In this document: positions 1-64,000 of the stretch, piece after piece
Layout of the letters: each line of letters begins with the position of its first letter
Position numbering within the stretch: the stretch's first letter is position 1
IMG/VR virus record: IMGVR_UViG_3300021368_000003
Span: 1 to 64,000 of that record
Source of the DNA: a virus
Direction: 5' to 3' (one strand)
DNA length: 64,000 nt
Made by a program: the position numbers and the translations under genes
The notes under the pieces: generated by a model
The model's database searches: none
Told to the model about the DNA's origin: nothing
The model's input: the letters and a program-made list of their open reading frames with translations, nothing else

Positions 1-1
1 T

Positions 2-313
2 GTGACTACCTTTGGTGGTCTGACTGCTCCTGCATCAGCAACTGCTGCTGCAACTCAGATCCAAGGGTCGTATGACGTTACTACTAACGCTACGAGTTTC
101 TCGTTTAGTGAATCCTTTAACCAAGGAGACGCACACGCTAGTGCTCCTACCGTAGGTGCTGTCAGCAACTTCGGTATCCAGACCAGTACAGCGGCGGGAG
201 CAGCAGGTGATCTTGCTGGAACCATCAATACTGGTGGTGCTGTCGAGTTGACTGCTGGTGGAGCTGGTACTACGGCGACAGGTCAATTCGTGACCGAGAT
301 TACCGTACGGTAA
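2..313 (+). CDS. 3' part of hypothetical Gly/Ala/Thr-rich protein, probably secreted (truncated at window edge)
   Basis: Open frame from the window edge to TAA 311-313; small-residue beta-rich composition like the neighbouring 345-836 product. Confidence 0.75.
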   Translation: MTTFGGLTAPASATAAATQIQGSYDVTTNATSFSFSESFNQGDAHASAPTVGAVSNFGIQTSTAAGAAGDLAGTINTGGAVELTAGGAGTTATGQFVTEITVR

Positions 314-344
314 TTGCCTAGAAAACGATTCAAGGTAAATCTAG

Positions 345-836
345 ATGACTGGTGTACTTGGGAGTATACAGGACAGGACCCACCACCGTGGGACTGGCAA
401 ATATGTGATACCTGTGGCGGTACTAAGCGTACTGACGGGTATCCTGTCTACGTACTCCCCTGCGAATGCAGTGCCAGTGGTCCCGAACTTCACTCAGGGC
501 TCGATGACGAGCCACACTGAGACTACAAGTAAGATCACTGAGACAATCAACTCGATGGACTATAACACAGGATATCAATACTCGGCGACGGGTACTGGTG
601 TTACTGCAAATGGGAACCTGTCCCCAGGTACAGGAACAAACAATGTAACTATTGATGGCGTGACTTCAACATGGACAGGCATAACAAGCAAACCACAGTT
701 CACACAGACAACCCCAGGAGGGGCGTTTCAGTTCACAGAAACGTATCAGGGACCTGGTTTAAGCAACCACACAATTATAAACAGAACCACCGAGGTGACA
801 AGCGTCACCGACACTACAAGTATCTTCCAACAATAG
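345..836 (+). CDS. Hypothetical secreted Thr/Gly-rich protein with signal peptide
   Basis: KYVIPVAVLSVLTGILSTYSPANA|VP is a hydrophobic stretch with an AxA cleavage site; Thr-rich mature part. Confidence 0.8.
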   Translation: MTGVLGSIQDRTHHRGTGKYVIPVAVLSVLTGILSTYSPANAVPVVPNFTQGSMTSHTETTSKITETINSMDYNTGYQYSATGTGVTANGNLSPGTGTNNVTIDGVTSTWTGITSKPQFTQTTPGGAFQFTETYQGPGLSNHTIINRTTEVTSVTDTTSIFQQ

Positions 837-1675
837 CATGTCTTTTATTTGGCATGACCCCAGTACCTGTGAGAGCAGAAACTGTGGGTGGTGTCTCTGC
901 AACAGCAGCGCCCGTGGCGAACAGTTCGGGCTCAGTGACCAACCAAGCCATTCAGGTTTTGCAAGGTCCTTATATAACAAACACTTATGGGAATGGGATC
1001 CAGTGTCAAGGTCCTACGATGAACATAACCCCATACATAACTGGTGCAGCGAGTGCTCAGAAACCATACGAGGATTGGTATGACACACCTGTATATGATA
1101 TGCGTGACCTAGATGAAGATGGTGCGCCAGACAATCCTGGTGCCATATTATTCATGCAACCGACACGTACAGGACAGAAAGATAACTACAACTTGTCTAT
1201 TGGTGTCAGTGCAACATGGTCTAGACCATTAGATAAGAAGTTGCAAGACCAATGTAAGCAGGCAGCAGCAGCAAACATCGAAATGATGCAGCAACTAACT
1301 GCCAATAAGAGGCTCGACTTTGAGATCGCGAGATTAAAAAATTGCGGACAGTTAATGAAGGAGGGAATTCGCTTCGTTCCAGGTACAGAATATGCAAAGA
1401 TCTGTGCTGATGTGCAAGTAACAAACGTGACTGCATTAAAGCAACACGCTCATACTATTTCCGTCCCATCATCTTCCGAAAAGTCCTCAGGGCATGACTC
1501 CTCTGACGCTGCTCATCTCGGCGGTCCCTTACATTCAGGCGAGGGGGTTCCTTCCCAAGAATCTTCTTCTTCGCAGCAGCAATCCCCTTCTTCACAGCAG
1601 GTTTCACAATTTTCAGAAGAAGATCGGCAAGCGGTTTTGCGAGCAGTGCGGAAGTCGTTGCAACAGCAGCAATAG
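671..1675 (+). CDS. Hypothetical secreted/outer-membrane protein (start uncertain)
   Basis: Signal-like YKYLPTIACLLFGMTPVPVRA|ET; amphipathic strand YNLSIGVSATWSRPL followed by a Cys-containing helical region; low-complexity tail overlaps the antisense gene. Confidence 0.75.
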   Translation: MDRHNKQTTVHTDNPRRGVSVHRNVSGTWFKQPHNYKQNHRGDKRHRHYKYLPTIACLLFGMTPVPVRAETVGGVSATAAPVANSSGSVTNQAIQVLQGPYITNTYGNGIQCQGPTMNITPYITGAASAQKPYEDWYDTPVYDMRDLDEDGAPDNPGAILFMQPTRTGQKDNYNLSIGVSATWSRPLDKKLQDQCKQAAAANIEMMQQLTANKRLDFEIARLKNCGQLMKEGIRFVPGTEYAKICADVQVTNVTALKQHAHTISVPSSSEKSSGHDSSDAAHLGGPLHSGEGVPSQESSSSQQQSPSSQQVSQFSEEDRQAVLRAVRKSLQQQQ

Positions 1676-2246
1676 CAGCGGTAGTAGCGACCACCTGAGG
1701 TGCTGGAAGGTACTGAGAAGTTAGTGGTATATCCTCATACAAGGTCACACAGACCTGTTCATTGTTAATAATACGGGTCTCATAACCAGAGACCCTTTCT
1801 TTTTGGTTTTGTGCTACATCACCTATCCTTGGTGCATTAGGACCAGGACATTCATACTTGTCCTTAGGAACAGTATTCTTAGGAACCTCAGGTGTCTCTA
1901 CATCAGGTGTTTCTGGTGGTCTAACCTTAGGAATAGGTGCTTCGTATTCAAACTTTAACTTATCTTTGTTGTAATCAATAGGGTTAAATGCGGGTATACC
2001 TGCATCACAGTAGGTAACCACACCCTTAGGATCGTCATCTGATAGCACACCACTCTTCTCCTTAGAGGAGTTCTGTTCGTGTGCCTCTACGCATCCAGGA
2101 ATGTTAATAATAGGAACACCCACCGTCGATGTGACAGGTGGGTACACAGGTATTGCAGTGGGAACCTGAGGTAACTGCTGCATTACATCGGGGATTTTAA
2201 TCTCACTGATCTGAGTCCCTGTAATTTTAATCTCAGGGATCGGCAT
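1455..2246 (-). CDS. Hypothetical Pro-rich protein with 4 Cys, C-terminal hydrophobic segment and basic tail
   Basis: 263-aa ORF starting 3 nt after the 2250-2489 stop; hydrophobic VVATTAAIAAVATTSALLA followed by a Lys/Arg-rich tail. Confidence 0.8.
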   Translation of the reverse strand: MPIPEIKITGTQISEIKIPDVMQQLPQVPTAIPVYPPVTSTVGVPIINIPGCVEAHEQNSSKEKSGVLSDDDPKGVVTYCDAGIPAFNPIDYNKDKLKFEYEAPIPKVRPPETPDVETPEVPKNTVPKDKYECPGPNAPRIGDVAQNQKERVSGYETRIINNEQVCVTLYEDIPLTSQYLPAPQVVATTAAIAAVATTSALLAKPLADLLLKIVKPAVKKGIAAAKKKILGKEPPRLNVRDRRDEQRQRSHALRTFRKMMGRK

Positions 2247-2249
2247 GAT

Positions 2250-2489
2250 TTAGAACGGCACAACAGGAAGAGGAACTGCTCCACCAGTCGCTTCTGGGAT
2301 CTCTGGGATGCCACCATCAAGCGCAAGAGGAAGTGCTTCCATCACGGCAGTAGTCACAAGACCTGCTGCTTTCTCTTTCAGACCTTCAACAATGCTATCT
2401 CTCTGTAAATAGAGCACAGTACCAGCACCAATGATGCTAGTAGTACCTACGAAAGAAATAACTGCGAGTGCGTTAATTACTTTTTGCAT
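2250..2489 (-). CDS. Small membrane protein (N-terminal TM)
   Basis: 79 aa, hydrophobic N-terminus, tightly packed in operon. Confidence 0.75.
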   Translation of the reverse strand: MQKVINALAVISFVGTTSIIGAGTVLYLQRDSIVEGLKEKAAGLVTTAVMEALPLALDGGIPEIPEATGGAVPLPVVPF

Positions 2490-2491
2490 GA

Positions 2492-2776
2492 TTACTTAGG
2501 AGGTTCGTCTTTTTTGCTGTTACCGTTATTAGATTTTGCCGTAGCAACCCCGAACGTAGCTAACGTCCCAGTAAAAACGCTGGCTATAAAAGTGGGATCG
2601 ATATTAGTCTTAGCGAGTCCAGGGACTTGCAAGTAATTGATCGTAAGAATTGCGGCAGACCACCCGAGGATAATCAAACGTACGAGAGTTGCTACTCCCT
2701 CATCATGCCATTCATACTGTTCTTTCTTTTTCACTTTTACGGGTTTGGTCTCCTCATTGTGAGGAGTCTCAGACAT
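2492..2776 (-). CDS. Small two-TM membrane protein
   Basis: Two hydrophobic segments with charged termini; directly downstream of a TAAATA late promoter. Confidence 0.75.
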   Translation of the reverse strand: MSETPHNEETKPVKVKKKEQYEWHDEGVATLVRLIILGWSAAILTINYLQVPGLAKTNIDPTFIASVFTGTLATFGVATAKSNNGNSKKDEPPK

Positions 2777-2797
2777 ATTTCTATTGGTTAGGCAACT

Positions 2798-4249
2798 CTA
2801 TTTAGACAAATGATCGTTTCCAATAAACAGATCATTGATACCCTTCTTAGAGAACAATTCCTTTGCTTCCCATTTCTTAGAAGCAATAGGTTTGCCACCC
2901 AAATTCAGTGATGTATTGAGCAAAACACTGTCACCTGTCAGTTCTTTATACCTCTGCATCAAACGTGCAAAGCAATCATCACCCTCTACTGTCTGAATGC
3001 GACAGGATCCATCTACATGGGTGACAGATGTGAGTTCTGTGTCCTTAACATCAACAGAGATGTTCATGTAAGGTGCATCACCATCAAAGTCAAAGAACTT
3101 GTTGCAATCTTCTTTGAGCACAGCAGCACCAAATGGTCTGAAATGCTCACGATGTTTGACTCTATTGTTGATATAGTCCTTTGCCCTACTGTTACGGGCA
3201 TTCATGAGGATAGAACGGTGTCCAAGGGCACGAGGACCAACCTCACCGCGTCCCTGATACCATGCAACGATGTGACCATCTGCTAGTGCTATCGCTGCCT
3301 GGTCAATAGTATGGTCATCAGGTTCTTCTACGCTCTCATCGTCCTGCCAGAAGGGGAATCCTTTTTTACTGAACGCCTCTTCATGGAAGTGTTGACGCAA
3401 GAACTCAACAGCACCCAGTGAAAGACCACAATCATTGGCATGAGGGGGTATCATGACCTTCTGACCAGTCCTATGGATCTTCCCATTGAACACACAGTTC
3501 TGTGCTACACCACCAGAGTAACCAACAGGTTCATCGCATGGGTATTCACTGCCAATATACTCGGCAAGTTTGTCACCAGTGACCTCATGTACTGTTCTCA
3601 ACCAGTTGATGTCAAAATCATTGTCCCATTTCCTATGCCATGAGTCATAGTTCCAGATCCCACGGATCTGACTGAGGGGATACATGTCAATTTTCTCATA
3701 ATAGGACTCGTCTAGCATCCCATAGGACTGTAATCCCATGACTTTACCTGCTAGATCGAGTCCCCAATCATCACCAGTCAAACCAAGTTTGCGACCCACT
3801 GCTGCCATGCAGACACCAATAGATCCAGACTTGTTTACATCGTGTGTATACTGCAATTTACCACCCACATAGAGAGAATGTGCGCGGTCGTTGTTACCAA
3901 ACCCATCGAAGACGAAGTTAGTGAATGGAATGTCACCAAGTGGCCAAAGACTCAGAACATGTGCCCAGTGATGATCAACAGCAAAGGTTCTACAAGGAAA
4001 ACCCATGTCCAATTCCCGATAGTTTTCGCCCTCAGCAAACTCTATCTGGTCAGTGATCATAGCAATGGCGTCGAGGTCATCGACTTTGACACCCCAACCA
4101 TTCAGGATGTCTTCCCATTGCCATGCGTTGTCAAATCCATGATGTTTAATACCGTACTTACGTTCGGTGGCACAATATCGTACTGTTTTTCCATTAGTGT
4201 AAGTGATATTGGAATCATGGTCGTCAAGACGTAATCCCAAGAATTTCAT
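2798..4249 (-). CDS. Carbamoyltransferase (NodU/CmcH family)
   Basis: HDSN, VDHHWAH, DGFG, AGKVMGL, SGGVAQNCVFN, DCGLSLGA, GRGEVGPRALGHRS, KHREHFRPF, HVDGSCRIQTV and LLNTSLN motifs. Confidence 0.93.
   Translation of the reverse strand: MKFLGLRLDDHDSNITYTNGKTVRYCATERKYGIKHHGFDNAWQWEDILNGWGVKVDDLDAIAMITDQIEFAEGENYRELDMGFPCRTFAVDHHWAHVLSLWPLGDIPFTNFVFDGFGNNDRAHSLYVGGKLQYTHDVNKSGSIGVCMAAVGRKLGLTGDDWGLDLAGKVMGLQSYGMLDESYYEKIDMYPLSQIRGIWNYDSWHRKWDNDFDINWLRTVHEVTGDKLAEYIGSEYPCDEPVGYSGGVAQNCVFNGKIHRTGQKVMIPPHANDCGLSLGAVEFLRQHFHEEAFSKKGFPFWQDDESVEEPDDHTIDQAAIALADGHIVAWYQGRGEVGPRALGHRSILMNARNSRAKDYINNRVKHREHFRPFGAAVLKEDCNKFFDFDGDAPYMNISVDVKDTELTSVTHVDGSCRIQTVEGDDCFARLMQRYKELTGDSVLLNTSLNLGGKPIASKKWEAKELFSKKGINDLFIGNDHLSK
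2799..2806 (-). promoter_or_regulatory. T4-like late promoter (TCTAAATA)
   Basis: TAAATA core ~22 nt upstream of the 2776 start; gp55 is encoded in the window. Confidence 0.55.
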
Positions 4250-4500
4250 TAACAGTCCTCACATTTGTCTTTGTTCTGTTTTTTGTTCCATTTCTTACGA
4301 ACTTTCTTCAATTCGTTCAGTTCGTACTTGATGTTTGAATAGGCGGTCTCTGCATCAAGTTTCTGTGCCATTTCCATAGCACAAATCATGCCAACTCTTG
4401 TTCCAAAGAGTTGGATCGCCTTATCATAACAATCCATTTGGTCATACATATCAGGTTTCGGAAGTAACTTTCTTCTTCCCGATGTTGTACTTAGATTCAA
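4249..4500 (-). CDS. Conserved cyanophage hypothetical protein (true start probably MYDQMD)
   Basis: Coupled between regA and the carbamoyltransferase; FGTRV..ICAME....D.E.AY..IK pattern. Confidence 0.7.
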   Translation of the reverse strand: MNLSTTSGRRKLLPKPDMYDQMDCYDKAIQLFGTRVGMICAMEMAQKLDAETAYSNIKYELNELKKVRKKWNKKQNKDKCEDC

Positions 4501-4882
4501 GTGTCCACTCTGACTTATCTTTGTAAGACAGAACTTTAATTTGATTCAGCGGTGCAACATCAACGAGATCTTCTGCATGGAAGTCTACTAGACCCCAATC
4601 AAACAGAAGTTTTGCGATGCGATTACGACGTTCAACATCGTTCTTTGTAATGTTAGCAGGTTTGCCATCAAGGGCAAACAATTCTTTGAAGTGTACAATA
4701 TAATACTTGCCTTTTTTATGAAGAATATGGCAAGACTGGTACAGTTTACGATCCTTTCTAGAAGCAACACCAATTCGGGTTAGGGTCTCACGCACTTTCA
4801 GGAAGTCATCAGGTTCCTTCAATGCAACTTCTAACATCATATCCTGAGACCACGAGATCTCTTCACTCATTTTTTCCTCCAA
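4451..4882 (-). CDS. regA: Translational repressor RegA
   Basis: DDFLKVRETLTRIGVAS...LYQSCHILHKKGKYYIVHFKELF; follows gp62 as in T4. Confidence 0.97.
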   Translation of the reverse strand: MEEKMSEEISWSQDMMLEVALKEPDDFLKVRETLTRIGVASRKDRKLYQSCHILHKKGKYYIVHFKELFALDGKPANITKNDVERRNRIAKLLFDWGLVDFHAEDLVDVAPLNQIKVLSYKDKSEWTLESKYNIGKKKVTSET

Positions 4883-5261
4883 CTTTTAGTTTAGATTTGA
4901 TGACTTCAAGTTGACCCTTGTTTAGCAGTTTCAATGCATCTCGTGCTTTGTCAGTGCTATATCCGTAGAACTGTTTAACACGTTCTAGATCATTATCAGT
5001 CTGTTGTTTATCCCAAGGAGCAAATCTCTTGGATTTCCTGATACTATGTATATAGAATTGATATTGAAGGTCATTGTCAAGAGTGAAGAAGCGATTCATC
5101 TCATTGGCATACAACACAGTGTCAACGTGATGTGACATACACTTGTTAATGACGTATGCAGGATACTTCTTCATGGCATCAGCATCATCAGTGAAGTTAC
5201 CTGCCTTCAAATTGATATCGTTGAGGTAGTCTTTCAGTTGATAATCAAACTTTTTGTCCAT
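4863..5261 (-). CDS. gp62: Clamp loader small subunit gp62
   Basis: YPAYVINKCMS...ANEMN...LQYQFY...RKSKRF..W; immediately before regA. Confidence 0.92.
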   Translation of the reverse strand: MDKKFDYQLKDYLNDINLKAGNFTDDADAMKKYPAYVINKCMSHHVDTVLYANEMNRFFTLDNDLQYQFYIHSIRKSKRFAPWDKQQTDNDLERVKQFYGYSTDKARDALKLLNKGQLEVIKSKLKVGGKNE

Positions 5262-6093
5262 AGAGTGCTGATTCCAGGGTAGAAGGTGGGTTTACGTCGT
5301 AGTTGCTGATCAGAAGTTCTGACTTCTTGTTGTTCTCACGGTGCTGCATACCATATGTGATGGAGAAATAGCGTTGGTGATAGTCACCGAACATCTTTTC
5401 GATCTCTTCATCTACATTATAGGTCACCATCCAGTCATTTGGACACTTCTTGCACACTTCTGCGAAGCGATTGTGGTCAAAATCCTTGTGCATCTCAGCA
5501 TTAGTGCCATAGAGATAACTACCAATCTTGTATGGAGGATCAAGGAAGCAAAAAGTATTATCGTTATCAGGTTGCATGACCTCTTCGTAGTCCAGATTAG
5601 TGATTTCCCAGTGAGAAATAAGATCTTTGTAGTGCTTCAACTTAGAAGCACCACGAAGGGTAAAGTTCTGCTGTGATGCTGACTGAGAGAACGCAGAGTT
5701 CTCAGTCAACCCGCTGTAAGAACACTTATTAAGAACCCAAAATAGAACAGCTTGGCGAAAAGGATCGGCGGAGGAAATCTCTTCCTTACTCCTAATGAAT
5801 AACTCCTTAGCGGAGTCAGGAGTTGGGTGCTCTTGCTTAGTTGCATAACATACATCAGACAAATCATCCCCATGTTCTTGGAGTGTTACCCAAAAATTAT
5901 AGAGATAGTAATACTTATCATTTACCCAGACAGGAACGTCAGGGTGTTTTTGTGTGAAGAGGAGTGCCATAGAGGCACCACCTAGGAATGGTTCACGAAA
6001 CTCTTCGATACCAGCAGGGAACCAGTCATACAGCATCTTTGCTGCTCGTGACTTACCACCTGGGTATCGTAGTGGGGTCTTCAATAACTTCAT
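5245..6093 (-). CDS. dam: DNA adenine methyltransferase (Dam family)
   Basis: RYPGGKS, EPFLGGAS (SAM-binding motif I), FLDPPY catalytic motif. Confidence 0.93.
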   Translation of the reverse strand: MKLLKTPLRYPGGKSRAAKMLYDWFPAGIEEFREPFLGGASMALLFTQKHPDVPVWVNDKYYYLYNFWVTLQEHGDDLSDVCYATKQEHPTPDSAKELFIRSKEEISSADPFRQAVLFWVLNKCSYSGLTENSAFSQSASQQNFTLRGASKLKHYKDLISHWEITNLDYEEVMQPDNDNTFCFLDPPYKIGSYLYGTNAEMHKDFDHNRFAEVCKKCPNDWMVTYNVDEEIEKMFGDYHQRYFSITYGMQHRENNKKSELLISNYDVNPPSTLESALYGQKV

Positions 6094-6713
6094 AATACAT
6101 TGATTCTTGCCATAGGTACACCTTGTGGTCCAGCATTGACTGCACCATGTGGTAGTGCGTTGAAAGACATCGTAAATCGATCATCTTCTCTCGCCTGAGG
6201 TTCACTGAAATGTCTCAACCATCCAGGGAAGATAAGAAGTTTACCAGGTTCTGCCTCAAACTTTTCATAGGGTCCGTCGAAGTGATCCCTAATGATCTCC
6301 AAGGTATCAAGATTACGGATATCAACAGGGTCTTGAAAGACAGTCCTACTTCCTTCGGTGAAGTAGTATACACCAGAGAGATAAGAATAAGGATGACGAT
6401 GAAGAGGATGACCAGCGCCTGACTTACCAGGTGCCCAGTTCGCCCAAGAAAGAGAGATTTTAAGTTCTTCAACTTGCAATGCAAGATCACAACGCATGTA
6501 TTCCAGACAGTCATGGAAGAATCCAATCAGCGGGAGCATCGGTTCCTCTTTATGTATGTCTCCACGACTGGTTCTAACACCAGCAGGGTAGTTGTACATA
6601 GACATCTCCAAGGTCTTGATGAAATCAAGTGCTTGATCTGACATCCACATGTCTTCTTCGTCGAGATTAAACTCGTATATATCAGTCGGGAATAACCCGT
6701 GCTTCTTCATCAT
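6090..6713 (-). CDS. 2OG-Fe(II) oxygenase (phage type)
   Basis: LFPT N-terminus, HxHxH..SYLSGVYY, GKLLIFPGWLRH, R..MSFN. Confidence 0.85.
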   Translation of the reverse strand: MMKKHGLFPTDIYEFNLDEEDMWMSDQALDFIKTLEMSMYNYPAGVRTSRGDIHKEEPMLPLIGFFHDCLEYMRCDLALQVEELKISLSWANWAPGKSGAGHPLHRHPYSYLSGVYYFTEGSRTVFQDPVDIRNLDTLEIIRDHFDGPYEKFEAEPGKLLIFPGWLRHFSEPQAREDDRFTMSFNALPHGAVNAGPQGVPMARINVL

Positions 6714-7657
6714 TGGAATTCACATCGAATCATCATTTCGGTCAGGAATGCAAGAAGATTGATCTCTTGATCCATGACAAAGTTAGACTTGTACTGATAC
6801 TCTGCAATGATCAAGACTGCCTCAGGGATAGTCTTAGGTGTCAGGTGTGTATACAGCGAGTCGTAGATCTTTCTCATGATCAGTTGTGGTTCGTTGTCTA
6901 GATTAGCAACGACCCACTTCTTCACTTGCGTGAATTCCCTCCCTTTGAGGTATTTAACCAAGTCATCAATAGCAACGTCGCCAGTATTACCGAGAATCCC
7001 AACATCGATCTTCCCCTTAGAAGCATACTTCTGTAATTCATTTAGGGTGCGACGGAAGTCAGGGAAATGTTTCTGTACAACTTCTGCAACAACTTTCATT
7101 TCAAAGTCGATGCCTTCGGTTGCAAGAATCTTGTGTACTCGCTTGAAGAATGTTGTTGCTAGTTGCTGCTTTTCTCTGCCTTTGACGTGAAAATCTACAA
7201 CAGAACAGCGAGAGTGGATAGGTTCAATGATCCTGTTCTTGTAGTTACAGGTGAAGATAAACCTACAAACATTTTGAAACTCCTCAATGTTCGCTCGGAG
7301 GAGCATCTGAACATCAGGAGTAGTGTTATCTGCCTCATCGATGATAATTACCTTGTGCTTCGCCGTAGAGGCAAGAGACACAGTGCTAGCAAAAGACTTT
7401 GCCTGGTTCCTCACGGTGTCCAGGAAACGTCCTTCATCAGAACCGTTGATGACATAGTAGTCAGCATCAAGTTCTTTGCACAATGCTTTGGCAATAGTGG
7501 TCTTACCGATACCAGCAGGTCCTGCAAGGAGAAGATTAGGGATCTCACCCTGTTCTAGGAACCCCTTGAACATTTCCTTGGTGTTATCAGGAAGAATACA
7601 CTCATCAACAGTCTCGGGGCGATACTTTTCTACCCAAAGAAACTCATTCATAATCAA
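6710..7657 (-). CDS. gp44: Clamp loader large subunit gp44
   Basis: LWVEKYRP, Walker A GPAGIGKTT, Walker B IIIDEAD, SRC motif. Confidence 0.97.
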   Translation of the reverse strand: MIMNEFLWVEKYRPETVDECILPDNTKEMFKGFLEQGEIPNLLLAGPAGIGKTTIAKALCKELDADYYVINGSDEGRFLDTVRNQAKSFASTVSLASTAKHKVIIIDEADNTTPDVQMLLRANIEEFQNVCRFIFTCNYKNRIIEPIHSRCSVVDFHVKGREKQQLATTFFKRVHKILATEGIDFEMKVVAEVVQKHFPDFRRTLNELQKYASKGKIDVGILGNTGDVAIDDLVKYLKGREFTQVKKWVVANLDNEPQLIMRKIYDSLYTHLTPKTIPEAVLIIAEYQYKSNFVMDQEINLLAFLTEMMIRCEFQ

Positions 7658-7818
7658 TTAAAGTTGTGCAAATTGTGCCACACGGCACCGATATTCATGT
7701 GACCGTGGAAGTACCCTGCCACTATAACACAAAGTGTGCTGATAATGCAGAGACTGAACGGTATTAGACCCAATGCGGTCTTCGATCTGGGATTCTCAGG
7801 TAGTTGTCTCTCACCCAT
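7654..7818 (-). CDS. Small membrane protein, 54 aa (not in ORF track)
   Basis: Manual translation MGERQLPENPRSKTALGLIPFSLCIISTLCVIVAGYFHGHMNIGAVWHNLHNFN*; fills the gap between the denV-like gene and gp44. Confidence 0.6.
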   Translation of the reverse strand: MGERQLPENPRSKTALGLIPFSLCIISTLCVIVAGYFHGHMNIGAVWHNLHNFN

Positions 7819-8291
7819 GGTTTGCTAGCGATGTAGATCTTGTACGCATCAAAGGTAGAGATGCGTGTATCGTGCTTGTAGATGTCTGGCATAGCACGTA
7901 CAAAGGGTGTAGGACCCTTACCAGAGCGTCCTGTGGGGTCTGCGTTAGGAAGGATCTCCTTTGCACCTAGAAGGGTCTTGTGGCAGGTGTGGACCTTGCC
8001 GTAGCGTAGAGAATACTCCTCACATAGAGCAAAACCATGAGCAAGTAACCACTGCCAGTTGTTGACAAAAGAGTTTGCCCACACAGTGCAGGGGTGGTTG
8101 CGAAAGGCACCCTTCTCTGTGCTGTAAGGTTTACCATCAGCACGCAAAATGTCACCGAACCCATGACCCCACTTCTCGGATGCAACAATGGAAAGCATTT
8201 GACATGTCTCCAAGGGCATCTTTACGATGTGTTTGTCGGGGAGCACACGAGCGCACTCCCAAGGATCAGGACTGGTGACAAAGATGTTCAT
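7764..8291 (-). CDS. Pyrimidine-dimer DNA glycosylase/endonuclease V family protein
   Basis: MNIF...DKHIVKMPLETCQML...NHPCTVW...EYSLRYGKVH. Confidence 0.8.
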   Translation of the reverse strand: MNIFVTSPDPWECARVLPDKHIVKMPLETCQMLSIVASEKWGHGFGDILRADGKPYSTEKGAFRNHPCTVWANSFVNNWQWLLAHGFALCEEYSLRYGKVHTCHKTLLGAKEILPNADPTGRSGKGPTPFVRAMPDIYKHDTRISTFDAYKIYIASKPWVRDNYLRIPDRRPHWV

Positions 8292-9028
8292 TAGTATTCA
8301 GAATCAGGTTCCAAGGCAACAAACAAGTCAAGTGAACGAACGTCATCTTCTGCACCTTTCTTGATGTTTGCTGTCAGTTTAGCAACCTTCTGAGAATAAA
8401 GCGACACATCGTATGATGCTACAACATTCGACACACGACCACTGCTGTTCACGATGCGAAGATTCTCAGTCTTGACACAGAAGCAGAACTCTTTCTCAGA
8501 TTCACCAAGGTCAACAGTGAAGACATTGCTAGCAGAGTTGCGTTTGTCAGTCACGATGGCATTCAGTTTACCTTCATGTGCAGTGAAGCAGATGTCAGGC
8601 AGACTATACGTCTGAGCAGCAGCAAACATCTTGGTGAAGTCAGCATAGTCAATGGTCACACGCTGAATAGGTTCGCCCAGGTTGGCGATGTTGTCAGGTG
8701 GAGCAGTGATCATGCTCTCGTTGGCATAGTAATACTTCATCTTACTACGTCCAGACCTGATGTTAACCAGGTTCTCTTGGAAATCAATGTCAGTACGATC
8801 AGGTTCACCGCCAGACACGATAGACATTGTGTTCAAGAACACATACAGGTCATAGATAGGTGCCTTGACAGGCATATCCAACTTACCAAATTCAACAACA
8901 CCCATGATGTTCTTGTTATTGGAGATAGTAGACACCCGTTTGCCTGGTTTGAACAGGATACTAGGGTTAATGTTCTTGAAAATGTTCAGAACTTCGTTCT
9001 CATTTTCAGTGATTTTCATACAAGTCAT
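8291..9028 (-). CDS. gp45: Sliding clamp gp45
   Basis: IFKNINPSILFKPG, IYDL..FL, C-terminal ALEPDS; upstream of gp44. Confidence 0.9.
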   Translation of the reverse strand: MTCMKITENENEVLNIFKNINPSILFKPGKRVSTISNNKNIMGVVEFGKLDMPVKAPIYDLYVFLNTMSIVSGGEPDRTDIDFQENLVNIRSGRSKMKYYYANESMITAPPDNIANLGEPIQRVTIDYADFTKMFAAAQTYSLPDICFTAHEGKLNAIVTDKRNSASNVFTVDLGESEKEFCFCVKTENLRIVNSSGRVSNVVASYDVSLYSQKVAKLTANIKKGAEDDVRSLDLFVALEPDSEY

Positions 9029-9318
9029 CGATTAGGGTATTCTTCAATAGTATTGGATTTGTTGTTGAAGTGCATCAACAACACGGCATAGTGTAGCACC
9101 TTCATGATATCACGACGTGCAGTTCCTTTCCGATCGTAGCGAGATGCATACTTCAAGATGTTGCTACGACAGAACGCTTCACCATCACCACATGCATCAA
9201 TCAGATCAAGAGTCTGAATGCTGTCTGGACCAGCAGAATAGTGCTGGTTGTATGTGGAGATAATATATTCTCGGAGTTCCGAAATGGTCTCCTCTTCATT
9301 GTATTTGTTCATAATCAA
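9025..9318 (-). CDS. Conserved hypothetical protein (DUF3310-like)
   Basis: QHY...IQTLDLI...FCRSNILKYASRY..KG...DIMK..HY. Confidence 0.75.
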   Translation of the reverse strand: MIMNKYNEEETISELREYIISTYNQHYSAGPDSIQTLDLIDACGDGEAFCRSNILKYASRYDRKGTARRDIMKVLHYAVLLMHFNNKSNTIEEYPNR

Positions 9319-9902
9319 CAGAACCGTTCTAGTTGCGACGTATAGAGATCAGTGTTAGTTCCACCCGACAGATTGATGATTGAATCACGGACGAATGGGT
9401 TCTGAACATTGGACTGATCCCACCAGTGGATCACCTTACGGATGCCAGAGCGTACAGGTTTGACTCTGTGAATGACACCCGTGGGATACATGCAGGCATA
9501 ACCCGCTGGCAACTTAATACTAATACAAAAGTCGCCAAAACGCAAGTCTAGTTCGCCACCCTCATATTCATCTGGTTCAGACAAGAATAGAGTAGTAGAT
9601 ACATCCAATCGTAGACCGTCACTGCTTGTAACCTCATCAGAATGCCAATCATAACTATCAAGTTTAGAGTATTCTTTATATGTAAACCCTGTTCTAGCAT
9701 TGGAAAGGGTAATTGCTTCATGGTCAGACTTGTCAATCTCTTGGTCTAACCACTCAGCATAGAATGCACCGTAGTCCATTCCCCACCCTTTAATCTCAGA
9801 GCATTGTTTGTTCCAGGTCTCTACTTTATTTTGACCAGGACGACCATAAGAGAGGGCATGTTGAATGCCCTCCCCATCAAGGATCTTTGTGCGATACAGC
9901 AT
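9315..9902 (-). CDS. 2OG-Fe(II) oxygenase, PKHD/PiuC-like hydroxylase
   Basis: YDWHSD, TLFLSEPDEYEGGEL, KLPAG...YP...HRVKPV.SG.R. Confidence 0.88.
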   Translation of the reverse strand: MLYRTKILDGEGIQHALSYGRPGQNKVETWNKQCSEIKGWGMDYGAFYAEWLDQEIDKSDHEAITLSNARTGFTYKEYSKLDSYDWHSDEVTSSDGLRLDVSTTLFLSEPDEYEGGELDLRFGDFCISIKLPAGYACMYPTGVIHRVKPVRSGIRKVIHWWDQSNVQNPFVRDSIINLSGGTNTDLYTSQLERFC

Positions 9903-10984
9903 CAGTCTTTCAGCAATTCGGACTCATCAAGTTCAATCTTAGCATCAATCTTGCTGTACAGTTCAAGGAAAGACTCCTTGGTTTCATCATCGAAACGGTT
10001 GAGGCAGAGTTTGATTGCCTTCACACGGTCGTTGAAGATAGCGAACGCACGAATGATGTGGACAAGACGACGAGTAGAGATCACTTCGTCAACACCACCA
10101 TCCTTGAAAGTCTTACGGATGATCTCTGCCCAGGTGCAGAGGTTCTGGATGTACTCCTCATCACAGCAGTTGAGTTCAGAGCAGTAGTTGTTGAGCATCT
10201 TCGCCTCAGTGGCAAGAGAAGGATAGTCCTGCTCGAAGGTGAGAGGGAAACGCTCCAAGAATGCTTCGTTGAGAACGTTGGTGCCGACGAAACGACCGTC
10301 CTCAGAACCCTTACCCTTGGTGTTTGCAGTAGCAATCACAGTGAAACCAGGTGCAGGGTTGACCTGCTGACCAGTCTTCTTCAAGAACACACCGTTGCCT
10401 TCAAGAATGGATTGGAGGCAGAGGATTTTGTTAGAAGCAAGGTCAATTTCGTCGAGTAGCAGGACTGCTCCCCTCTGGATCGCTTCAAGGACAGGTCCGT
10501 TATGCCAAACAGTGTTCCCATCCACAAGGCGAAACCCACCAATAAGATCGTCTTCATCAGTTTCAACAGTAATGTTTACACGAATAAGTTCACGGTTCAG
10601 TTGAGCACATGCTTGCTCGACTCCGAACGTTTTGCCGTTTCCAGAAAGTCCAGTAATAAAGATAGGGTAGAAGAGTTTGGACTTAACAATCCTCTTAACA
10701 TCTGCAAAGTTGCCAAAGGGTACATACTTGGAGTCCTTAGAAGGTACAAGGTTCTTGACAGCAGTCATGGTCTGGAAAGTCTGTTCGAGTTTTTCAGCAA
10801 CAGTCAGGTTCCACTTGCCAATACCTGCTTTGTAATCTTTCAGACGCTTCTTCACAGTCGCCATGCTGCAACCGAAGTGATCAGCGGCGGTGAGAAGTTG
10901 AGCGTTACCGACCTGTTCTCCATGAGCGCCAGAGAGAAATTCAACGATTTGTTCAGTGGTGACAGGATGAGGAGCGAAGGTCAT
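9902..10984 (-). CDS. cobS: CobS-like/MoxR-type AAA+ ATPase
   Basis: Walker A GLSGNGKT, LLLDEID, ATANTKG, LNEAFLERF. Confidence 0.9.
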   Translation of the reverse strand: MTFAPHPVTTEQIVEFLSGAHGEQVGNAQLLTAADHFGCSMATVKKRLKDYKAGIGKWNLTVAEKLEQTFQTMTAVKNLVPSKDSKYVPFGNFADVKRIVKSKLFYPIFITGLSGNGKTFGVEQACAQLNRELIRVNITVETDEDDLIGGFRLVDGNTVWHNGPVLEAIQRGAVLLLDEIDLASNKILCLQSILEGNGVFLKKTGQQVNPAPGFTVIATANTKGKGSEDGRFVGTNVLNEAFLERFPLTFEQDYPSLATEAKMLNNYCSELNCCDEEYIQNLCTWAEIIRKTFKDGGVDEVISTRRLVHIIRAFAIFNDRVKAIKLCLNRFDDETKESFLELYSKIDAKIELDESELLKD

Positions 10985-11003
10985 GTTTGTTTGTTTGTTT
11001 GTT
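10985..11003. repeat. (GTTT)n tandem repeat forming a (CAAA)n 5' leader of cobS
   Basis: gtttgtttgtttgtttgtt directly abuts the cobS ATG. Confidence 0.85.
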
Positions 11004-11011
11004 ATGTAATA

Positions 11012-11069
11012 ATGATACCAAGAAAAAAACCCCCTGTAAGGGGGTAGTGGACACTATGCGATCTGTCCC
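11012..11069 (-). promoter_or_regulatory. Cyanophage early-type promoter of cobS
   Basis: GGACA-N10-TGTCC palindrome (11049-11068), GC hairpin, then TGG-TATCAT extended -10; same layout at 13250-13310. Confidence 0.6.
11023..11045 (-). terminator. Intrinsic terminator after the VWA-peptidase gene
   Basis: Minus strand ACCCCC-TTACA-GGGGGT followed by a T-run. Confidence 0.75.
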
Positions 11070-13228
11070 ACAAAGGATGAAAGCATGATCCTGTTGATGC
11101 CCTTGGACTTCAAGGACTTAACGAATGCAGACTTGATCTGAGACTTGGTTGCGTTCTCCACAACAGTCATCTCTGTGTCCTCAGAAGCACCACCAGCGAT
11201 CACATAGAGTTCACTGTAAGAAGTACCCTTGATCACAGCAGACTTTCTCTTCCTGAACTGCTTAGTAACCTTCTCACGATCTTCGTACCTAACGCCGAGG
11301 TGATACCTCATGTACTGCTCCAAGGCACGACCCTTACAGATTCTGAATCCAAGGATGTTGCTCTCAGGGTATACCTCCCTGAGGTTCTTGATGAGTTGGT
11401 TAGTTGCCTCAGACTGACTATCTGTGATAGCAGGGAAGTAACGACCCTGACGACGGATGACAACGTTAGGACTGTGGTAAGAAGGATAGACTCTGGCGTC
11501 ATCTTCGTACCTAGAAGTACGACCAGTTGCCATGGACTGTGACTCACCATCAGTCAAGATAAGTAGGTGACACTTCTCAACATTGTTCTGTGACTTCCAC
11601 TTACCAAGGAATGACTCCATGACAATCAGTGCATCATTCAGAGGAGTACCACCAAGACCCATGAACCTAGGAGGACGAGGTGTGAAGCAGAAAGACCTGC
11701 GATTACCGTAGTAGTAAGCAACACGGTAGAGATACTTGCAGTGCTGATTGAATACCTTCTGGTTCACAGTGCTGGTAAGAAGGTTGACAAGTTTGAAACG
11801 ATTGTCAATCCAGAGTTCACCTTCCTTGTTGCTAGACACAGGAGTGATCTCACCTGGTTGATCACCATTCAAGAGAGACATACCAGGATCACAGACGAAT
11901 GAATACACATCGAAAGGAATACCAACCTTCTTGCAGAACTGAGCGAGGTTGATGACCTGCTTCACAGTGTCAAACAATTCGTCACACATAGAACCAGACC
12001 AGTCAAGAAGGAATACAAGACCGTGATTCTTGCCGTCAGGAGTACGAGTAACCTTCTTGAAAAGATCTTCGTTGTACTTGTAGGTGTGCAACTTGGACAT
12101 ATCAAGAACACCAGTACGAGATGTAGTGGCACGAGCATGTGCAGTTGCAGACTTACGGCACTCAAACTCCTTGACAAGGTAGTTTACATCCTTAGAAGAC
12201 TTGGTGCAGAACTCAACGAAGTCAGAATCAACCTGAGTGAACGGATCAGTAGGATGATCCTCTGCTGGATACTGGTTTGCCCAGTCAGATACAGCGTCTT
12301 CCCATACAAGGTGAGCAGGAACTACGACTTTCTTATGGTTGATCTTCGGATAGGAAGCGTAAGTGATCTCGCCAGCATAAGTTGAAGACAGATCTTCTGC
12401 CTTTGAATCAAAAGAAGACTGAGTGCGAACCTCATCGATGGACGGGTCACCGTACATATCGTTCTTCTGGGTGCCGAAACCCTCTTCGTCTTCTTCGTCT
12501 TGATCTTCGTCTTGGTCTTTCTCATAGGATGGTGTTTCTAGGTCAGCGTCGTCTGACTTCTTAGCAGGACGATCCATAGGATCATCATCAGTAAACCAAG
12601 GACGTTCCTCGGACTGTTGCTCAGACTCATCTCCACCACCAGTAGCATTAGGTTTAACAGGAGCAGAGATCTTAGTTTCCTGCTTCTCTTGCTCTTCCTT
12701 CATGTACTCGTAAATAGCAACCGCAGCAGCAACTGCTTCCTCAAATGTTTCAGCAGCGCCCACAGCGTCTCTGAGAGGGGTCTCAGAGGATGCAAATGGC
12801 ATCATAGAATATGCGCCAATCTTGAAGTGGAGGTTGATACGATCGACCAGAGGGAGTAGTTCGAGATCTTCATCCTTGATAGAAAAGAAGTCATCCTGAT
12901 CAAGTTCTTCGTAACCCCTGAAAAAGTCTTTGGAAAGACCAGGGTACTTACGTTTCATAAGTTTCTCGATACGAGCATCCTCAGTCACATTGATGTATGA
13001 CTTAGGGCATCCACAATCTGAAAGATCGGTGTTCGGTGTGTAGAGGGCGTGTCCGACCTCATGACCGACGAGCAGGTTGTATACAGTATTACTTGCCTTA
13101 GACCACATAGGGAGTGTGAGCACACGCTTCTCCACGTTGAAGGAGGCAGTCTGAACTTGCTTGTGCTCAACCAAGAGGTTCTCTGTCGCGAGGAGGCGGG
13201 CAAGAGATCCTTTGATTTCAATGTTCAT
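11054..13228 (-). CDS. Metallopeptidase-like (HExxH) plus VWA domain protein, CobT-like partner
   Basis: HEVGH; acidic linker; MIDAS DWSGS...GGTPL...LTDGES; adjacent to the AAA ATPase. Confidence 0.87.
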   Translation of the reverse strand: MNIEIKGSLARLLATENLLVEHKQVQTASFNVEKRVLTLPMWSKASNTVYNLLVGHEVGHALYTPNTDLSDCGCPKSYINVTEDARIEKLMKRKYPGLSKDFFRGYEELDQDDFFSIKDEDLELLPLVDRINLHFKIGAYSMMPFASSETPLRDAVGAAETFEEAVAAAVAIYEYMKEEQEKQETKISAPVKPNATGGGDESEQQSEERPWFTDDDPMDRPAKKSDDADLETPSYEKDQDEDQDEEDEEGFGTQKNDMYGDPSIDEVRTQSSFDSKAEDLSSTYAGEITYASYPKINHKKVVVPAHLVWEDAVSDWANQYPAEDHPTDPFTQVDSDFVEFCTKSSKDVNYLVKEFECRKSATAHARATTSRTGVLDMSKLHTYKYNEDLFKKVTRTPDGKNHGLVFLLDWSGSMCDELFDTVKQVINLAQFCKKVGIPFDVYSFVCDPGMSLLNGDQPGEITPVSSNKEGELWIDNRFKLVNLLTSTVNQKVFNQHCKYLYRVAYYYGNRRSFCFTPRPPRFMGLGGTPLNDALIVMESFLGKWKSQNNVEKCHLLILTDGESQSMATGRTSRYEDDARVYPSYHSPNVVIRRQGRYFPAITDSQSEATNQLIKNLREVYPESNILGFRICKGRALEQYMRYHLGVRYEDREKVTKQFRKRKSAVIKGTSYSELYVIAGGASEDTEMTVVENATKSQIKSAFVKSLKSKGINRIMLSSFVGQIA

Positions 13229-13249
13229 GTTCAGTTCGTTTGGTATGTA

Positions 13250-13310
13250 CTTAGTATAAAACCCTCTGGACCAAAATCCAGAGGGAGTGTACCAGTTATT
13301 TTATTGTCCC
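13250..13310 (-). promoter_or_regulatory. Early-type promoter with terminator-like hairpin
   Basis: Minus strand GGGACA...ACTGGTACAC, hairpin CCCTCTGGA-TTTTGG-TCCAGAGGG-TTTT, -10 TATACT. Confidence 0.6.
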
Positions 13311-13675
13311 TCCTGATATGAGTGAGGGTCCTCGTCCAGTGGTCTGATGAAATCAGCACGGACAATCTCTTGGCAGTTCATTGCTTCCATCATATAGTTC
13401 ACCGCTGCATCAGGAATTGCTTTGGTGCCACAAGTGAAAACATCACATACTGCCATGAGTTTCTCTGGCCAAGTATGAATACTGATATGACTTTCAGCAA
13501 GGAGAGCAACAGCAGTAACACCGAAGGGTGAGAACTTGTGTGATGTGATGTCCAGCAGTTCAGCATTTGCCATGACTGTGGCATTAGCAAGCATCGTTCT
13601 CACATGCGCTTCATCATCCAAGAGGTGATAGGCGCACCCCTTCATAGTGAAGAGGATATGTTTCATTGTGCTCAT
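13301..13675 (-). CDS. speD: S-adenosylmethionine decarboxylase proenzyme
   Basis: HKFSPFGVT, self-cleavage AESHISIHTWPE, DVFTCG. Confidence 0.95.
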   Translation of the reverse strand: MSTMKHILFTMKGCAYHLLDDEAHVRTMLANATVMANAELLDITSHKFSPFGVTAVALLAESHISIHTWPEKLMAVCDVFTCGTKAIPDAAVNYMMEAMNCQEIVRADFIRPLDEDPHSYQEGQ

Positions 13676-15390
13676 TCATCTGCTCCAACTTTCATTGTTG
13701 AGAAATCTCCGTTCTTTTCAAACTCAATCACTCTTTCAAATTTGTCGAGAAGAACCTCACCTTTGTGTGAAATGACAAACATGTTAGTTCTATCAGACAT
13801 ACTACGCAAGATCTTCATGAGTTCATCCGTTGCGGATTGATCAAGGGATGAATCGAAGACCTCATCCAGTAGGAGCAGGTTGGTTGACACACTGTTTTTC
13901 AGTTTGGCAACCTCTCTCCATGTAAACAATAGTGCTAGATCAATCTTCTGTTTCTCACCCTCGGAGAAGGATGAGTATGAAAAGTCATCACGGAATCGTG
14001 AGAGGATCTTTTCGTTAAAGTTATCATCCAGCGTGAAGTTCACATAGAAGTCCATGCTGTGCAGGTATTTATTTATTCGTTGGTTGATAAGAGGGATGAA
14101 CTTACTGATGATTTTGGTTTTGATACCGCCATCTTTCAGGAGTTCCCCAACAGTTTTTAAGTGATCCGCCTGCTTGTTTATATTAGAGCATCCTTCTTGT
14201 TTTTTGTCAAGATCACCCTTCATTCTCAACAAATCTTGACGTTCACCTTCAAGGTTAGTTGAATCACTACCAACCTCAGTGAGGATAGAAGTGTTTTCTT
14301 TCAACAACCTAGTGCTCTCTTTGGTGAGATTAGCAATCTCATAGCGATAACCATTGATCTGCTCTGCTTTGTCTCGGAGATCTTTTACTGTCTTCTCGAA
14401 CTTCTGGATCTCCATTGTAATTTGGGAGTGTCCGTCTGTAAGAGTGATACACTTCTGGTTAAGTTCCGCTTGCTTGTCAATACGAAACGTTTGATCGATC
14501 TCCTGAGTGCATGTCGGGCACGTATGATTGTTGAGAAAAAAATCGTACTGCTTACGGGTATCATTGAACTTACTTTTAAGTTTAGTACGCATCTCTTTGA
14601 ACTTTTCATGCTTCTCAACAGCACGATCGAGTTCAGCGATTTGCGGGGTAAGTTTATCACACTCTTTATCTAAACGTTTGATTTCATCTTTGATCGCAAA
14701 CATACGAGATTCATTCTCGTCAAACTTTTGTTGCTTCTTACTGGTGTTATTAGCATCAACCTTCTCCAAGTTCGAGATATTACGAACCTGCATGTCAACT
14801 TTCTGTTGTGCAACGTCTAGTTCATATTCACACTGACGTTGTTCTTCTTTAATAGTCTTGACTCTCTCTTTCAGGAGAGTATTCATCTGAGAAAAGATCT
14901 GGATGTCTAGAATATCTTCGATAACTTCTCTTCGATTAGGAGCATTAAGCTGCATAAAAGGAACAAAAGTGCTACTGCCGAGAATAACAACCTGAGTGAA
15001 AGATTTGTAGTTAAGTTTAAGTACACTCTGTTCCAGGTATTTCTGATAGTCTTTTGCTGCTGCGTCTTGATCGACAAGTTTTCCGTTTCGGTAGATTTCA
15101 AAGACCGAGGGTTTCATACCACGGACTATCTTATAAGAGATGCTGCCAATTTGTAGCTCAACTTCAACTACAAGTTCGCGTTCGTTGACAGAGTTGATCA
15201 GTTGACTCTTACTAATCTTCCTGAATGGTTTGTTAAACAACCCAAAACAAAGAGCGTCAAGAATTGTACTCTTGCCCGCTCCGTTGTTACCAATGATTAG
15301 GGATGATGTAGTACCGTTTAGATCTACCTCAGTGAACTGCTGTCCAGTAGACAGGAGGTTCTTCCAACGGATTTTCTCAAAAACAATCAT
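13672..15390 (-). CDS. gp46: Recombination endonuclease subunit gp46 (Rad50-like)
   Basis: GNNGAGKST, zinc hook CPTC, FSEGEK signature, LLLDE, ISH. Confidence 0.96.
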   Translation of the reverse strand: MIVFEKIRWKNLLSTGQQFTEVDLNGTTSSLIIGNNGAGKSTILDALCFGLFNKPFRKISKSQLINSVNERELVVEVELQIGSISYKIVRGMKPSVFEIYRNGKLVDQDAAAKDYQKYLEQSVLKLNYKSFTQVVILGSSTFVPFMQLNAPNRREVIEDILDIQIFSQMNTLLKERVKTIKEEQRQCEYELDVAQQKVDMQVRNISNLEKVDANNTSKKQQKFDENESRMFAIKDEIKRLDKECDKLTPQIAELDRAVEKHEKFKEMRTKLKSKFNDTRKQYDFFLNNHTCPTCTQEIDQTFRIDKQAELNQKCITLTDGHSQITMEIQKFEKTVKDLRDKAEQINGYRYEIANLTKESTRLLKENTSILTEVGSDSTNLEGERQDLLRMKGDLDKKQEGCSNINKQADHLKTVGELLKDGGIKTKIISKFIPLINQRINKYLHSMDFYVNFTLDDNFNEKILSRFRDDFSYSSFSEGEKQKIDLALLFTWREVAKLKNSVSTNLLLLDEVFDSSLDQSATDELMKILRSMSDRTNMFVISHKGEVLLDKFERVIEFEKNGDFSTMKVGADE

Positions 15391-15650
15391 GTATCGTTAG
15401 GTGGGAAAACAATCTGGTCAGGTTGAATAATAGTATATTGATATCCATAGGAGGTACAGTTCTCTTTGACTATCTCCTCTTCTACTTCCATAATTTCAAG
15501 TTGACGTGAGTAATCATTGGCAATCAAATACCCATGATAACGTTCGGCGTCATCCTCTTCAAGAAACAACTGGACAACGCGCTCGCCGTCTTGGTTGTCA
15601 TCCCGAACAGCATACACACCCCCACTGCTTTTGTCAACTAAAACGTACAT
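15387..15650 (-). CDS. Conserved hypothetical protein (DUF3110-like)
   Basis: G.YAV...V.LF.EEDDAERY...L; between gp47 and gp46. Confidence 0.75.
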   Translation of the reverse strand: MYVLVDKSSGGVYAVRDDNQDGERVVQLFLEEDDAERYHGYLIANDYSRQLEIMEVEEEIVKENCTSYGYQYTIIQPDQIVFPPNDT

Positions 15651-16690
15651 CAGACTCTTTGCGCTTCTACATATAGTGATTTAAGTATACCGAAAACTTC
15701 ATCCTTGTTGTCGATTTCGCTTACACACTTATGTAGAATACTCAGAGTATCCTCTGTCTCGATAGACTCGTCCACTTCATCCAGGACAATGAAGTTATCC
15801 TCTATAACTTTGAGATCAACAGGATCAGCATCGACAATCTTTTTGAATGTCTTGTCGAACAGAACTTGATCTTCTTTCTTCTCTACAATAAGTTTGACGT
15901 AAGATCCTTTCAAAGATTTGTAATTGATCTTTGCGGTCTCATCATCCCTATACCAGATCTTATTGAACATGGTATTAGGGTTCTTAACGAAGGTAAGTTT
16001 TTTGGTATCTGTATTTAGTACATGGAACCCTCTGTCACAACCGTAATCATTCCAGTACAGTTGGTACGGATTACCGAGGTATGTGATGTTACCTTTGGTA
16101 GAACGGTGGTGATAATGACCACTACACACTAGATCAAATTTGGAGAACATGTTCGGGTCATCCCCATGTTCCATGGTGTATCCAGGAATAGGATCAAAAT
16201 TATTAAGTTCAAGATGCCCCAGACAGACAGTTGCAGAAGAATCTGCCACCGCTCGCTCGGACTGATCTCTATTTGTAGGACAAATCCAAGGCAGAAGAAG
16301 TACAGAAAGATCAGAATACCGTAGTTCAGTAGGATCAGAGATGACAGTGATGTTGTCGTAGTCTTGCAGGAGTAACTCTGGACTATTAACTCTGAGAGTA
16401 TTCTTGTAGTAAATATCATGATTACCTACAAGCATGTCCATGTGTACTCCTCGTTCTGCCAGAGGAGTGAACCACATCCGCTTAGCAGCATCAAGAGAAA
16501 CGTAGTTGATAGACTTACGTTTATCGAAAGTATCTCCCAAGCAAATGACATTGGTAATCTTGTGCTTATCAATGTAGGGAAGTACCGTACCCTCATAGAA
16601 GGCACGGTACTTGTCAAGATATGCTGGACTGTCATTACGAACACCGAAGTGTTGGTCAGTGATTAACAGTATTTTCATCGGTGACCCCAC
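15650..16690 (-). CDS. gp47: Recombination endonuclease subunit gp47 (Mre11-like; start probably ATG 16678)
   Basis: DQHFG, LGDTFD, GNHD, GHLE, SGHYH phosphoesterase motifs. Confidence 0.96.
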   Translation of the reverse strand: MGSPMKILLITDQHFGVRNDSPAYLDKYRAFYEGTVLPYIDKHKITNVICLGDTFDKRKSINYVSLDAAKRMWFTPLAERGVHMDMLVGNHDIYYKNTLRVNSPELLLQDYDNITVISDPTELRYSDLSVLLLPWICPTNRDQSERAVADSSATVCLGHLELNNFDPIPGYTMEHGDDPNMFSKFDLVCSGHYHHRSTKGNITYLGNPYQLYWNDYGCDRGFHVLNTDTKKLTFVKNPNTMFNKIWYRDDETAKINYKSLKGSYVKLIVEKKEDQVLFDKTFKKIVDADPVDLKVIEDNFIVLDEVDESIETEDTLSILHKCVSEIDNKDEVFGILKSLYVEAQRV

Positions 16691-16865
16691 GCGCTACATC
16701 ATATTCTACCACAAGTTGCACCGTATCTTTACCGTATGAAGAAACCGTACGTTTAGAGTACGATTTACCGCCTGTGAGATCTGAAAGTTCTGCGAGAAGT
16801 TCAGCGATACGGTCTTTCTGAATACCTCTACCACGCCAGTAGTCTGACATATAAGACTTATGCAT
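16656..16865 (-). CDS. Hypothetical protein
   Basis: 69-aa ORF coupled between gp55 and gp47. Confidence 0.6.
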   Translation of the reverse strand: MHKSYMSDYWRGRGIQKDRIAELLAELSDLTGGKSYSKRTVSSYGKDTVQLVVEYDVARGVTDENTVNH

Positions 16866-17356
16866 TAGGAGTACCTGGTGTTAGTTTCCACTCTGGACTT
16901 AATGTAGTTCATATCACTCATGTTGTCAAGGTCGTCTGTGTGGAAGACCTCTTCAAATCCTTTTCGTTCCAGAATCTTTTCTCGGATTGCTTGTTGCCGC
17001 TTCTCCTTAGCAATCCTTCTGAGATATGCATAGTACACAATCTGTGTGAAGTATGCAAACGGGTTGGACGATTTATCGGGATCGAAGTTATGAATATACT
17101 GAATACAATTCTCAATACCATCACCAATCATGTCCTCTCGGTACATGTAGTTGATGAAGTTTGGACGATACGATAGGTGTGTTGCGATCTTCAAGAAGCA
17201 ATCACCAATATAATTAGACACACGAGGTTTAGGTTGACCTGCCTCTGCTGCCTGAGCGCACTTGTTACGATAGATAATCAGTTCATGAAGGAACTGTTTG
17301 TTATCTACATAGTGTTCTTTCTTTTTGGTGGACTTCCGTGGCATTAGTACCGACAT
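16865..17356 (-). CDS. gp55: Late transcription sigma factor gp55
   Basis: HYVDNK, YIG.CFLKIA..LS.RPNF.NY..REDMI.DG.EN, NPFAYFTQI. Confidence 0.96.
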   Translation of the reverse strand: MSVLMPRKSTKKKEHYVDNKQFLHELIIYRNKCAQAAEAGQPKPRVSNYIGDCFLKIATHLSYRPNFINYMYREDMIGDGIENCIQYIHNFDPDKSSNPFAYFTQIVYYAYLRRIAKEKRQQAIREKILERKGFEEVFHTDDLDNMSDMNYIKSRVETNTRYS

Positions 17357-17379
17357 AAAGGTTGTTCACGGTTGACATA

Positions 17380-17409
17380 ATGTTAACACTTTCACACCCC
17401 AATCGTCAA
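17380..17409 (-). promoter_or_regulatory. sigma70-type promoter of gp55
   Basis: TTGACG-N18-TAACAT with extended -10 TG. Confidence 0.65.
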
Positions 17410-17413
17410 GAGC

Positions 17414-17442
17414 TTGACAAGATGATCAATAATAATTATACT
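17414..17442 (+). promoter_or_regulatory. sigma70-type promoter pointing antisense into the late block
   Basis: TTGACA-N17-TATACT; no convincing plus-strand gene downstream. Confidence 0.7.
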
Positions 17443-17478
17443 CAACACTGTAAGGGTTCAGAGACACAGTATAGCTAG

Positions 17479-17928
17479 TTACTTAAAGAAACTAGGTGAG
17501 TCATAGATCCTCTTCAAGAGTTTTCTGGCATCAGAAACTGATCCGATCAGTCCCATGCTTTCATTCATGGGTACTTCTGGGTTCCTTTCTGGTTCCTTAT
17601 GAATCTCTTTACGGACCCAACGCTTGTACATCATCACCGCTTCTGGTGACATAGGTGCAATCGTCAAGACTTGGTTCTCTGGTACAACGTAGAAATCTTC
17701 CTCTGAGAAGTTCATCCAACGGATGAATCCCATAGCAACTTTTTGGGACTTGGCGTCCTTATCTGGATCAAGTTCTACAACCTTAGTCCTAGCAGGATTT
17801 TGAATAAAGATTAAATCTGTCTTCGTCTCAGGATCTTCTGTCACAAGAATCTCACCCAGGATCTCTTCACCTGTTGTGAGTTTCATAGTTCCATAGAACT
17901 GATCGTCGTGCCGTATGTAACTAATCAT
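17479..17928 (-). CDS. Conserved T4-like hypothetical protein (Sm-like fold)
   Basis: FY..MKL.TGEEI, W..FS....Y pattern; downstream of uvsW. Confidence 0.75.
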   Translation of the reverse strand: MISYIRHDDQFYGTMKLTTGEEILGEILVTEDPETKTDLIFIQNPARTKVVELDPDKDAKSQKVAMGFIRWMNFSEEDFYVVPENQVLTIAPMSPEAVMMYKRWVRKEIHKEPERNPEVPMNESMGLIGSVSDARKLLKRIYDSPSFFK

Positions 17929-19387
17929 GTTTTAGTTTGATCTCCTTGATTTCGTAATTGAACGATTCTTCTTGGTAAATTTTTAATCTTTCACCAAGAT
18001 GGCGAAGGGTATAATTACTTCTGGATCCTCGGGCGCAGTTATCAGCGATGTCATACAACACTGCCTGTGCCTTGTTTTCACCTTTCCTAAGGACACGACC
18101 AATAGATTGGAGGTTCCTTACTCTGGACTTAGATGGACTTGCGAATATAACATTGTGTAGGTTTTTGATGTTGATCCCTGTTGAGAACGTACCGTATGAA
18201 GCGAGAATGATTGCATCTTTCTCTTGTTCACATACTGCTCGTGCCTCTTCACGGTCGTAAGCATCAATACCGCCATGAATGAAGAACAACTTACGATTGC
18301 CCTTCACTTTATTATTTAGCATCTCCCACAAAGGGTCCCCGTGCTTCTCTACGTAGTTGAATAGGATGAGTGTATTGCCTTTCAGATCTGCTGCCAGATT
18401 CACAATCAAATTATTTCTTTTAGGATGACTGACGATGTAGTCCATCTCTTGTTGATAGTCATCAAAGGGCACGTATCCGTGTTTCAATACCAGACACTTC
18501 ACTTGTAGAGGTGTGAGATGTCCTTTCTTCATCAGGTCTACTGTCTTAGTAACCTGTTCACATCTACCAAACAATCCTTCTAGCACCAACTGGTGCGTGT
18601 GCATACCATCGAGAGTACCTGTCAGTCCTATACGATACTTGCAGTCATGCATTTTAGTAAGAATACCTGACAAACTCTTCGCCTTATAGAGGTGTGCCTC
18701 GTCACCGATGACCACATCAAACCTATTAAAGAACTTCTTCGGTTCCTTATAGATAGATTGCCAAGTAGATATAACCACATCAGCGTCGGTATACTTCTCG
18801 GTGCCACCCATGATCTTGTGGCAGTATGCATCTGCCTTCCACCCATATTGCTGGAAGTCTTTGTATAATTGTTCAACAAGTGAAACGGTGGGGACGATGA
18901 TCAGGCACTGTCTATCCATCCCTAGGTGCCATCTGACTAGGGCATAGATGATTAAGGACTTGCCTGATCCTGTGGGGGATAGTAGAAGTCTGCGATTCTT
19001 TTTAAGTGCTTGGTAAATTGCTCGTAACTGGTAGTCTCGTGCCTTAAAAGGTAGTCCCAGAGATCTAACGTACCCCGCAACTGCCTCAGGAGATATGAGA
19101 GGTTCAGTATCTGTTGGTGATCCATAATGTTCAGACTCTTCTACTTCCCAGGGGTAATCCCTCTGGTCCAGGAATTCAGTTAGATAATCAAAAAGACCCG
19201 CATATATCTCCCCTGTTGCTGGGGAGTATAAACGGATCTTGCCATCCCACTTGTACTTTTGGTACTGGGGCATATACTTTGCTTGGGGTACATCAAAGCA
19301 GAAATGATCTGCTAGTTCCTGATGTACATGTGGATCTGTATTAACTTTGATGTAGACTTCGTTCTTCTTCGTAATCCTAGTAATCAC
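17921..19387 (-). CDS. uvsW: Helicase UvsW
   Basis: RDYQ, SPTGSGKS, DEAH, GLTGT, QSIGRVLR. Confidence 0.96.
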   Translation of the reverse strand: MITRITKKNEVYIKVNTDPHVHQELADHFCFDVPQAKYMPQYQKYKWDGKIRLYSPATGEIYAGLFDYLTEFLDQRDYPWEVEESEHYGSPTDTEPLISPEAVAGYVRSLGLPFKARDYQLRAIYQALKKNRRLLLSPTGSGKSLIIYALVRWHLGMDRQCLIIVPTVSLVEQLYKDFQQYGWKADAYCHKIMGGTEKYTDADVVISTWQSIYKEPKKFFNRFDVVIGDEAHLYKAKSLSGILTKMHDCKYRIGLTGTLDGMHTHQLVLEGLFGRCEQVTKTVDLMKKGHLTPLQVKCLVLKHGYVPFDDYQQEMDYIVSHPKRNNLIVNLAADLKGNTLILFNYVEKHGDPLWEMLNNKVKGNRKLFFIHGGIDAYDREEARAVCEQEKDAIILASYGTFSTGINIKNLHNVIFASPSKSRVRNLQSIGRVLRKGENKAQAVLYDIADNCARGSRSNYTLRHLGERLKIYQEESFNYEIKEIKLKHD

Positions 19388-19799
19388 CTGTTTTCCTCAG
19401 ATCAATAAAATTCTTAATCTGAAATCCTCGTGAGGATAACTGTTTAAGAATCATCTCTAAGTAATTTATACAAGTTTGAAGGTAGTCTACTTTCTGGGAG
19501 TTTCGCAACCATTCCTCGTCTGCCCAGATGTATGTGTTGAGGTCTCCTTTGAGAACCTTATGATTAAATGGTTTGTCAGCGTATACCTTTGCTGGTGCTT
19601 TGCCTGAATAGTATTCAAACTTTGCTTTGTAAAGCATCTTGCTCTTGGTCTCAGCGTCTGATAGCATCAGTTTGAATTGAGACCAGATGTTCAGATACTT
19701 TTCATGGATAACGGTACACTTAAAGTTTTCAGTGTCGAGATCGTTCTGGTCAACAACACAGTCCTCTCTCCACATCTCACGAATTTCATCAAGTGTCAT
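19377..19799 (-). CDS. uvsY: Recombination mediator UvsY
   Basis: W..D..VD..., EYYSGKA, RGFQIKN.ID. Confidence 0.9.
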   Translation of the reverse strand: MTLDEIREMWREDCVVDQNDLDTENFKCTVIHEKYLNIWSQFKLMLSDAETKSKMLYKAKFEYYSGKAPAKVYADKPFNHKVLKGDLNTYIWADEEWLRNSQKVDYLQTCINYLEMILKQLSSRGFQIKNFIDLRKTGDY

Positions 19800-20350
19800 T
19801 CAAGTACAGTCCTCCTCTTTCCATCGATGTCTTGGATTTCATAGGAGATATACCTGAACTCAGCAGTTGCTGTGGCATACTCCGTACCATCTATTGTAGC
19901 ATTAAATTCTAACGCATTCAAACTAACAGGGATGAGATCCTTAAAGGTCACAAAGAAGTTAGTCTGCATATTAGAATTCAAGACGGCAAGAGACCCATCA
20001 CACCTGATGGGATAATCTGCTTCTTCCATTGACACTCTTTCTCTAAGAGACTCACCACCGCCAGCGATACCACGCATCCAGTTATGTAGGATAAGATAAT
20101 TTTCGAGATCTTCATCAACTAAGAAAGTTATATTAAATGGTTCGTAATTCAGACCATGCGCTTCCCATGGGATAGTACGTCCCATTATGGTAGGTTGCTC
20201 AACAGTATTCATCGACAGACCAGGAATTGATGCAGACTGTGAGAAGTAAGTTACCTTAGGGTATCCTTCCAGTTGCATCTTAAATCCGATCGGTGACAGA
20301 AAGTTTCTGTTCTCGACCTGTTTGTTCCAAGCACCGTAATCAGCAGGCAT
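19796..20350 (-). CDS. gp3: Tail completion protein gp3
   Basis: NRNFLSPIGF, IPG, FLVDEDLENY...NW, F.DL.PVSL. Confidence 0.88.
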   Translation of the reverse strand: MPADYGAWNKQVENRNFLSPIGFKMQLEGYPKVTYFSQSASIPGLSMNTVEQPTIMGRTIPWEAHGLNYEPFNITFLVDEDLENYLILHNWMRGIAGGGESLRERVSMEEADYPIRCDGSLAVLNSNMQTNFFVTFKDLIPVSLNALEFNATIDGTEYATATAEFRYISYEIQDIDGKRRTVLE

Positions 20351-20363
20351 GATCTTTTTTTAG

Positions 20364-20543
20364 TTATTTATCCTTAAAGAGTTCCTCTACCTGCCTGCGT
20401 GCAGAGTTCATTTTGTGCTGTTCTCTTTCTGAATGTCTGTATTGATGTTTGCCATGCACGATAAAATATCCCTGAACTATCAATGACAGTCCAAGGATAC
20501 CTATAATTACTGTACCAATCAGTTCAATGTTATGTTCAACCAT
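20364..20543 (-). CDS. Small membrane protein, 59 aa (not in ORF track)
   Basis: Manual translation MVEHNIELIGTVIIGILGLSLIVQGYFIVHGKHQYRHSEREQHKMNSARRQVEELFKDK*. Confidence 0.65.
   Translation of the reverse strand: MVEHNIELIGTVIIGILGLSLIVQGYFIVHGKHQYRHSEREQHKMNSARRQVEELFKDK
20365..20372 (-). promoter_or_regulatory. Late promoter GATAAATA (gp3)
   Basis: Matches NATAAATA 14 nt upstream of gp3. Confidence 0.75.
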
Positions 20544-20713
20544 GGTAGGATTGGTGGAATTACTCCAATAAGTCGAAGCAAACCCTCAGCAAAAAGTGCA
20601 AGAACAACCCAGCCAACACACATTGAAATAATTGAAGCATTGCGATTGTGTCTGCGTATTGCATCGGCAATCATTACCTCCACTTCTTCTTTACTAATAG
20701 GGGTGTTAGTCAT
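20519..20713 (-). CDS. Small membrane protein
   Basis: MI..AIRRHNRNASIISM..GW.VLALFAEGLLRL; hydrophobic C-terminal half. Confidence 0.75.
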   Translation of the reverse strand: MTNTPISKEEVEVMIADAIRRHNRNASIISMCVGWVVLALFAEGLLRLIGVIPPILPWLNITLN

Positions 20714-20873
20714 TTTCGTCGTAGTCGTATGTTAAACGGCAGTCCCAGTAATGATCTTCTTCCCACTCTGGTTCATACAAAGGACAAGGTTCCTCAAAGA
20801 GGTGCTGCATCCTTAGTTGTTTAATCCGTTCACGTAACTGTTTATAAAACTCTCTCTTCTGATCCGAATTCAT
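20706..20873 (-). CDS. Hypothetical protein, 55 aa (not in ORF track)
   Basis: Manual translation MNSDQKREFYKQLRERIKQLRMQHLFEEPCPLYEPEWEEDHYWDCRLTYDYDEND*; ATGA-coupled to the upstream gene. Confidence 0.7.
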   Translation of the reverse strand: MNSDQKREFYKQLRERIKQLRMQHLFEEPCPLYEPEWEEDHYWDCRLTYDYDEND

Positions 20874-21064
20874 TGGGAGTATTCGTTGAGCATGTCCAGC
20901 ATTTCATTAAGAGCGGAGTGCCTTCCATCGTGCCAGTCTCCATTCTTATGACTGAACTTACCGTCGAATAACTCAGTTTTAAGTTTGTATACTCGGGCAA
21001 GCATATCTGTCTTGCTGATACGTCCACGTCCCATGGTATCCCACATAAAGAGTTCTACGTACAT
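20870..21064 (-). CDS. Hypothetical protein (start probably MGRGR)
   Basis: MGRGRISK.D.LARV.KLK...W..G.H..LN; TTAAATA late-like motif at 21074-21080. Confidence 0.7.
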   Translation of the reverse strand: MYVELFMWDTMGRGRISKTDMLARVYKLKTELFDGKFSHKNGDWHDGRHSALNEMLDMLNEYSQ

Positions 21065-21081
21065 TATACCAACTATTTAAC

Positions 21082-21109
21082 AAAAAAGGTGCCTTGACGG
21101 CACCATTTT
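21082..21109 (-). terminator. Intrinsic terminator (possibly bidirectional)
   Basis: GGTGCC-N5-GGCACC flanked by A6 and ATTTT. Confidence 0.7.
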
Positions 21110-21130
21110 GGATAGTATGTTGGGTTTTCA

Positions 21131-21301
21131 TTACATAAGCATCTCCTTGCATATCCGTTTACACACCGATTGGGTGTCTTGGCAATCAATCAGACACTCA
21201 TAGTATTCGTTCACGTCGTCCATTTCTGATTCTAGTTCGTCAATAGTCTGAGCGAAGTGTCTCCACTCATCTAATTGATTGTGTGATACGATGTTCTTCA
21301 T
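21131..21301 (-). CDS. Small acidic Cys-rich protein (ECLIDC..CKRIC), 56 aa
   Basis: MKNIVSHNQLDEW...YYECLIDCQDTQSVCKRICKEMLM; stand-alone unit between two terminators. Confidence 0.75.
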   Translation of the reverse strand: MKNIVSHNQLDEWRHFAQTIDELESEMDDVNEYYECLIDCQDTQSVCKRICKEMLM

Positions 21302-21392
21302 GATGATCACCATAAGATGTACTGCATAACAAATAGAAGTTTGAGTGCATGACATCACCTCGCTGGTTTCTATTACTACTTATGATAGTTAT

Positions 21393-21408
21393 TGTATTGT
21401 AATATACA
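21393..21408. promoter_or_regulatory. NtcA binding site
   Basis: TGTA-ttgtaata-TACA is an exact TGTA-N8-TACA match in an intergenic region. Confidence 0.65.
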
Positions 21409-21443
21409 TTTGTTGCTTTTTTACAAACCCGTTACATAGGTAC

Positions 21444-21469
21444 AAAAAAAGAGACCCTTTCGGGTCTCT
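21444..21469 (-). terminator. Intrinsic terminator after gp23
   Basis: Minus strand AGAGACCC-GAAA-GGGTCTCT followed by a T-run. Confidence 0.92.
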
Positions 21470-21491
21470 CGGATAAAGTTTTGTGAATGGA

Positions 21492-22838
21492 TCACATGAG
21501 GTTGTCAACCAGGACTCTACGGTAGTAGCGGTTGGCGTTAGCGGTAAGAGCACCGCTGCCTTGGGAAGTACCTTCGGCGAAGGGGTTCGCGACCATGCCG
21601 TAGCGAGTCTTGAATCCGATCTTGGGCTGGAAGGTGTCCTGACCAACGGCACGCACCATTTGGAGCGGCACATAGGGGCAGTAGAACAGACCAGCGTCAT
21701 AGGCAGAAGAACCCTTGTAACCAGCAACGTAGAAGTGACGGTCACTTACGTTAGCAGAGTAAGGATCAACATAAACCTTGATTCTACCGTTCAGAGTACC
21801 AGCAAGAGTGCTGCTGTTGTCATCAGGGAGAAGGTTGCTGTTGCCAGACAGTGCAGGGGTGTAGTCAAGAACACCAGCCATGGACAGAGCAGATGCCACA
21901 TCAGCAGAGCAGATGAGGATGTTGCCCTTCCCGCGACGAGTTTCATGACCGATTGCGTTCATGTCTCTTTCGATTTGGAAGAGGAGACCCTTGAACTTCT
22001 CAACCGACCAACGACCGTTGGAGTCAACGTCGAGGTCAAACACACCAGCAGTAGCAGTGTTGTTCTGAGCGCCAGGACGAGCGATCTTGTAGACAGTTCT
22101 AACAACTTCTCTGTTGATCTCAGCGAGAACCTCAGTAGAGAGGATGTTAGCGAGTTCGCTCTCAGCGTCCAGACCGTGGACTGCTTTCAAGTCCTGAGCA
22201 AGTTCAAGACTGTACTCAGCTTTCAGTGCTCTGGACTTAGCAGTCACAGTGACCTTCTCGATCGAGAAGTTCATTTCTGCGAACTGGTTGCCAGAAGCGT
22301 CGCCCAGTGCCTCAGACTCGGCAGTGGTCATACCACCAGAGGTGTTATAAGTGCCACTGTCGTTGAGCAGACCAGGGTTGCTACCTGCCTGAGCAGTTCT
22401 ACCCAGGTCAGATGCTGCGTTCTCAGCGGAGAACTCAGTGTCAGCCTCGTTGAAGAATGCTTCGGTGCCAGCAGTTCTGTTGGTGCCATAGCGTGAGCGC
22501 ATTGCGAAGATCAGTCCAGTAGGACCAGTCATCGGTTGCACACCAGCGATGTCATATGCAATCAGTTTCGGCATGGAGCGTCTGATCAAGGAGATCAGAA
22601 CAGGGTCGAAACCAGCAACAGGACCAGTAGCGGTGCTGCTACCACTGAAACCAGCGGTGCCAGCGGACATGGTAGGGGCTGCCTCGTTGAGGATGCCTGC
22701 TTCCTCTTTCAGGAAGGTTTCTTGGTTTTCGAGCAGGATGGAGGTAACAGCCTTTCTATACTTGTCCGAAATGTTATCGAGTTCGGAGTGTTCCAGAATG
22801 GGTGCCCACTTTTCCTGCAAAGATTCGGAATTGAACAT
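21492..22838 (-). CDS. gp23: Major capsid protein gp23
   Basis: GVQPMTGPTGLIFAMR, SRALKAEY..ELAQDLKAVHG, YCPYVPL, FQPKIGFKTRYG. Confidence 0.99.
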   Translation of the reverse strand: MFNSESLQEKWAPILEHSELDNISDKYRKAVTSILLENQETFLKEEAGILNEAAPTMSAGTAGFSGSSTATGPVAGFDPVLISLIRRSMPKLIAYDIAGVQPMTGPTGLIFAMRSRYGTNRTAGTEAFFNEADTEFSAENAASDLGRTAQAGSNPGLLNDSGTYNTSGGMTTAESEALGDASGNQFAEMNFSIEKVTVTAKSRALKAEYSLELAQDLKAVHGLDAESELANILSTEVLAEINREVVRTVYKIARPGAQNNTATAGVFDLDVDSNGRWSVEKFKGLLFQIERDMNAIGHETRRGKGNILICSADVASALSMAGVLDYTPALSGNSNLLPDDNSSTLAGTLNGRIKVYVDPYSANVSDRHFYVAGYKGSSAYDAGLFYCPYVPLQMVRAVGQDTFQPKIGFKTRYGMVANPFAEGTSQGSGALTANANRYYRRVLVDNLM

Positions 22839-22884
22839 TTGCTTTTTTACCTTTTAATTTCTAGGTGGAATAGGGGTTTAGTTA

Positions 22885-23922
22885 TCACTTAGCCCAGCGG
22901 GAAAGTGCTTGCACATAGGCGTCCATAGTGCCGCCGATCTGTGCGTTCTCTACCTCAACATCCTCAGTAACAGTAGTCACTTCGGGTTTGGTGGAGAAAT
23001 ACGACTCTCTAAGAGTCGCCACCTTCTCGCGGAAGGTCTCTTCATTTTCAAACTCAACTGCTTCTGCAAGGGAGGCAAGTTTCTCGCGTTGTGCAAGAGA
23101 CAGTCCTTCGCTCAGCTCGCTCACGATCCCATTCTTGATATAACCGCCGACCTCTTTGGTGAGACCAACGTTCTCTTCGATTTGTTCGTTGAGTTTCTTT
23201 TCCATAGTATCGAGTTGCTCGGTCATTTCGTCAACCAAGTCAACTTTCTCGTCGGGAACTTCGATGAAGTTCTCAGCGAAAACTTGTTTGAGTCCAGCAA
23301 GGACGCTTTCTGCCATCTCGGTCTTAATGCCGTGCTCAATGGCAAGAGCGTTATCCTTTGCCCACTTCTGAACAGCAAACGACAGATACTCGTCTACTTG
23401 CTCAGCAAGAGTGGTTTTTACGGTCTCAATTTCTTCTTCGAGGACCTTGGCATAATCACCATGGATTCTGTCAAGTTCTTCGTTAAGGCGAGAAACAACT
23501 GCTGCCTCAAAGATCGTAGCAGCTTTCTCTTTGAACTCCTCAGACAGGTCTTCACCCTCAGTCAGAGCAGCAACGTCAGCAGAAAGATCGATCTGAATGG
23601 TTTCAGTCTCTTCTTCCTCAGCAATCACTTCTTCACCTTCGTGCTCAGCGTGGTCGAAGGTAGGAGACTTCTTGATGCTGTCCTGCTTATTGCCAGAAGC
23701 ATCGGAAGGTTTCGTTGTGGGTGCTTGTGCATTGCCACCCGTGACGACCTTAAACTTGTTAGACTCGTCGTCGGGTTTAGAGTTTTGGGGGGTAGGACCA
23801 CCGAGGTCAGCGATACCACTAAGTCCACTGCCTTCATCAGACAGTTTACCTTGGGGATCGGCAGGCTTAGCGCCAGCAGTTACGCTCGATTCGTCCAGAG
23901 TAGTTTCAATTTTGTCAGACAT
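22885..23922 (-). CDS. gp22: Prohead core scaffold gp22
   Basis: LSEEFKEKAATIFEAAV, acidic coiled coil, upstream of gp23. Confidence 0.95.
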   Translation of the reverse strand: MSDKIETTLDESSVTAGAKPADPQGKLSDEGSGLSGIADLGGPTPQNSKPDDESNKFKVVTGGNAQAPTTKPSDASGNKQDSIKKSPTFDHAEHEGEEVIAEEEETETIQIDLSADVAALTEGEDLSEEFKEKAATIFEAAVVSRLNEELDRIHGDYAKVLEEEIETVKTTLAEQVDEYLSFAVQKWAKDNALAIEHGIKTEMAESVLAGLKQVFAENFIEVPDEKVDLVDEMTEQLDTMEKKLNEQIEENVGLTKEVGGYIKNGIVSELSEGLSLAQREKLASLAEAVEFENEETFREKVATLRESYFSTKPEVTTVTEDVEVENAQIGGTMDAYVQALSRWAK

Positions 23923-23961
23923 TGTGTCTCCTCGTGGTTACGTTGCTGTGATTGCTCTAAT

Positions 23962-23969
23962 TATTTATG
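23962..23969 (-). promoter_or_regulatory. Late promoter CATAAATA (gp22)
   Basis: NATAAATA between gp21 and gp22. Confidence 0.8.
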
Positions 23970-23970
23970 A

Positions 23971-24618
23971 TTACAGATTTTTCAAGAACTCAGAAAACGC
24001 GGAAATCTTCCTTTCTTCTAATTGCGCTGCCGCAGCATTGTCAATTCTTTTCTTGATTTGCTCAATTTGCTGCTCGTGGATTGCGCCACCAGCAAGCACC
24101 CATTCCTTCCCTTCCATGATTCCATTGACAAATGCATCAGGAGCAGAAGGATCTGCTACGATGTCAGCAGCAGTAGCGAGCATAAAGTCTTCGCCTACTA
24201 CCTTGACACCATTTTCTTCCTTGATAGAACCCAGTCCGCGTGAAGAAACTCCCAGTTTGACACCTTCGTCAAGCAGTTGCTTGGCGATTTTACCCATAGG
24301 TGTTTCAAGAAGTCTTGCTTTACCAACAAAGTTATTACCTTCCTGTCTCAGGGAAGTGATGAGGTGAGAAGCACGGTCAAGGTTGATGGTAGGACCATCG
24401 GGGTGACCCAGTTCTCCCAGAGCACGACCAGTCTTAACGAAGTTCTCGTTATACTTACCTACTTCTCTTGCGAGAGTAGAGATAGGATAACGTCTTCCGT
24501 TACGGTTAGTGAGTTCGCCTTGCAGAAATACACCCTCAATGAAGGTGTTTCTCTTACCGTTCTTACCTTCGGTAATTACGATCTTGGCGTCATCAATTTG
24601 TTCCGTTATCAGTTTCAT
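23971..24618 (-). CDS. gp21: Prohead protease gp21
   Basis: MKLITE, NRNGRRY, ALGELGHP, GVSSRGLGS, DIVADPSAP. Confidence 0.97.
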   Translation of the reverse strand: MKLITEQIDDAKIVITEGKNGKRNTFIEGVFLQGELTNRNGRRYPISTLAREVGKYNENFVKTGRALGELGHPDGPTINLDRASHLITSLRQEGNNFVGKARLLETPMGKIAKQLLDEGVKLGVSSRGLGSIKEENGVKVVGEDFMLATAADIVADPSAPDAFVNGIMEGKEWVLAGGAIHEQQIEQIKKRIDNAAAAQLEERKISAFSEFLKNL

Positions 24619-24856
24619 CGGTAGGTTCCTCAGTTGATGCTTCGGGGGTTTCGGGGGTTTCAGGTTCTGTCTCGGCAGATGCTTCTACCTCTGGTTCGTC
24701 AGGGGTAGGTGCAAACATCTTCGCGCCGACTTCCTTCTTCATGTCACCGATGGTGTCCATGGCGAGGGACTTCATCTGTGTATCAACATAGTCCGACAGG
24801 TCCTTTTGACCAGCGAACAACGAATTTACAATGTCAAGGGCAGATTGGGAGGGCAT
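24593..24856 (-). CDS. Small acidic head-region protein (gp67/gp68 position)
   Basis: Between gp20 and gp21; TCTAAATA at 24879-24886. Confidence 0.7.
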   Translation of the reverse strand: MPSQSALDIVNSLFAGQKDLSDYVDTQMKSLAMDTIGDMKKEVGAKMFAPTPDEPEVEASAETEPETPETPEASTEEPTDETDNGTN

Positions 24857-24881
24857 GATAATTACAGATTATATGTACTAT

Positions 24882-26486
24882 TTAGATATTTCCTTTTTCG
24901 TAATCTTTGGGATCTAATCCCTCTTCCTCTTGTTCGGGTTCAGGAGGCATCAATGACATCTCCATTTGCGCCTTCTCCATCTGTTGCATCTCTGCGGGAG
25001 AGACAACCAAACCAGCATCCATTTCTGCCTGCATCTGCTCGTTGATCTCATCGATCTCGTTATCAGTTTGACGCAGAATGTTGCGGCGGAGGTATTCAAG
25101 AGAGAAGTATTTACCAGCGTAAGGATCCATCTGAGCGAGAAGAGCGAGTCTCTCATTCATAACTTCCTTCTCTTTCATTTCAGAGAAGTAGTTATCAGCA
25201 ATGAAGTTATACTGGATTTGCTCCTTCATCTCATCCCATTCTTCCAGCGTGCAAACGCCTTTCAGAACCAGTTGAGTTTTAAGGAGATCATTAAACAGAT
25301 CACTAAACTTCTTACGGAGTCTTGTGACAAACTTTTGGAACTTCACTTCATCACGGGTGATCTCAGCAGATCTACCAATGTTGAAAGAAGATTCAGATTC
25401 CAATCTAGACTCTGGGACATTCAGAGATCTATACAGTTTCTTCTGGAAATACTTAACGTCTTCCAGTTCACCGAGGTTTTGCCCGCCAGGGAGAGTAGAA
25501 ATTTCAGTGCCGCGCCCACCCTCGCGTCTTGGAAGCCAGAAGTCCTCCAACATAGACATGAATTTCTTATCGTCTCTGATCTCACCAGTGTCAGCGTTAT
25601 AGACCAACTTGTTTCTATAACGAGACATCACTTCACGCAAGTATTGTTCTGCCTTTTGCTTGGGCAGGTTACCCACATCAATGTAAAAGATGCGGCGTTC
25701 GGGTGCTCTGGACAGACGATAAATGACCAGAGAGTCCTCAATCATACGGAGTTGATTGAGTGCTTTGATTGCTTTGTGAAGGTGTGACAGCACATAGTTG
25801 CGCTGCATATCCAACTGACCAGAGTGGATATAGGAGATAGCATCAGGAGCAATCTTGATACCATTATTCTCATATCCTTTCAGACCTTTTGGTGAGTAAA
25901 TGTAATACTCAACAGACTTCGGTACGATCGAAGCAGTCTGGGGATCGATTGGTTGGAGGCGATCTTTGGGTTTGTCAAACTCGACAACCTTCTTGATCTT
26001 ACGAGGATCGATATACCGCAACTCACTAATGCCAGCACTAGGGTTCTTGGTATCGATCATCTTATGATAGAAAAGTCTGCCGTCGATATACCATCTACGG
26101 AAGATGTCGTATGCTTTTCTATCAAAATCTAGGAGAACAAGGACGTTTTCAAACTCTTCCTTGATTCTATTTCTGAGTGTCTGCGATGCTTTGAGGTTTT
26201 GGAGATCAATATCTACGGGATGATCGTTTAGATCCCCAGCAATCGCTTCGTTAACAACATCATTGATTGCTGCATCACATTCAGGATGCAGTGACATTTC
26301 ACGGTAACGACCAATAAGGTCTGCTTCGCTTGCCTTGTTGGCAGCGTCGCCCATCTCGACATATTGTCCAAAATAACCACCAGCAACAATAGGTTGCGCT
26401 GCATCGTCTGACTCTTTACGCACAAAAGAAGGAGCCGATTTCGACCCCTTCTTTCTATCAAGCGAATAACCAAATAATTGGGACAT
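24882..26486 (-). CDS. gp20: Portal protein gp20
   Basis: FRRWYIDGR, YRLSRAPERRIFYIDVGNLPK, EDFWLPRREGGRGTEI. Confidence 0.99.
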   Translation of the reverse strand: MSQLFGYSLDRKKGSKSAPSFVRKESDDAAQPIVAGGYFGQYVEMGDAANKASEADLIGRYREMSLHPECDAAINDVVNEAIAGDLNDHPVDIDLQNLKASQTLRNRIKEEFENVLVLLDFDRKAYDIFRRWYIDGRLFYHKMIDTKNPSAGISELRYIDPRKIKKVVEFDKPKDRLQPIDPQTASIVPKSVEYYIYSPKGLKGYENNGIKIAPDAISYIHSGQLDMQRNYVLSHLHKAIKALNQLRMIEDSLVIYRLSRAPERRIFYIDVGNLPKQKAEQYLREVMSRYRNKLVYNADTGEIRDDKKFMSMLEDFWLPRREGGRGTEISTLPGGQNLGELEDVKYFQKKLYRSLNVPESRLESESSFNIGRSAEITRDEVKFQKFVTRLRKKFSDLFNDLLKTQLVLKGVCTLEEWDEMKEQIQYNFIADNYFSEMKEKEVMNERLALLAQMDPYAGKYFSLEYLRRNILRQTDNEIDEINEQMQAEMDAGLVVSPAEMQQMEKAQMEMSLMPPEPEQEEEGLDPKDYEKGNI

Positions 26487-26513
26487 CAGACGTATTGTAA
26501 TTACTTGTCCTAC

Positions 26514-26521
26514 TATTTAGT
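26514..26521 (-). promoter_or_regulatory. Late promoter ACTAAATA (gp20)
   Basis: TAAATA core upstream of gp20. Confidence 0.7.
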
Positions 26522-26535
26522 AGGTTTGTAATTCA

Positions 26536-27228
26536 TCAGTCTGTGCTTTCTGCGTTACCAGTGTTAGTATCGGTTGCGTAAGTCCAGTATTGAACTTGGA
26601 ACTCAACGGTGTACTCCTCAGGAGTATCGTTGCTATCCCATGCAAGATCGATTGCGCTGATGTTAGATGGCCAGATGCCAACGAACTCATATGCAGCAGA
26701 GTGTGCGCCCTGTCTGTCGAACTGACGGACCAATGCACTAGACTGATACTCAGCAATGCTGGTAGCAGTTTGATAGTTCATCGGCATGGACTGAATGATG
26801 CGGGACCACTCTTCCAGTTTACGTCTGAGGAGGAAGTTCTCGTCGTTCATGACGGTAACAGTCCAAGGTTCAAACGTTCTGTCGCCAGCGATTTTCAGAG
26901 TACGACCTCTGAAAGGAACCTCAACCACACCCACAGTAGAAGCGGGAAGGTTTGCTGCCTTCACGAGGAAGGTAGAGAGGCGAACGCCTTCGGCGCTACT
27001 GGTGCTGTTGTTCTGAGATTCAGGAACGTCAGCAGCGTTAACTTGGAAGATCTCTTCAACCTTAGCGGGGAAGTTGATCTCAACTTGGAACAGATTAGGG
27101 CGAGCGAGTTCGCGAATCTGCTGTCTAAACCCAATAATGTCCTGTACGACATTAAGTCTTTCGACTTGTCCAGGTCTTTGACGCTTATTTTCGCGAGGCG
27201 TTCTCCCTGTTTTTCTAGGTGATGCCAT
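26536..27228 (-). CDS. gp19: Tail tube protein gp19
   Basis: ARPNLF.V, KAANLP, VPFRGR.LKIAGDRTFEPW, EY.VEFQVQYW. Confidence 0.95.
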   Translation of the reverse strand: MASPRKTGRTPRENKRQRPGQVERLNVVQDIIGFRQQIRELARPNLFQVEINFPAKVEEIFQVNAADVPESQNNSTSSAEGVRLSTFLVKAANLPASTVGVVEVPFRGRTLKIAGDRTFEPWTVTVMNDENFLLRRKLEEWSRIIQSMPMNYQTATSIAEYQSSALVRQFDRQGAHSAAYEFVGIWPSNISAIDLAWDSNDTPEEYTVEFQVQYWTYATDTNTGNAESTD

Positions 27229-27260
27229 TTGTAGACTCCGTTATGTTTATTGATAAAAGG

Positions 27261-27297
27261 AAAAAAGGGGAGATCGCCCTTAGTTGACGATCTCAGA
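27261..27297 (-). terminator. Probable terminator after gp18
   Basis: Minus strand GAGATCG...CGATCTC hairpin spanning the stop codon, then CCC-T6. Confidence 0.55.
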
Positions 27298-30087
27298 GAA
27301 CGATGCACCAGTTCTGGTGGCAGTGAATTGCAGCGTGATGAAGTTGATAGAGCGGGTGGGCTTCACGAAGATTTCCGCGAAGAACTCGCCACGATCAATG
27401 GCGTCATCAGGGTTGTTGCTACGGTCGCAAACTACGAGGTAGTCAACAACGCCTCTGCGTGATTGTACACCTCTAAGATAAGGATCGACGACGTTCTTGA
27501 ATCCCTGACGGGTGAACTCATCGTTCAGTTCAAAGAGTTGTGACTTAGCAGCAGTTGCGATTGCTTTCTCGATCACGAGGAACAGTCTACGAACGTTGAT
27601 TCTGTCGAAGGCAGAAGAGGTTGCGAGAGCAGTCTTGTCTCCGAAGAGCACGATGCCTTGTCCAGGGAATGCAACGATCGGGTTGACTCGTGAGGCATAC
27701 AGTCTGTCTCTCTGATCTTTCAGAGGAGAGTATGCAAGCTTCACAGCGTTACGGAGTTGACCTCTGGTGAAACCAGCAGGAGAGAACCAAGGTTCCTGAT
27801 TCAGAGCAGTGCTCAGAGTCAGACCAGCAACGTCAGCGTTACATGGGAGGTAACGGTACTTATCGTTGTACTTGTCGTAGATGTACTTGTAGTTGTTATC
27901 AAATACAGCGTACGAAGAGGAGGAAAGTCCATCGAAGAATTCGATAGTCTTCTCTACGATATCGTTGTTGTTAGAAACACCGATGACAGATGCTCTCGGG
28001 GGAGAGATGAATGCCATGGCATCCTTTCTAGTAGCAGCGATGTCGATGCACTTTTGTGCTTTTGCAGTAGAGTCAATGTCGTTGGACATTGCGGGACCCA
28101 TGAGAATGTAATCCACCTCCTCGGTCTCAGGGTCGCTAAACAGGTCGTAGGAATCGAACAGTTTGTCGCGTTGAGCGGTATAACCGTCAACACCACCTCT
28201 CAGAGAATACTTCACAGTAGAAGAATTCTTAGTAGAGAGGACTGCTGCACCTGCGCCGTCTTTGGCGAGAATTGCAGTCGAGGACTTGAATGGGTCGAAG
28301 TGGCGGTTGGTAGCGGCAAGACCAACAGAGTCAACTGTGGTGCTGCTAAGGTCCATGGCAAGACCAGTCTCGTGTGAACCCCAGAAGAGGTACTTAGACT
28401 GTGCCTTGATTACATCCTTGTAGTAGATGTTTGCACCCTGAGGAGACTTAGCATCAGATGCCTTAGATACGTCAAGGAACTTTTCAAGAACCGAACCAGG
28501 TACGCCAGTGATGCCGCCGTCGCCATCAATGACGAGGATGTGCATCAGGTCATGGTGACCACCGCGATCAGCAGCATACTGGGAAGTGCCAGGTCTGCGA
28601 GCAATGGAAGACCACTTTTGGTTGTAGTCATATTCTCTGGACTCATACTCACCAGAGAGAGCGTCGATGTTCAGTGCGGGAACACCAGCATTCTCGTCAC
28701 CACTGAGAGTATCAGAGGAGAGAAGATCTTGGTTCACCAGGAACGGAGAAGCATCGTCGTCGATCACGACCATCAGTTTGCGCTTAACGCCAGTGATGAT
28801 TGCTTCATCGCCAGTAACGGAACCAGGGGAACCAGCGTTGTTTGCTTTCTCTTGGATCTTGTCAGCGACTTTCAGGAAGTCAGTGGTGTTATCGTGGTCG
28901 ATGCTGACTTGCAGTGTACGCATCTTAGCGTCATAAGCAAGGATCTCACCAGCGATATCAGTGGTGTAGGAGTTACCAGCACCAGAACCAGCAACGAAGA
29001 AGTTACCAGCCTCGAAACCACCTTTCAGACTATCACCTGCTTCAAGAGTCAGTTCGATGATGTAGTTATAGATCGTAGCGCGGGAGTTGGTTGAAGAAAC
29101 AACAACTCTCTTGCCAGGAAGGAACTTACGCTCAGCGCCACTTGGGGGTGCGCCCATCATCAGAACTTGGTCAGGACCAGCGTCGGTCATTACCACGCGG
29201 ATGCTGTTACCGTAAGAACCAGGAGAACGAGCAGCCCACTTCCAGTTGTTAGCGGCAGACTCAGTTACTGCTTCATACTCATCAAGGTTCTTGATGATAG
29301 GAGCGGCAACACCAGTAACGGTAGTCTCGTTAACAGTGGTCTTGTTGGTAGTAACAGTCAACTTGGTGACATCTACGCCGTCAGTGTGAGCGGCAGCAGC
29401 AGTACCCAGAGCAGCACGAGTAACAGTCAAGTCGTTAGTGCTAATAGCAGTAACTTGAAGGATCTCGTCGTCGATTCTGATGTAACCGTTTACAGTGGCA
29501 CCCAGGGTTGCCTGAGAGGTCACTGGAATAGTGGTTGCACTAGCACTGATAGTAGAACCACTGTTGTTAATCGGAGATGAAGTGCCAGGTTCGATCAACG
29601 TGATCTGAGAACTAGCGGGGTGCAACACAGCAGTGGTTGCAAGTTGTGCGCGATCAACAGTCAGGTCAGTACCACTTACAGCGGTGACCTTGATGATTTC
29701 ATCGTTGATCTTCAACAGATCGTTAACGTCGATATCTGTTGCGTCAGTGACAGTCAGAGTCGTATCAGTCGCAGCAAAAGTTGCGAGAGTGATCTGAGCG
29801 GTGTCAATAGCGTTTTTAAGAGTGTCGTTGGCAGCACGTACCACTTTGACAGATCCACCATAAAGGAGGAACTGAGCGGCAGAGAACCAATACTCGTAGT
29901 TATAGTCGTTCGGCTTTCCGAACTCTTCGATGAGTTGTCTCTCGTTCGAGATTACTCTTACTTCTTCGACGGGACCCTTCTCAAAGGTTCCCACGACTGC
30001 CGCTACATTATCGACGGTAGCGTTTACGGAATTGGTAAGATCTCTTTCAAGGACGACAACACCTGGGGAAATTTGTGTGGATGCCAT
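27280..30087 (-). CDS. gp18: Tail sheath protein gp18 with inserted domains (935 aa)
   Basis: SPGV...E.DL, PWFSPAGF.RG, LFGDKT, FDRINVRRLF, KPTRSINFI.L.F.A. Confidence 0.97.
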   Translation of the reverse strand: MASTQISPGVVVLERDLTNSVNATVDNVAAVVGTFEKGPVEEVRVISNERQLIEEFGKPNDYNYEYWFSAAQFLLYGGSVKVVRAANDTLKNAIDTAQITLATFAATDTTLTVTDATDIDVNDLLKINDEIIKVTAVSGTDLTVDRAQLATTAVLHPASSQITLIEPGTSSPINNSGSTISASATTIPVTSQATLGATVNGYIRIDDEILQVTAISTNDLTVTRAALGTAAAAHTDGVDVTKLTVTTNKTTVNETTVTGVAAPIIKNLDEYEAVTESAANNWKWAARSPGSYGNSIRVVMTDAGPDQVLMMGAPPSGAERKFLPGKRVVVSSTNSRATIYNYIIELTLEAGDSLKGGFEAGNFFVAGSGAGNSYTTDIAGEILAYDAKMRTLQVSIDHDNTTDFLKVADKIQEKANNAGSPGSVTGDEAIITGVKRKLMVVIDDDASPFLVNQDLLSSDTLSGDENAGVPALNIDALSGEYESREYDYNQKWSSIARRPGTSQYAADRGGHHDLMHILVIDGDGGITGVPGSVLEKFLDVSKASDAKSPQGANIYYKDVIKAQSKYLFWGSHETGLAMDLSSTTVDSVGLAATNRHFDPFKSSTAILAKDGAGAAVLSTKNSSTVKYSLRGGVDGYTAQRDKLFDSYDLFSDPETEEVDYILMGPAMSNDIDSTAKAQKCIDIAATRKDAMAFISPPRASVIGVSNNNDIVEKTIEFFDGLSSSSYAVFDNNYKYIYDKYNDKYRYLPCNADVAGLTLSTALNQEPWFSPAGFTRGQLRNAVKLAYSPLKDQRDRLYASRVNPIVAFPGQGIVLFGDKTALATSSAFDRINVRRLFLVIEKAIATAAKSQLFELNDEFTRQGFKNVVDPYLRGVQSRRGVVDYLVVCDRSNNPDDAIDRGEFFAEIFVKPTRSINFITLQFTATRTGASFSEIVN

Positions 30088-30127
30088 CTGGTATACTCCT
30101 GATAGTAAATCAATCGGATGCTACTAT

Positions 30128-30135
30128 TATTTAGA
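30128..30135 (-). promoter_or_regulatory. Late promoter TCTAAATA (gp18)
   Basis: TAAATA core upstream of gp18. Confidence 0.75.
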
Positions 30136-30173
30136 AATACCACTATTTTCACTGGGGAAACTAGCCGTGAGCA

Positions 30174-30416
30174 TTACCAGTCAGGATAGTCTGTTATCCA
30201 TTTCCTCGGTTGTCGTCTACGTTTTGCAATTCTTTTGATCGTACACTGCTTACATTCGTAAGAATACGCTGATGGCAATGCTCCCCGATCTTTTCTAGTC
30301 CTATAAAATCCATCTAGTAGGTCCTTTGTCTTACCACATGTCTTACAGGTACGTTCCTTTAATAAGAGATGTTCTAATTCAAATTCCCCTTCTAGATCCA
30401 TTACCGATAATCCCAC
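30174..30416 (-). CDS. Small Zn-ribbon protein
   Basis: CKTC...ECKQC; C-terminal YPDW. Confidence 0.75.
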   Translation of the reverse strand: MGLSVMDLEGEFELEHLLLKERTCKTCGKTKDLLDGFYRTRKDRGALPSAYSYECKQCTIKRIAKRRRQPRKWITDYPDW

Positions 30417-32050
30417 ATGTAAGACATGTCTCCATATTCATCTGTGTGCCATACCTGTCCATCGGGATCCACAAATGATGTCTCATCTATACCATTATCT
30501 ATAAAACCAAAGGGTGCCATGTCTGCTTCAATCTGTTCTTTCTGTTCCAGATACATGCGAGCACGAACATCCTGATCATGTAGTTCTCTGAAATAATCTG
30601 AGGTTGCTAACCAGGAGAACATAACCAAGCACATAGCAAGGTCATCGTTACATCCTTCTTCTGCTTCCCATGCCTGACCCTTCTGAATAAAGGTAGTCAA
30701 CTCAGCAATGACATCATAGTCATTGAGTAATAGTTTATCGTCTTCAATCAATGCTTTAAGGTTAGAGCATCCAGTCTTCTTGACTGTGGTAGACATCTTC
30801 ACACCTAACTGTGTCTTGGTGCCAGAGAATCCTTGACCCACAACTTGTCCTGCACGCCCTCTCATAGCACACATAAGGAGGTTGTCATACTCCAAGTCAA
30901 ACTGCATGATATCTGCAACCTGACCACCGATATCATTTACTTCAATAAGTACATATGCGTGGTTGTAAGCAGTAGCAACTTGGTGTATAATATTCGGGAA
31001 CAACAAAGGTTTGATAACGTTGTTCCTATACTTTGCAACCATACGGTAAGGTATAGTCGTGGTGTCGATAACTGTGAAAGCGGAGTAGTCCTTGGTAACC
31101 CCTCGGGCTACGTCCACTGAAATTACATACTGATGATCTTCGATAGGTTCTTCAAAAATATCAAGACCTTTATTGCGGTTAATCGGTTCTTCATATACCA
31201 TCGTACGCAACTTTGAGGCAGAGATGAGGGTATCAACTGATCCCAAGAACTCGCATTCAAACTCAACCCTGAACTGCTCCTCAGAGGTGTTCGCGATGGT
31301 TTGTTCTTTCCATACTGCATCTCTTCCTGGCACTTCTGACCAGTGAACCTCAGTGGTTACATATTCGTTCTTATTTCTCTCGGCGTCATGCCAGAGTTTA
31401 TAGAACATGTTCATCCCGTGTGGGGTAGAAATGATAATAACTTTGGTTGATTTACCAGAAGAGATAGTAGGATAAACAGAACTGAAAAACTGGTCAGCAA
31501 TATGATTCGGAATGAACGCGAATTCGTCCAGAAAGATGACGTTAAAAGACATACCCCGTACAGCAGATGCCGAAGTAGAAGCAGCCATGATTTTGCTTCC
31601 GTTCTCCAATTCCAGAGATCCTCGGTTCCACTGACTGATTCCTTGTTGCAACCACTTGGGGAGGTTTTCATAACTAAGTTGTAGACGTTGTAGCATTTCA
31701 CGCGCAGTCGCTGCTTTGTTAGCAAGGATTGCTACGTTGACATTATCATTGAACAGTACATACCACAACAGATAGGAAGTCACAATGGTGGACTTACCCG
31801 ACTGTCGTGGTAGTTTGGCGATATTAAATCTATTGTCATGAAACTTCCTAGTCATATCAACTTGGAAGTCATACATCTCAAATGGGATCAGACCTTTATC
31901 CAGAGACACAATCTTGATGTATTTCTGAATAAAGTAAACTGGATCCTTAGAGCATTTAATAAATTCCTCAATCTGATCAGGCGTAAACGATTGTGCAACG
32001 TTTGCCTTTTTAAGATTAGGATTGCCTAGGTACTGCTGATCTGCACTCAT
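30401..32050 (-). CDS. gp17: Terminase large subunit gp17
   Basis: YLGNPNLK, PRQSGKST, FLDEFAF, ISTP, DVARG, DDLAM. Confidence 0.98.
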   Translation of the reverse strand: MSADQQYLGNPNLKKANVAQSFTPDQIEEFIKCSKDPVYFIQKYIKIVSLDKGLIPFEMYDFQVDMTRKFHDNRFNIAKLPRQSGKSTIVTSYLLWYVLFNDNVNVAILANKAATAREMLQRLQLSYENLPKWLQQGISQWNRGSLELENGSKIMAASTSASAVRGMSFNVIFLDEFAFIPNHIADQFFSSVYPTISSGKSTKVIIISTPHGMNMFYKLWHDAERNKNEYVTTEVHWSEVPGRDAVWKEQTIANTSEEQFRVEFECEFLGSVDTLISASKLRTMVYEEPINRNKGLDIFEEPIEDHQYVISVDVARGVTKDYSAFTVIDTTTIPYRMVAKYRNNVIKPLLFPNIIHQVATAYNHAYVLIEVNDIGGQVADIMQFDLEYDNLLMCAMRGRAGQVVGQGFSGTKTQLGVKMSTTVKKTGCSNLKALIEDDKLLLNDYDVIAELTTFIQKGQAWEAEEGCNDDLAMCLVMFSWLATSDYFRELHDQDVRARMYLEQKEQIEADMAPFGFIDNGIDETSFVDPDGQVWHTDEYGDMSYMWDYR

Positions 32051-32505
32051 ACCAATGTTCCGTGTTCTCTACGAATCTCTTTCAGTTCTTCAAAGTCTTT
32101 TTGTTTCGTACCACCATCATATGCCCATGCATATCCTTCGGTGATCATCATTTCGTTGAGCGATAGTTCGCTGTCCCCCACATAGAGCCACCCAAGTAGG
32201 CGACCATACTTACCAACACCGCCAACGAGTTCAGTACGAATAGTAAGTTGATCTTCTCCCGCAAGGGCACCTTCGAGTTTTTCTTTGAGCCAGTTTGTTG
32301 CATCGATTCCTAACTCCTTTTCTTTGAGGTCTCTCGTTCTCTTCTCTGGCGTATCAACTCCTGCAACTCTAACTCTTTCTTTCTTGTATAGATCAAACCC
32401 GAGATCAATAGTAACGTCAATAGTATCGCCATCAAGAACTCTGTTGATCTCGATCACTCGAAAGTTGTAGCAACTCTTCCTGCTTGGCGGGGTCATCGCT
32501 CCCAT
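32047..32505 (-). CDS. Staphylococcal nuclease (SNase)-like protein
   Basis: DGDTID, RVAGVDTPE, GKYGRLLG, GYA..Y.G. Confidence 0.9.
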   Translation of the reverse strand: MGAMTPPSRKSCYNFRVIEINRVLDGDTIDVTIDLGFDLYKKERVRVAGVDTPEKRTRDLKEKELGIDATNWLKEKLEGALAGEDQLTIRTELVGGVGKYGRLLGWLYVGDSELSLNEMMITEGYAWAYDGGTKQKDFEELKEIRREHGTLV

Positions 32506-32641
32506 CTTCTAACTCCTTGAATGCTAGTGTCATTATTGTATATATGTAATAACCTACTCCCATCAATAGGAGAATAAGACACCAGATGATACTCCAAGTA
32601 ACATCATTGACATCATTCAGTGGTCTCAGTATCAGGTTCAT
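32432..32641 (-). CDS. Small membrane protein
   Basis: One strong TM segment. Confidence 0.7.
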   Translation of the reverse strand: MNLILRPLNDVNDVTWSIIWCLILLLMGVGYYIYTIMTLAFKELEDGSDDPAKQEELLQLSSDRDQQSS

Positions 32642-32942
32642 AGGGTTTGAATGATATGCTTATATTATCTAGTCCTTCTACTTCGCTAGGGGTGGATGTA
32701 GTAACCCATGGATCAGGGATCTCTTCATCCCATTGTTTATGGATCTCACGTACCTGGTTATCAACGCTATCCATCTCCTGTTCGACCTTAGCATCGACCC
32801 AGACTTTCCACAACCATTCAATAATTGCTTTGTATATTTGATTCCAAGGGTACTTCTGATTCCTTGCCCATAGTTTGGACTTGGTATACCAGGTTTCTTT
32901 CCCTCCCCAAGTTTTTTCAAATTTGAATAAGTTAAATTTCAT
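32613..32942 (-). CDS. Hypothetical Trp-rich protein
   Basis: 109-aa ORF in a packed operon. Confidence 0.65.
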   Translation of the reverse strand: MKFNLFKFEKTWGGKETWYTKSKLWARNQKYPWNQIYKAIIEWLWKVWVDAKVEQEMDSVDNQVREIHKQWDEEIPDPWVTTSTPSEVEGLDNISISFKPYEPDTETTE

Positions 32943-33190
32943 TGTTCTAGACTATCTAAGTAGTCTATCCACCATTGTGGATCTTTATGGACTTTCCAGT
33001 TCGGAACAGGTTTACCCTGCTCCGAATAATGGTCGTACAATACCTTATCGATAGTCTGTGCGATCTCCAAATTCCTCTTCTTCTTCATCAACATCTGCAT
33101 ACGGGTTCTCCAAATAGGGTCCTCGTTTTCGTAGAGGTTCTTTTCTGACATAATCCGACTCAGCATTGACAGCAGACATCCAGACCGCAA
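32939..33190 (-). CDS. Hypothetical protein (true start probably internal)
   Basis: C-terminal EIAQTID..L...Y......VP.WK...PQWWIDYL fills an otherwise empty gap. Confidence 0.55.
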   Translation of the reverse strand: MRSGCLLSMLSRIMSEKNLYENEDPIWRTRMQMLMKKKRNLEIAQTIDKVLYDHYSEQGKPVPNWKVHKDPQWWIDYLDSLEQ

Positions 33191-33257
33191 CCTTCATTAC
33201 TATATAGATGACTGCGAGGGGTAAAAAGCACAGGATCAATGTGTATTGTGATTTCAT
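33045..33257 (-). CDS. Small membrane protein
   Basis: N-terminal TM, acidic tail; ATGA overlap with the gnd stop. Confidence 0.7.
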   Translation of the reverse strand: MKSQYTLILCFLPLAVIYIVMKVAVWMSAVNAESDYVRKEPLRKRGPYLENPYADVDEEEEEFGDRTDYR

Positions 33258-34267
33258 CTAACGTTGTGTCCTCCAAACATGTATCTCATACCGTTCAGAA
33301 TCTTGGATCCGAAAGCCGACAGACCGCGACTACTAAATCTTTGATAAAGAGCAGTGGATAGAACAGGAGCGGGTACACCCAGATCCACAGCGGTATGAAC
33401 AGTCCAACGACCCTCACCGCTATCGGATACTCCGCCAACGAACTTATTAAGCTCTGGATCGCTGCGAAGTACATCAGCAGTAAGATCGAGTAACCAAGAC
33501 CCAACCACACTACCGCGACGCCAACACTCAGCGACCTCAGCAACGTTAATGTCGTAGCAGTAATCTTCTGGACATTCCATGGGGGCAACCTCTGCGTCTC
33601 CCTCCTTGACATATTTAGATCCTGCATTGGCATTTTTTAGTATATTGAAACCTTCGGCATATGCCTGCATCATTCCATACTCAACACCATTATGGACCAT
33701 CTTCACAAAGTGACCCGCTCCTGGTGCTCCGCAATGCAACCAACCTGATTCAGCAGGTGAGACCCAGCTGTTGTCGTGGGTTCTGGGGGCAGCACCAATG
33801 CCTGGTGCGAGGGAGTCAAAGATAGGACGGCAAGCAGCGACTGCTTGATCTCCGCCACCAACCATAAGACAGTATCCACGCTCCAAACCATAAACACCCC
33901 CGCTAGTACCACAGTCAATATACTGGATACCCAGTTTTGAAAGGTACGATGCCCTTTTCCTACTGTCCTTAAAATTGCTATTGCCATGATCAATAACAAT
34001 AGCTCCTTCACTACAAAATTGTAGTAACTCATCGAGTGTCTCCTGTACAAGTTCTGCTGGGATTACCATTTGGTAAACACCAGAAGGTCCAACTTGTTGA
34101 ACCAATTCTTCAAGAGAAGGTGCTACCTCAGTAACATATCCTTTCTCTTTTGCTTCCTCTGCCTTAGCAAAGTTCCGTCTGTATCCATGGACTTCAATAC
34201 CAGCGGACATCATCCGACGAGACATACCCTCGCCCATCCGCCCAAGTCCGATCAATCCTACTTTCAT
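33254..34267 (-). CDS. gnd: 6-phosphogluconate dehydrogenase (short type)
   Basis: GLGRMG, DHGNS, GTSGG, GHFVKMVHNGVEY, SDSGEGRW, FGGH. Confidence 0.97.
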   Translation of the reverse strand: MKVGLIGLGRMGEGMSRRMMSAGIEVHGYRRNFAKAEEAKEKGYVTEVAPSLEELVQQVGPSGVYQMVIPAELVQETLDELLQFCSEGAIVIDHGNSNFKDSRKRASYLSKLGIQYIDCGTSGGVYGLERGYCLMVGGGDQAVAACRPIFDSLAPGIGAAPRTHDNSWVSPAESGWLHCGAPGAGHFVKMVHNGVEYGMMQAYAEGFNILKNANAGSKYVKEGDAEVAPMECPEDYCYDINVAEVAECWRRGSVVGSWLLDLTADVLRSDPELNKFVGGVSDSGEGRWTVHTAVDLGVPAPVLSTALYQRFSSRGLSAFGSKILNGMRYMFGGHNVR

Positions 34268-34422
34268 TTGTGTTTCTTAGTAAACGGTTCCCAGTGTTCC
34301 CATCCATATTTGTGGACCAGGTGCATTCCTATGATGGGTACAAAAACTAAAAAGAATCCCATGATACCTAGGCACCAGGGAGTCTGCATTACCTGTCTAA
34401 CCAGGAGCTGAACGTGATTCAT
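34264..34422 (-). CDS. Small membrane protein, 52 aa (not in ORF track)
   Basis: Manual translation MNHVQLLVRQVMQTPWCLGIMGFFLVFVPIIGMHLVHKYGWEHWEPFTKKHK*; ATGA-coupled to gnd. Confidence 0.7.
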   Translation of the reverse strand: MNHVQLLVRQVMQTPWCLGIMGFFLVFVPIIGMHLVHKYGWEHWEPFTKKHK

Positions 34423-34654
34423 TTTGGAAATACTCTGGTAAAGGACATCCTTTGAATTCGTTTATCTCATTAACAGATAGAACAAACATGGTTACAAATC
34501 CTAGACAGAACGCAAAGAGCATTTGTGGGAAGTTATAGTTCCCCATATATGCAGTAGGATCTGGTTCATCATCATGAGGATGAAGATGTTTAGAGATCTG
34601 TTCTACTCTTTTCTTACGTTCTTCGTCAGATTTTTTCATGCTGGATAGTCCCAA
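34397..34654 (-). CDS. Small membrane protein (start probably MKKSD)
   Basis: TM segment FPQMLFAFCLGFVTMFVL; coupled to the zwf stop. Confidence 0.7.
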   Translation of the reverse strand: MGLSSMKKSDEERKKRVEQISKHLHPHDDEPDPTAYMGNYNFPQMLFAFCLGFVTMFVLSVNEINEFKGCPLPEYFQNESRSAPG

Positions 34655-35961
34655 TCTGTGATAAACTCTGTCTTATGCAAGGGACCCCACAGACCTTCAT
34701 GATAAAGGAATGGTGTGGTTCGCACCTTACAAGTCTGTCCAGTACAAAGCAGATCGTCAACAATACGCCAGGATTCCAACACCTCTTCCGCGTGGACGAA
34801 GTGAGACTGGTCTCCATGGATAGCATCATAAAGTAACTTCTCATACCCATCGATAGCATTATCAGGGTAGTTATGAGTTAGTGTCGCTGCTTCGACCTCA
34901 TCCTTAAACCCAGGGGTCTTCATCTCGATACGAATATCTAGATGTGGATTAGGTTGCAATCGCATAACAATGCGATCATTAGTTGCGTGGTTAGAAAATA
35001 GTTGTCTAACGGGTGCTTTTAGTTTAACAACAACTTCAACACAACCGTGAGGCATCTTCTTTCCTGTTAGGAAATAGAAAGGAACTTGATCCCAACGCCA
35101 GTTATCAATGTAGATATCACCAGCAGCAAAGGTAGGTGTCTCTGTATTATCTTCAACACCTTCCTCTTCTCTATACCCAACGTATTGACCTGCAACATAC
35201 TTAGTGCCAAGTCTTGTAGCAGCGAGAACTTTAACTTTCTCTCTGCGTATCTCCTTAGCGGTATACTTTGCAGGAGGTTCCATAGCAATCAAAGCAAGGA
35301 CTTGCAGGATATGATTCTGCAACATGTCTCTGACTGCACCAGCACCTTCATAGTATTGTGCTCTACCTTCACATCCAATAGTTTCGGATGCAAAGATCTG
35401 AACCTCTTCTATGTAATCCCTGTTCCAAAGTGGTTCAAGTAATACATTACTAAACCGAGTGGCAAGGATATTATTAACAGTATCTTTGCCGAGATAATGA
35501 TCAATGCGATAGACTTGCTTCTCGCGTAAACATCTCCCAACCACAGACTGTAAATGATCAGCAGATTTAAGATCGTACCCAAAGGGTTTCTCAATAACAA
35601 CACGGGATGTTTCTGAGTCTTCGACGAGTCCTGCTTCTTTGAGATTTGTGATGGCATCAGCGTACCTCTCTGGCGGAACTGAAAGAAAATATGTTATACT
35701 TCCTTCTGTTGGAAGCGCAGCAAGACTATCCTTATCACTCAAATTACATGGAACATAATCCAAGTGCATCTTGAAGTCATCTGGATAGTCTTCCAGGTGC
35801 TCACACCAACTCTCCTTTGTATGTTTTGTTCTGGATGCTCCTATAATCTTAAAAGATTGAGGGAGCATCCCTTTCAAAAACAGTTGATACAAAGCAGGGA
35901 CCAATTTGCGTTTGCAAAGGTCCCCAGTAGCACCGAAGATAATTATTGTTTTAGTGAGCAC
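34636..35961 (-). CDS. zwf: Glucose-6-phosphate dehydrogenase (start probably GTG 35961, not 36069)
   Basis: GATGDL, EKPFG, RIDHYLGK, RDMLQNH, NWRW..VPF; the upstream extension is occupied by ndhP in another frame. Confidence 0.96.
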   Translation of the reverse strand: MLTKTIIIFGATGDLCKRKLVPALYQLFLKGMLPQSFKIIGASRTKHTKESWCEHLEDYPDDFKMHLDYVPCNLSDKDSLAALPTEGSITYFLSVPPERYADAITNLKEAGLVEDSETSRVVIEKPFGYDLKSADHLQSVVGRCLREKQVYRIDHYLGKDTVNNILATRFSNVLLEPLWNRDYIEEVQIFASETIGCEGRAQYYEGAGAVRDMLQNHILQVLALIAMEPPAKYTAKEIRREKVKVLAATRLGTKYVAGQYVGYREEEGVEDNTETPTFAAGDIYIDNWRWDQVPFYFLTGKKMPHGCVEVVVKLKAPVRQLFSNHATNDRIVMRLQPNPHLDIRIEMKTPGFKDEVEAATLTHNYPDNAIDGYEKLLYDAIHGDQSHFVHAEEVLESWRIVDDLLCTGQTCKVRTTPFLYHEGLWGPLHKTEFITDWDYPA

Positions 35962-36082
35962 ATCCGTTACCTTTATAGTCTTCTGATTCGTAGTAGTTAT
36001 TCTCACCCTTTCGTATCCCGAAATAGATCGTGGATAGTACAAAGGGTATTGCTGCCCAAAGTAAGACATTACCGAACGTCAT
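35951..36082 (-). CDS. ndhP: NDH-1 complex small subunit NdhP (not in ORF track)
   Basis: MTFGNVLLWAAIPFVLSTIYFGIRKGENNYYESEDYKGNGCAH*: single TM, FG.R.G, Y....Y.GNG.AH terminus; ATGA-coupled to ptox. Confidence 0.88.
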   Translation of the reverse strand: MTFGNVLLWAAIPFVLSTIYFGIRKGENNYYESEDYKGNGCAH

Positions 36083-36582
36083 AATAGTTCCATCGCAGAT
36101 CTAAGTTCCTCAACGTGATGAATTTCATCTTCCATAATTTCATAGATCCTTTTGTCAGATCTATCAATGTACATTAAATAATCGCTGTACGTTTGTGCAG
36201 CGTGTTCTTCTACTTCCAGACTTAGATGGTAAGCAGACATAGGAAATAACCAGTAATAAACCACGTTAATCCAATAGTAGATAAGTACGAGGTGTCTGGC
36301 GAAAGCGCGATCAATCCAATAAGCATTACCGCCCCTGCTCTCCATATATTCAAGATGTTCTGTTTCATTTACAGACTGCTCGAAGTGTTGACGCATTAAA
36401 AAATGATGCTCAGGTCCACGTAAACCCATAGATTCACGTAGATGTAACACACTTAAAAAAGCAAAATAGGGTGCCCGAGCAATCTCTTCAAGCACCCAGA
36501 AACGTTGATAGTGACGACCTCTATAAAGAAAGTCAATGATTGCTACTGTGATATCTAACGTTATCGTATTTAATTTTTTCAT
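36079..36582 (-). CDS. ptox: Plastoquinol terminal oxidase (start ATG 36582)
   Basis: RFWVLE.IARAPYF, NE.EHL, EEHA..TY, DEIHH diiron motifs. Confidence 0.95.
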   Translation of the reverse strand: MKKLNTITLDITVAIIDFLYRGRHYQRFWVLEEIARAPYFAFLSVLHLRESMGLRGPEHHFLMRQHFEQSVNETEHLEYMESRGGNAYWIDRAFARHLVLIYYWINVVYYWLFPMSAYHLSLEVEEHAAQTYSDYLMYIDRSDKRIYEIMEDEIHHVEELRSAMELL

Positions 36583-36902
36583 TCTACATGTACTGTACCG
36601 ATCATGCCTGCTCCTTTGTGAGGACCACACCAATAAGTATAGTCGCCTGCCTCAGGGAATGCAACGTCGAACTCTTCACCAGGCATCATAGCGAGTGCCT
36701 CGTGACTTAGTTCTGGATGATCTTCCACAACAACGTTGTGGGGTGGTAGCATGTTGTTGATGAAGTGAACTGATTCTCCTGCGCTGATTGTAACTTCTGC
36801 TGGTTCAAATACTAGATTACCGCCTGAACCCATCTGGACATCTACTGCCCATGCTGGCATAGCAAAAAATAGTGCAGCAAATAAGGAAAGAATAAACTTC
36901 AT
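36579..36902 (-). CDS. petE: Plastocyanin
   Basis: Signal peptide; LVFEP, PHNV, CGPHKGAGM copper ligands. Confidence 0.97.
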   Translation of the reverse strand: MKFILSLFAALFFAMPAWAVDVQMGSGGNLVFEPAEVTISAGESVHFINNMLPPHNVVVEDHPELSHEALAMMPGEEFDVAFPEAGDYTYWCGPHKGAGMIGTVHVE

Positions 36903-36923
36903 AAAACCTTACTGTAACTGCAC

Positions 36924-36931
36924 TATTTAGA
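36924..36931 (-). promoter_or_regulatory. Late promoter TCTAAATA (petE operon)
   Basis: TAAATA core 21 nt upstream of petE. Confidence 0.65.
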
Positions 36932-36948
36932 TGTATATGATCGGTATA

Positions 36949-37242
36949 TTAACCTAATCGGTCCTGAATCTCTGACATTGCATCCTTCTTTCCTTTGATC
37001 ATTCCATCGATATAACCACTTCTATATTCCCATGTTTGACCACCAACCTGACCCTTCTTTGGGTTGATACATTGATCATTTCCTAGGTTGTTGCAAACCA
37101 AACCTGCAAGGTCTAGTTCTGAATCTTTGTTAGTGTTGCCTGTACCTCGCCAGACATGTTGTCCATTGATCCACGTTGCTCCACACTTCTCACACTCTAC
37201 GCGAGAGAGTGACAGATCAGACGCTTCTTTTTCGTTACTCAT
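36949..37242 (-). CDS. Cys-containing hypothetical protein
   Basis: CEKC..TWING.H.W.G...DLAGLVCN....CINP.KG..GG.TW. Confidence 0.75.
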   Translation of the reverse strand: MSNEKEASDLSLSRVECEKCGATWINGQHVWRGTGNTNKDSELDLAGLVCNNLGNDQCINPKKGQVGGQTWEYRSGYIDGMIKGKKDAMSEIQDRLG

Positions 37243-37459
37243 TGTTTCTAAATCCCCAGTGATGTTTCCATGGTGGTGTGAGTGGGAGACCCAGTTCCTT
37301 TTCCATTCTGAGTCTCATAGGATAGACCCTAGCACAAATGATGAAGTGTCGCAACTTTAAGTCCAGAAAATAAAACAGTCGCATTGTGGATTCTATACCA
37401 GCATATGCGACCATTAAACAGACTATTGCAACGACAAAATAAAAACCTAGCAGTTCCAT
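37235..37459 (-). CDS. Small membrane protein
   Basis: N-terminal TM. Confidence 0.65.
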   Translation of the reverse strand: MELLGFYFVVAIVCLMVAYAGIESTMRLFYFLDLKLRHFIICARVYPMRLRMEKELGLPLTPPWKHHWGFRNNE

Positions 37460-37851
37460 GCGCGTAAAGATTTCGAGAGACGATCATCCCCAGTATTGTT
37501 GGATGGTTTCTGTCTCTTCCTCATACCTTTCATACGAGCACAGAAAGAACGACGACGAGGATTACCAACCTTTTTACTAGGTGCTTTCAGATCAGACCCT
37601 GGGTTCTCTTTTTCGTAGGACTTACGTCCTTTCTCATTGAGACCACCCTCTTTGTTCTGACCTTCTTTCTTAGTCCAAGCAGCACCTTCCGTACGCATTG
37701 TCATATCAGTAGGCTTCTTCTTCGATACTGCTTTCATTTGCAGTTGAAGTTTCTGCCTATTGATCATCAGTTGCTTACGCTGAATCTGTTGTTGGCGATT
37801 CTCCATAGATTTATCGCCTGCTTCGGAAATGTACTCCTTGAAAGTAATCAT
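37447..37851 (-). CDS. Basic putative head-internal protein with capsid-targeting-like N-terminus
   Basis: Starts MITFKEYISE|A; C-terminal GGLNEKGR...RR.SFCARM.G...LRAWNC module. Confidence 0.7.
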   Translation of the reverse strand: MITFKEYISEAGDKSMENRQQQIQRKQLMINRQKLQLQMKAVSKKKPTDMTMRTEGAAWTKKEGQNKEGGLNEKGRKSYEKENPGSDLKAPSKKVGNPRRRSFCARMKGMRKRQKPSNNTGDDRLSKSLRAWNC

Positions 37852-37976
37852 CTTGGTTTCTTAGGACAGTTTTCTTCGTGCTTTTCGATCCATGTCTTTG
37901 GACGCCAGTGACCCTGAGGTGAAGTCACCCCACAGTATTGGCACTTCCAAATGTTGTTAGCTTGTTTTTCAGCCAT
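37848..37976 (-). CDS. 42-aa C2HC zinc-finger protein (not in ORF track)
   Basis: Manual translation MAEKQANNIWKCQYCGVTSPQGHWRPKTWIEKHEENCPKKPR*; overlaps both neighbours by 4-8 nt. Confidence 0.7.
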   Translation of the reverse strand: MAEKQANNIWKCQYCGVTSPQGHWRPKTWIEKHEENCPKKPR

Positions 37977-39312
37977 AATGGTAAGATCCTTTATTAGTTT
38001 TCTTCGGTAGTTTACCACCTCTTACCTTGGTTCCAGATGTTTCACCGTAACCTGCTGGGTGCTTCCCTGCCTTAGTTTTACCGATGGAGTCAGACTTTGC
38101 CTTACTACCCTTTTCAGTATAGTGCAGTTTGGCGGATTTGTCTTTGTCCTTGGTAATCACAGACTCTTGTCCATGCTTGCGACCCAGACGACGCATCACT
38201 TTGCCGAAACGGCGCTTAGACATCTTATCAGGTTTTGAGGTCTGATAGGAAACTTCACGTCCAGTTTCACCACTGTCATACTTGTACTCGCCCACACCTT
38301 TCTTGTGACCGATACCGTGCTTCTTCAAATCTTTTTCAAGACCCTTACGACCTTCACGATTTTTCTTCTCGTCAGATCCACGGTCAGCACTGATGTGTCC
38401 AGTAACCTGAGTCTTAGACTTCTGCATCATGCGACCAGTACGGTTGCCTTCGTCGAGGAACTGCTTGAAGGACTTACCCTCAACTTCCTCTTTCTTCAAA
38501 CCAACCTTACGCATCACCTTACCAACGATGCCTTCTTTCTTCTTCGCCTTAGCAGCATCGATACGCTTCTGCAAATCAGGAGAATACTTGACAGAAGACT
38601 TCTTCTGACGCTTGGAGTAATCCATATAGGATTCACCCTTACGCAGTTTCTTAGGATCTTCCTTCTTAGGGGTTGAAGATGAGGATCCACGATCTTCACG
38701 AGCACGTTGGTTAGCACCAGGACCACCGAGTTTCTTATCCTTATCGGGATCGGGATGCCAAAAGTCTCCACGTTCCAGTATAACAGACTCTTGCTTCAAC
38801 CGTGCTGCACGCTTTGCCTTTGCCTTAGCAAGGATTCTTTCGCGTGCTGCTTTACGCTCATCGGCGGGGATGGCAGTAACTGCACCAAGTTTTTGATCAA
38901 CATCACCAGGGGCATAACCTTCTTTCTTGGTATCGATGATGGCACCTTTACCATGCTTCTTGCGGATCTCTGCCTTGACATGATCAAGTGCGCCCATACC
39001 GTCATACTTTTTCTTCTGGGGCATAGGTTTGGGTTGTGAACCACCAGATCTAGCAACGGACTTACTACGAGGACGCCAAGTGCCACGTTCCAACTGACGA
39101 TCCTTCATGCGATCGTAGTCTTCCTCCTTGATGAACTCTTCTTTTTTCATTGGTAACCCCTTATGTTTTGTTGATGCGAATTTCTTCACGTCGGAACGCT
39201 TGGCGGAGGCAGCAACTTTGGCAACCTCAGGCGAGGGATTCTCCATCTCTCCCTTCTGAGCCGCTCTAACCATCCCGAAGAATCTTTGTTGTTTTTTGGA
39301 GACGGCGGGCAT
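37969..39312 (-). CDS. Basic modular protein: putative head-internal polyprotein with C-terminal SAM-lyase-like domain
   Basis: Lys/Arg-rich modules separated by Glu junctions; KSFKQFLDE|G, then ISADR, G.Y, E.S, QESVI motifs. Confidence 0.65.
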   Translation of the reverse strand: MPAVSKKQQRFFGMVRAAQKGEMENPSPEVAKVAASAKRSDVKKFASTKHKGLPMKKEEFIKEEDYDRMKDRQLERGTWRPRSKSVARSGGSQPKPMPQKKKYDGMGALDHVKAEIRKKHGKGAIIDTKKEGYAPGDVDQKLGAVTAIPADERKAARERILAKAKAKRAARLKQESVILERGDFWHPDPDKDKKLGGPGANQRAREDRGSSSSTPKKEDPKKLRKGESYMDYSKRQKKSSVKYSPDLQKRIDAAKAKKKEGIVGKVMRKVGLKKEEVEGKSFKQFLDEGNRTGRMMQKSKTQVTGHISADRGSDEKKNREGRKGLEKDLKKHGIGHKKGVGEYKYDSGETGREVSYQTSKPDKMSKRRFGKVMRRLGRKHGQESVITKDKDKSAKLHYTEKGSKAKSDSIGKTKAGKHPAGYGETSGTKVRGGKLPKKTNKGSYHYG

Positions 39313-39594
39313 TTACTGTCTCGCGACTTTTGTGCATTTAAGACCTGTTCCATCGATAGTCTCCAAAGGATCCTTTTCTATGTATACAGTTTCACCAGAT
39401 CTGATCGATGCATTTCTGGCACCAAGTGCTACGTATTTGTCAGATCCACCACGCTCAGTAACCACAGGTGCATCATCAAGAACGAGCACGATGGTGGCAT
39501 TGGTATCGTTGACAACACGTACAGCAGTTGCCTTACTCAGATTGGTTGCGGCACTAAGGGTAACCTCAGTTGCCATTACTCGTACTCTATCCAT
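39313..39594 (-). CDS. Small beta-rich protein, probably virion-associated
   Basis: First gene after late promoter 39622; abuts the next gene. Confidence 0.7.
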   Translation of the reverse strand: MDRVRVMATEVTLSAATNLSKATAVRVVNDTNATIVLVLDDAPVVTERGGSDKYVALGARNASIRSGETVYIEKDPLETIDGTGLKCTKVARQ

Positions 39595-39620
39595 TGTAAT
39601 TAGTTACAGTAGTGCTTTTA

Positions 39621-40076
39621 CTATTTATCTTGTTGTTGTTTTAGGAACTTAGCAAGATCTGCTGTACTCCCAACAAACATTGTATTGTTAGTTGTATTAA
39701 CTTCCTTTCCTTTCTTAGGTGCTTCAATATCAGCAACCTTCTTTTGAAGATCAACTAATTTGTCAGCAACATCTCCCACATGCTTGATCAACTGACCAGC
39801 AACCTCAAAGGCACGAGGTTGATCAGACTCCTGTGCAAGTTCCAGGATTCCATCAACTGCTTCTTGTCCTTTCTCAATCAATGAATACAAATTCCCACGA
39901 GTATATTCATAATCCTTCTTCAACTGTTCTTTGGTTGATGTGGATATTTCTTCGATTTTCTTTTCAGGTGGGAGTGGTTTGCTAGCAGGAGCAATCGATG
40001 TTTCTATATCAAGTGCATCCTCTATGCCATCAAACTTACTCGTCTTGTCCTGTTGTGGGGTTCCGTGAGAGTCCAT
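39621..40076 (-). CDS. gp16: Terminase small subunit gp16 (start uncertain: ATG 40076 or ACG 40043)
   Basis: DYEYTR.NL..LIEKG, PRAFEV, FVGST.DL. Confidence 0.93.
   Translation of the reverse strand: MDSHGTPQQDKTSKFDGIEDALDIETSIAPASKPLPPEKKIEEISTSTKEQLKKDYEYTRGNLYSLIEKGQEAVDGILELAQESDQPRAFEVAGQLIKHVGDVADKLVDLQKKVADIEAPKKGKEVNTTNNTMFVGSTADLAKFLKQQQDK
39622..39629 (-). promoter_or_regulatory. Late promoter GATAAATA
   Basis: NATAAATA overlapping the gp16 stop. Confidence 0.75.
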
Positions 40077-41076
40077 CTGTCCATTCCGATTTAATTTCAT
40101 TGAATCCAAAGTCATCATCAGCATCTACCAGAGCATGGTCAACTTGATCAATCTTAAAGATGTTTGATCCGTTAACGTGTGCTGCTTCGGTAGTAGCGTT
40201 CCAAGCACGAGTGACATAAAGTTTAGTACCACTCTTCTTGGTAATACGCATAACCTCATTGTCGATTTGGATGTTAGTCTTAGCAGTAAAGCCAGACGCA
40301 TCTGCTACGTGAATGATGCCATCATTATCATCACATGCTTGTGACAGTTGTGATGTTGCTGCACCATCTCTTTGAATGAGAGATGCTGGTGTAGCCTGAT
40401 AACGTACTTCTCTCGGTGCAGTGGGTACTGCATCGGTAGCATAATCGACGATTGCTTTTGTGATGAGTTCTCCACTCTTGTCTTCCAGAGGACCGTAGAT
40501 GTAGGTCTTCGCAACAAATTGCAGAGTGTAGATCAAAGTACGACGTGTGTCGTAGTCACCTTCATATTGATCATCGTAATCAATACTTTGAAGAGTGACA
40601 GGATAGTCTCTTTTCTCACCCAGTTCAGGGACCAAGTTCATGGTCATGTTGAAACTAGGTTGGAAGAAAGGTAGAATCTGTTCCAGGATTTGTAGAGAAT
40701 CATCCTGATTCTTAGCAAGAATTGCTAGTTCAAAATTGATGTTATATGGAACAGGCATGAATGCCTTGTTCTCTTTTGTACCAGACGTATGTCTGATATA
40801 CTGTGTGGGAGATACTTTCCTACTAGGATCGTAACTGATACCTTGAATCTCAAATGCAATTCTAGGTAGAGTAATCTGTACTTGATCTCTCGTGGAGAGG
40901 TCTCCTACTTGACGCAAACGTGCTAAGAACTTTGCCTTAGGACCATAAGCAAGAGGTACTTTCATGACCTCTGTCTTAGAACCAGAGGTTCTGCGAATCT
41001 CAATGTTATTGAAGAGTGTGCCGAAACCGACAACCGTCTTCTTGATGATTGAGTTATAGTTGTATGTACCTAACAT
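40036..41076 (-). CDS. gp15: Tail terminator/sheath stabiliser gp15 with extra C-terminal domain
   Basis: FGTLFNNI, VPLAYGP, LPRI.FE, PVPYN, EQILPFFQP. Confidence 0.95.
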   Translation of the reverse strand: MLGTYNYNSIIKKTVVGFGTLFNNIEIRRTSGSKTEVMKVPLAYGPKAKFLARLRQVGDLSTRDQVQITLPRIAFEIQGISYDPSRKVSPTQYIRHTSGTKENKAFMPVPYNINFELAILAKNQDDSLQILEQILPFFQPSFNMTMNLVPELGEKRDYPVTLQSIDYDDQYEGDYDTRRTLIYTLQFVAKTYIYGPLEDKSGELITKAIVDYATDAVPTAPREVRYQATPASLIQRDGAATSQLSQACDDNDGIIHVADASGFTAKTNIQIDNEVMRITKKSGTKLYVTRAWNATTEAAHVNGSNIFKIDQVDHALVDADDDFGFNEIKSEWTDGLSRNPTTGQDE

Positions 41077-41951
41077 TAGAGCGTTCCTCCACTGTTGCCA
41101 TATTCACCGAACGGATTGATTTCAGTAAAGTCAATGATATCGTCCGCCTGGGTCTCAATGGTCCAGTTATTATCAAATTCGTCGTTCACATTATTTAGGG
41201 TGTTGTAATTATATGTAGTCCACACAGCAGTGCTATCGTCTCCTGTGATGGTTTCGCCAACTCTGAATCCACCAGAACGGTTGATAACTTGCAGAGTTCT
41301 AGTAGCAGCATCCCAAGCCTTGACCTCAGCAGTAGTAGCAGATGTGCCACCAGTGACAGTCTCACCAGCAGTAAAGATACCACTACCACCTTCTGCCATA
41401 ACAATAGAGATTGCACTAGCAAAGTTAGTCTGGATAGCATCCACGGCAGCCACACCAGTGTCGATGTCCTCGTCGCTGTACTCGAACAGTTCACAACGTA
41501 GACCCCAGACATACTGGTGACCCAACTGATAGAAGGGTTGTTCGTGCTCTACATATTGAATCTCAAAGGTCTTGTTGACCATAGTGAAATGAATCAGATC
41601 TCCTTCATTAGGACGACCTTCTACAATCAGAGTAGCATTGTCATCTACTGCTGCTGTAAAGCGTCTCCTTGAAATGATGAAGGTGACTTGATCTTGAATT
41701 CTGACACCAAACTTTGAGAAAATATCACCGTCGCCCCTAAAACCACCAGCATCTTCAAGATAGACTTCCACTTCAAAGGCTCCCTCAAACTTTGAGAGGG
41801 TGTCTTCTCCGAACACAGAGTCTTCTTTGACGAGCGTTCTTGGGATGTAATAGACGTTCTTGCCGAACATCTTAATTTGCTCATCGACGAGATCTTGTAC
41901 GAGACCTTGCTCTCCCGTTGTACCTTGGGTGAAGAAACTGTTAAGTGCCAT
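41076..41951 (-). CDS. gp14: Neck protein gp14
   Basis: EQ.L..DL..E.I, YYIPR, RPNEGDLI, PFYQLG, DF.E.NPFG. Confidence 0.95.
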   Translation of the reverse strand: MALNSFFTQGTTGEQGLVQDLVDEQIKMFGKNVYYIPRTLVKEDSVFGEDTLSKFEGAFEVEVYLEDAGGFRGDGDIFSKFGVRIQDQVTFIISRRRFTAAVDDNATLIVEGRPNEGDLIHFTMVNKTFEIQYVEHEQPFYQLGHQYVWGLRCELFEYSDEDIDTGVAAVDAIQTNFASAISIVMAEGGSGIFTAGETVTGGTSATTAEVKAWDAATRTLQVINRSGGFRVGETITGDDSTAVWTTYNYNTLNNVNDEFDNNWTIETQADDIIDFTEINPFGEYGNSGGTL

Positions 41952-41952
41952 A

Positions 41953-42753
41953 TCATCCGATCATGTCTAGGGGTGGAGTTTCCCAAGTGGTACGCAGTTG
42001 CTCATCGAGAATCTTCAACTCTTCGACAGCATCGTTATAGATCATCTCTCCGTTGAGAGTGACACCACCTGGCATTTGGACATTCTGGAATTTGGTTAGG
42101 TTCTGTCCCCACTGCTTCTTAATCTTTGCAGTAGCATAATCCTTCAACCACATCTGATTATAGATCTCAGTCCAGGTTGTGGGATCAAGAGCACGCCAAC
42201 ACTTGATAACAACAAACTGATCTTCCAGGGCATCCTGTGACCAGTCAAAGTCCAGATAAATCTTATCTTGTACAGCATTGTATCTAATTGGTTTCATACC
42301 TTCCAGGATGAAATCAATAGTTTCTAGATGCTGTTGGATCATATAGTAATGATAGAACTGTGTAGACGTAAAGTCATACAGATCATTCAATCTCATCTGA
42401 TAACGAATGTCGAACATATTACGAGTGCCTTTATCAGTGAAGGAGAAGATACCTTCAATGGCAGTAATGTGTTCTGGCACTTGGAGGAAAGCATTACCCT
42501 CTTTCCAAGTAGTAGTCCCATCAGCAGACATAACAGTAGAATCTGATTTACCAGCATCAATCTCTGCTTGGGTAAATTGGTGTTTCAGATAAACACGTTC
42601 AGCACCTTCATAGTGAAACTGCTGGAACTTTTGGATAGAGTAATCGATGGCATCATCACATTGATCATCGGATACGTTTACCTCCAAGACTGGTTTACCC
42701 AGTCTACGGAGGCAGTATTCTTTTAGTTCTGCCTTAGAAGTTGGAATTGCCAT
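41953..42753 (-). CDS. gp13: Neck protein gp13
   Basis: YCLRRLG.PV.EVNV, WLK.YATA..K.QWG.NL.KF, PGGVTLNG. Confidence 0.96.
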   Translation of the reverse strand: MAIPTSKAELKEYCLRRLGKPVLEVNVSDDQCDDAIDYSIQKFQQFHYEGAERVYLKHQFTQAEIDAGKSDSTVMSADGTTTWKEGNAFLQVPEHITAIEGIFSFTDKGTRNMFDIRYQMRLNDLYDFTSTQFYHYYMIQQHLETIDFILEGMKPIRYNAVQDKIYLDFDWSQDALEDQFVVIKCWRALDPTTWTEIYNQMWLKDYATAKIKKQWGQNLTKFQNVQMPGGVTLNGEMIYNDAVEELKILDEQLRTTWETPPLDMIG

Positions 42754-42759
42754 TGGTTA

Positions 42760-45700
42760 TCAGAGAGCGGCGACGCGGGTCTGGAAGTCGGAGAAGGAAG
42801 AAGAAGCAGCAACAACTGCTTTGAGATCTGCCAAAGACAGAGTTTCAGCTTGCAGAGCGGAGTCTGCTGTTGCACCCTGTGCAGCAGTTGCATAATCAGT
42901 AGATGCAGTTGCAGCAGCAGTACCCAGAGTAGGTTTGCCAGTCAGATCTGCATATGCACCAGAGAACAAGGTGGGCTTACCAGTCAAGTCTGCATAGGCA
43001 CCAGAGAAGAGCGTAGGCAGATTGGTAAGATCATCGTAATCATTGCTGGTAGCAACAGCACCCAGATCTCCTGGTTGAGTTGCACTATCAGCAAGAGCAC
43101 CCTGTGCAGCAGTTGCATAGTCAGCAGCAGCGGTAGTAGCAGCAGTACCCAAACCAAGAGTGGTACGAGCAGCAGCAGCGTCTGCATCATCAATCAGGGT
43201 TCCACCGAAGGTGCTGACAGCAGATGCGTCAAGTTTTCCAGTGATACCAGCGACAACACGAGCATCAGCGCGTGCGTCTGTGTAGTAAAGGTTGCTACCT
43301 TCTGCCAGGTCACCAGTGTCCTGATTAGTCAGATCAAGGTTTGCACCAGTTGCAGCAGCAACTCTTGCATCAGCACGAGTGTCGGTGTAATAGAGGTTAG
43401 TAGAACCTTCTGTCAGAGCATCAGTATCCTTGCTGCTGAGGTCAAGATTTGCACCAACTTGGAGTGCAATGCGAGCATCGGCACGAGCGTTGGTGTAGTA
43501 GAGGTTACTACCCTCAGTGATGTTGCTAGTATCAAACTCACCAAAGTCAGCTGACAGGGTAAGCAGGTTACCTGCATCGTTGTAAGTAGCAGAGATACCA
43601 GTACCACCAGAGATCAGAGCAGCAACGCGATCGTCAACTCTTTCATTGGTGTAGTAAAGGTTAGTGCCCTCAGAAAGGTCACCAGTGTCCTTCTGGGAGA
43701 GATCAAGGTTTGCACCAGTCTGCAAGTTGACACGAGCGTCAGCGCGAGTATTGGTGTAGTAAACATTGGTCGAACCTTCACTGAGATCATCAGTAGTAGC
43801 AGCGGCAATACGTGCATCGGCAAGTGTATTTACCTCAGCATCAGTGCGCTCCGTAAAGGAGAAGACACCAGTAGAAGCATTGTAACCGAGGTCGCCAGTA
43901 ACACTGAATGCACCGCGAGCGCGGGCGTCAGTAAAGAAGATATTGGTTGATCCTTCTGTGATGTTATCAGTATCGATATCGCTCTGAGTGACAGAAAGAG
44001 TGCCACTGCCATCATGCTGGATACCAGTTCCATAAGTAAAAGCATTTCTCGTCCTCGCCTGAGTAAAGAATCTATTGCTGGAACCCTCAGTCAGATCGTC
44101 AGTGTTGATCTCACCAAAGTCAACAGCAAGAGACAGCAGGTTATTGGCATCATCATACGTTGCCGAAATACCTGTGCCGCCATCAACCAGTGCAGCAACA
44201 CGATCATCAACTCTTTCGTTAGTGAAGTAGAGGTTGGTAGTTCCTTCTGCCAGAGCATCAGTATCGTGGTTCGCAATAGAACCCACCTGTGCCACGAAGT
44301 AAGTCAAGGCACCAGTAACAGTCAAGTTACCTTGGACTTCAAAGTCAGTGGTAGAACGGAAGTTAGCAACAGTCAGTCTGTTCTCGTAAGGATTGTAAGT
44401 GAGGTTGGTAGAGTCAACTCTCATCTCACTGTATCCAGTAACAGCAGAGACGAATGTAGGATAGAAGGTAGCGTCGGTAGTTGTGGTATCAGTGATGTCT
44501 GCAAGATCAGACTTATCAGCAGTACCAGTCAGGTCACCAGTAATGTTACCAGTGATTTGTCCTGTAACACCCAGTGTGCCACCGATAGTTGTGTTAGAGG
44601 TTACATCCAGAGTATTGGTAGTCGTCAGACCAGCAGCGGTAATGTTACCAGTTGTGGACTGCATGGTGATCTTGTCAGTACCTGAACCATTTTGCAGGAT
44701 CAGAGTCTTAGAAGCACCACGGAGAACAACGTTGTCCTTGAAGAGAGACGTGCTGTTCTGAGTAATAGTATTATTAAATGTAGCAGCACCATCAACGTTC
44801 AGAGTGCTATCAAGATCAGTTGCACCAGTTACATTGAAGGTGTCATCAATTACAGTTGCACCACCAACATTCAGTGTACCTGCCATGTTGAGGTTACCAC
44901 CAGTCGGGTTGACGGTGAATACAGAAGTACCAACATTGAGAATACCACCAACAGTGATATTACCAGTGGAGGTTGCGCTGCCCAGGTCAAGAGTGGTAAG
45001 CGTTGTGTTGCCAGTGACGTTCAGAGTACCATCAGTGCTAGCGTTACCAGTTGCACCAAGAACAGTGAACTTAGTAGCGTTGTTAGGACCGATGAACAAA
45101 TCAGATCCGATGTACACATCTTCGTCAACGGTCATACCACCTGCGGTGACCATCAACGCAGCGTTGTCAGAGAGGTTAGATGGGTTTTCGTTCTTAGAGA
45201 AGTCAACACGACCACGGAATTCCTGGTTACCTTTCTGGACGACGTTACCATCTACCTCAAAGTCACCATAGACCTTAAAGTCTTCTGCAACTGCCAGGTC
45301 CTTAGCGATAGTTGCACCACCTGCAATCTGCAAAGCACCAGAGGCAGAGAAGTTATTGCCAGTAGATGCGTTAGTAGTATCAGTAAGAGTTGTAATACCA
45401 TCAATGTTGACCGTGCTATCAAAGTCAGCACCCTGTACAACGTTCAGAGTGTTGCTGAGAGTGGTAGCAGAAGTAACACCAAGGGTTCCAACAATGCTGG
45501 TGTTGCCATTATCAGTATCAACGGTGAACTTAGCAGTGCCAGTTCCATCTTGGATAGAAAGTTCTCTACCAGCAACATTGATTGTCAGACCATCAGTCAA
45601 AGTAGTCAGACCATCAACATCGAGAGTGCCATTGACAGTCAGATTGTCGTCAATGATAGTCTCAGAAGTGGCAGAATCAAGAGTAAGGTTACCAGCAACA

Positions 45701-48700
45701 GTGCTGATCTCAGAGTTACCGTCAACAGCAAGTTTCAGGTTGTTAGCAGTAATATCATCAGACGTGATTGGAGCAGTGAAGGTAGAAGTTGCTCTAACAG
45801 TCAAACTGTCAGTGGAACTGGAACCAAGAGTTGCGTTATCAGAAACAGTCAGGTCATCACTAACGCCCAGGTCACCAGTGACTTGAACATTATTGATAGA
45901 AGAATCAAGTACCAGAGATCCACCATCTGCAATAATACTTCTATTACTAATAGAGATATTATCGATAGTGGCAGTACCGTTCATGTCAACGGCATTCGGG
46001 AATGTAACCGTACCGTTGATAGTATGAGCATCAGTTGAGGCATTACCAAGAGTGACATTACCGTCTACATCCAGAGTTCCATCAATCTGAGCATTCCATC
46101 TACATTCAGGTTGCCATCCACATCAGCATCATCAGTGATGTTAACAGTACCACCAGCAGAGTCGAGGACGAGGTTGCCAGTAGTGGTGCTGATTTCGTTA
46201 GATGCATCTACACCAATCTGAACTGCATCAGCAGTGATGTCTGTTGATGTGATTGCAGCATTGAATGTGGATGTAGCATTGACTGTCAGAGCATCAGCAG
46301 CGTTATCACCAAGAGTGGTGCTACCGTCAACTTCCAGTGCTTGCTTAATTTCAAGACTGTCATCAATAATAGTTTGACCAGTGGCGGAATCCAGAATCAG
46401 ATTACCTTGTGTGGTATCAATCTCATTAGCACCAGATACACCGATCTGAATGTTGTCAGCGGTGATATCAACCGAGGTAATCGCTGCCGTGAAAGTTGAC
46501 GTTGCGTTCACAGTTAACGTATCACTGGAAGCATCACCCAGAGTTGTGTTACCATCCACCGTGAGGTTGAGATCAATCTCAGCACTGTCTGTGATACTTA
46601 CATATCCTGCCGCAGAATCAAGGATTAGCGGTCCTTCTGTGGTTGAGATTTCCGATACACCGTCAACGCCGATCTTAATGGCGTCTGCCGTGATGTCGGT
46701 GGAAGTAATCGCTTGGTTGAATGTGACAGTACCCGTGACGCTGTGAGCATCCCCAGCAGCATTACCGATAGTCGTGTTGCCATCAACTGTGAGCGTTCCA
46801 TCAATCTGTGTATTGCCATCAACATTGAGGTTACCGTCTACGTCAGCATTATCTGTGATGTTGACAGTACCGCCTGTTGAATCCAGGATTAAGTTACCAG
46901 CAAGAGTGCCGATTTCATTTGCAGCATCAGTACCGATTTTCAGGTTACGAATGTTTGCTCTCTCGCCAACAGTCAGTGCCTGGTTGAACTGAACAGTACC
47001 AGTAACTGTGTGAGAGTCGGAAGCAGCATTACCAAGAGTGACGTTACCGTCAACTTGGAGAGTTCCTTCTGCATAGGTATTACCAGACGAAGCGGCAACA
47101 GTAAACTTACCGCTGTTGATATCAAAGTTATTGGTTACGTCGAGGGTTCCAGTAATGTCAACATTACCACCGAAGGAACCAGCATCGCCTACAACCAGGT
47201 CGTCTCCAACATAGAGATCGATACCAATACCAGCGCCACCACCAACGATCAGTGCGCCAGTGCCAGCATTAGTTGCGTTTGTGCTATCAAAGAGTTTGAT
47301 GCTACCAGCATCAATACCAGATCTCGTACCATTGAATGCCTCAGCAGAGTTGGTTGCATTGTGGAAGAAAGCATAACGAGATGCAGTAGAATCCCAACCA
47401 AAGAAACCAAGTCTTGCTTGTGAATCGTAATATCTAAACTCAACACCACGGTCCTTAGCGTCAGCACTGGAAGGGGCAGTGTCGCCACCCAGAGTAATGA
47501 CAGGATCGTCCAGCGTAGTAACAGTAGAGTTCACCGTTGACGTAGTGCCGTTGACAGTGAGGTTTCCCTCAATGATGGCATTACCGTCTACGTCAAAGTT
47601 ACCATTAACAGTAACGTTATCAGTGAATGTAGATACACTGTTAACAGTAAGAGTATCGGTGTTTGCATTACCGATAGTTACGTTGTCAGTAAAACTAGAA
47701 GGATTATTAAAGGTGCTAGCACCATGAACAGTCAAAGTACCAGTTCCCTGACCAGTTCTACCAATTACAGTATTACCGTTATCAAAGTCAACAGAGAACT
47801 GAGTTACAGAAGAACCGTTGTTGATATTAAAGACTTCATTATCGCTCTCAATAATCAGAGAGTCATAGATAGTTGTCTGACCATCGACAACCAAAGTGCT
47901 ATTGAAGTCAACAGCACCGTCAACATTAAGACTACTGTCAAAGTCAACAGACTGATTGACTGTAAGGTTATCTGTGAGAGTAGTATCAGAGTTAATAGTG
48001 AGGGTATCACTAGCAGCGTTACCCAGAGTAATGTTTCCATCGACTTGTAATGAAGATTCAAGGACGACTGCGCCGCCTACGTCAAGAGTACCACGGATGT
48101 CCGTAGAACCAGTGGTGGATTGGACAGTAAATTTATCAGCACTACCATTGGTAATCTTGAAGATCTTACCAGTGGTGTCCAGAGTAATGTCGTTATGGAA
48201 GACAGCATCGTCATCCACATCAAGGGTGCTATTAAGGGTGACAGCACCATCAACATCCAGAGTGGTGTTAAAGTCAACAGCACCGTGAACAGTCAGTGTG
48301 CCAGTTCCAGCATTGTTAAGACCAATAACAGTATTACCATTATCAGAGTCAACAGTGAATCTATTGATGCTGCTACCGTCTCTGACTCTGAATGCATGGT
48401 TAGCACCAAAGACCAGCAGGTTGCCGTCAATAGAGGTGTCGTGACCAACGTCAAGAGACCAACCAATAGTGGTAGCACCTAAGACAGAATCGACAGTGAA
48501 CTTATCCGTTCCATATTGGTTTTGGATCTTGAAGTCATATCCATTAGCACCACCAATGCTACCGTCATCTCTCAGAATGAAGTTCTTATTAACTAGAACG
48601 TCATTATTGAATGTAGTTGTACCATCAACGTTGAGGTTTTCTGAGATGCCAACACCACCAGTGACTACCAGGGTGCCAGTTGTGGAAGATGTGGATCCTG

Positions 48701-50696
48701 TGTTTGTTGTGAGCCTGAGGTTACCAGCAATGAGAGGAGCGTCAGTGCCAGCATAAACTTCATTCGTGTTGGTGGCATTGTAGAGGAAGCGATACCCGCC
48801 AGTGCCAGACCATATGTTGCTGTTTGCGTAATCTTCATCCCAACCAAAGAAACCAAATCTCTCTTGACTATCATAGTATCTGAACTCGATACCACGATCT
48901 TTATTGTCATCAAGTGTTAGAGTATCCTCACCTCCAAGAGTGATGATGGGATCTTGGATAGTCGTCGTGACACTGTTAACAGTAGTAGTTGTACCATCAA
49001 CTTGCAGGTCACCACGGATCTGTACCAGACCAGTTACGTCGTCATCATCATTAGGATCCAACACCATTGTAGCGTTGGTGGTGGACAGAACATTGTCTTG
49101 GAAGTGGTAGTCCTCCACGTTCACTCTGCTGTCTACATGAGTAGCAGAGATAGTAATATCATTTTCAGCAGTAATGTTGATGAGCGCATCACCACCGCCA
49201 GCGTTAGTGGCATTGATCAGCAGAGTGCGGTCAGCAGCATTGTTTTGAGTGTGCTGGAACGTCAGGTTGCCGTCGCCAGTCTTATCCAGTTTCTGAGTAA
49301 CTGTTCCATCAAGAGTAATATCAGGATCACTGAAATAGGAACGGACGTTGACATCAATCTCACCAGCGCCACTGTCCCCTGTATTGTTAGCGCCAAACAG
49401 AAGATTACCGCTCGTATCATTAACTTTAACGTAGTTAAGATAATTGAATCCTCGGTATCCAGTGGTTGCAGTAAGCTCTTGATCAAGTTCAAAATTCTCA
49501 ACGGTGTTACCGTCAGCGAAACCAATACGATTGTTTTGCAGTTGCAGGTTATCAACACCACGTTCTGCAATCTTTACATAACCACCTTGGATGCTGTTAG
49601 CAGAATCCCATGCCGTTACATCAAAGTCTTCTTGGGAGAAGGATGCAAGACCCTTCTGAGGAGTCAGAGCAGATCCGAGATATCTCCAAGATCCTGTATC
49701 ACTGGTGTCTGTGTGTGTCGGTTCACCGCCGCCAGCGTTAATAGGAAGGATAGCCTCATACAGGCGATCATTCGAGTTCTTGACCTTATCATATCGAACG
49801 TATGCAGTAGCATTATCATAAACAGGTGCCAGAGTACCCTCTCTTGCAGTAGAGATAGGTGCAGTCTGGGCATAGGTCAAACGACCATATCTGTCAACAG
49901 TAAACTCAGTAGTGTTGACAGTCTGGTGAATAGAACCAGATTCAGCAACAGAAGTTTCTGGTTGATCCAGAGATACAGAACCAGTCGGGTTGTAAGAACC
50001 AACCACAACAGGAGTATCAGCAAGACCGATCAGAGGGTTTGCTGCTTGTGCATTACCATTAGAGACGACCAACTGACCAGGTTGACCTGTAATGTTTCTG
50101 GTAACAAGAGTACCAGCACCACTACGTGCAATGAGACCAATAGTTGTGAGACCTGCCAGTGCTGTCAGTTCGGGGTCAACGATCTGAGCGTCAGTAATAC
50201 CATACCCTGCCAACGTAGTTGGGTTAGAACCCGTGACCACACGACCACGAGAGTCAATGGTCAACTGTGTGTAGACACCAGTAGCGGATAGGTTCTCTGA
50301 ATCATAGTGAGGCAGACCAGGTTGATAGTTCAGTTCTGCCGTGATGTTAATGTTGGCGGAACCATCAAACTGAGCAGAACCTGACATGTCACCCGTCAGG
50401 GTGAAAGATCTAGCGTTAGCAAGTCTAGTTGCCGTTGCGGCGTTACCGATAAGAGAAGCAGTAATGGCACCTGCCTCAAAGTTACCGTCAGCGTCACGCT
50501 TGACAAGAGTATCAGCAGTATTACTTTCTGTTTCTAGTGGTCGCTCATATTTCAATGAGTTCCATGGCGTCACGCCATCGCCGATTTTCAGACGCGAGGT
50601 ATCTAGTTCGATACCAAGTTCGCCTTGGGCAAGGATTGGATTGACGTTCGCCCACTGCTGTGCGCCGTCACGTCTTAGTTGGATTCTATTTGCCAT
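42760..50696 (-). CDS. Long tail fibre (~2645 aa) split into two ORFs by a 1-nt frameshift near 46094
   Basis: N-terminal RIQLRRD....W...NP.L..GE.G...KIGDG anchor; long Gly/Thr/Asp/Val repeats; adding one base at 46094-46095 joins 46065-50696 to 42760-45984. Confidence 0.88.
42925..43055 (-). repeat. Tandem 42-bp coding repeat (LFSGAYADLTGKPT)
   Basis: Two identical peptide copies plus one diverged copy. Confidence 0.8.
43250..44280 (-). repeat. Degenerate coding repeat (DTDDL.EG.TNLYYT..RADAR) in the tail fibre
   Basis: About nine copies visible in the 1074-aa translation. Confidence 0.85.
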
Positions 50697-50735
50697 TGCT
50701 TATTAAACGCTAGCAGGGTCAGGTGTCTCTTTGTT

Positions 50736-50743
50736 TATTTATA
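50736..50743 (-). promoter_or_regulatory. Late promoter TATAAATA (tail fibre)
   Basis: Exact T4 late consensus just downstream of a terminator. Confidence 0.85.
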
Positions 50744-50746
50744 GCC

Positions 50747-50775
50747 AAAACAAAAGAGGACCCGAAGGTCCTCTT
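50747..50775 (-). terminator. Intrinsic terminator with UUCG tetraloop
   Basis: Minus strand AAGAGGACC-TTCG-GGTCCTCTT-TTGTTTT. Confidence 0.9.
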
Positions 50776-50779
50776 ACGT

Positions 50780-51004
50780 TCATTCTTCGGTTGTTTCTTC
50801 TTCGGTTTCTGCTACTCCCTCTGGTGTATGGGGATAGAGATAATCGAGAGTTTCGATTGCTCCGAGAAGTTTAAGTGCGGTTGTTTCGTTTTCCTTGATC
50901 TTGTTAGCGAGTTCCTTATTCTGGTTCAGCAGATCTTGGTAACGAGTCTTAAAACCATTAAGCAGTTCCGATGGGGACTGCTGTTCAGTAACATCAGCGG
51001 TCAT
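50780..51004 (-). CDS. Small coiled-coil protein
   Basis: Heptad pattern, LKL.GAIE.L. Confidence 0.75.
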   Translation of the reverse strand: MTADVTEQQSPSELLNGFKTRYQDLLNQNKELANKIKENETTALKLLGAIETLDYLYPHTPEGVAETEEETTEE

Positions 51005-51249
51005 TTGTTCTCCTTGATAAAGTCAATCAGTAATTTTTTAATGTCTGACACATCAGATTTTAGGTCATTTACCTCATCTTGTAAAGTGGTAAACTCCTGC
51101 TTCTTACGCTGTCTTTCATTATACGACTGCATGTATTTAGCATATTCATCTTGGTCCTTATACACGATAGCATTTGATTGCATATCACGATAGAACCCTT
51201 TGTTTTCATCCCCTTCGACGGGGATGAATTTCTTACCATTAAAGGTCAT
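51001..51249 (-). CDS. Small coiled-coil protein
   Basis: PVEG....YRD..S.AI...LKSD...IK.LL; coupled to the large structural gene. Confidence 0.75.
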   Translation of the reverse strand: MTFNGKKFIPVEGDENKGFYRDMQSNAIVYKDQDEYAKYMQSYNERQRKKQEFTTLQDEVNDLKSDVSDIKKLLIDFIKENK

Positions 51250-54200
51250 GATGCGAAGGCAATAGCACGAAGGTCTTTGATCAGTGGTACTTTCGCTTGA
51301 CTCTTAGACTTCATCACAATCTTGATTTGGAATGCTTGGAATTCCTCACCTTCAACTGTGTATTCAAAGTCTTCCCACTCTTCCTCACCAACGTTAGTAG
51401 ATCCAACATCAGGCACAGGAATCTTAATGAAACCACTCTCTTGAATGGGTTTATCAGAACCTGGTTTTCTAATACGATAGTATACATCGATATTAGAATC
51501 ACCGTAACGTTGCATGGAGATCATCAAACGAATAGATCTAGAAACGTTTGCCAGTTGTGCAACCTTAGTCAGATAAACTGCATCGTTCTGATCACCCGAA
51601 TTCAACAATGACACATCGGAAGTAGTATCGATCTCAGATTGGAGACCCAATACTTGTGGTCCACCTGGCCATTCATTGATACGGTTGGAAGTTGTGATGA
51701 CAGACACACGGTCGAGGTCAATCACAGGAGAAAGGTTTTCTTTCTCAGTAGTCATGCTGATTCTAAGAGTCAGAGACTTGGAACCTTCCAGTTTGTTTGC
51801 TTCGTTGATATCAGAGGCAATAATACGAGGATTGTCGTAGTAGTTCTCTTCGTTCAACTGAATCTCATCATAGGTGCCGTTGTTTACAAACGATGCTTGG
51901 TCAACGATTTGACCACCATTACCGATGGAAGTACCAGAAGTAGTATTCAGAGTTGGCGACACATCAGTCTCTTTGAATTGCAGAATCTGGATCGTAGGAG
52001 TGATGAGTTCAAACGGAATGTTCTGCGAAGCAGAAACGTTTGGACCGCCACCTACAATACCGACACTAGCAACAGACTGTGTGGGGAGTGAATAAGTATC
52101 CAGAGTAGGATCACCAATACCAGTGTGGATCTTGTTGATCTCTGTCAGAGGAATACCATCAAGATTATAGCATTGAACTTCTGTTTCTGCATCCCAACTG
52201 AGAGCAGCACCAGTATTCATAACATCGGAAGTGATACCACGTCCAGATGGAGCAACAGTGATTTCCTTACCGTTATCAGAGATAGCAGAGTAAGCGATGA
52301 TTTCTTTACGTTGAATAACGTGTCTGATACAACGCCATGCCTCAGTAGCATCATCATCACCGCCAGGAGGAGTCGGAGGTCTGAGACCAGTTGCTCTTGA
52401 ATCTTCACCAACCAGCATCAGATATCCAGGGTTGGTGGTACTGATGGGTTTACCGTTGATAACTTTATGGAAGGATCCAGCATTAGCAACAGAAAGTGTA
52501 GTTGCAGTAGACGACAAGTTAGAAGTAAGGGTAGTTGATCCGACTTCGGATTCGACATTCGTAATCTCTACGTTGTTGGATCTGTTGTGCATACCATGAT
52601 TAGGATGCATAACAACAACTTTCTTGTCTACGGTTCTCAGTGACGGTTGGGAAACAGGATACCCAGTATACGAGTCACCACCGTACGTAGCAGAACTGAT
52701 AGTGCCAGAAACACCACCAGGCTCAGACAGAGTGTCGTTAGCGGTATCGAACTGTTTATCAACATAATTTGCAGTAATTGTAGATGTACCTGAGTTGTAG
52801 TCTGTAACAACAGCAGTTGCACCAGACGAAGAACCAGTAATTACATCACCTGCTTCAAATGTACCATTGTTCACCGTGGACATTACCAAAGTCACAGTGG
52901 ACTGAGAAGATTTCAGACCATTAGTAATTGCACCCTGGTTATCAACGATACCTTGTACAAAGGTGCCAGTGATATCGGTTACAGTTAGTTTCTGTGGGTT
53001 GGAAACGGAATCAAATTCCAGCACAGTTGCCTGAGCATTGGAGGGAGTTTGAATGATACGCGCACCAACAGTAAAGTTGTATGAGGTGCCAGTGACAAGA
53101 GTAAGTTCTTGCTTAGGTTGAATCGTACTAACTGGGTTATTGATCAGTGATGCAAGACCGTCGTTACCACGTCCAAGTTGTGCGTTGTTGAACACAGCAC
53201 TACCAGTGACAGTGGTATCAAACTTCGCTCTATACAGATTGAACTTCAAGTCTTCATACTGGTCAGCGGTCCACGTAGATGCGTTCTGTGATTTGAAGAG
53301 CACACCAGCGTAAGGCTGTTCAGAGATCGTTCTTGTACCAGTGATATCGATGTCACCCATACGTGAGATCCAGACCTTGTATTCGTTAGAGTCAGAGAAC
53401 AGCACGAAGCAATGTTCTTCGGACTCAGGAATATACACAGGTGCAGGGAACTCAAATCTTGTTGCAATCGATGCGTTCTCAGAGATTTCAACCTGAGAAG
53501 GAATCAGAGTACAGTCAGAGAAAGGAAGGATGTCCTTAGTAGGATAACCATTTTCCATCGGACGGATCTGCATCGAGATGGGGATCTTCTGGTCCTTAGT
53601 AGCGAAGAAGATATCAACGCCAGTTACAAACGAACCACCAACTGCTTCAAGCAGGAAGGACTGTGCGAGAGGGTCCCACCAACCAACCTGTCTAGTGTTA
53701 GTACGAACAGAACGAACGGTTCTTCTATCTCTAACAGTATCACGAACGATACGAGCGTTACGAACAGCGAGGATGTTTTCCTGAACAGTATTCAGAGTAC
53801 CTCTTGCGCTGTATTCTGCCTCAGCAGCAGAGTCAACTGCACCTGGCAGTCTGCTGTCAGAGTCAGAAGAAGTAAGACGCATCACGCGAGTACCAGTTGC
53901 CCAACGTGGGTTGGAGTTTCTTCTGGGGTTAGGAATGAAGAACGTACCCTTAACGATACCCAACAGGTCAGAGATCAAACGACGATCTTTAACGACTGCA
54001 CGAGCACCAGAGGTTCTACCGACCAGGACTTCACCAACTGCAACGTTGCCGTATGCAGTGCCCTGTGTTTGGGCTGCCATCTCATTGGTATCAATGTTCA
54101 GAACAGCAGTCTGCGATGCATAAGAATCGGGCAGAGTATCGTTGGTAGCGGTATATGAGTTAGTAGTCAGACCATCATTAGGTGCAACAACTTTCAGACG

Positions 54201-57200
54201 ACAACCAGAGTTCAGACCAATAACAGTTTCACCAATCACAAACGGAGTCTCATTGGTTGAAGGATCCTCAGAGGAGTTCTTAACCAGTTCGATCAACTTA
54301 GGAGTGATGTACTGCATCACATTGTCACCGTCGAAGAATGCATACATTCTGGTCTTCGGCTTGATACGTTCCACATCGAAGGCGACGTTTCTGGAACGGA
54401 TCCATGGGATAAATGTACTATCGATCACGCTATCACCCAGTGAGCGTCTATCCACTCTGGGCACAACTCTAATACGAGTACCAGATCTTACCTGACGACG
54501 TGTGGTAACAGTAGTCGTAGACGCCATAATACGTCTCGGTACACCACGACGGAAGGAGGTTTCTCTCCAAGCACGACCGTTAGTTCTTCTAGTACCAGTC
54601 CAAGCAGTTCTCCAAGCACGCCACTGAACAGGAGCAAAACCTCTGTTGTTAGTTCTAAATCTACGACGAGTTGCTTGGAAGTTACCTTCAATGCTAGTTA
54701 CACGAGCAGGAACACGACGAGTGTCAACCCAGTCATCCGATGCAGGAAGAAGGTCAATACGACCAATGAAAGTAAACACGTTGAATGGGTTCACGTTTTC
54801 CATACGAGAAGCGTATGGCTGAACGATCACTGCCTCTTCAACGAATGGCAGAGTCAAAATGTTTGAACCATTCTTACCTCTACGAAGTTGTCTACCACCA
54901 TGCCAGACGATATTAGTCGAAGCAGTTCTGTTATATCTCAGTGAGATATTCTGGGTATAGTGAGAAGGACGCAGAACACCCTCAGTGAAGTCTAGCGAAC
55001 ACTTGTAGTCATCATCATCGGTTGCTGATGTTGAGTGGTCGGTGAAGTCATCCACCATGAAACCATTCTTCAATCTGTCGAATCCATCACCATCATATGC
55101 TTTGACGTTTCTAGCATCTGCTTCCAGCAGAGACAGAGAAGTGTAGTATTCAAGAGACTGCAAGCGGCGGTCCATGTTACCGATGTCTTCCATCGTATAA
55201 CGACGCTGCTGGTGCAGTGTAATCAGAATGTCTTCTTCAACATCATACACATATGGTTCGTACTGGATCTTCGCCAGCAACATAGCGTTATCGATGTTGT
55301 CTGCTTCTGGGGGATCTTCATTAGGAACACCCATAGACAGTTTCAGATCACCATCATGCGTCATGAACAGTTTGTCCTGACGTGGCAGATAGTATTCGTA
55401 GTCTGCTCTGAATTGTTCTTCTACCTTAGGAAGGTTAAAGATGGTCGAACCACCAGCACCACCAGTGCTAGTAAAGACACGAGAATCGAAGTCAAGTGAC
55501 TTACAGTTGGTGTAATAAGGTTGCTCAACAGTACCAGAACCAGAAGCAAGTTCACCAACAGCAGGACGGAAGTCGATAGCGTCGGTCAGATCCTTACTGT
55601 TACGTTCGGTACGATACTTAGGAATCTCAGAGAAGTTGATACCAGTATAAGACTGGTTGGAGAAGTAATCACCTGATGCTTCATGAATGAAGTAGTCAAA
55701 TACAACTGCCAACTTACGCTTGGGTTCAGATGTACCTGCCTTACGGATCAGTTTAGACACACCATAGAAGAAGGGTGTGATGTTGGGTTCCAGTTCAAAG
55801 TTACCAGTGATGTCCTTAGAACCTCTCTCAACAGAACCATCACCGTCTTCAATAACAGCAACGAGTTTGTTCAGTTCGTCATCGAAACCATCAATAGTTT
55901 CACCAGTCTGGAATGTTTCAGCACTCAGGCTTACAATATAAAGTCTGTTGTTATTAGAGTTAAATGATACAACACGACCCCTGGCGTTAGAAGTTCTACC
56001 CACAACAACAGAACCGTTGTCGAAATATACGTTCTCTGTCAGCACCACATAGGGGACTTGTGCGTCTTGCTCATCAGTAGATTCGTATACAGCATGAATC
56101 TTGTATACATCATTCAGTGCAAATGAGATCTCCTCGTCTTCAATACGAGTACCATACAGGTTACCGAAAGCAAGACCATAGTTCAGAACGTCATTCTGAT
56201 TTCTGGTACGAATCACTTTCATCGTACGCATCTTCGCCGCAGTCTTAATCTTCTTAGATACCGTGTTCACAGACACAGCAGCAGTAAGAGTTACTCGGGA
56301 GATGTTAGAAGTACCACCAGAACCATTGTTGATACCAGTGATTTGAAGGGACTGTCTGTTAGCACCGAAACTTACAGAGATAGTAGGGTTCTGTTTCTCA
56401 GACTCCTCTTCGATATCAAGAACAGTACCAGGACTCCAACCATATCCTGTATGGGTGTTAGAACCAGTCTCAATAGCGAGGATATAGTTCTCACCATCAA
56501 GGGTAGTAAACTGTTCGTTCTCAGGTAGTGTGAAGGACACGTCACCAGAAGACAACTGCTTGTTAGCAAATGTTCTGATAGAGATGAACGATTCATCACT
56601 GATTGCTTTAATTGCCTTCTTAGGCATGTCAATCGCCAACTCACCATCTCTGGTGTTCTTCTGAGTGAAGACAGGACGTAGACGGGTGAACTGAGTGGCG
56701 TTGTATTCTTGGTTGGCAATGTTACCACCATTCTTAATCAACGAGTTATCCAGTTTTGCCACCTGCAAACCGAAGTCAAATACAGGGGTAGTACCAGAAG
56801 ACTTTCTATTCAGTGCAGTAAAGGCAATGTTAGTTCCATCGACTCTTCTTACACGAAGTGAAGTGGAACCTTTGTTGTCAGTGGCGACGGGTGAGATAAC
56901 ATCACCTGGGCGCAAGTCAGCGGCAAACGCAGTATCGAAACCAGTAACATCATTCGCCTTATCAACAGTAATAGTTTTACCAGTAAGAGCAATAGACTCA
57001 TTCAGTGCCAAAGAAGCAGTGAAGATGATGGTGCTACCAGTTGGAGTATCATATCCAACCATCTGACGGATATCAGACTGCTCGTAAGAGAACACAGCGG
57101 AGCAAGTATCCAGAACACGACCGTCTCTTTCGATAACCTCACCAACTTGGAACTGACCAGATACCTGGTGCAGCATTGCATAGTCGGCAGCAGCAGAGTG

Positions 57201-58685
57201 GACGTAACCTCTTGCACCAGAAGAACGACCAATCAGAACTTCACCATCAATAATGCTTTGTGAAGAAGCAAAGTTGATAGCAGTGAACATATTGATGTCG
57301 AAGAGGAAGCACTTATACTTTGATCCATCAACTTCAAGTTGCAGGACTCTTGCTTTACCAATCAGGTTACCCTGAGCAGTTTGAGAAGGACCAGAACCTG
57401 ACCAGTCATCTCTAAGGTCAACAGTCTGATAGCAATGAGTAACACCCTCACCAGATAGTCTTGGCCAACCCCAGATGTCATATACCTCTACTGCCTGTGA
57501 CAGGTCAACAGGGATGATTTGGTTTTGGCGACCAACAAAAGTACGTGGTTTAGGAGAGTCAACATAGGTAGAAGCAAGCAGTGAAGTTCTATAACCTTTC
57601 ACATATGCTTTACCAGGTCCAACTTCAATAGCAGCGAAGTTCTCGGATGCAACTTGTCCCTCAGGACTGGTTGATCCAGGAAGATATACACCGTTATTGA
57701 ACTGATCGTTCAGGTGCTCTCTTGCTCTAACATCAAAGGTATCGACAACATAGTCGCCATGTGTCTCATACGTTCTACGAGCAATCGACTTTTCGATCTC
57801 GTTATATTCCGTACGGTCAACAAAGTTCTCAACAGTCGAGTTCCTGATGCGAAGCAGTTCGATGAAGTTCTTGTCAGTATCGTCATCGATTGGCTTCTTA
57901 ACAAGTTGTGTCTTGATTCTGAATCGGTGACCACCAGGAGCAGAGTAGTTGGACGAACCAATGGCATTGTCCGTAAGTGACGGATCATCCTCAGGTGTGA
58001 TAATTGATTCGCTAACTTCAAATCCAACTCTGTAACTTGGGTTGTTGTCGTACTGTTCAAGGATAATATATGCGGACTGAATATCAACAAAGTGACCACG
58101 GATAAAGTAGACACCATCACTAATATAAGCAGTGGATCCAACTTCACTAGCATTTACAGGAAGCAGCTGAGCAAAAGGAGATCCAACTTCGATCAAACTA
58201 TTACCGAAGGTGATCTCATCTTCAACGATCAACTGTTCGTTGTTCTGGAATTTCTTAGTCGTTACATCAGAAGTAGTGTCCCCAGACTCCACATATTTGA
58301 TGTAGAACGTGATGTATCCACGAGAAGATGTAGTAGCAGGAATCGAGTAAAGGACTTTCGCTTTGATGCCCGTCGTCAGTCCTTCAATGATTTTGCCACT
58401 CAACTGTGATCTGTATGTTTCAACGTCAACCCCCAGGAATGACTGCTGAATCAGAACACAATCTACGTTCAGGTCATAACCCACCTGTCCTGGGATGACC
58501 ATAGCACCTTCCTTAAATAGGTGCTGTCCCATTGCTTCGATCTGATTTTGCAGGATCGATTGCATGGTCGTAAGTTCCCTTGCCTGAATTGGAAATCCAG
58601 GTCGGAAGAGAACTCTGTAAAAGTTTTTATCCTTATCGAAATCGTCGAAATAAGGAGCAATGTTTAGATTAGTATTCTGGGGCAT
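51246..58685 (-). CDS. Large virion structural protein (VrlC/DUF4815-like, 2479 aa)
   Basis: PYFDDF...FYRVLFRPG..QARELT..QS, ARRTYE..GDY, LEYYTSLSLLE, KNGF.VD.F, DPLAQSF, LFKSQN.STW. Confidence 0.9.
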   Translation of the reverse strand: MPQNTNLNIAPYFDDFDKDKNFYRVLFRPGFPIQARELTTMQSILQNQIEAMGQHLFKEGAMVIPGQVGYDLNVDCVLIQQSFLGVDVETYRSQLSGKIIEGLTTGIKAKVLYSIPATTSSRGYITFYIKYVESGDTTSDVTTKKFQNNEQLIVEDEITFGNSLIEVGSPFAQLLPVNASEVGSTAYISDGVYFIRGHFVDIQSAYIILEQYDNNPSYRVGFEVSESIITPEDDPSLTDNAIGSSNYSAPGGHRFRIKTQLVKKPIDDDTDKNFIELLRIRNSTVENFVDRTEYNEIEKSIARRTYETHGDYVVDTFDVRAREHLNDQFNNGVYLPGSTSPEGQVASENFAAIEVGPGKAYVKGYRTSLLASTYVDSPKPRTFVGRQNQIIPVDLSQAVEVYDIWGWPRLSGEGVTHCYQTVDLRDDWSGSGPSQTAQGNLIGKARVLQLEVDGSKYKCFLFDINMFTAINFASSQSIIDGEVLIGRSSGARGYVHSAAADYAMLHQVSGQFQVGEVIERDGRVLDTCSAVFSYEQSDIRQMVGYDTPTGSTIIFTASLALNESIALTGKTITVDKANDVTGFDTAFAADLRPGDVISPVATDNKGSTSLRVRRVDGTNIAFTALNRKSSGTTPVFDFGLQVAKLDNSLIKNGGNIANQEYNATQFTRLRPVFTQKNTRDGELAIDMPKKAIKAISDESFISIRTFANKQLSSGDVSFTLPENEQFTTLDGENYILAIETGSNTHTGYGWSPGTVLDIEEESEKQNPTISVSFGANRQSLQITGINNGSGGTSNISRVTLTAAVSVNTVSKKIKTAAKMRTMKVIRTRNQNDVLNYGLAFGNLYGTRIEDEEISFALNDVYKIHAVYESTDEQDAQVPYVVLTENVYFDNGSVVVGRTSNARGRVVSFNSNNNRLYIVSLSAETFQTGETIDGFDDELNKLVAVIEDGDGSVERGSKDITGNFELEPNITPFFYGVSKLIRKAGTSEPKRKLAVVFDYFIHEASGDYFSNQSYTGINFSEIPKYRTERNSKDLTDAIDFRPAVGELASGSGTVEQPYYTNCKSLDFDSRVFTSTGGAGGSTIFNLPKVEEQFRADYEYYLPRQDKLFMTHDGDLKLSMGVPNEDPPEADNIDNAMLLAKIQYEPYVYDVEEDILITLHQQRRYTMEDIGNMDRRLQSLEYYTSLSLLEADARNVKAYDGDGFDRLKNGFMVDDFTDHSTSATDDDDYKCSLDFTEGVLRPSHYTQNISLRYNRTASTNIVWHGGRQLRRGKNGSNILTLPFVEEAVIVQPYASRMENVNPFNVFTFIGRIDLLPASDDWVDTRRVPARVTSIEGNFQATRRRFRTNNRGFAPVQWRAWRTAWTGTRRTNGRAWRETSFRRGVPRRIMASTTTVTTRRQVRSGTRIRVVPRVDRRSLGDSVIDSTFIPWIRSRNVAFDVERIKPKTRMYAFFDGDNVMQYITPKLIELVKNSSEDPSTNETPFVIGETVIGLNSGCRLKVVAPNDGLTTNSYTATNDTLPDSYASQTAVLNIDTNEMAAQTQGTAYGNVAVGEVLVGRTSGARAVVKDRRLISDLLGIVKGTFFIPNPRRNSNPRWATGTRVMRLTSSDSDSRLPGAVDSAAEAEYSARGTLNTVQENILAVRNARIVRDTVRDRRTVRSVRTNTRQVGWWDPLAQSFLLEAVGGSFVTGVDIFFATKDQKIPISMQIRPMENGYPTKDILPFSDCTLIPSQVEISENASIATRFEFPAPVYIPESEEHCFVLFSDSNEYKVWISRMGDIDITGTRTISEQPYAGVLFKSQNASTWTADQYEDLKFNLYRAKFDTTVTGSAVFNNAQLGRGNDGLASLINNPVSTIQPKQELTLVTGTSYNFTVGARIIQTPSNAQATVLEFDSVSNPQKLTVTDITGTFVQGIVDNQGAITNGLKSSQSTVTLVMSTVNNGTFEAGDVITGSSSGATAVVTDYNSGTSTITANYVDKQFDTANDTLSEPGGVSGTISSATYGGDSYTGYPVSQPSLRTVDKKVVVMHPNHGMHNRSNNVEITNVESEVGSTTLTSNLSSTATTLSVANAGSFHKVINGKPISTTNPGYLMLVGEDSRATGLRPPTPPGGDDDATEAWRCIRHVIQRKEIIAYSAISDNGKEITVAPSGRGITSDVMNTGAALSWDAETEVQCYNLDGIPLTEINKIHTGIGDPTLDTYSLPTQSVASVGIVGGGPNVSASQNIPFELITPTIQILQFKETDVSPTLNTTSGTSIGNGGQIVDQASFVNNGTYDEIQLNEENYYDNPRIIASDINEANKLEGSKSLTLRISMTTEKENLSPVIDLDRVSVITTSNRINEWPGGPQVLGLQSEIDTTSDVSLLNSGDQNDAVYLTKVAQLANVSRSIRLMISMQRYGDSNIDVYYRIRKPGSDKPIQESGFIKIPVPDVGSTNVGEEEWEDFEYTVEGEEFQAFQIKIVMKSKSQAKVPLIKDLRAIAFAS

Positions 58686-58688
58686 CTC

Positions 58689-60224
58689 TTAGAACTCGAT
58701 TACGATTTTGATATCTTCAATTTGGTCGCCAGCACGAGAAATCGCGCCTCTGTTATCTATGTAGATGATTTCGCCAGAGTTCGGTTCGATTTCAGGTTTG
58801 GCATAACCGTTAGTGAAGGACATACCCAAGTCATACTCAGTGTTGTTAATAACACGAGTAGAGACACCAGACACAACGGGGAAGTTGATATCAGGGTCTG
58901 CTGATGTACCAGAGGTAGAACCCGTCACTGGGTTACCTCCTTCAAACTCGGTAAGGTTACCAGTAATTTCTGGGAACACACCATCAATTCTGTTCTGATA
59001 GTATTTAAGAACTTTGGTAGTGGCGTTCCAGGAAATGACACGACCACGGGCAGTTACCTGCTGACCACCAACCGTTCTAGACTGAGTAATAATCTCGTCA
59101 GTTTGGAACTGACCAGTAAAGGTTGGAGAGAAGATAACAGCACGAGTAGCAGACAACGTAATCGCAGACGTTAGTTCTGTCGTACCATACTGGTTAGGAT
59201 TGATAACGAGACCAATACGGCGATAGTCGTTATCAGTAGGGAAGTCACCCGATCCTTCATCGTAGGTGAACTTCGTGTTGATCATCACTCTGTAACCACC
59301 AAGTTCTTTGGTAGGATCAGAACCATGACCAGTGTCAGGAGGAATAATAACGTCGATAGCAGCACCCGTTCCAGTACCAGCACCAATACCGTTGATCTCA
59401 TCGATCACGATCTTACCGAAGGTGTAACCAGAACCACCAGAAGTCACAGTTGCCGAAACAACTTTACCACCATCAACCACCAGAGAAACACGACCACCAA
59501 CGCCGTCGCCCTTAATGGGAACGTTTTCGTAGGTGCCGTTGTTATATCCAGTACCAGATGCTTGAATAACCACAGTGTCGATCTCACCACCGACAGCATC
59601 ACCAGTCACAGCGATATCGCTGAGCACAGGCATGTAATCATTCGAGAAGAATTTCAGAACCTGACCAACAGGGATCGTATAAAGATACTTCCAACGGTAG
59701 CCATCAGAAGTGGTAATAATTGAAGTGGAGGTGCCAGTAGGCTCAACAGTAGAAGGTTTACCGTTAGGATCAGAAGGACTGGTGCCGTTGTAAATGCACT
59801 TGTATACTTGGTACTGCGAGTTAACAACGTAGAAATCTGCGTCGTAAAGTTTCGTAGCACCCGACGATGCCGTCTTGGTCGAGGAGTAATCATGACGATA
59901 CATATCATAAACGTAACCCAGACCACCAGTGGTTTGTTCTGGGGGTGTCCAGTCAATACGACGAACTACTTGAATCGTGTCATTTGCAAGAACACGCTTC
60001 AACGAAATCATGTCTGAAAACGTATCACTAAACTCTTGGAACGAGTCAATAGGAGTCGGCGGTGCGTTTTCGTTGTCCCATTCTTGGGGACGACCAATGA
60101 AAACGTACAGACGGTCTCTATTAGAACCCGCTACAAGGTCAGACTGCGTAGGGTCGGCACCCTCCAACGACTTAATAAATCGCTTCGCAGTAAAAATCCT
60201 AAATTGGTCGGTGAGAAGTGCCAT
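58689..60224 (-). CDS. gp8: Baseplate wedge protein gp8
   Basis: TDQFRI, FIGRP..W, VYKC, DGY.WKYLY, GHG.D...ELG, SGEIIY.DNR, EDIKI..EF. Confidence 0.93.
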   Translation of the reverse strand: MALLTDQFRIFTAKRFIKSLEGADPTQSDLVAGSNRDRLYVFIGRPQEWDNENAPPTPIDSFQEFSDTFSDMISLKRVLANDTIQVVRRIDWTPPEQTTGGLGYVYDMYRHDYSSTKTASSGATKLYDADFYVVNSQYQVYKCIYNGTSPSDPNGKPSTVEPTGTSTSIITTSDGYRWKYLYTIPVGQVLKFFSNDYMPVLSDIAVTGDAVGGEIDTVVIQASGTGYNNGTYENVPIKGDGVGGRVSLVVDGGKVVSATVTSGGSGYTFGKIVIDEINGIGAGTGTGAAIDVIIPPDTGHGSDPTKELGGYRVMINTKFTYDEGSGDFPTDNDYRRIGLVINPNQYGTTELTSAITLSATRAVIFSPTFTGQFQTDEIITQSRTVGGQQVTARGRVISWNATTKVLKYYQNRIDGVFPEITGNLTEFEGGNPVTGSTSGTSADPDINFPVVSGVSTRVINNTEYDLGMSFTNGYAKPEIEPNSGEIIYIDNRGAISRAGDQIEDIKIVIEF

Positions 60225-60246
60225 CTTTTAGAAATTACCTTCTTTT

Positions 60247-60254
60247 TATTTATG
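60247..60254 (-). promoter_or_regulatory. Late promoter CATAAATA (gp8)
   Basis: NATAAATA upstream of gp8. Confidence 0.8.
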
Positions 60255-60257
60255 TGT

Positions 60258-62144
60258 TTACTCAGGCTCCTTTCTCACAAGGTTAGTGTATTCTTGCGAG
60301 ACAAACGTGCCGTTTGCACCACTTCCGCCACCAGTGATAGTATCGGAGGTAGTAAATTTATAGGTAGTGCCATTGTTGGTTATACCTGTAACCTTCAAAG
60401 TCTTGTAACCATATGCATCTTCTGCTGACTGAATCTCAGCAACGGTAGCAGTTACACCAGTCACAGAACCCGTGACAGTTTCTCCTACTGTATAGTTACC
60501 GCCTGCATGGTTTTTGAGTTTGAGGGTGGATGCTGAAATGTGTTCAACTCCATCATCGAGTTCGCCAGCAGTTTGCACAGAAGCAGTAAGGGGCACAAGA
60601 CTTGAATCATACAGTTCATCTCCAACTTGGAATAGAGTGGTGTTTTGTCCACCAACAGTTTCTTCAATACCGTAAAGGGTGGAAGCAATACCACCATCCA
60701 AACTGATTTCATCTTCAAAGTCTGTACCAGTATTTACCAAGTCAGGAATGCCATCACCTGCACCATCCAACTCATCATCATCTTCAAACTTAAATCCTTC
60801 TAAGACACTAATAGGATTCTCAAAGGTGACGATAGATGAATTCTCATCTTCTACCAGAGGGTGTGGTCCAACACCAGTACCAGATGATGCTGATGTACCA
60901 GCGATGAATTGAATCACCGAGGTCTTTTCATTAGATCTACCGCCATCAATAAACGCTAGTTCATCGACTTGGAAGATTAGAAATAGTTCTCTGGTTTCTG
61001 GTCGCCAGTCATAAACAATAGCGACCTTGTTAGATTTATCTTCCTGTACTCTTCTGACACGATCAGATACAGTAAAGTTGTAACCAGATCCACCACCAGG
61101 TAGATCAGCAAGACTGTCTAAGATAACACGCTGGTCATAACGGAAGTTAATACCTCTATCACATCCAGTGAAGGAGATAGGTGTCTTACCTGTATATCTA
61201 ACAATCTCTCTGCCGATCTGGAACTTACCAGAACCAGGGAATGCAGCAGTGGTCTCGATGTATATCGTAGTATCCGTTGCTGTTGCATCACGGATAAGAG
61301 CACTGATCTCATAGAAGTCAGAGACCAGAGAAGTTCTATTTCGTTGTGTACGAATCAGGTTAGTATCTCTGGTGAAGATAACCTGAGGAGGAGATGTGTA
61401 TCCACCACCAGAATTGAGTAGATCGATTGATTCAATTCTACCCAGATTGATAGTTGCTTCTGCCTGAGCACCAGATCCACCACCACCAATAATCTGAATC
61501 AGAGGAGGGGTCTCAAAGAATTCACCAGGGTTGGTAACATTGATTGCTTCGATCTTACCGAACTGATTAACCTCAGCAACACCTTCGGCGTTCTGTCCAC
61601 CACCACCAGAAATAACAATAGTAATATCTTCGGCGGTATAGTTTCTACCGTTGTTCTCAACGGCAAGACCAGTTACCTGACCAGTAGTAGGAACAAGTTC
61701 AGCACCAGATCCACCACCACCTTCAAGTCTTGCAGTAGCATCAAAATAACCATCACCAGGTCTAGTCACCTGAATGTAGTTTACAGATCCAGCAGGTGCA
61801 AGAATAGTAGATCCATCAGGACCATATTGATCCTCTTCCCAAAGCACAATGTTTGCGTCTGCTTGGGTGATACCAGTATCAGTAGAATCGATGACCAAAC
61901 GCAAGGGATTATATCCTTCACCAGGATCGATTACATCAACAGATAAGATCTCTCCGTTGTCTGCAATGTTTGCTCTTAGAACAGCGTCTCTGATCGGGGT
62001 GCCACAGTTGCCAATAGACAACTTCGGTGGATCGTTGGGATCATACCCACTTCCACCATTTGTTACAATTACGTCCTTTACACCATATACACTATTGAAT
62101 ACGGGACGAATTGCTGCACCTGATCCTGGGACTGTTCTTGGCAT
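60258..62144 (-). CDS. Virion structural/baseplate-associated protein
   Basis: Repeated V.N.G.GY...P...GGGG.GA motifs; in the baseplate cluster. Confidence 0.8.
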   Translation of the reverse strand: MPRTVPGSGAAIRPVFNSVYGVKDVIVTNGGSGYDPNDPPKLSIGNCGTPIRDAVLRANIADNGEILSVDVIDPGEGYNPLRLVIDSTDTGITQADANIVLWEEDQYGPDGSTILAPAGSVNYIQVTRPGDGYFDATARLEGGGGSGAELVPTTGQVTGLAVENNGRNYTAEDITIVISGGGGQNAEGVAEVNQFGKIEAINVTNPGEFFETPPLIQIIGGGGSGAQAEATINLGRIESIDLLNSGGGYTSPPQVIFTRDTNLIRTQRNRTSLVSDFYEISALIRDATATDTTIYIETTAAFPGSGKFQIGREIVRYTGKTPISFTGCDRGINFRYDQRVILDSLADLPGGGSGYNFTVSDRVRRVQEDKSNKVAIVYDWRPETRELFLIFQVDELAFIDGGRSNEKTSVIQFIAGTSASSGTGVGPHPLVEDENSSIVTFENPISVLEGFKFEDDDELDGAGDGIPDLVNTGTDFEDEISLDGGIASTLYGIEETVGGQNTTLFQVGDELYDSSLVPLTASVQTAGELDDGVEHISASTLKLKNHAGGNYTVGETVTGSVTGVTATVAEIQSAEDAYGYKTLKVTGITNNGTTYKFTTSDTITGGGSGANGTFVSQEYTNLVRKEPE

Positions 62145-63628
62145 TAGACTACTACGATATTACCTTGCATGTTTCCATGAATAGTACACTGATAAACATA
62201 TGTTGTACCAGCAGCAAGATTCATAGGAACTGTCCAGAATTGAACAGAACTTTGACTTCCAGTTGTACCACTAATAGCAGAACCACCAGCACTCACTCTC
62301 AGTGCGAGAGGGTGTCCAGATCCAGTAGTGTTGTCAAATCTGTAAGTAAATCCACGATACACATACAGGGTGGGGTCGTTTGCAGATACACCACCACCCG
62401 TTACAGTGTAATTGTTGGAGTCAGAAGCACTAAACTCAAAGTTGATACAAGGAGTTGCTACTGCTTCAAATGAGGATCCGTTGTGGACGAGAGTTTGTCC
62501 TTCCTGAGCACTGGGTAGTGCGACAGTGTTTGTAATAGTAAGCGTTGACCCAGACACAGCAGTAGTGATCCCAGTCCCACCAGCGATCGTGATAGTAGAA
62601 TCGGCAGCCGCAGCAGTATAGGAACCTGAGTCACCCGCAGCAGTTTGGAGTACGTTTTGTACGACGTTGGGGGAGTCATTCGTGAATGTGATAGCGCCAG
62701 CGTTTAGGTTGGTGCTAATTCCACTACCACCAGTAAAAGTAATAGTATCAGTGGTTGTAGTCGCTGTTGTTGTTCCGTTGTCAGCACCGAGAGTCGTAAA
62801 TACATTCTGATTCAGATCACCCAGTGTACCAGTCATGTCGATGGTGAGTGTATCACCAGACATTGTGGTAGAGATGTTCGTACCGCCGACAATGTTGAGA
62901 GTGTCGTTAGCAGCAGAAGCAGTTGTTGTTCCTGTGTCGCCTGTGAAGGTTTCAAAGAGGTTTTGAGTGGTTCCACCACCGCCGCCACCAGATCCTTGTA
63001 GATCGTTAGCAGGTTGCCAAGCAGAAGCAGATGCTACCCATTTCAGAACCTGACCATCAGACGGACCACCATTAACAGTGGTATCAACGTCAGACAGAAC
63101 AGTAATACTTTGGTTCTCATCTACCAGGGGGACCCAAGCGGCAGAGTGAGCAAAATATGCTTTGCCAGTGCCATGAACGTGAGCAAGCATACCGTGATGG
63201 TTAGTCGCATCAGGAAGGTCGCCCAGAGTAGCGTAAGGGGCATACCATTTGAGATATCCATCGTCACCGTCAATGTAAGTGTAAGCAGATCCAGACCCAC
63301 CTGCCCAGAGTTTGATATCCCCAGTTCCAGTTTGATAAATTACGATATTGTCAGTTCCATCAGACGTGATCTGATGACCATTAGTATCCAGGTTACCAGT
63401 CAGCGTGTCAAAGTTTCCAGCACGAAAAGCAGCACTAGGTGACGTGCCCCATTTCAGAACCTGACCCTCAGTAATACCAGCACCGATATCAAACAAGATA
63501 TCAGTTTGGTTACCTAGTTTCTCATAGAGTTCATTAAAATTGGAGTTTGCTTTGATGGCACCATCACGGAGGGTATCACCCGTTCCGTCATTCGCCGCAG
63601 AACCAATGCCAATCGTCTGTTTTGCCAT
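62144..63628 (-). CDS. Baseplate/fibre protein with gp9/gp10-like N-terminus and C-terminal cupredoxin-like domain
   Basis: MAKQ.I.IG...NDGTGD.LR.G..K.N.NF.E.Y; C-terminal GHP...YQCTIHGNM.G. Confidence 0.8.
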   Translation of the reverse strand: MAKQTIGIGSAANDGTGDTLRDGAIKANSNFNELYEKLGNQTDILFDIGAGITEGQVLKWGTSPSAAFRAGNFDTLTGNLDTNGHQITSDGTDNIVIYQTGTGDIKLWAGGSGSAYTYIDGDDGYLKWYAPYATLGDLPDATNHHGMLAHVHGTGKAYFAHSAAWVPLVDENQSITVLSDVDTTVNGGPSDGQVLKWVASASAWQPANDLQGSGGGGGGTTQNLFETFTGDTGTTTASAANDTLNIVGGTNISTTMSGDTLTIDMTGTLGDLNQNVFTTLGADNGTTTATTTTDTITFTGGSGISTNLNAGAITFTNDSPNVVQNVLQTAAGDSGSYTAAAADSTITIAGGTGITTAVSGSTLTITNTVALPSAQEGQTLVHNGSSFEAVATPCINFEFSASDSNNYTVTGGGVSANDPTLYVYRGFTYRFDNTTGSGHPLALRVSAGGSAISGTTGSQSSVQFWTVPMNLAAGTTYVYQCTIHGNMQGNIVVV

Positions 63629-63650
63629 CTTCTTACAGTTTGTACGTTGT

Positions 63651-63658
63651 TATTTATG
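63651..63658 (-). promoter_or_regulatory. Late promoter CATAAATA
   Basis: NATAAATA overlapping the stop of the upstream gene. Confidence 0.75.
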
Positions 63659-64000
63659 TTGCGTCAAAAGACACAGTGGTGGAGTCAAGAGTAGATTCGG
63701 TAGAATCGAACGAATCTGCGCTACCACCAGAGAATCCAGTGACAGTCAAAGTCGCAATTTCAGTTTGTAGTGGGGAGTTAGATGCGGGGGTTGCACCAAC
63801 AGGTCCACTAATTTCGCAACGGAACTTATACCCTGTCATATATGACAGAGCAGTAAAAGCATAAGAGCTGCTAGTTGCACCAGTCAGAACTGCGAAGGAG
63901 AAACCACCATCAGTGGATCTATACCATTGATATCGTTTGGGTCCATCTTCGGGACTGATTGCAGCGGTAACCGTAAAGGTAACCAACTGTCCACTTCCAA
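63654..64000 (-). CDS. 3' end of a structural protein with Ig-like domain (truncated at window edge)
   Basis: TFTV.A...YQWY.S..GG....GAT...Y...Y.FRC; frame is open to the edge; FD....D....FD tail. Confidence 0.75.
   Translation of the reverse strand, partial: GSGQLVTFTVTAAISPEDGPKRYQWYRSTDGGFSFAVLTGATSSSYAFTALSYMTGYKFRCEISGPVGATPASNSPLQTEIATLTVTGFSGGSADSFDSTESTLDSTTVSFDAT

Follow-up and report, generated by a model that had tools for sequence, protein, structure and literature searches.

The window, a stretch of viral DNA 64,000 nucleotides long, contains a gene for a very basic, modular 447-aa protein (P0001), probably a polyprotein that a T4-like marine cyanophage makes late and houses inside its head. 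By sequence, predicted fold and substrate-binding residues, aa 289-447 of this protein are a genuine T3-type SAM-lyase family domain, of the kind that destroys the methyl donor SAM. The domain has the look of an active enzyme, and its sequence context and analogy with T4 indicate that virions probably contain it and inject it along with the DNA. The gene and its parts are:

37969-39312, minus strand: P0001 gene, encoding a basic modular protein of 447 aa (open reading frame and translation).
39124-39312, minus strand: module 1, N-terminal and DUF3008-like, aa 1-63, ending I-K-E63 (weak Pfam match and PHROG).
38773-39123, minus strand: module 2, aa 64-180, ending I-L-E180 (PHROG and border conservation).
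38476-38772, minus strand: module 3, the RGDFWHPDP...GGPGANQRAREDR module, aa 181-279 (block kept in many relatives).
38449-38475, minus strand: KSFKQFLDE|G, aa 280-288, a capsid-targeting-like leader with a predicted gp21 site, the predicted cut falling after E288 (T4 likeness, orthologue starts and conserved border).
37972-38448, minus strand: SAM-lyase domain, aa 289-447 (PF23780, family profile and predicted fold).

The whole protein has a pI of 10.2 and 26.6% K+R, and a PHROG search with it returned matches to several different modular families. Module 1 matches Pfam DUF3008 weakly and below the cut-off (E 0.0056) and matches phrog_30268, phrog_10538 and phrog_28725 at E 1e-22 to 1e-24; its border, [LIVM]-x-E|E-[GED]-YD, is kept in fused relatives. 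The match to phrog_11470 spans aa 119-275. At the end of module 2 the border [VT]-I-x-E|RGDxWHPDP is kept and only its middle residue varies (ILE, IHE, INE, ITE, IAE, IVE). A Pfam search with module 3 matched no family. The orthologue from S-SZBM1 (SSZBM1_194, also written S-SZBM1_194) is 69% identical to P0001 and has an additional insert of ~250 aa at a module border.

The initial annotation had placed KSFKQFLDE directly before the domain and had likened it to the T4 leader MKTYQEFIAE. Both points hold: the motif occupies aa 280-288 and is followed at once by G289, and in NC_000866 T4 ipII and ipIII both start with MKTYQEFIAE|A. The relatives favor the capsid-targeting-like reading as well. 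Stand-alone orthologues carry the motif at their N-terminus (MKTFKQFIAE|G or MKSFKQFIAE). The aromatic motif was found in 170 of 201 scorable relatives, N-terminal in 47 and internal in 123, and [LIVMF]-x-E stands directly before the domain in 204 of 210. Scanning all six frames of the 95-kb contig with the strict leader pattern gave two occurrences only, one in P0001 and one at the N-terminus of P0002, the sole ORF of the contig whose N-terminus fits the pattern:

37447-37851, minus strand: P0002, 134 aa, a second candidate for head cargo, with the leader MITFKEYISE|AG ahead of a DUF6321 domain (Pfam and leader pattern).

P0002 lies two ORFs downstream of P0001 and matches DUF6321 with a Pfam E of 2.4e-21. 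In the protein P0018, a SAM-lyase domain and DUF6321 are fused. No in-frame start codon precedes the leader, which rules out separate translation of the P0001 domain: it is synthesized within the polyprotein. The leader is not at the N-terminus of the precursor, and the true N-terminus of P0001 (MPAVSKKQQRFF...) is unlike a leader. This internal position counts against our main reading, as does the possibility that the [LI]-x-Glu border is a structural feature of the N-terminal helix of the domain and not a protease site. In T4, targeting has been demonstrated for N-terminal leaders only (PMC9026906). A literature search found no paper on capsid-targeting sequences in cyanophages. Taken together, likeness to T4, orthologue starts and the conserved border support the view that KSFKQFLDE|G behaves as a T4 capsid-targeting leader and gp21 site, through which P0001 would be loaded and cleaved.

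Virion proteomes of other cyanophages bear on this prediction. We applied a leader pattern fixed a priori, start-[KR]-x-[FYL]-x-x-[FY]-[ILMV]-x-E, to the ORFs of the whole S-CREM2 genome. Exactly four matched, namely gp6 (SAM hydrolase), gp13, gp14 (kinase) and gp154 (cytidylyltransferase), and each of them belongs to the published virion proteome, which comprises 52 of the 219 CDS (hypergeometric P = 0.0029). The pattern singled out "regulatory" (non-structural) virion proteins of S-CREM2 without error. A leader of this type also starts the virion cytidylyltransferases of S-SZBM1, P-SSM2 and S-SSM5, as it does that of S-CREM2. Like the P0001 domain, S-CREM2 gp6 is a PF23780 member (E 2.3e-19) from a T4-like cyanophage, and its leader is of the same kind (MKDFDSFLEE ... 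LEE|SSLSRL). It was found in virions with 19 peptides, is annotated as "S-adenosyl-L-methionine hydrolase (virion protein)", and was suggested by its authors in 2023 to enter the host and protect DNA from restriction (PMC10665884). The two proteins differ in layout: in gp6, a protein of 414 aa encoded among early-region genes, the domain is N-terminal, whereas in P0001 it is C-terminal and encoded between gp16 and gp17. Coverage of the domain by Pfam, a relative in virions and the proposal of the same role are already known; neither the leader nor gp21 processing nor the wider family is brought up in the S-CREM2 paper (PMC10665884).

One proteome counts against packaging. Among orthologues for which proteome data exist, SSZBM1_194 is the nearest, and it is missing from the 30 proteins listed in the shallow S-SZBM1 virion proteome (PMC9146016), in which 24 of the 32 structural proteins that had been predicted turned up. 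Digested by hand, the Lys/Arg-rich domain gives only ~5 tryptic peptides of at least 7 residues. A tblastn search found no copy of the domain in the S-SM1, Syn9 and S-PM2 records, and the virion proteomes of these phages (PMC3037559) are therefore uninformative.

The same motif can be explained without packaging. The domain may be an active SAM lyase in which aromatic-x-x-aromatic-[LI]-x-Glu is a linker or N-terminal helix of this subfamily, and which acts late in the producing cell, for example by stopping host methylation of progeny DNA or by redirecting methionine and polyamine metabolism. The internal position of the motif in P0001 and the absence of the S-SZBM1 orthologue from the listed virion proteins would fit this explanation. 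The Glu before the domain is nearly always kept in remote relatives, as a structural element also would be, but certain family members start directly at the border (e.g. MKLDE|GG). The motif is predicted as a short helix in the AF2 model of the domain (residues 3-8 of the modelled piece), although at low confidence (mean pLDDT 54 for residues 1-10), and in T3 SAMase and Svi3-3, whose alignment begins only at the ISADR region, the leader lacks a counterpart. In addition, the same leader heads unrelated proteins, namely the DUF6321 protein, the kinase and the cytidylyltransferase, and it predicted virion residence in four of four cases in S-CREM2, a SAM lyase included. We consider an unpackaged enzyme unlikely and favor carriage in the head.

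The identity of the cargo was examined by sequence and by structure. P0001 matches Pfam PF23780 (S-AdoMet_lyase) with 31.1 bits as a whole protein and 33.4 bits as aa 289-447 alone, above the curated cut-off of 28, and family profile and fold agree with the SAM-lyase-like domain first proposed for these residues. We used two alignments, one of 26 close orthologues (A1) and one of 56 members of the wider family (A2). All 56 members of A2 match PF23780 (best E 3.1e-22). Searched against PDB sequences, the A2 profile reached T3 SAMase (7OCK/8BB1, E 7.6e-6) and Svi3-3 (6ZM9, E 1.8e-3); the narrow A1 profile gave chance matches only, and a phmmer search of PDB sequences with the single P0001 sequence gave none. 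With hhalign, the domain family aligned to T3 gp0.3 at 84.8% probability (E 6.5e-6).

Residues G289, N318, G341, Y343, E353, S355, Q382 and E383 stand exactly where the initial annotation had them. Mean column identity in A2 is 23%, and only three columns are invariant: G341, E353 and Q382. These align to G56, E69 and Q104 of Svi3-3 and to G55, E68 and Q94 of T3 gp0.3. Among proven SAMases, Gly56, Glu69 and Gln104 (Svi3-3 numbering) are the only strictly conserved residues (Guo et al. 2021, PMC7877911, from which the roles of residues in the Svi3-3 SAM site are also taken). P0001 additionally keeps Y343, S355 and E383, the counterparts of Tyr58, Ser71 and Glu105, giving six SAM-site residues with counterparts in Svi3-3. 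The SAxR, GxY, Glu and Q(D/E)xV motifs that had been named for T3 SAMase are present in gp0.3, where VSAFR, G55-C-Y57, E68 and Q94-D-C-V align to ISADR, G341-E-Y343, E353 and Q382-E-S-V of the domain. Sequence identity between the two is only ~12-19%.

A comparison of an AlphaFold model with Svi3-3 and T3 SAMase had been suggested at the outset. A first AF2 model, built on A1, had a pLDDT of 61 and marginal Foldseek scores, and the model built on A2 (pLDDT 82.8) was used instead. This single-chain model is predicted to have a ferredoxin-like beta-alpha-beta-beta-alpha-beta core like that of solved SAM lyases, Svi3-3 among them. With it, the top seven Foldseek matches are all SAM lyases (8BB1_E, TM 0.60/0.67). 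In VIA, the T3 SAMase chain 7OCK_L is the sole match with a Z of at least 8 (Z 12.7, rmsd 3.3 A over 136 residues, nearly the whole T3 chain). Svi3-3 (6ZM9; other structures 6ZMG and 6ZNB) matches more weakly with Z 7.6, and the next unrelated match has Z 6.2. Svi3-3 is a trimer with active sites at the subunit interfaces, whereas the cyanophage domain was compared as a single chain.

It is also conceivable that the enzyme is packaged and works chiefly on a target that is not bulk SAM. Like T3 SAMase, which does so with MetK, it might bind and thereby inhibit the SAM synthetase of the host, or it might cleave a SAM-derived signal, for example the SAM-AMP of type III CRISPR systems. Structurally, the domain comes closest to chains of T3 SAMase from solved complexes with SAM synthetase (7OCK, 8BB1), and it aligns to almost the full T3 chain; SAM-AMP lyases (9GAD, 9GAB) appear in both structure searches as well, but lower down and weakly (Foldseek E 0.05, VIA Z 5.3). 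However, E353, Q382, Y343 and E383, which hold the methionine end of SAM, are all kept, and such a target seems to us improbable. Least credible of all is a catalytically dead, histone-like internal protein that has kept the SAM-lyase fold and coats or protects packaged DNA: the domain is as Lys-rich as first described (K+R 27%, pI 10.3) and T4 internal proteins are basic and DNA-associated, but the inactive DNA-binding derivative once offered as a fallback is unlikely because the SAM-contacting Gly/Glu/Gln triad is invariant in a family with so little identity, and the Tyr and second Glu are retained too, none of which a DNA binder would need to keep. Our preferred reading is thus a packaged SAM lyase that acts on SAM itself.

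The P0001 gene is placed between gp16 and gp17, behind a virion-protein gene and tightly joined to the genes upstream of it. Three further features bear on its expression and processing:

39313-39594, minus strand: a 93-aa gene upstream of P0001, its stop codon abutting the P0001 start (orthologue of an S-SZBM1 virion protein).
39622-39628, minus strand: ATAAATA, a T4-late-promoter-like sequence ~30 nt upstream of the 93-aa gene (sequence reading, suggestive only).
23971-24618, minus strand: a gp21-type prohead protease, predicted to cut the polyprotein (Pfam Peptidase_S77, E 2.3e-36).

The 93-aa protein is 78% identical to SSZBM1_195, an abundant virion protein that ranks third by emPAI in the proteome of S-SZBM1 (PMC9146016). 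ATAAATA occurs eight times in the window, always on the minus (coding) strand and once just upstream of gp22; this total is not above chance. The exact T4 late promoter, TATAAATA, is absent near the P0001 gene, and we found no transcript timing for a P0001 orthologue in the literature. Late expression of P0001 is suggested by the position of the gene and by this 7-mer, with its count not above chance. The genes for gp20, gp22 and gp23 adjoin that of the protease, and gp23 carries L-N-E|AAP near the expected propeptide cut. A PADLOC search had zero matches for P0001, P0002, the 93-aa ORF and a 97-aa ORF (36949-37242).

From sequence and analogy we infer late synthesis, loading, cleavage after E288, injection, activity and an anti-restriction role for P0001, and we think it reasonably probable that these form one pathway of counter-defence in five steps. 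The gene would be transcribed with the late neck and terminase genes. One or more T4-type capsid-targeting motifs would build the precursor into the prohead core. The gp21 protease would then cut after the conserved [LI]-x-Glu borders E63, E180 and E288, freeing the SAM lyase from G289 on. The basic enzyme would remain with the packaged DNA and be injected together with it. Once in the new host, before the first phage gene is read, it would convert SAM to methylthioadenosine and homoserine lactone and so starve defences that depend on SAM, for instance type I/III restriction and BREX-like systems.

T3 gp0.3 belongs to the same Pfam family as the cyanophage domain, and it is early-expressed, as had been stated: it is the first early gene, at the left genome end under host promoters, and encodes a free-standing protein of 152 aa that has no targeting leader. 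The cyanophage domain, in contrast, is far more basic and forms the C-terminus of a putatively late polyprotein, where a T4-type leader precedes it. P0001 resembles T4 IPI, IPII, IPIII and Alt in having a leader of ~10 residues (of the form M-K-T-[YF]-x-E-F-x-x-E), a cut site, predicted for P0001, that follows Glu within [LI]-x-E, a basic cargo and a gp21 protease encoded by the phage. Their cargo sequences are unrelated to P0001, and T4 has N-terminal leaders with one gene per cargo, whereas P0001 has several modules in one precursor and an internal leader. The giant phages phiKZ and SPN3US make multi-module head or inner-body polyproteins that are cut after Glu by a gp21-like T4-type prohead protease; PMC9026906 cites the SPN3US work. 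These resemble P0001 in being multi-module precursors cut after Glu and differ in protein families and cleavage motifs; we know of no SAM lyase reported among them. Two T4 proteins, IPI* and Alt, are injected and have their effect on the host at time zero (PMC9026906).

We see about even chances that a general and evolvable system for head cargo operates in T4-like cyanophages and other marine T4-like phages. Its portable tag would be a T4-type leader with an [LI]-x-Glu gp21 site, bringing a varying set of enzymes and basic modules into the head; such cargoes would often be joined in polyproteins that the prohead protease cuts, and the pre-made SAM lyase would be an injected, time-zero counter-defence. 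Other cargoes would include the protein kinase, the cytidylyltransferase, DUF6321 and DUF3008. In T3-like phages, SAM lyases are familiar as counter-defence enzymes that are expressed early. One delivered with the DNA would act before transcription, which matters against defences that strike entering DNA within seconds. The hosts of T4-like cyanophages, Prochlorococcus and Synechococcus, are major primary producers of the ocean. Intracellular resistance to these phages is among the findings reported for them (PMC6708340). The polyprotein layout suggests how head cargo is shuffled between phages. If the leader and cut site are indeed such a tag, they would be a cheap, testable predictor of injected effectors, and the injected effector set of each phage could be read straight from its sequence.

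The window derives from a T4-like cyanomyovirus (Kyanoviridae) whose closest cultured relatives at the DNA level are P-TIM40, S-WAM1 and S-SSM7. The gene encoding the 447-aa protein lies in the following order of genes:

42753 down to 39621, minus strand: gp13, gp14, gp15 and gp16
39313-39594, minus strand: 93-aa gene, after gp16 and directly upstream of the 447-aa gene
37969-39312, minus strand: 447-aa gene
37447-37851, minus strand: 134-aa gene, after a small overlapping ORF
Minus strand, between the 134-aa gene and gp17: the metabolic genes petE, PTOX and zwf
Minus strand, after petE, PTOX and zwf: gp17, gp18, gp19, gp20, gp21, gp22 and gp23

P-TIM40 and S-SZBM1 share the arrangement of gp16, a small gene and a long basic gene. 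The 93-aa protein belongs to no Pfam family and is 78% identical to SSZBM1_195, the third-highest emPAI entry in the S-SZBM1 virion proteome; by this similarity it is predicted to be an abundant small virion protein. A 56-aa ORF (37848-38018, minus strand) shares 50 nt with the end of the 447-aa gene and 4 nt (ATGA) with the beginning of the gene that follows. It contains a CxxC...H...C pattern with weak, zinc-ribbon-like Pfam matches, and S-SZBM1 has a 45-aa ORF in the equivalent position. The ATAAATA heptamer occurs eight times in the 64-kb window, always on the minus (coding) strand; the count is not above chance, and several copies are closely 5' of late gene starts (93-aa gene, gp22). Gene position together with these elements suggests that the 447-aa gene is expressed late. 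Three of the eight sites are:

39622-39628, minus strand: ATAAATA
23962-23968, minus strand: ATAAATA
20365-20371, minus strand: ATAAATA

The initial annotation proposed that aa 289-447 form a SAM-lyase-like domain. Every residue that it listed is found at its position in the 447-aa protein, and the assignment is upheld by Pfam, by profile comparison and by structure. PF23780 (S-AdoMet_lyase; curated cut-off 28 bits) matches aa 307-415 with 31.1 bits, and matches the isolated domain with 33.4 bits. A word-indexed search yielded 290 close homologues, nearly all with a precomputed PF23780 match and including 15 named cultured cyanophages in which the gene is annotated as 'hypothetical protein' or 'unknown', or is unannotated. 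An exhaustive profile search of 1.84 billion representatives yielded 230 relatives. The profile of an alignment of 56 diverse members matched T3 SAMase (7OCK/8BB1; E 7.6e-6) and Svi3-3 (6ZM9; E 1.8e-3). The ISADR of the domain aligns with VSAFR of T3, G-E-Y with G-C-Y and G-V-Y of the two solved SAM lyases, E353 with E68 (T3) and E69 (Svi3-3), and Q-E-S-V with Q-D-C-V and Q-E-S-V.

Only three columns of this alignment (mean column identity 23%) are invariant, G341, E353 and Q382. Gly56, Glu69 and Gln104 are the sole strictly conserved residues of proven SAMases (Guo et al. 2021, PMC7877911); all three touch SAM, with Tyr58 and Glu105 assisting, and E69Q nearly abolishes activity (PMC7877911). 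Since the invariant columns align to these residues, the invariant residues of the family are exactly the known SAM-binding triad. An AlphaFold model of the domain built from the same alignment had a pLDDT of 82.8, and SAM lyases filled the first seven places of its Foldseek search of the PDB. In an exhaustive structural scan, T3 SAMase was the single match with Z of at least 8 (Z 12.7, rmsd 3.3 A over 136 residues), followed by Svi3-3 (Z 7.6). We regard membership in the SAM-lyase family as settled with high confidence: the domain truly belongs with the T3-type SAM lyases, and enzymatic activity is likely. In the T3 RefSeq record (locus L088, 901-1359), gene 0.3 is labelled 'SAM-dependent methyltransferase', a mis-annotation of a SAM lyase.

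The domain was also said to follow a capsid-targeting-like motif. KSFKQFLDE is encoded at 38449-38475 with G289 immediately after, and the T4 record shows a leader of this kind, with ipII and ipIII starting MKTYQEFIAE/A (the slash marks the cut site) and ipI starting MKTFKEF. The first ten residues of IPIII are sufficient for head targeting and are removed by gp21 (review PMC9026906). Stand-alone cyanophage orthologues start MKTFKQFIAE/G, MKSFKQFIAE/G or MKTYKEFMAE/G, and in longer relatives the motif is always immediately N-terminal to the domain regardless of what lies upstream. The aromatic motif is present in 170 of 201 scorable relatives (47 N-terminal, 123 internal). The start of the domain is recognisable in 210 relatives; P1 is Glu in 205 of them, 204 of which also carry L/I/V/M/F at P3, and this is the [L/I]-x-Glu rule of T4 gp21. 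Because the alignments to T3 SAMase and Svi3-3 begin only at the ISADR region, the leader lies outside the shared enzyme core. The window encodes a gp21-type protease (Peptidase_S77, E 2.3e-36), and the strict leader pattern occurs only twice in six frames of the 95-kb contig:

aa 280 of the 447-aa protein
N-terminus of the 134-aa DUF6321 protein

We read the motif as a genuine T4-type signal for targeting to the head and for cleavage, lying ahead of the domain in a polyprotein that is probably made late.

Most of the remote relatives from IMG/VR start MKTF-x-EF...[IL]-x-E/[SG][SG]L-x-R. An S77 prohead protease is also present in three of five long viral records with such genes, and the remaining two records are incomplete. 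One subgroup of marine T4-like phages (IMG/VR contigs L010, L013 and L015) starts MKLDE/GGL..., keeping the cut site and nothing more of the leader. Here the domain is at the very N-terminus of proteins of ~680-730 residues, the reverse of the C-terminal position in the window.

[LI]-x-Glu occurs three times in the 447-aa protein (IKE63, ILE180 and LDE288), each time at a border between modules; fused relatives conserve these borders but vary the middle residue:

First border (E63): [LIVM]-x-E/E-[GED]-YD
Second border (E180): [VT]-I-x-E/RGDxWHPDP
Third border (E288): [aromatic]-x-x-[aromatic]-[LIFM]-x-E/GN

In S-SZBM1 the orthologue (69% identical) has ~250 additional residues inserted exactly at the first border, where it reads EQYISE/EDYD. 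PHROG matches show the modules recombined across many architectures, a SAM lyase-DUF6321 fusion among them, and every module has a pI near 10. The borders and basic modules are consistent with a precursor cut by gp21 into four predicted pieces. The 134-aa protein (37447-37851, minus strand) is also basic, with an N-terminal leader MITFKEYISE/AG, then a QLMINRQKLQLQ stretch and, at the C-terminus, DUF6321 (E 2.4e-21). Elsewhere among cyanophages the QLMxNxRKLQLQ stretch stands before the SAM-lyase domain instead of DUF6321. This protein is likely a second head cargo.

The virion proteome of the T4-like cyanophage S-CREM2 contains a 'SAM hydrolase', ORF6, with 19 unique peptides, which its authors suggested enters the host and shields DNA (PMC10665884, 2023). 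ORF6 (gp6) is a PF23780 member (E 2.3e-19) with the N-terminus MKDFDSFLEE. A relaxed pattern covering the leaders of T4 and of cyanophage SAM lyases, start-[KR]-x-[FYL]-x-x-[FY]-[ILMV]-x-E, was searched for at each start codon of the 174,876-bp genome, in all six frames. It matched exactly four proteins, gp6, gp13, gp14 (kinase) and gp154 (cytidylyltransferase), all within the published 52 virion proteins (219 CDS; hypergeometric P 0.0029), in a scan not fully blind, as the gp6, gp13 and gp14 N-termini were seen before the pattern was fixed. Looser leaders that do not satisfy the strict pattern are seen in two further S-CREM2 virion proteins, gp12 (L004:7704-10313, minus strand, annotated Cas9-like; ...LRFASFMAE, ~aa 18-27), whose start codon may be mis-called, and gp15 (L005:2844-3332, minus strand; MNFSEFNE). 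The cytidylyltransferase (T4-GC190) belongs to the cyanophage core proteins and is present in the S-SM1, S-SZBM1 and S-CREM2 virion proteomes. It starts MRFRQFIIE in S-SZBM1, MKSFSQFLTE in P-SSM2, MKKFSAFLTE in S-SSM5 and MKNFSSFLTE in S-CREM2, and may be another enzyme put into the head by a T4-type tag. Its genes in four phages are at:

L093:332-1420
L094:200-1474
L095:155-1315
L091:9608-10468

The four S-CREM2 matches and the cytidylyltransferase leaders thus indicate that the leader marks non-structural virion proteins in T4-like cyanophages.

Virion delivery of the 447-aa protein, taken as a whole chain, is the best-supported mechanism and in our judgment a moderately probable one. It is weakened because the leader is internal (aa 280-288), with no start codon near it, because the S-SZBM1 orthologue is absent from the 30 proteins of that virion proteome although its upstream neighbour ranks third in abundance there (8 of the 32 predicted structural proteins went undetected in it), and because late timing is deduced indirectly. 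A SAM lyase carried in the virion has already been proposed in print for a cyanophage (2023, PMC10665884); the present additions are the tag, the gp21 borders, the layout as a polyprotein and the pattern seen across the family.
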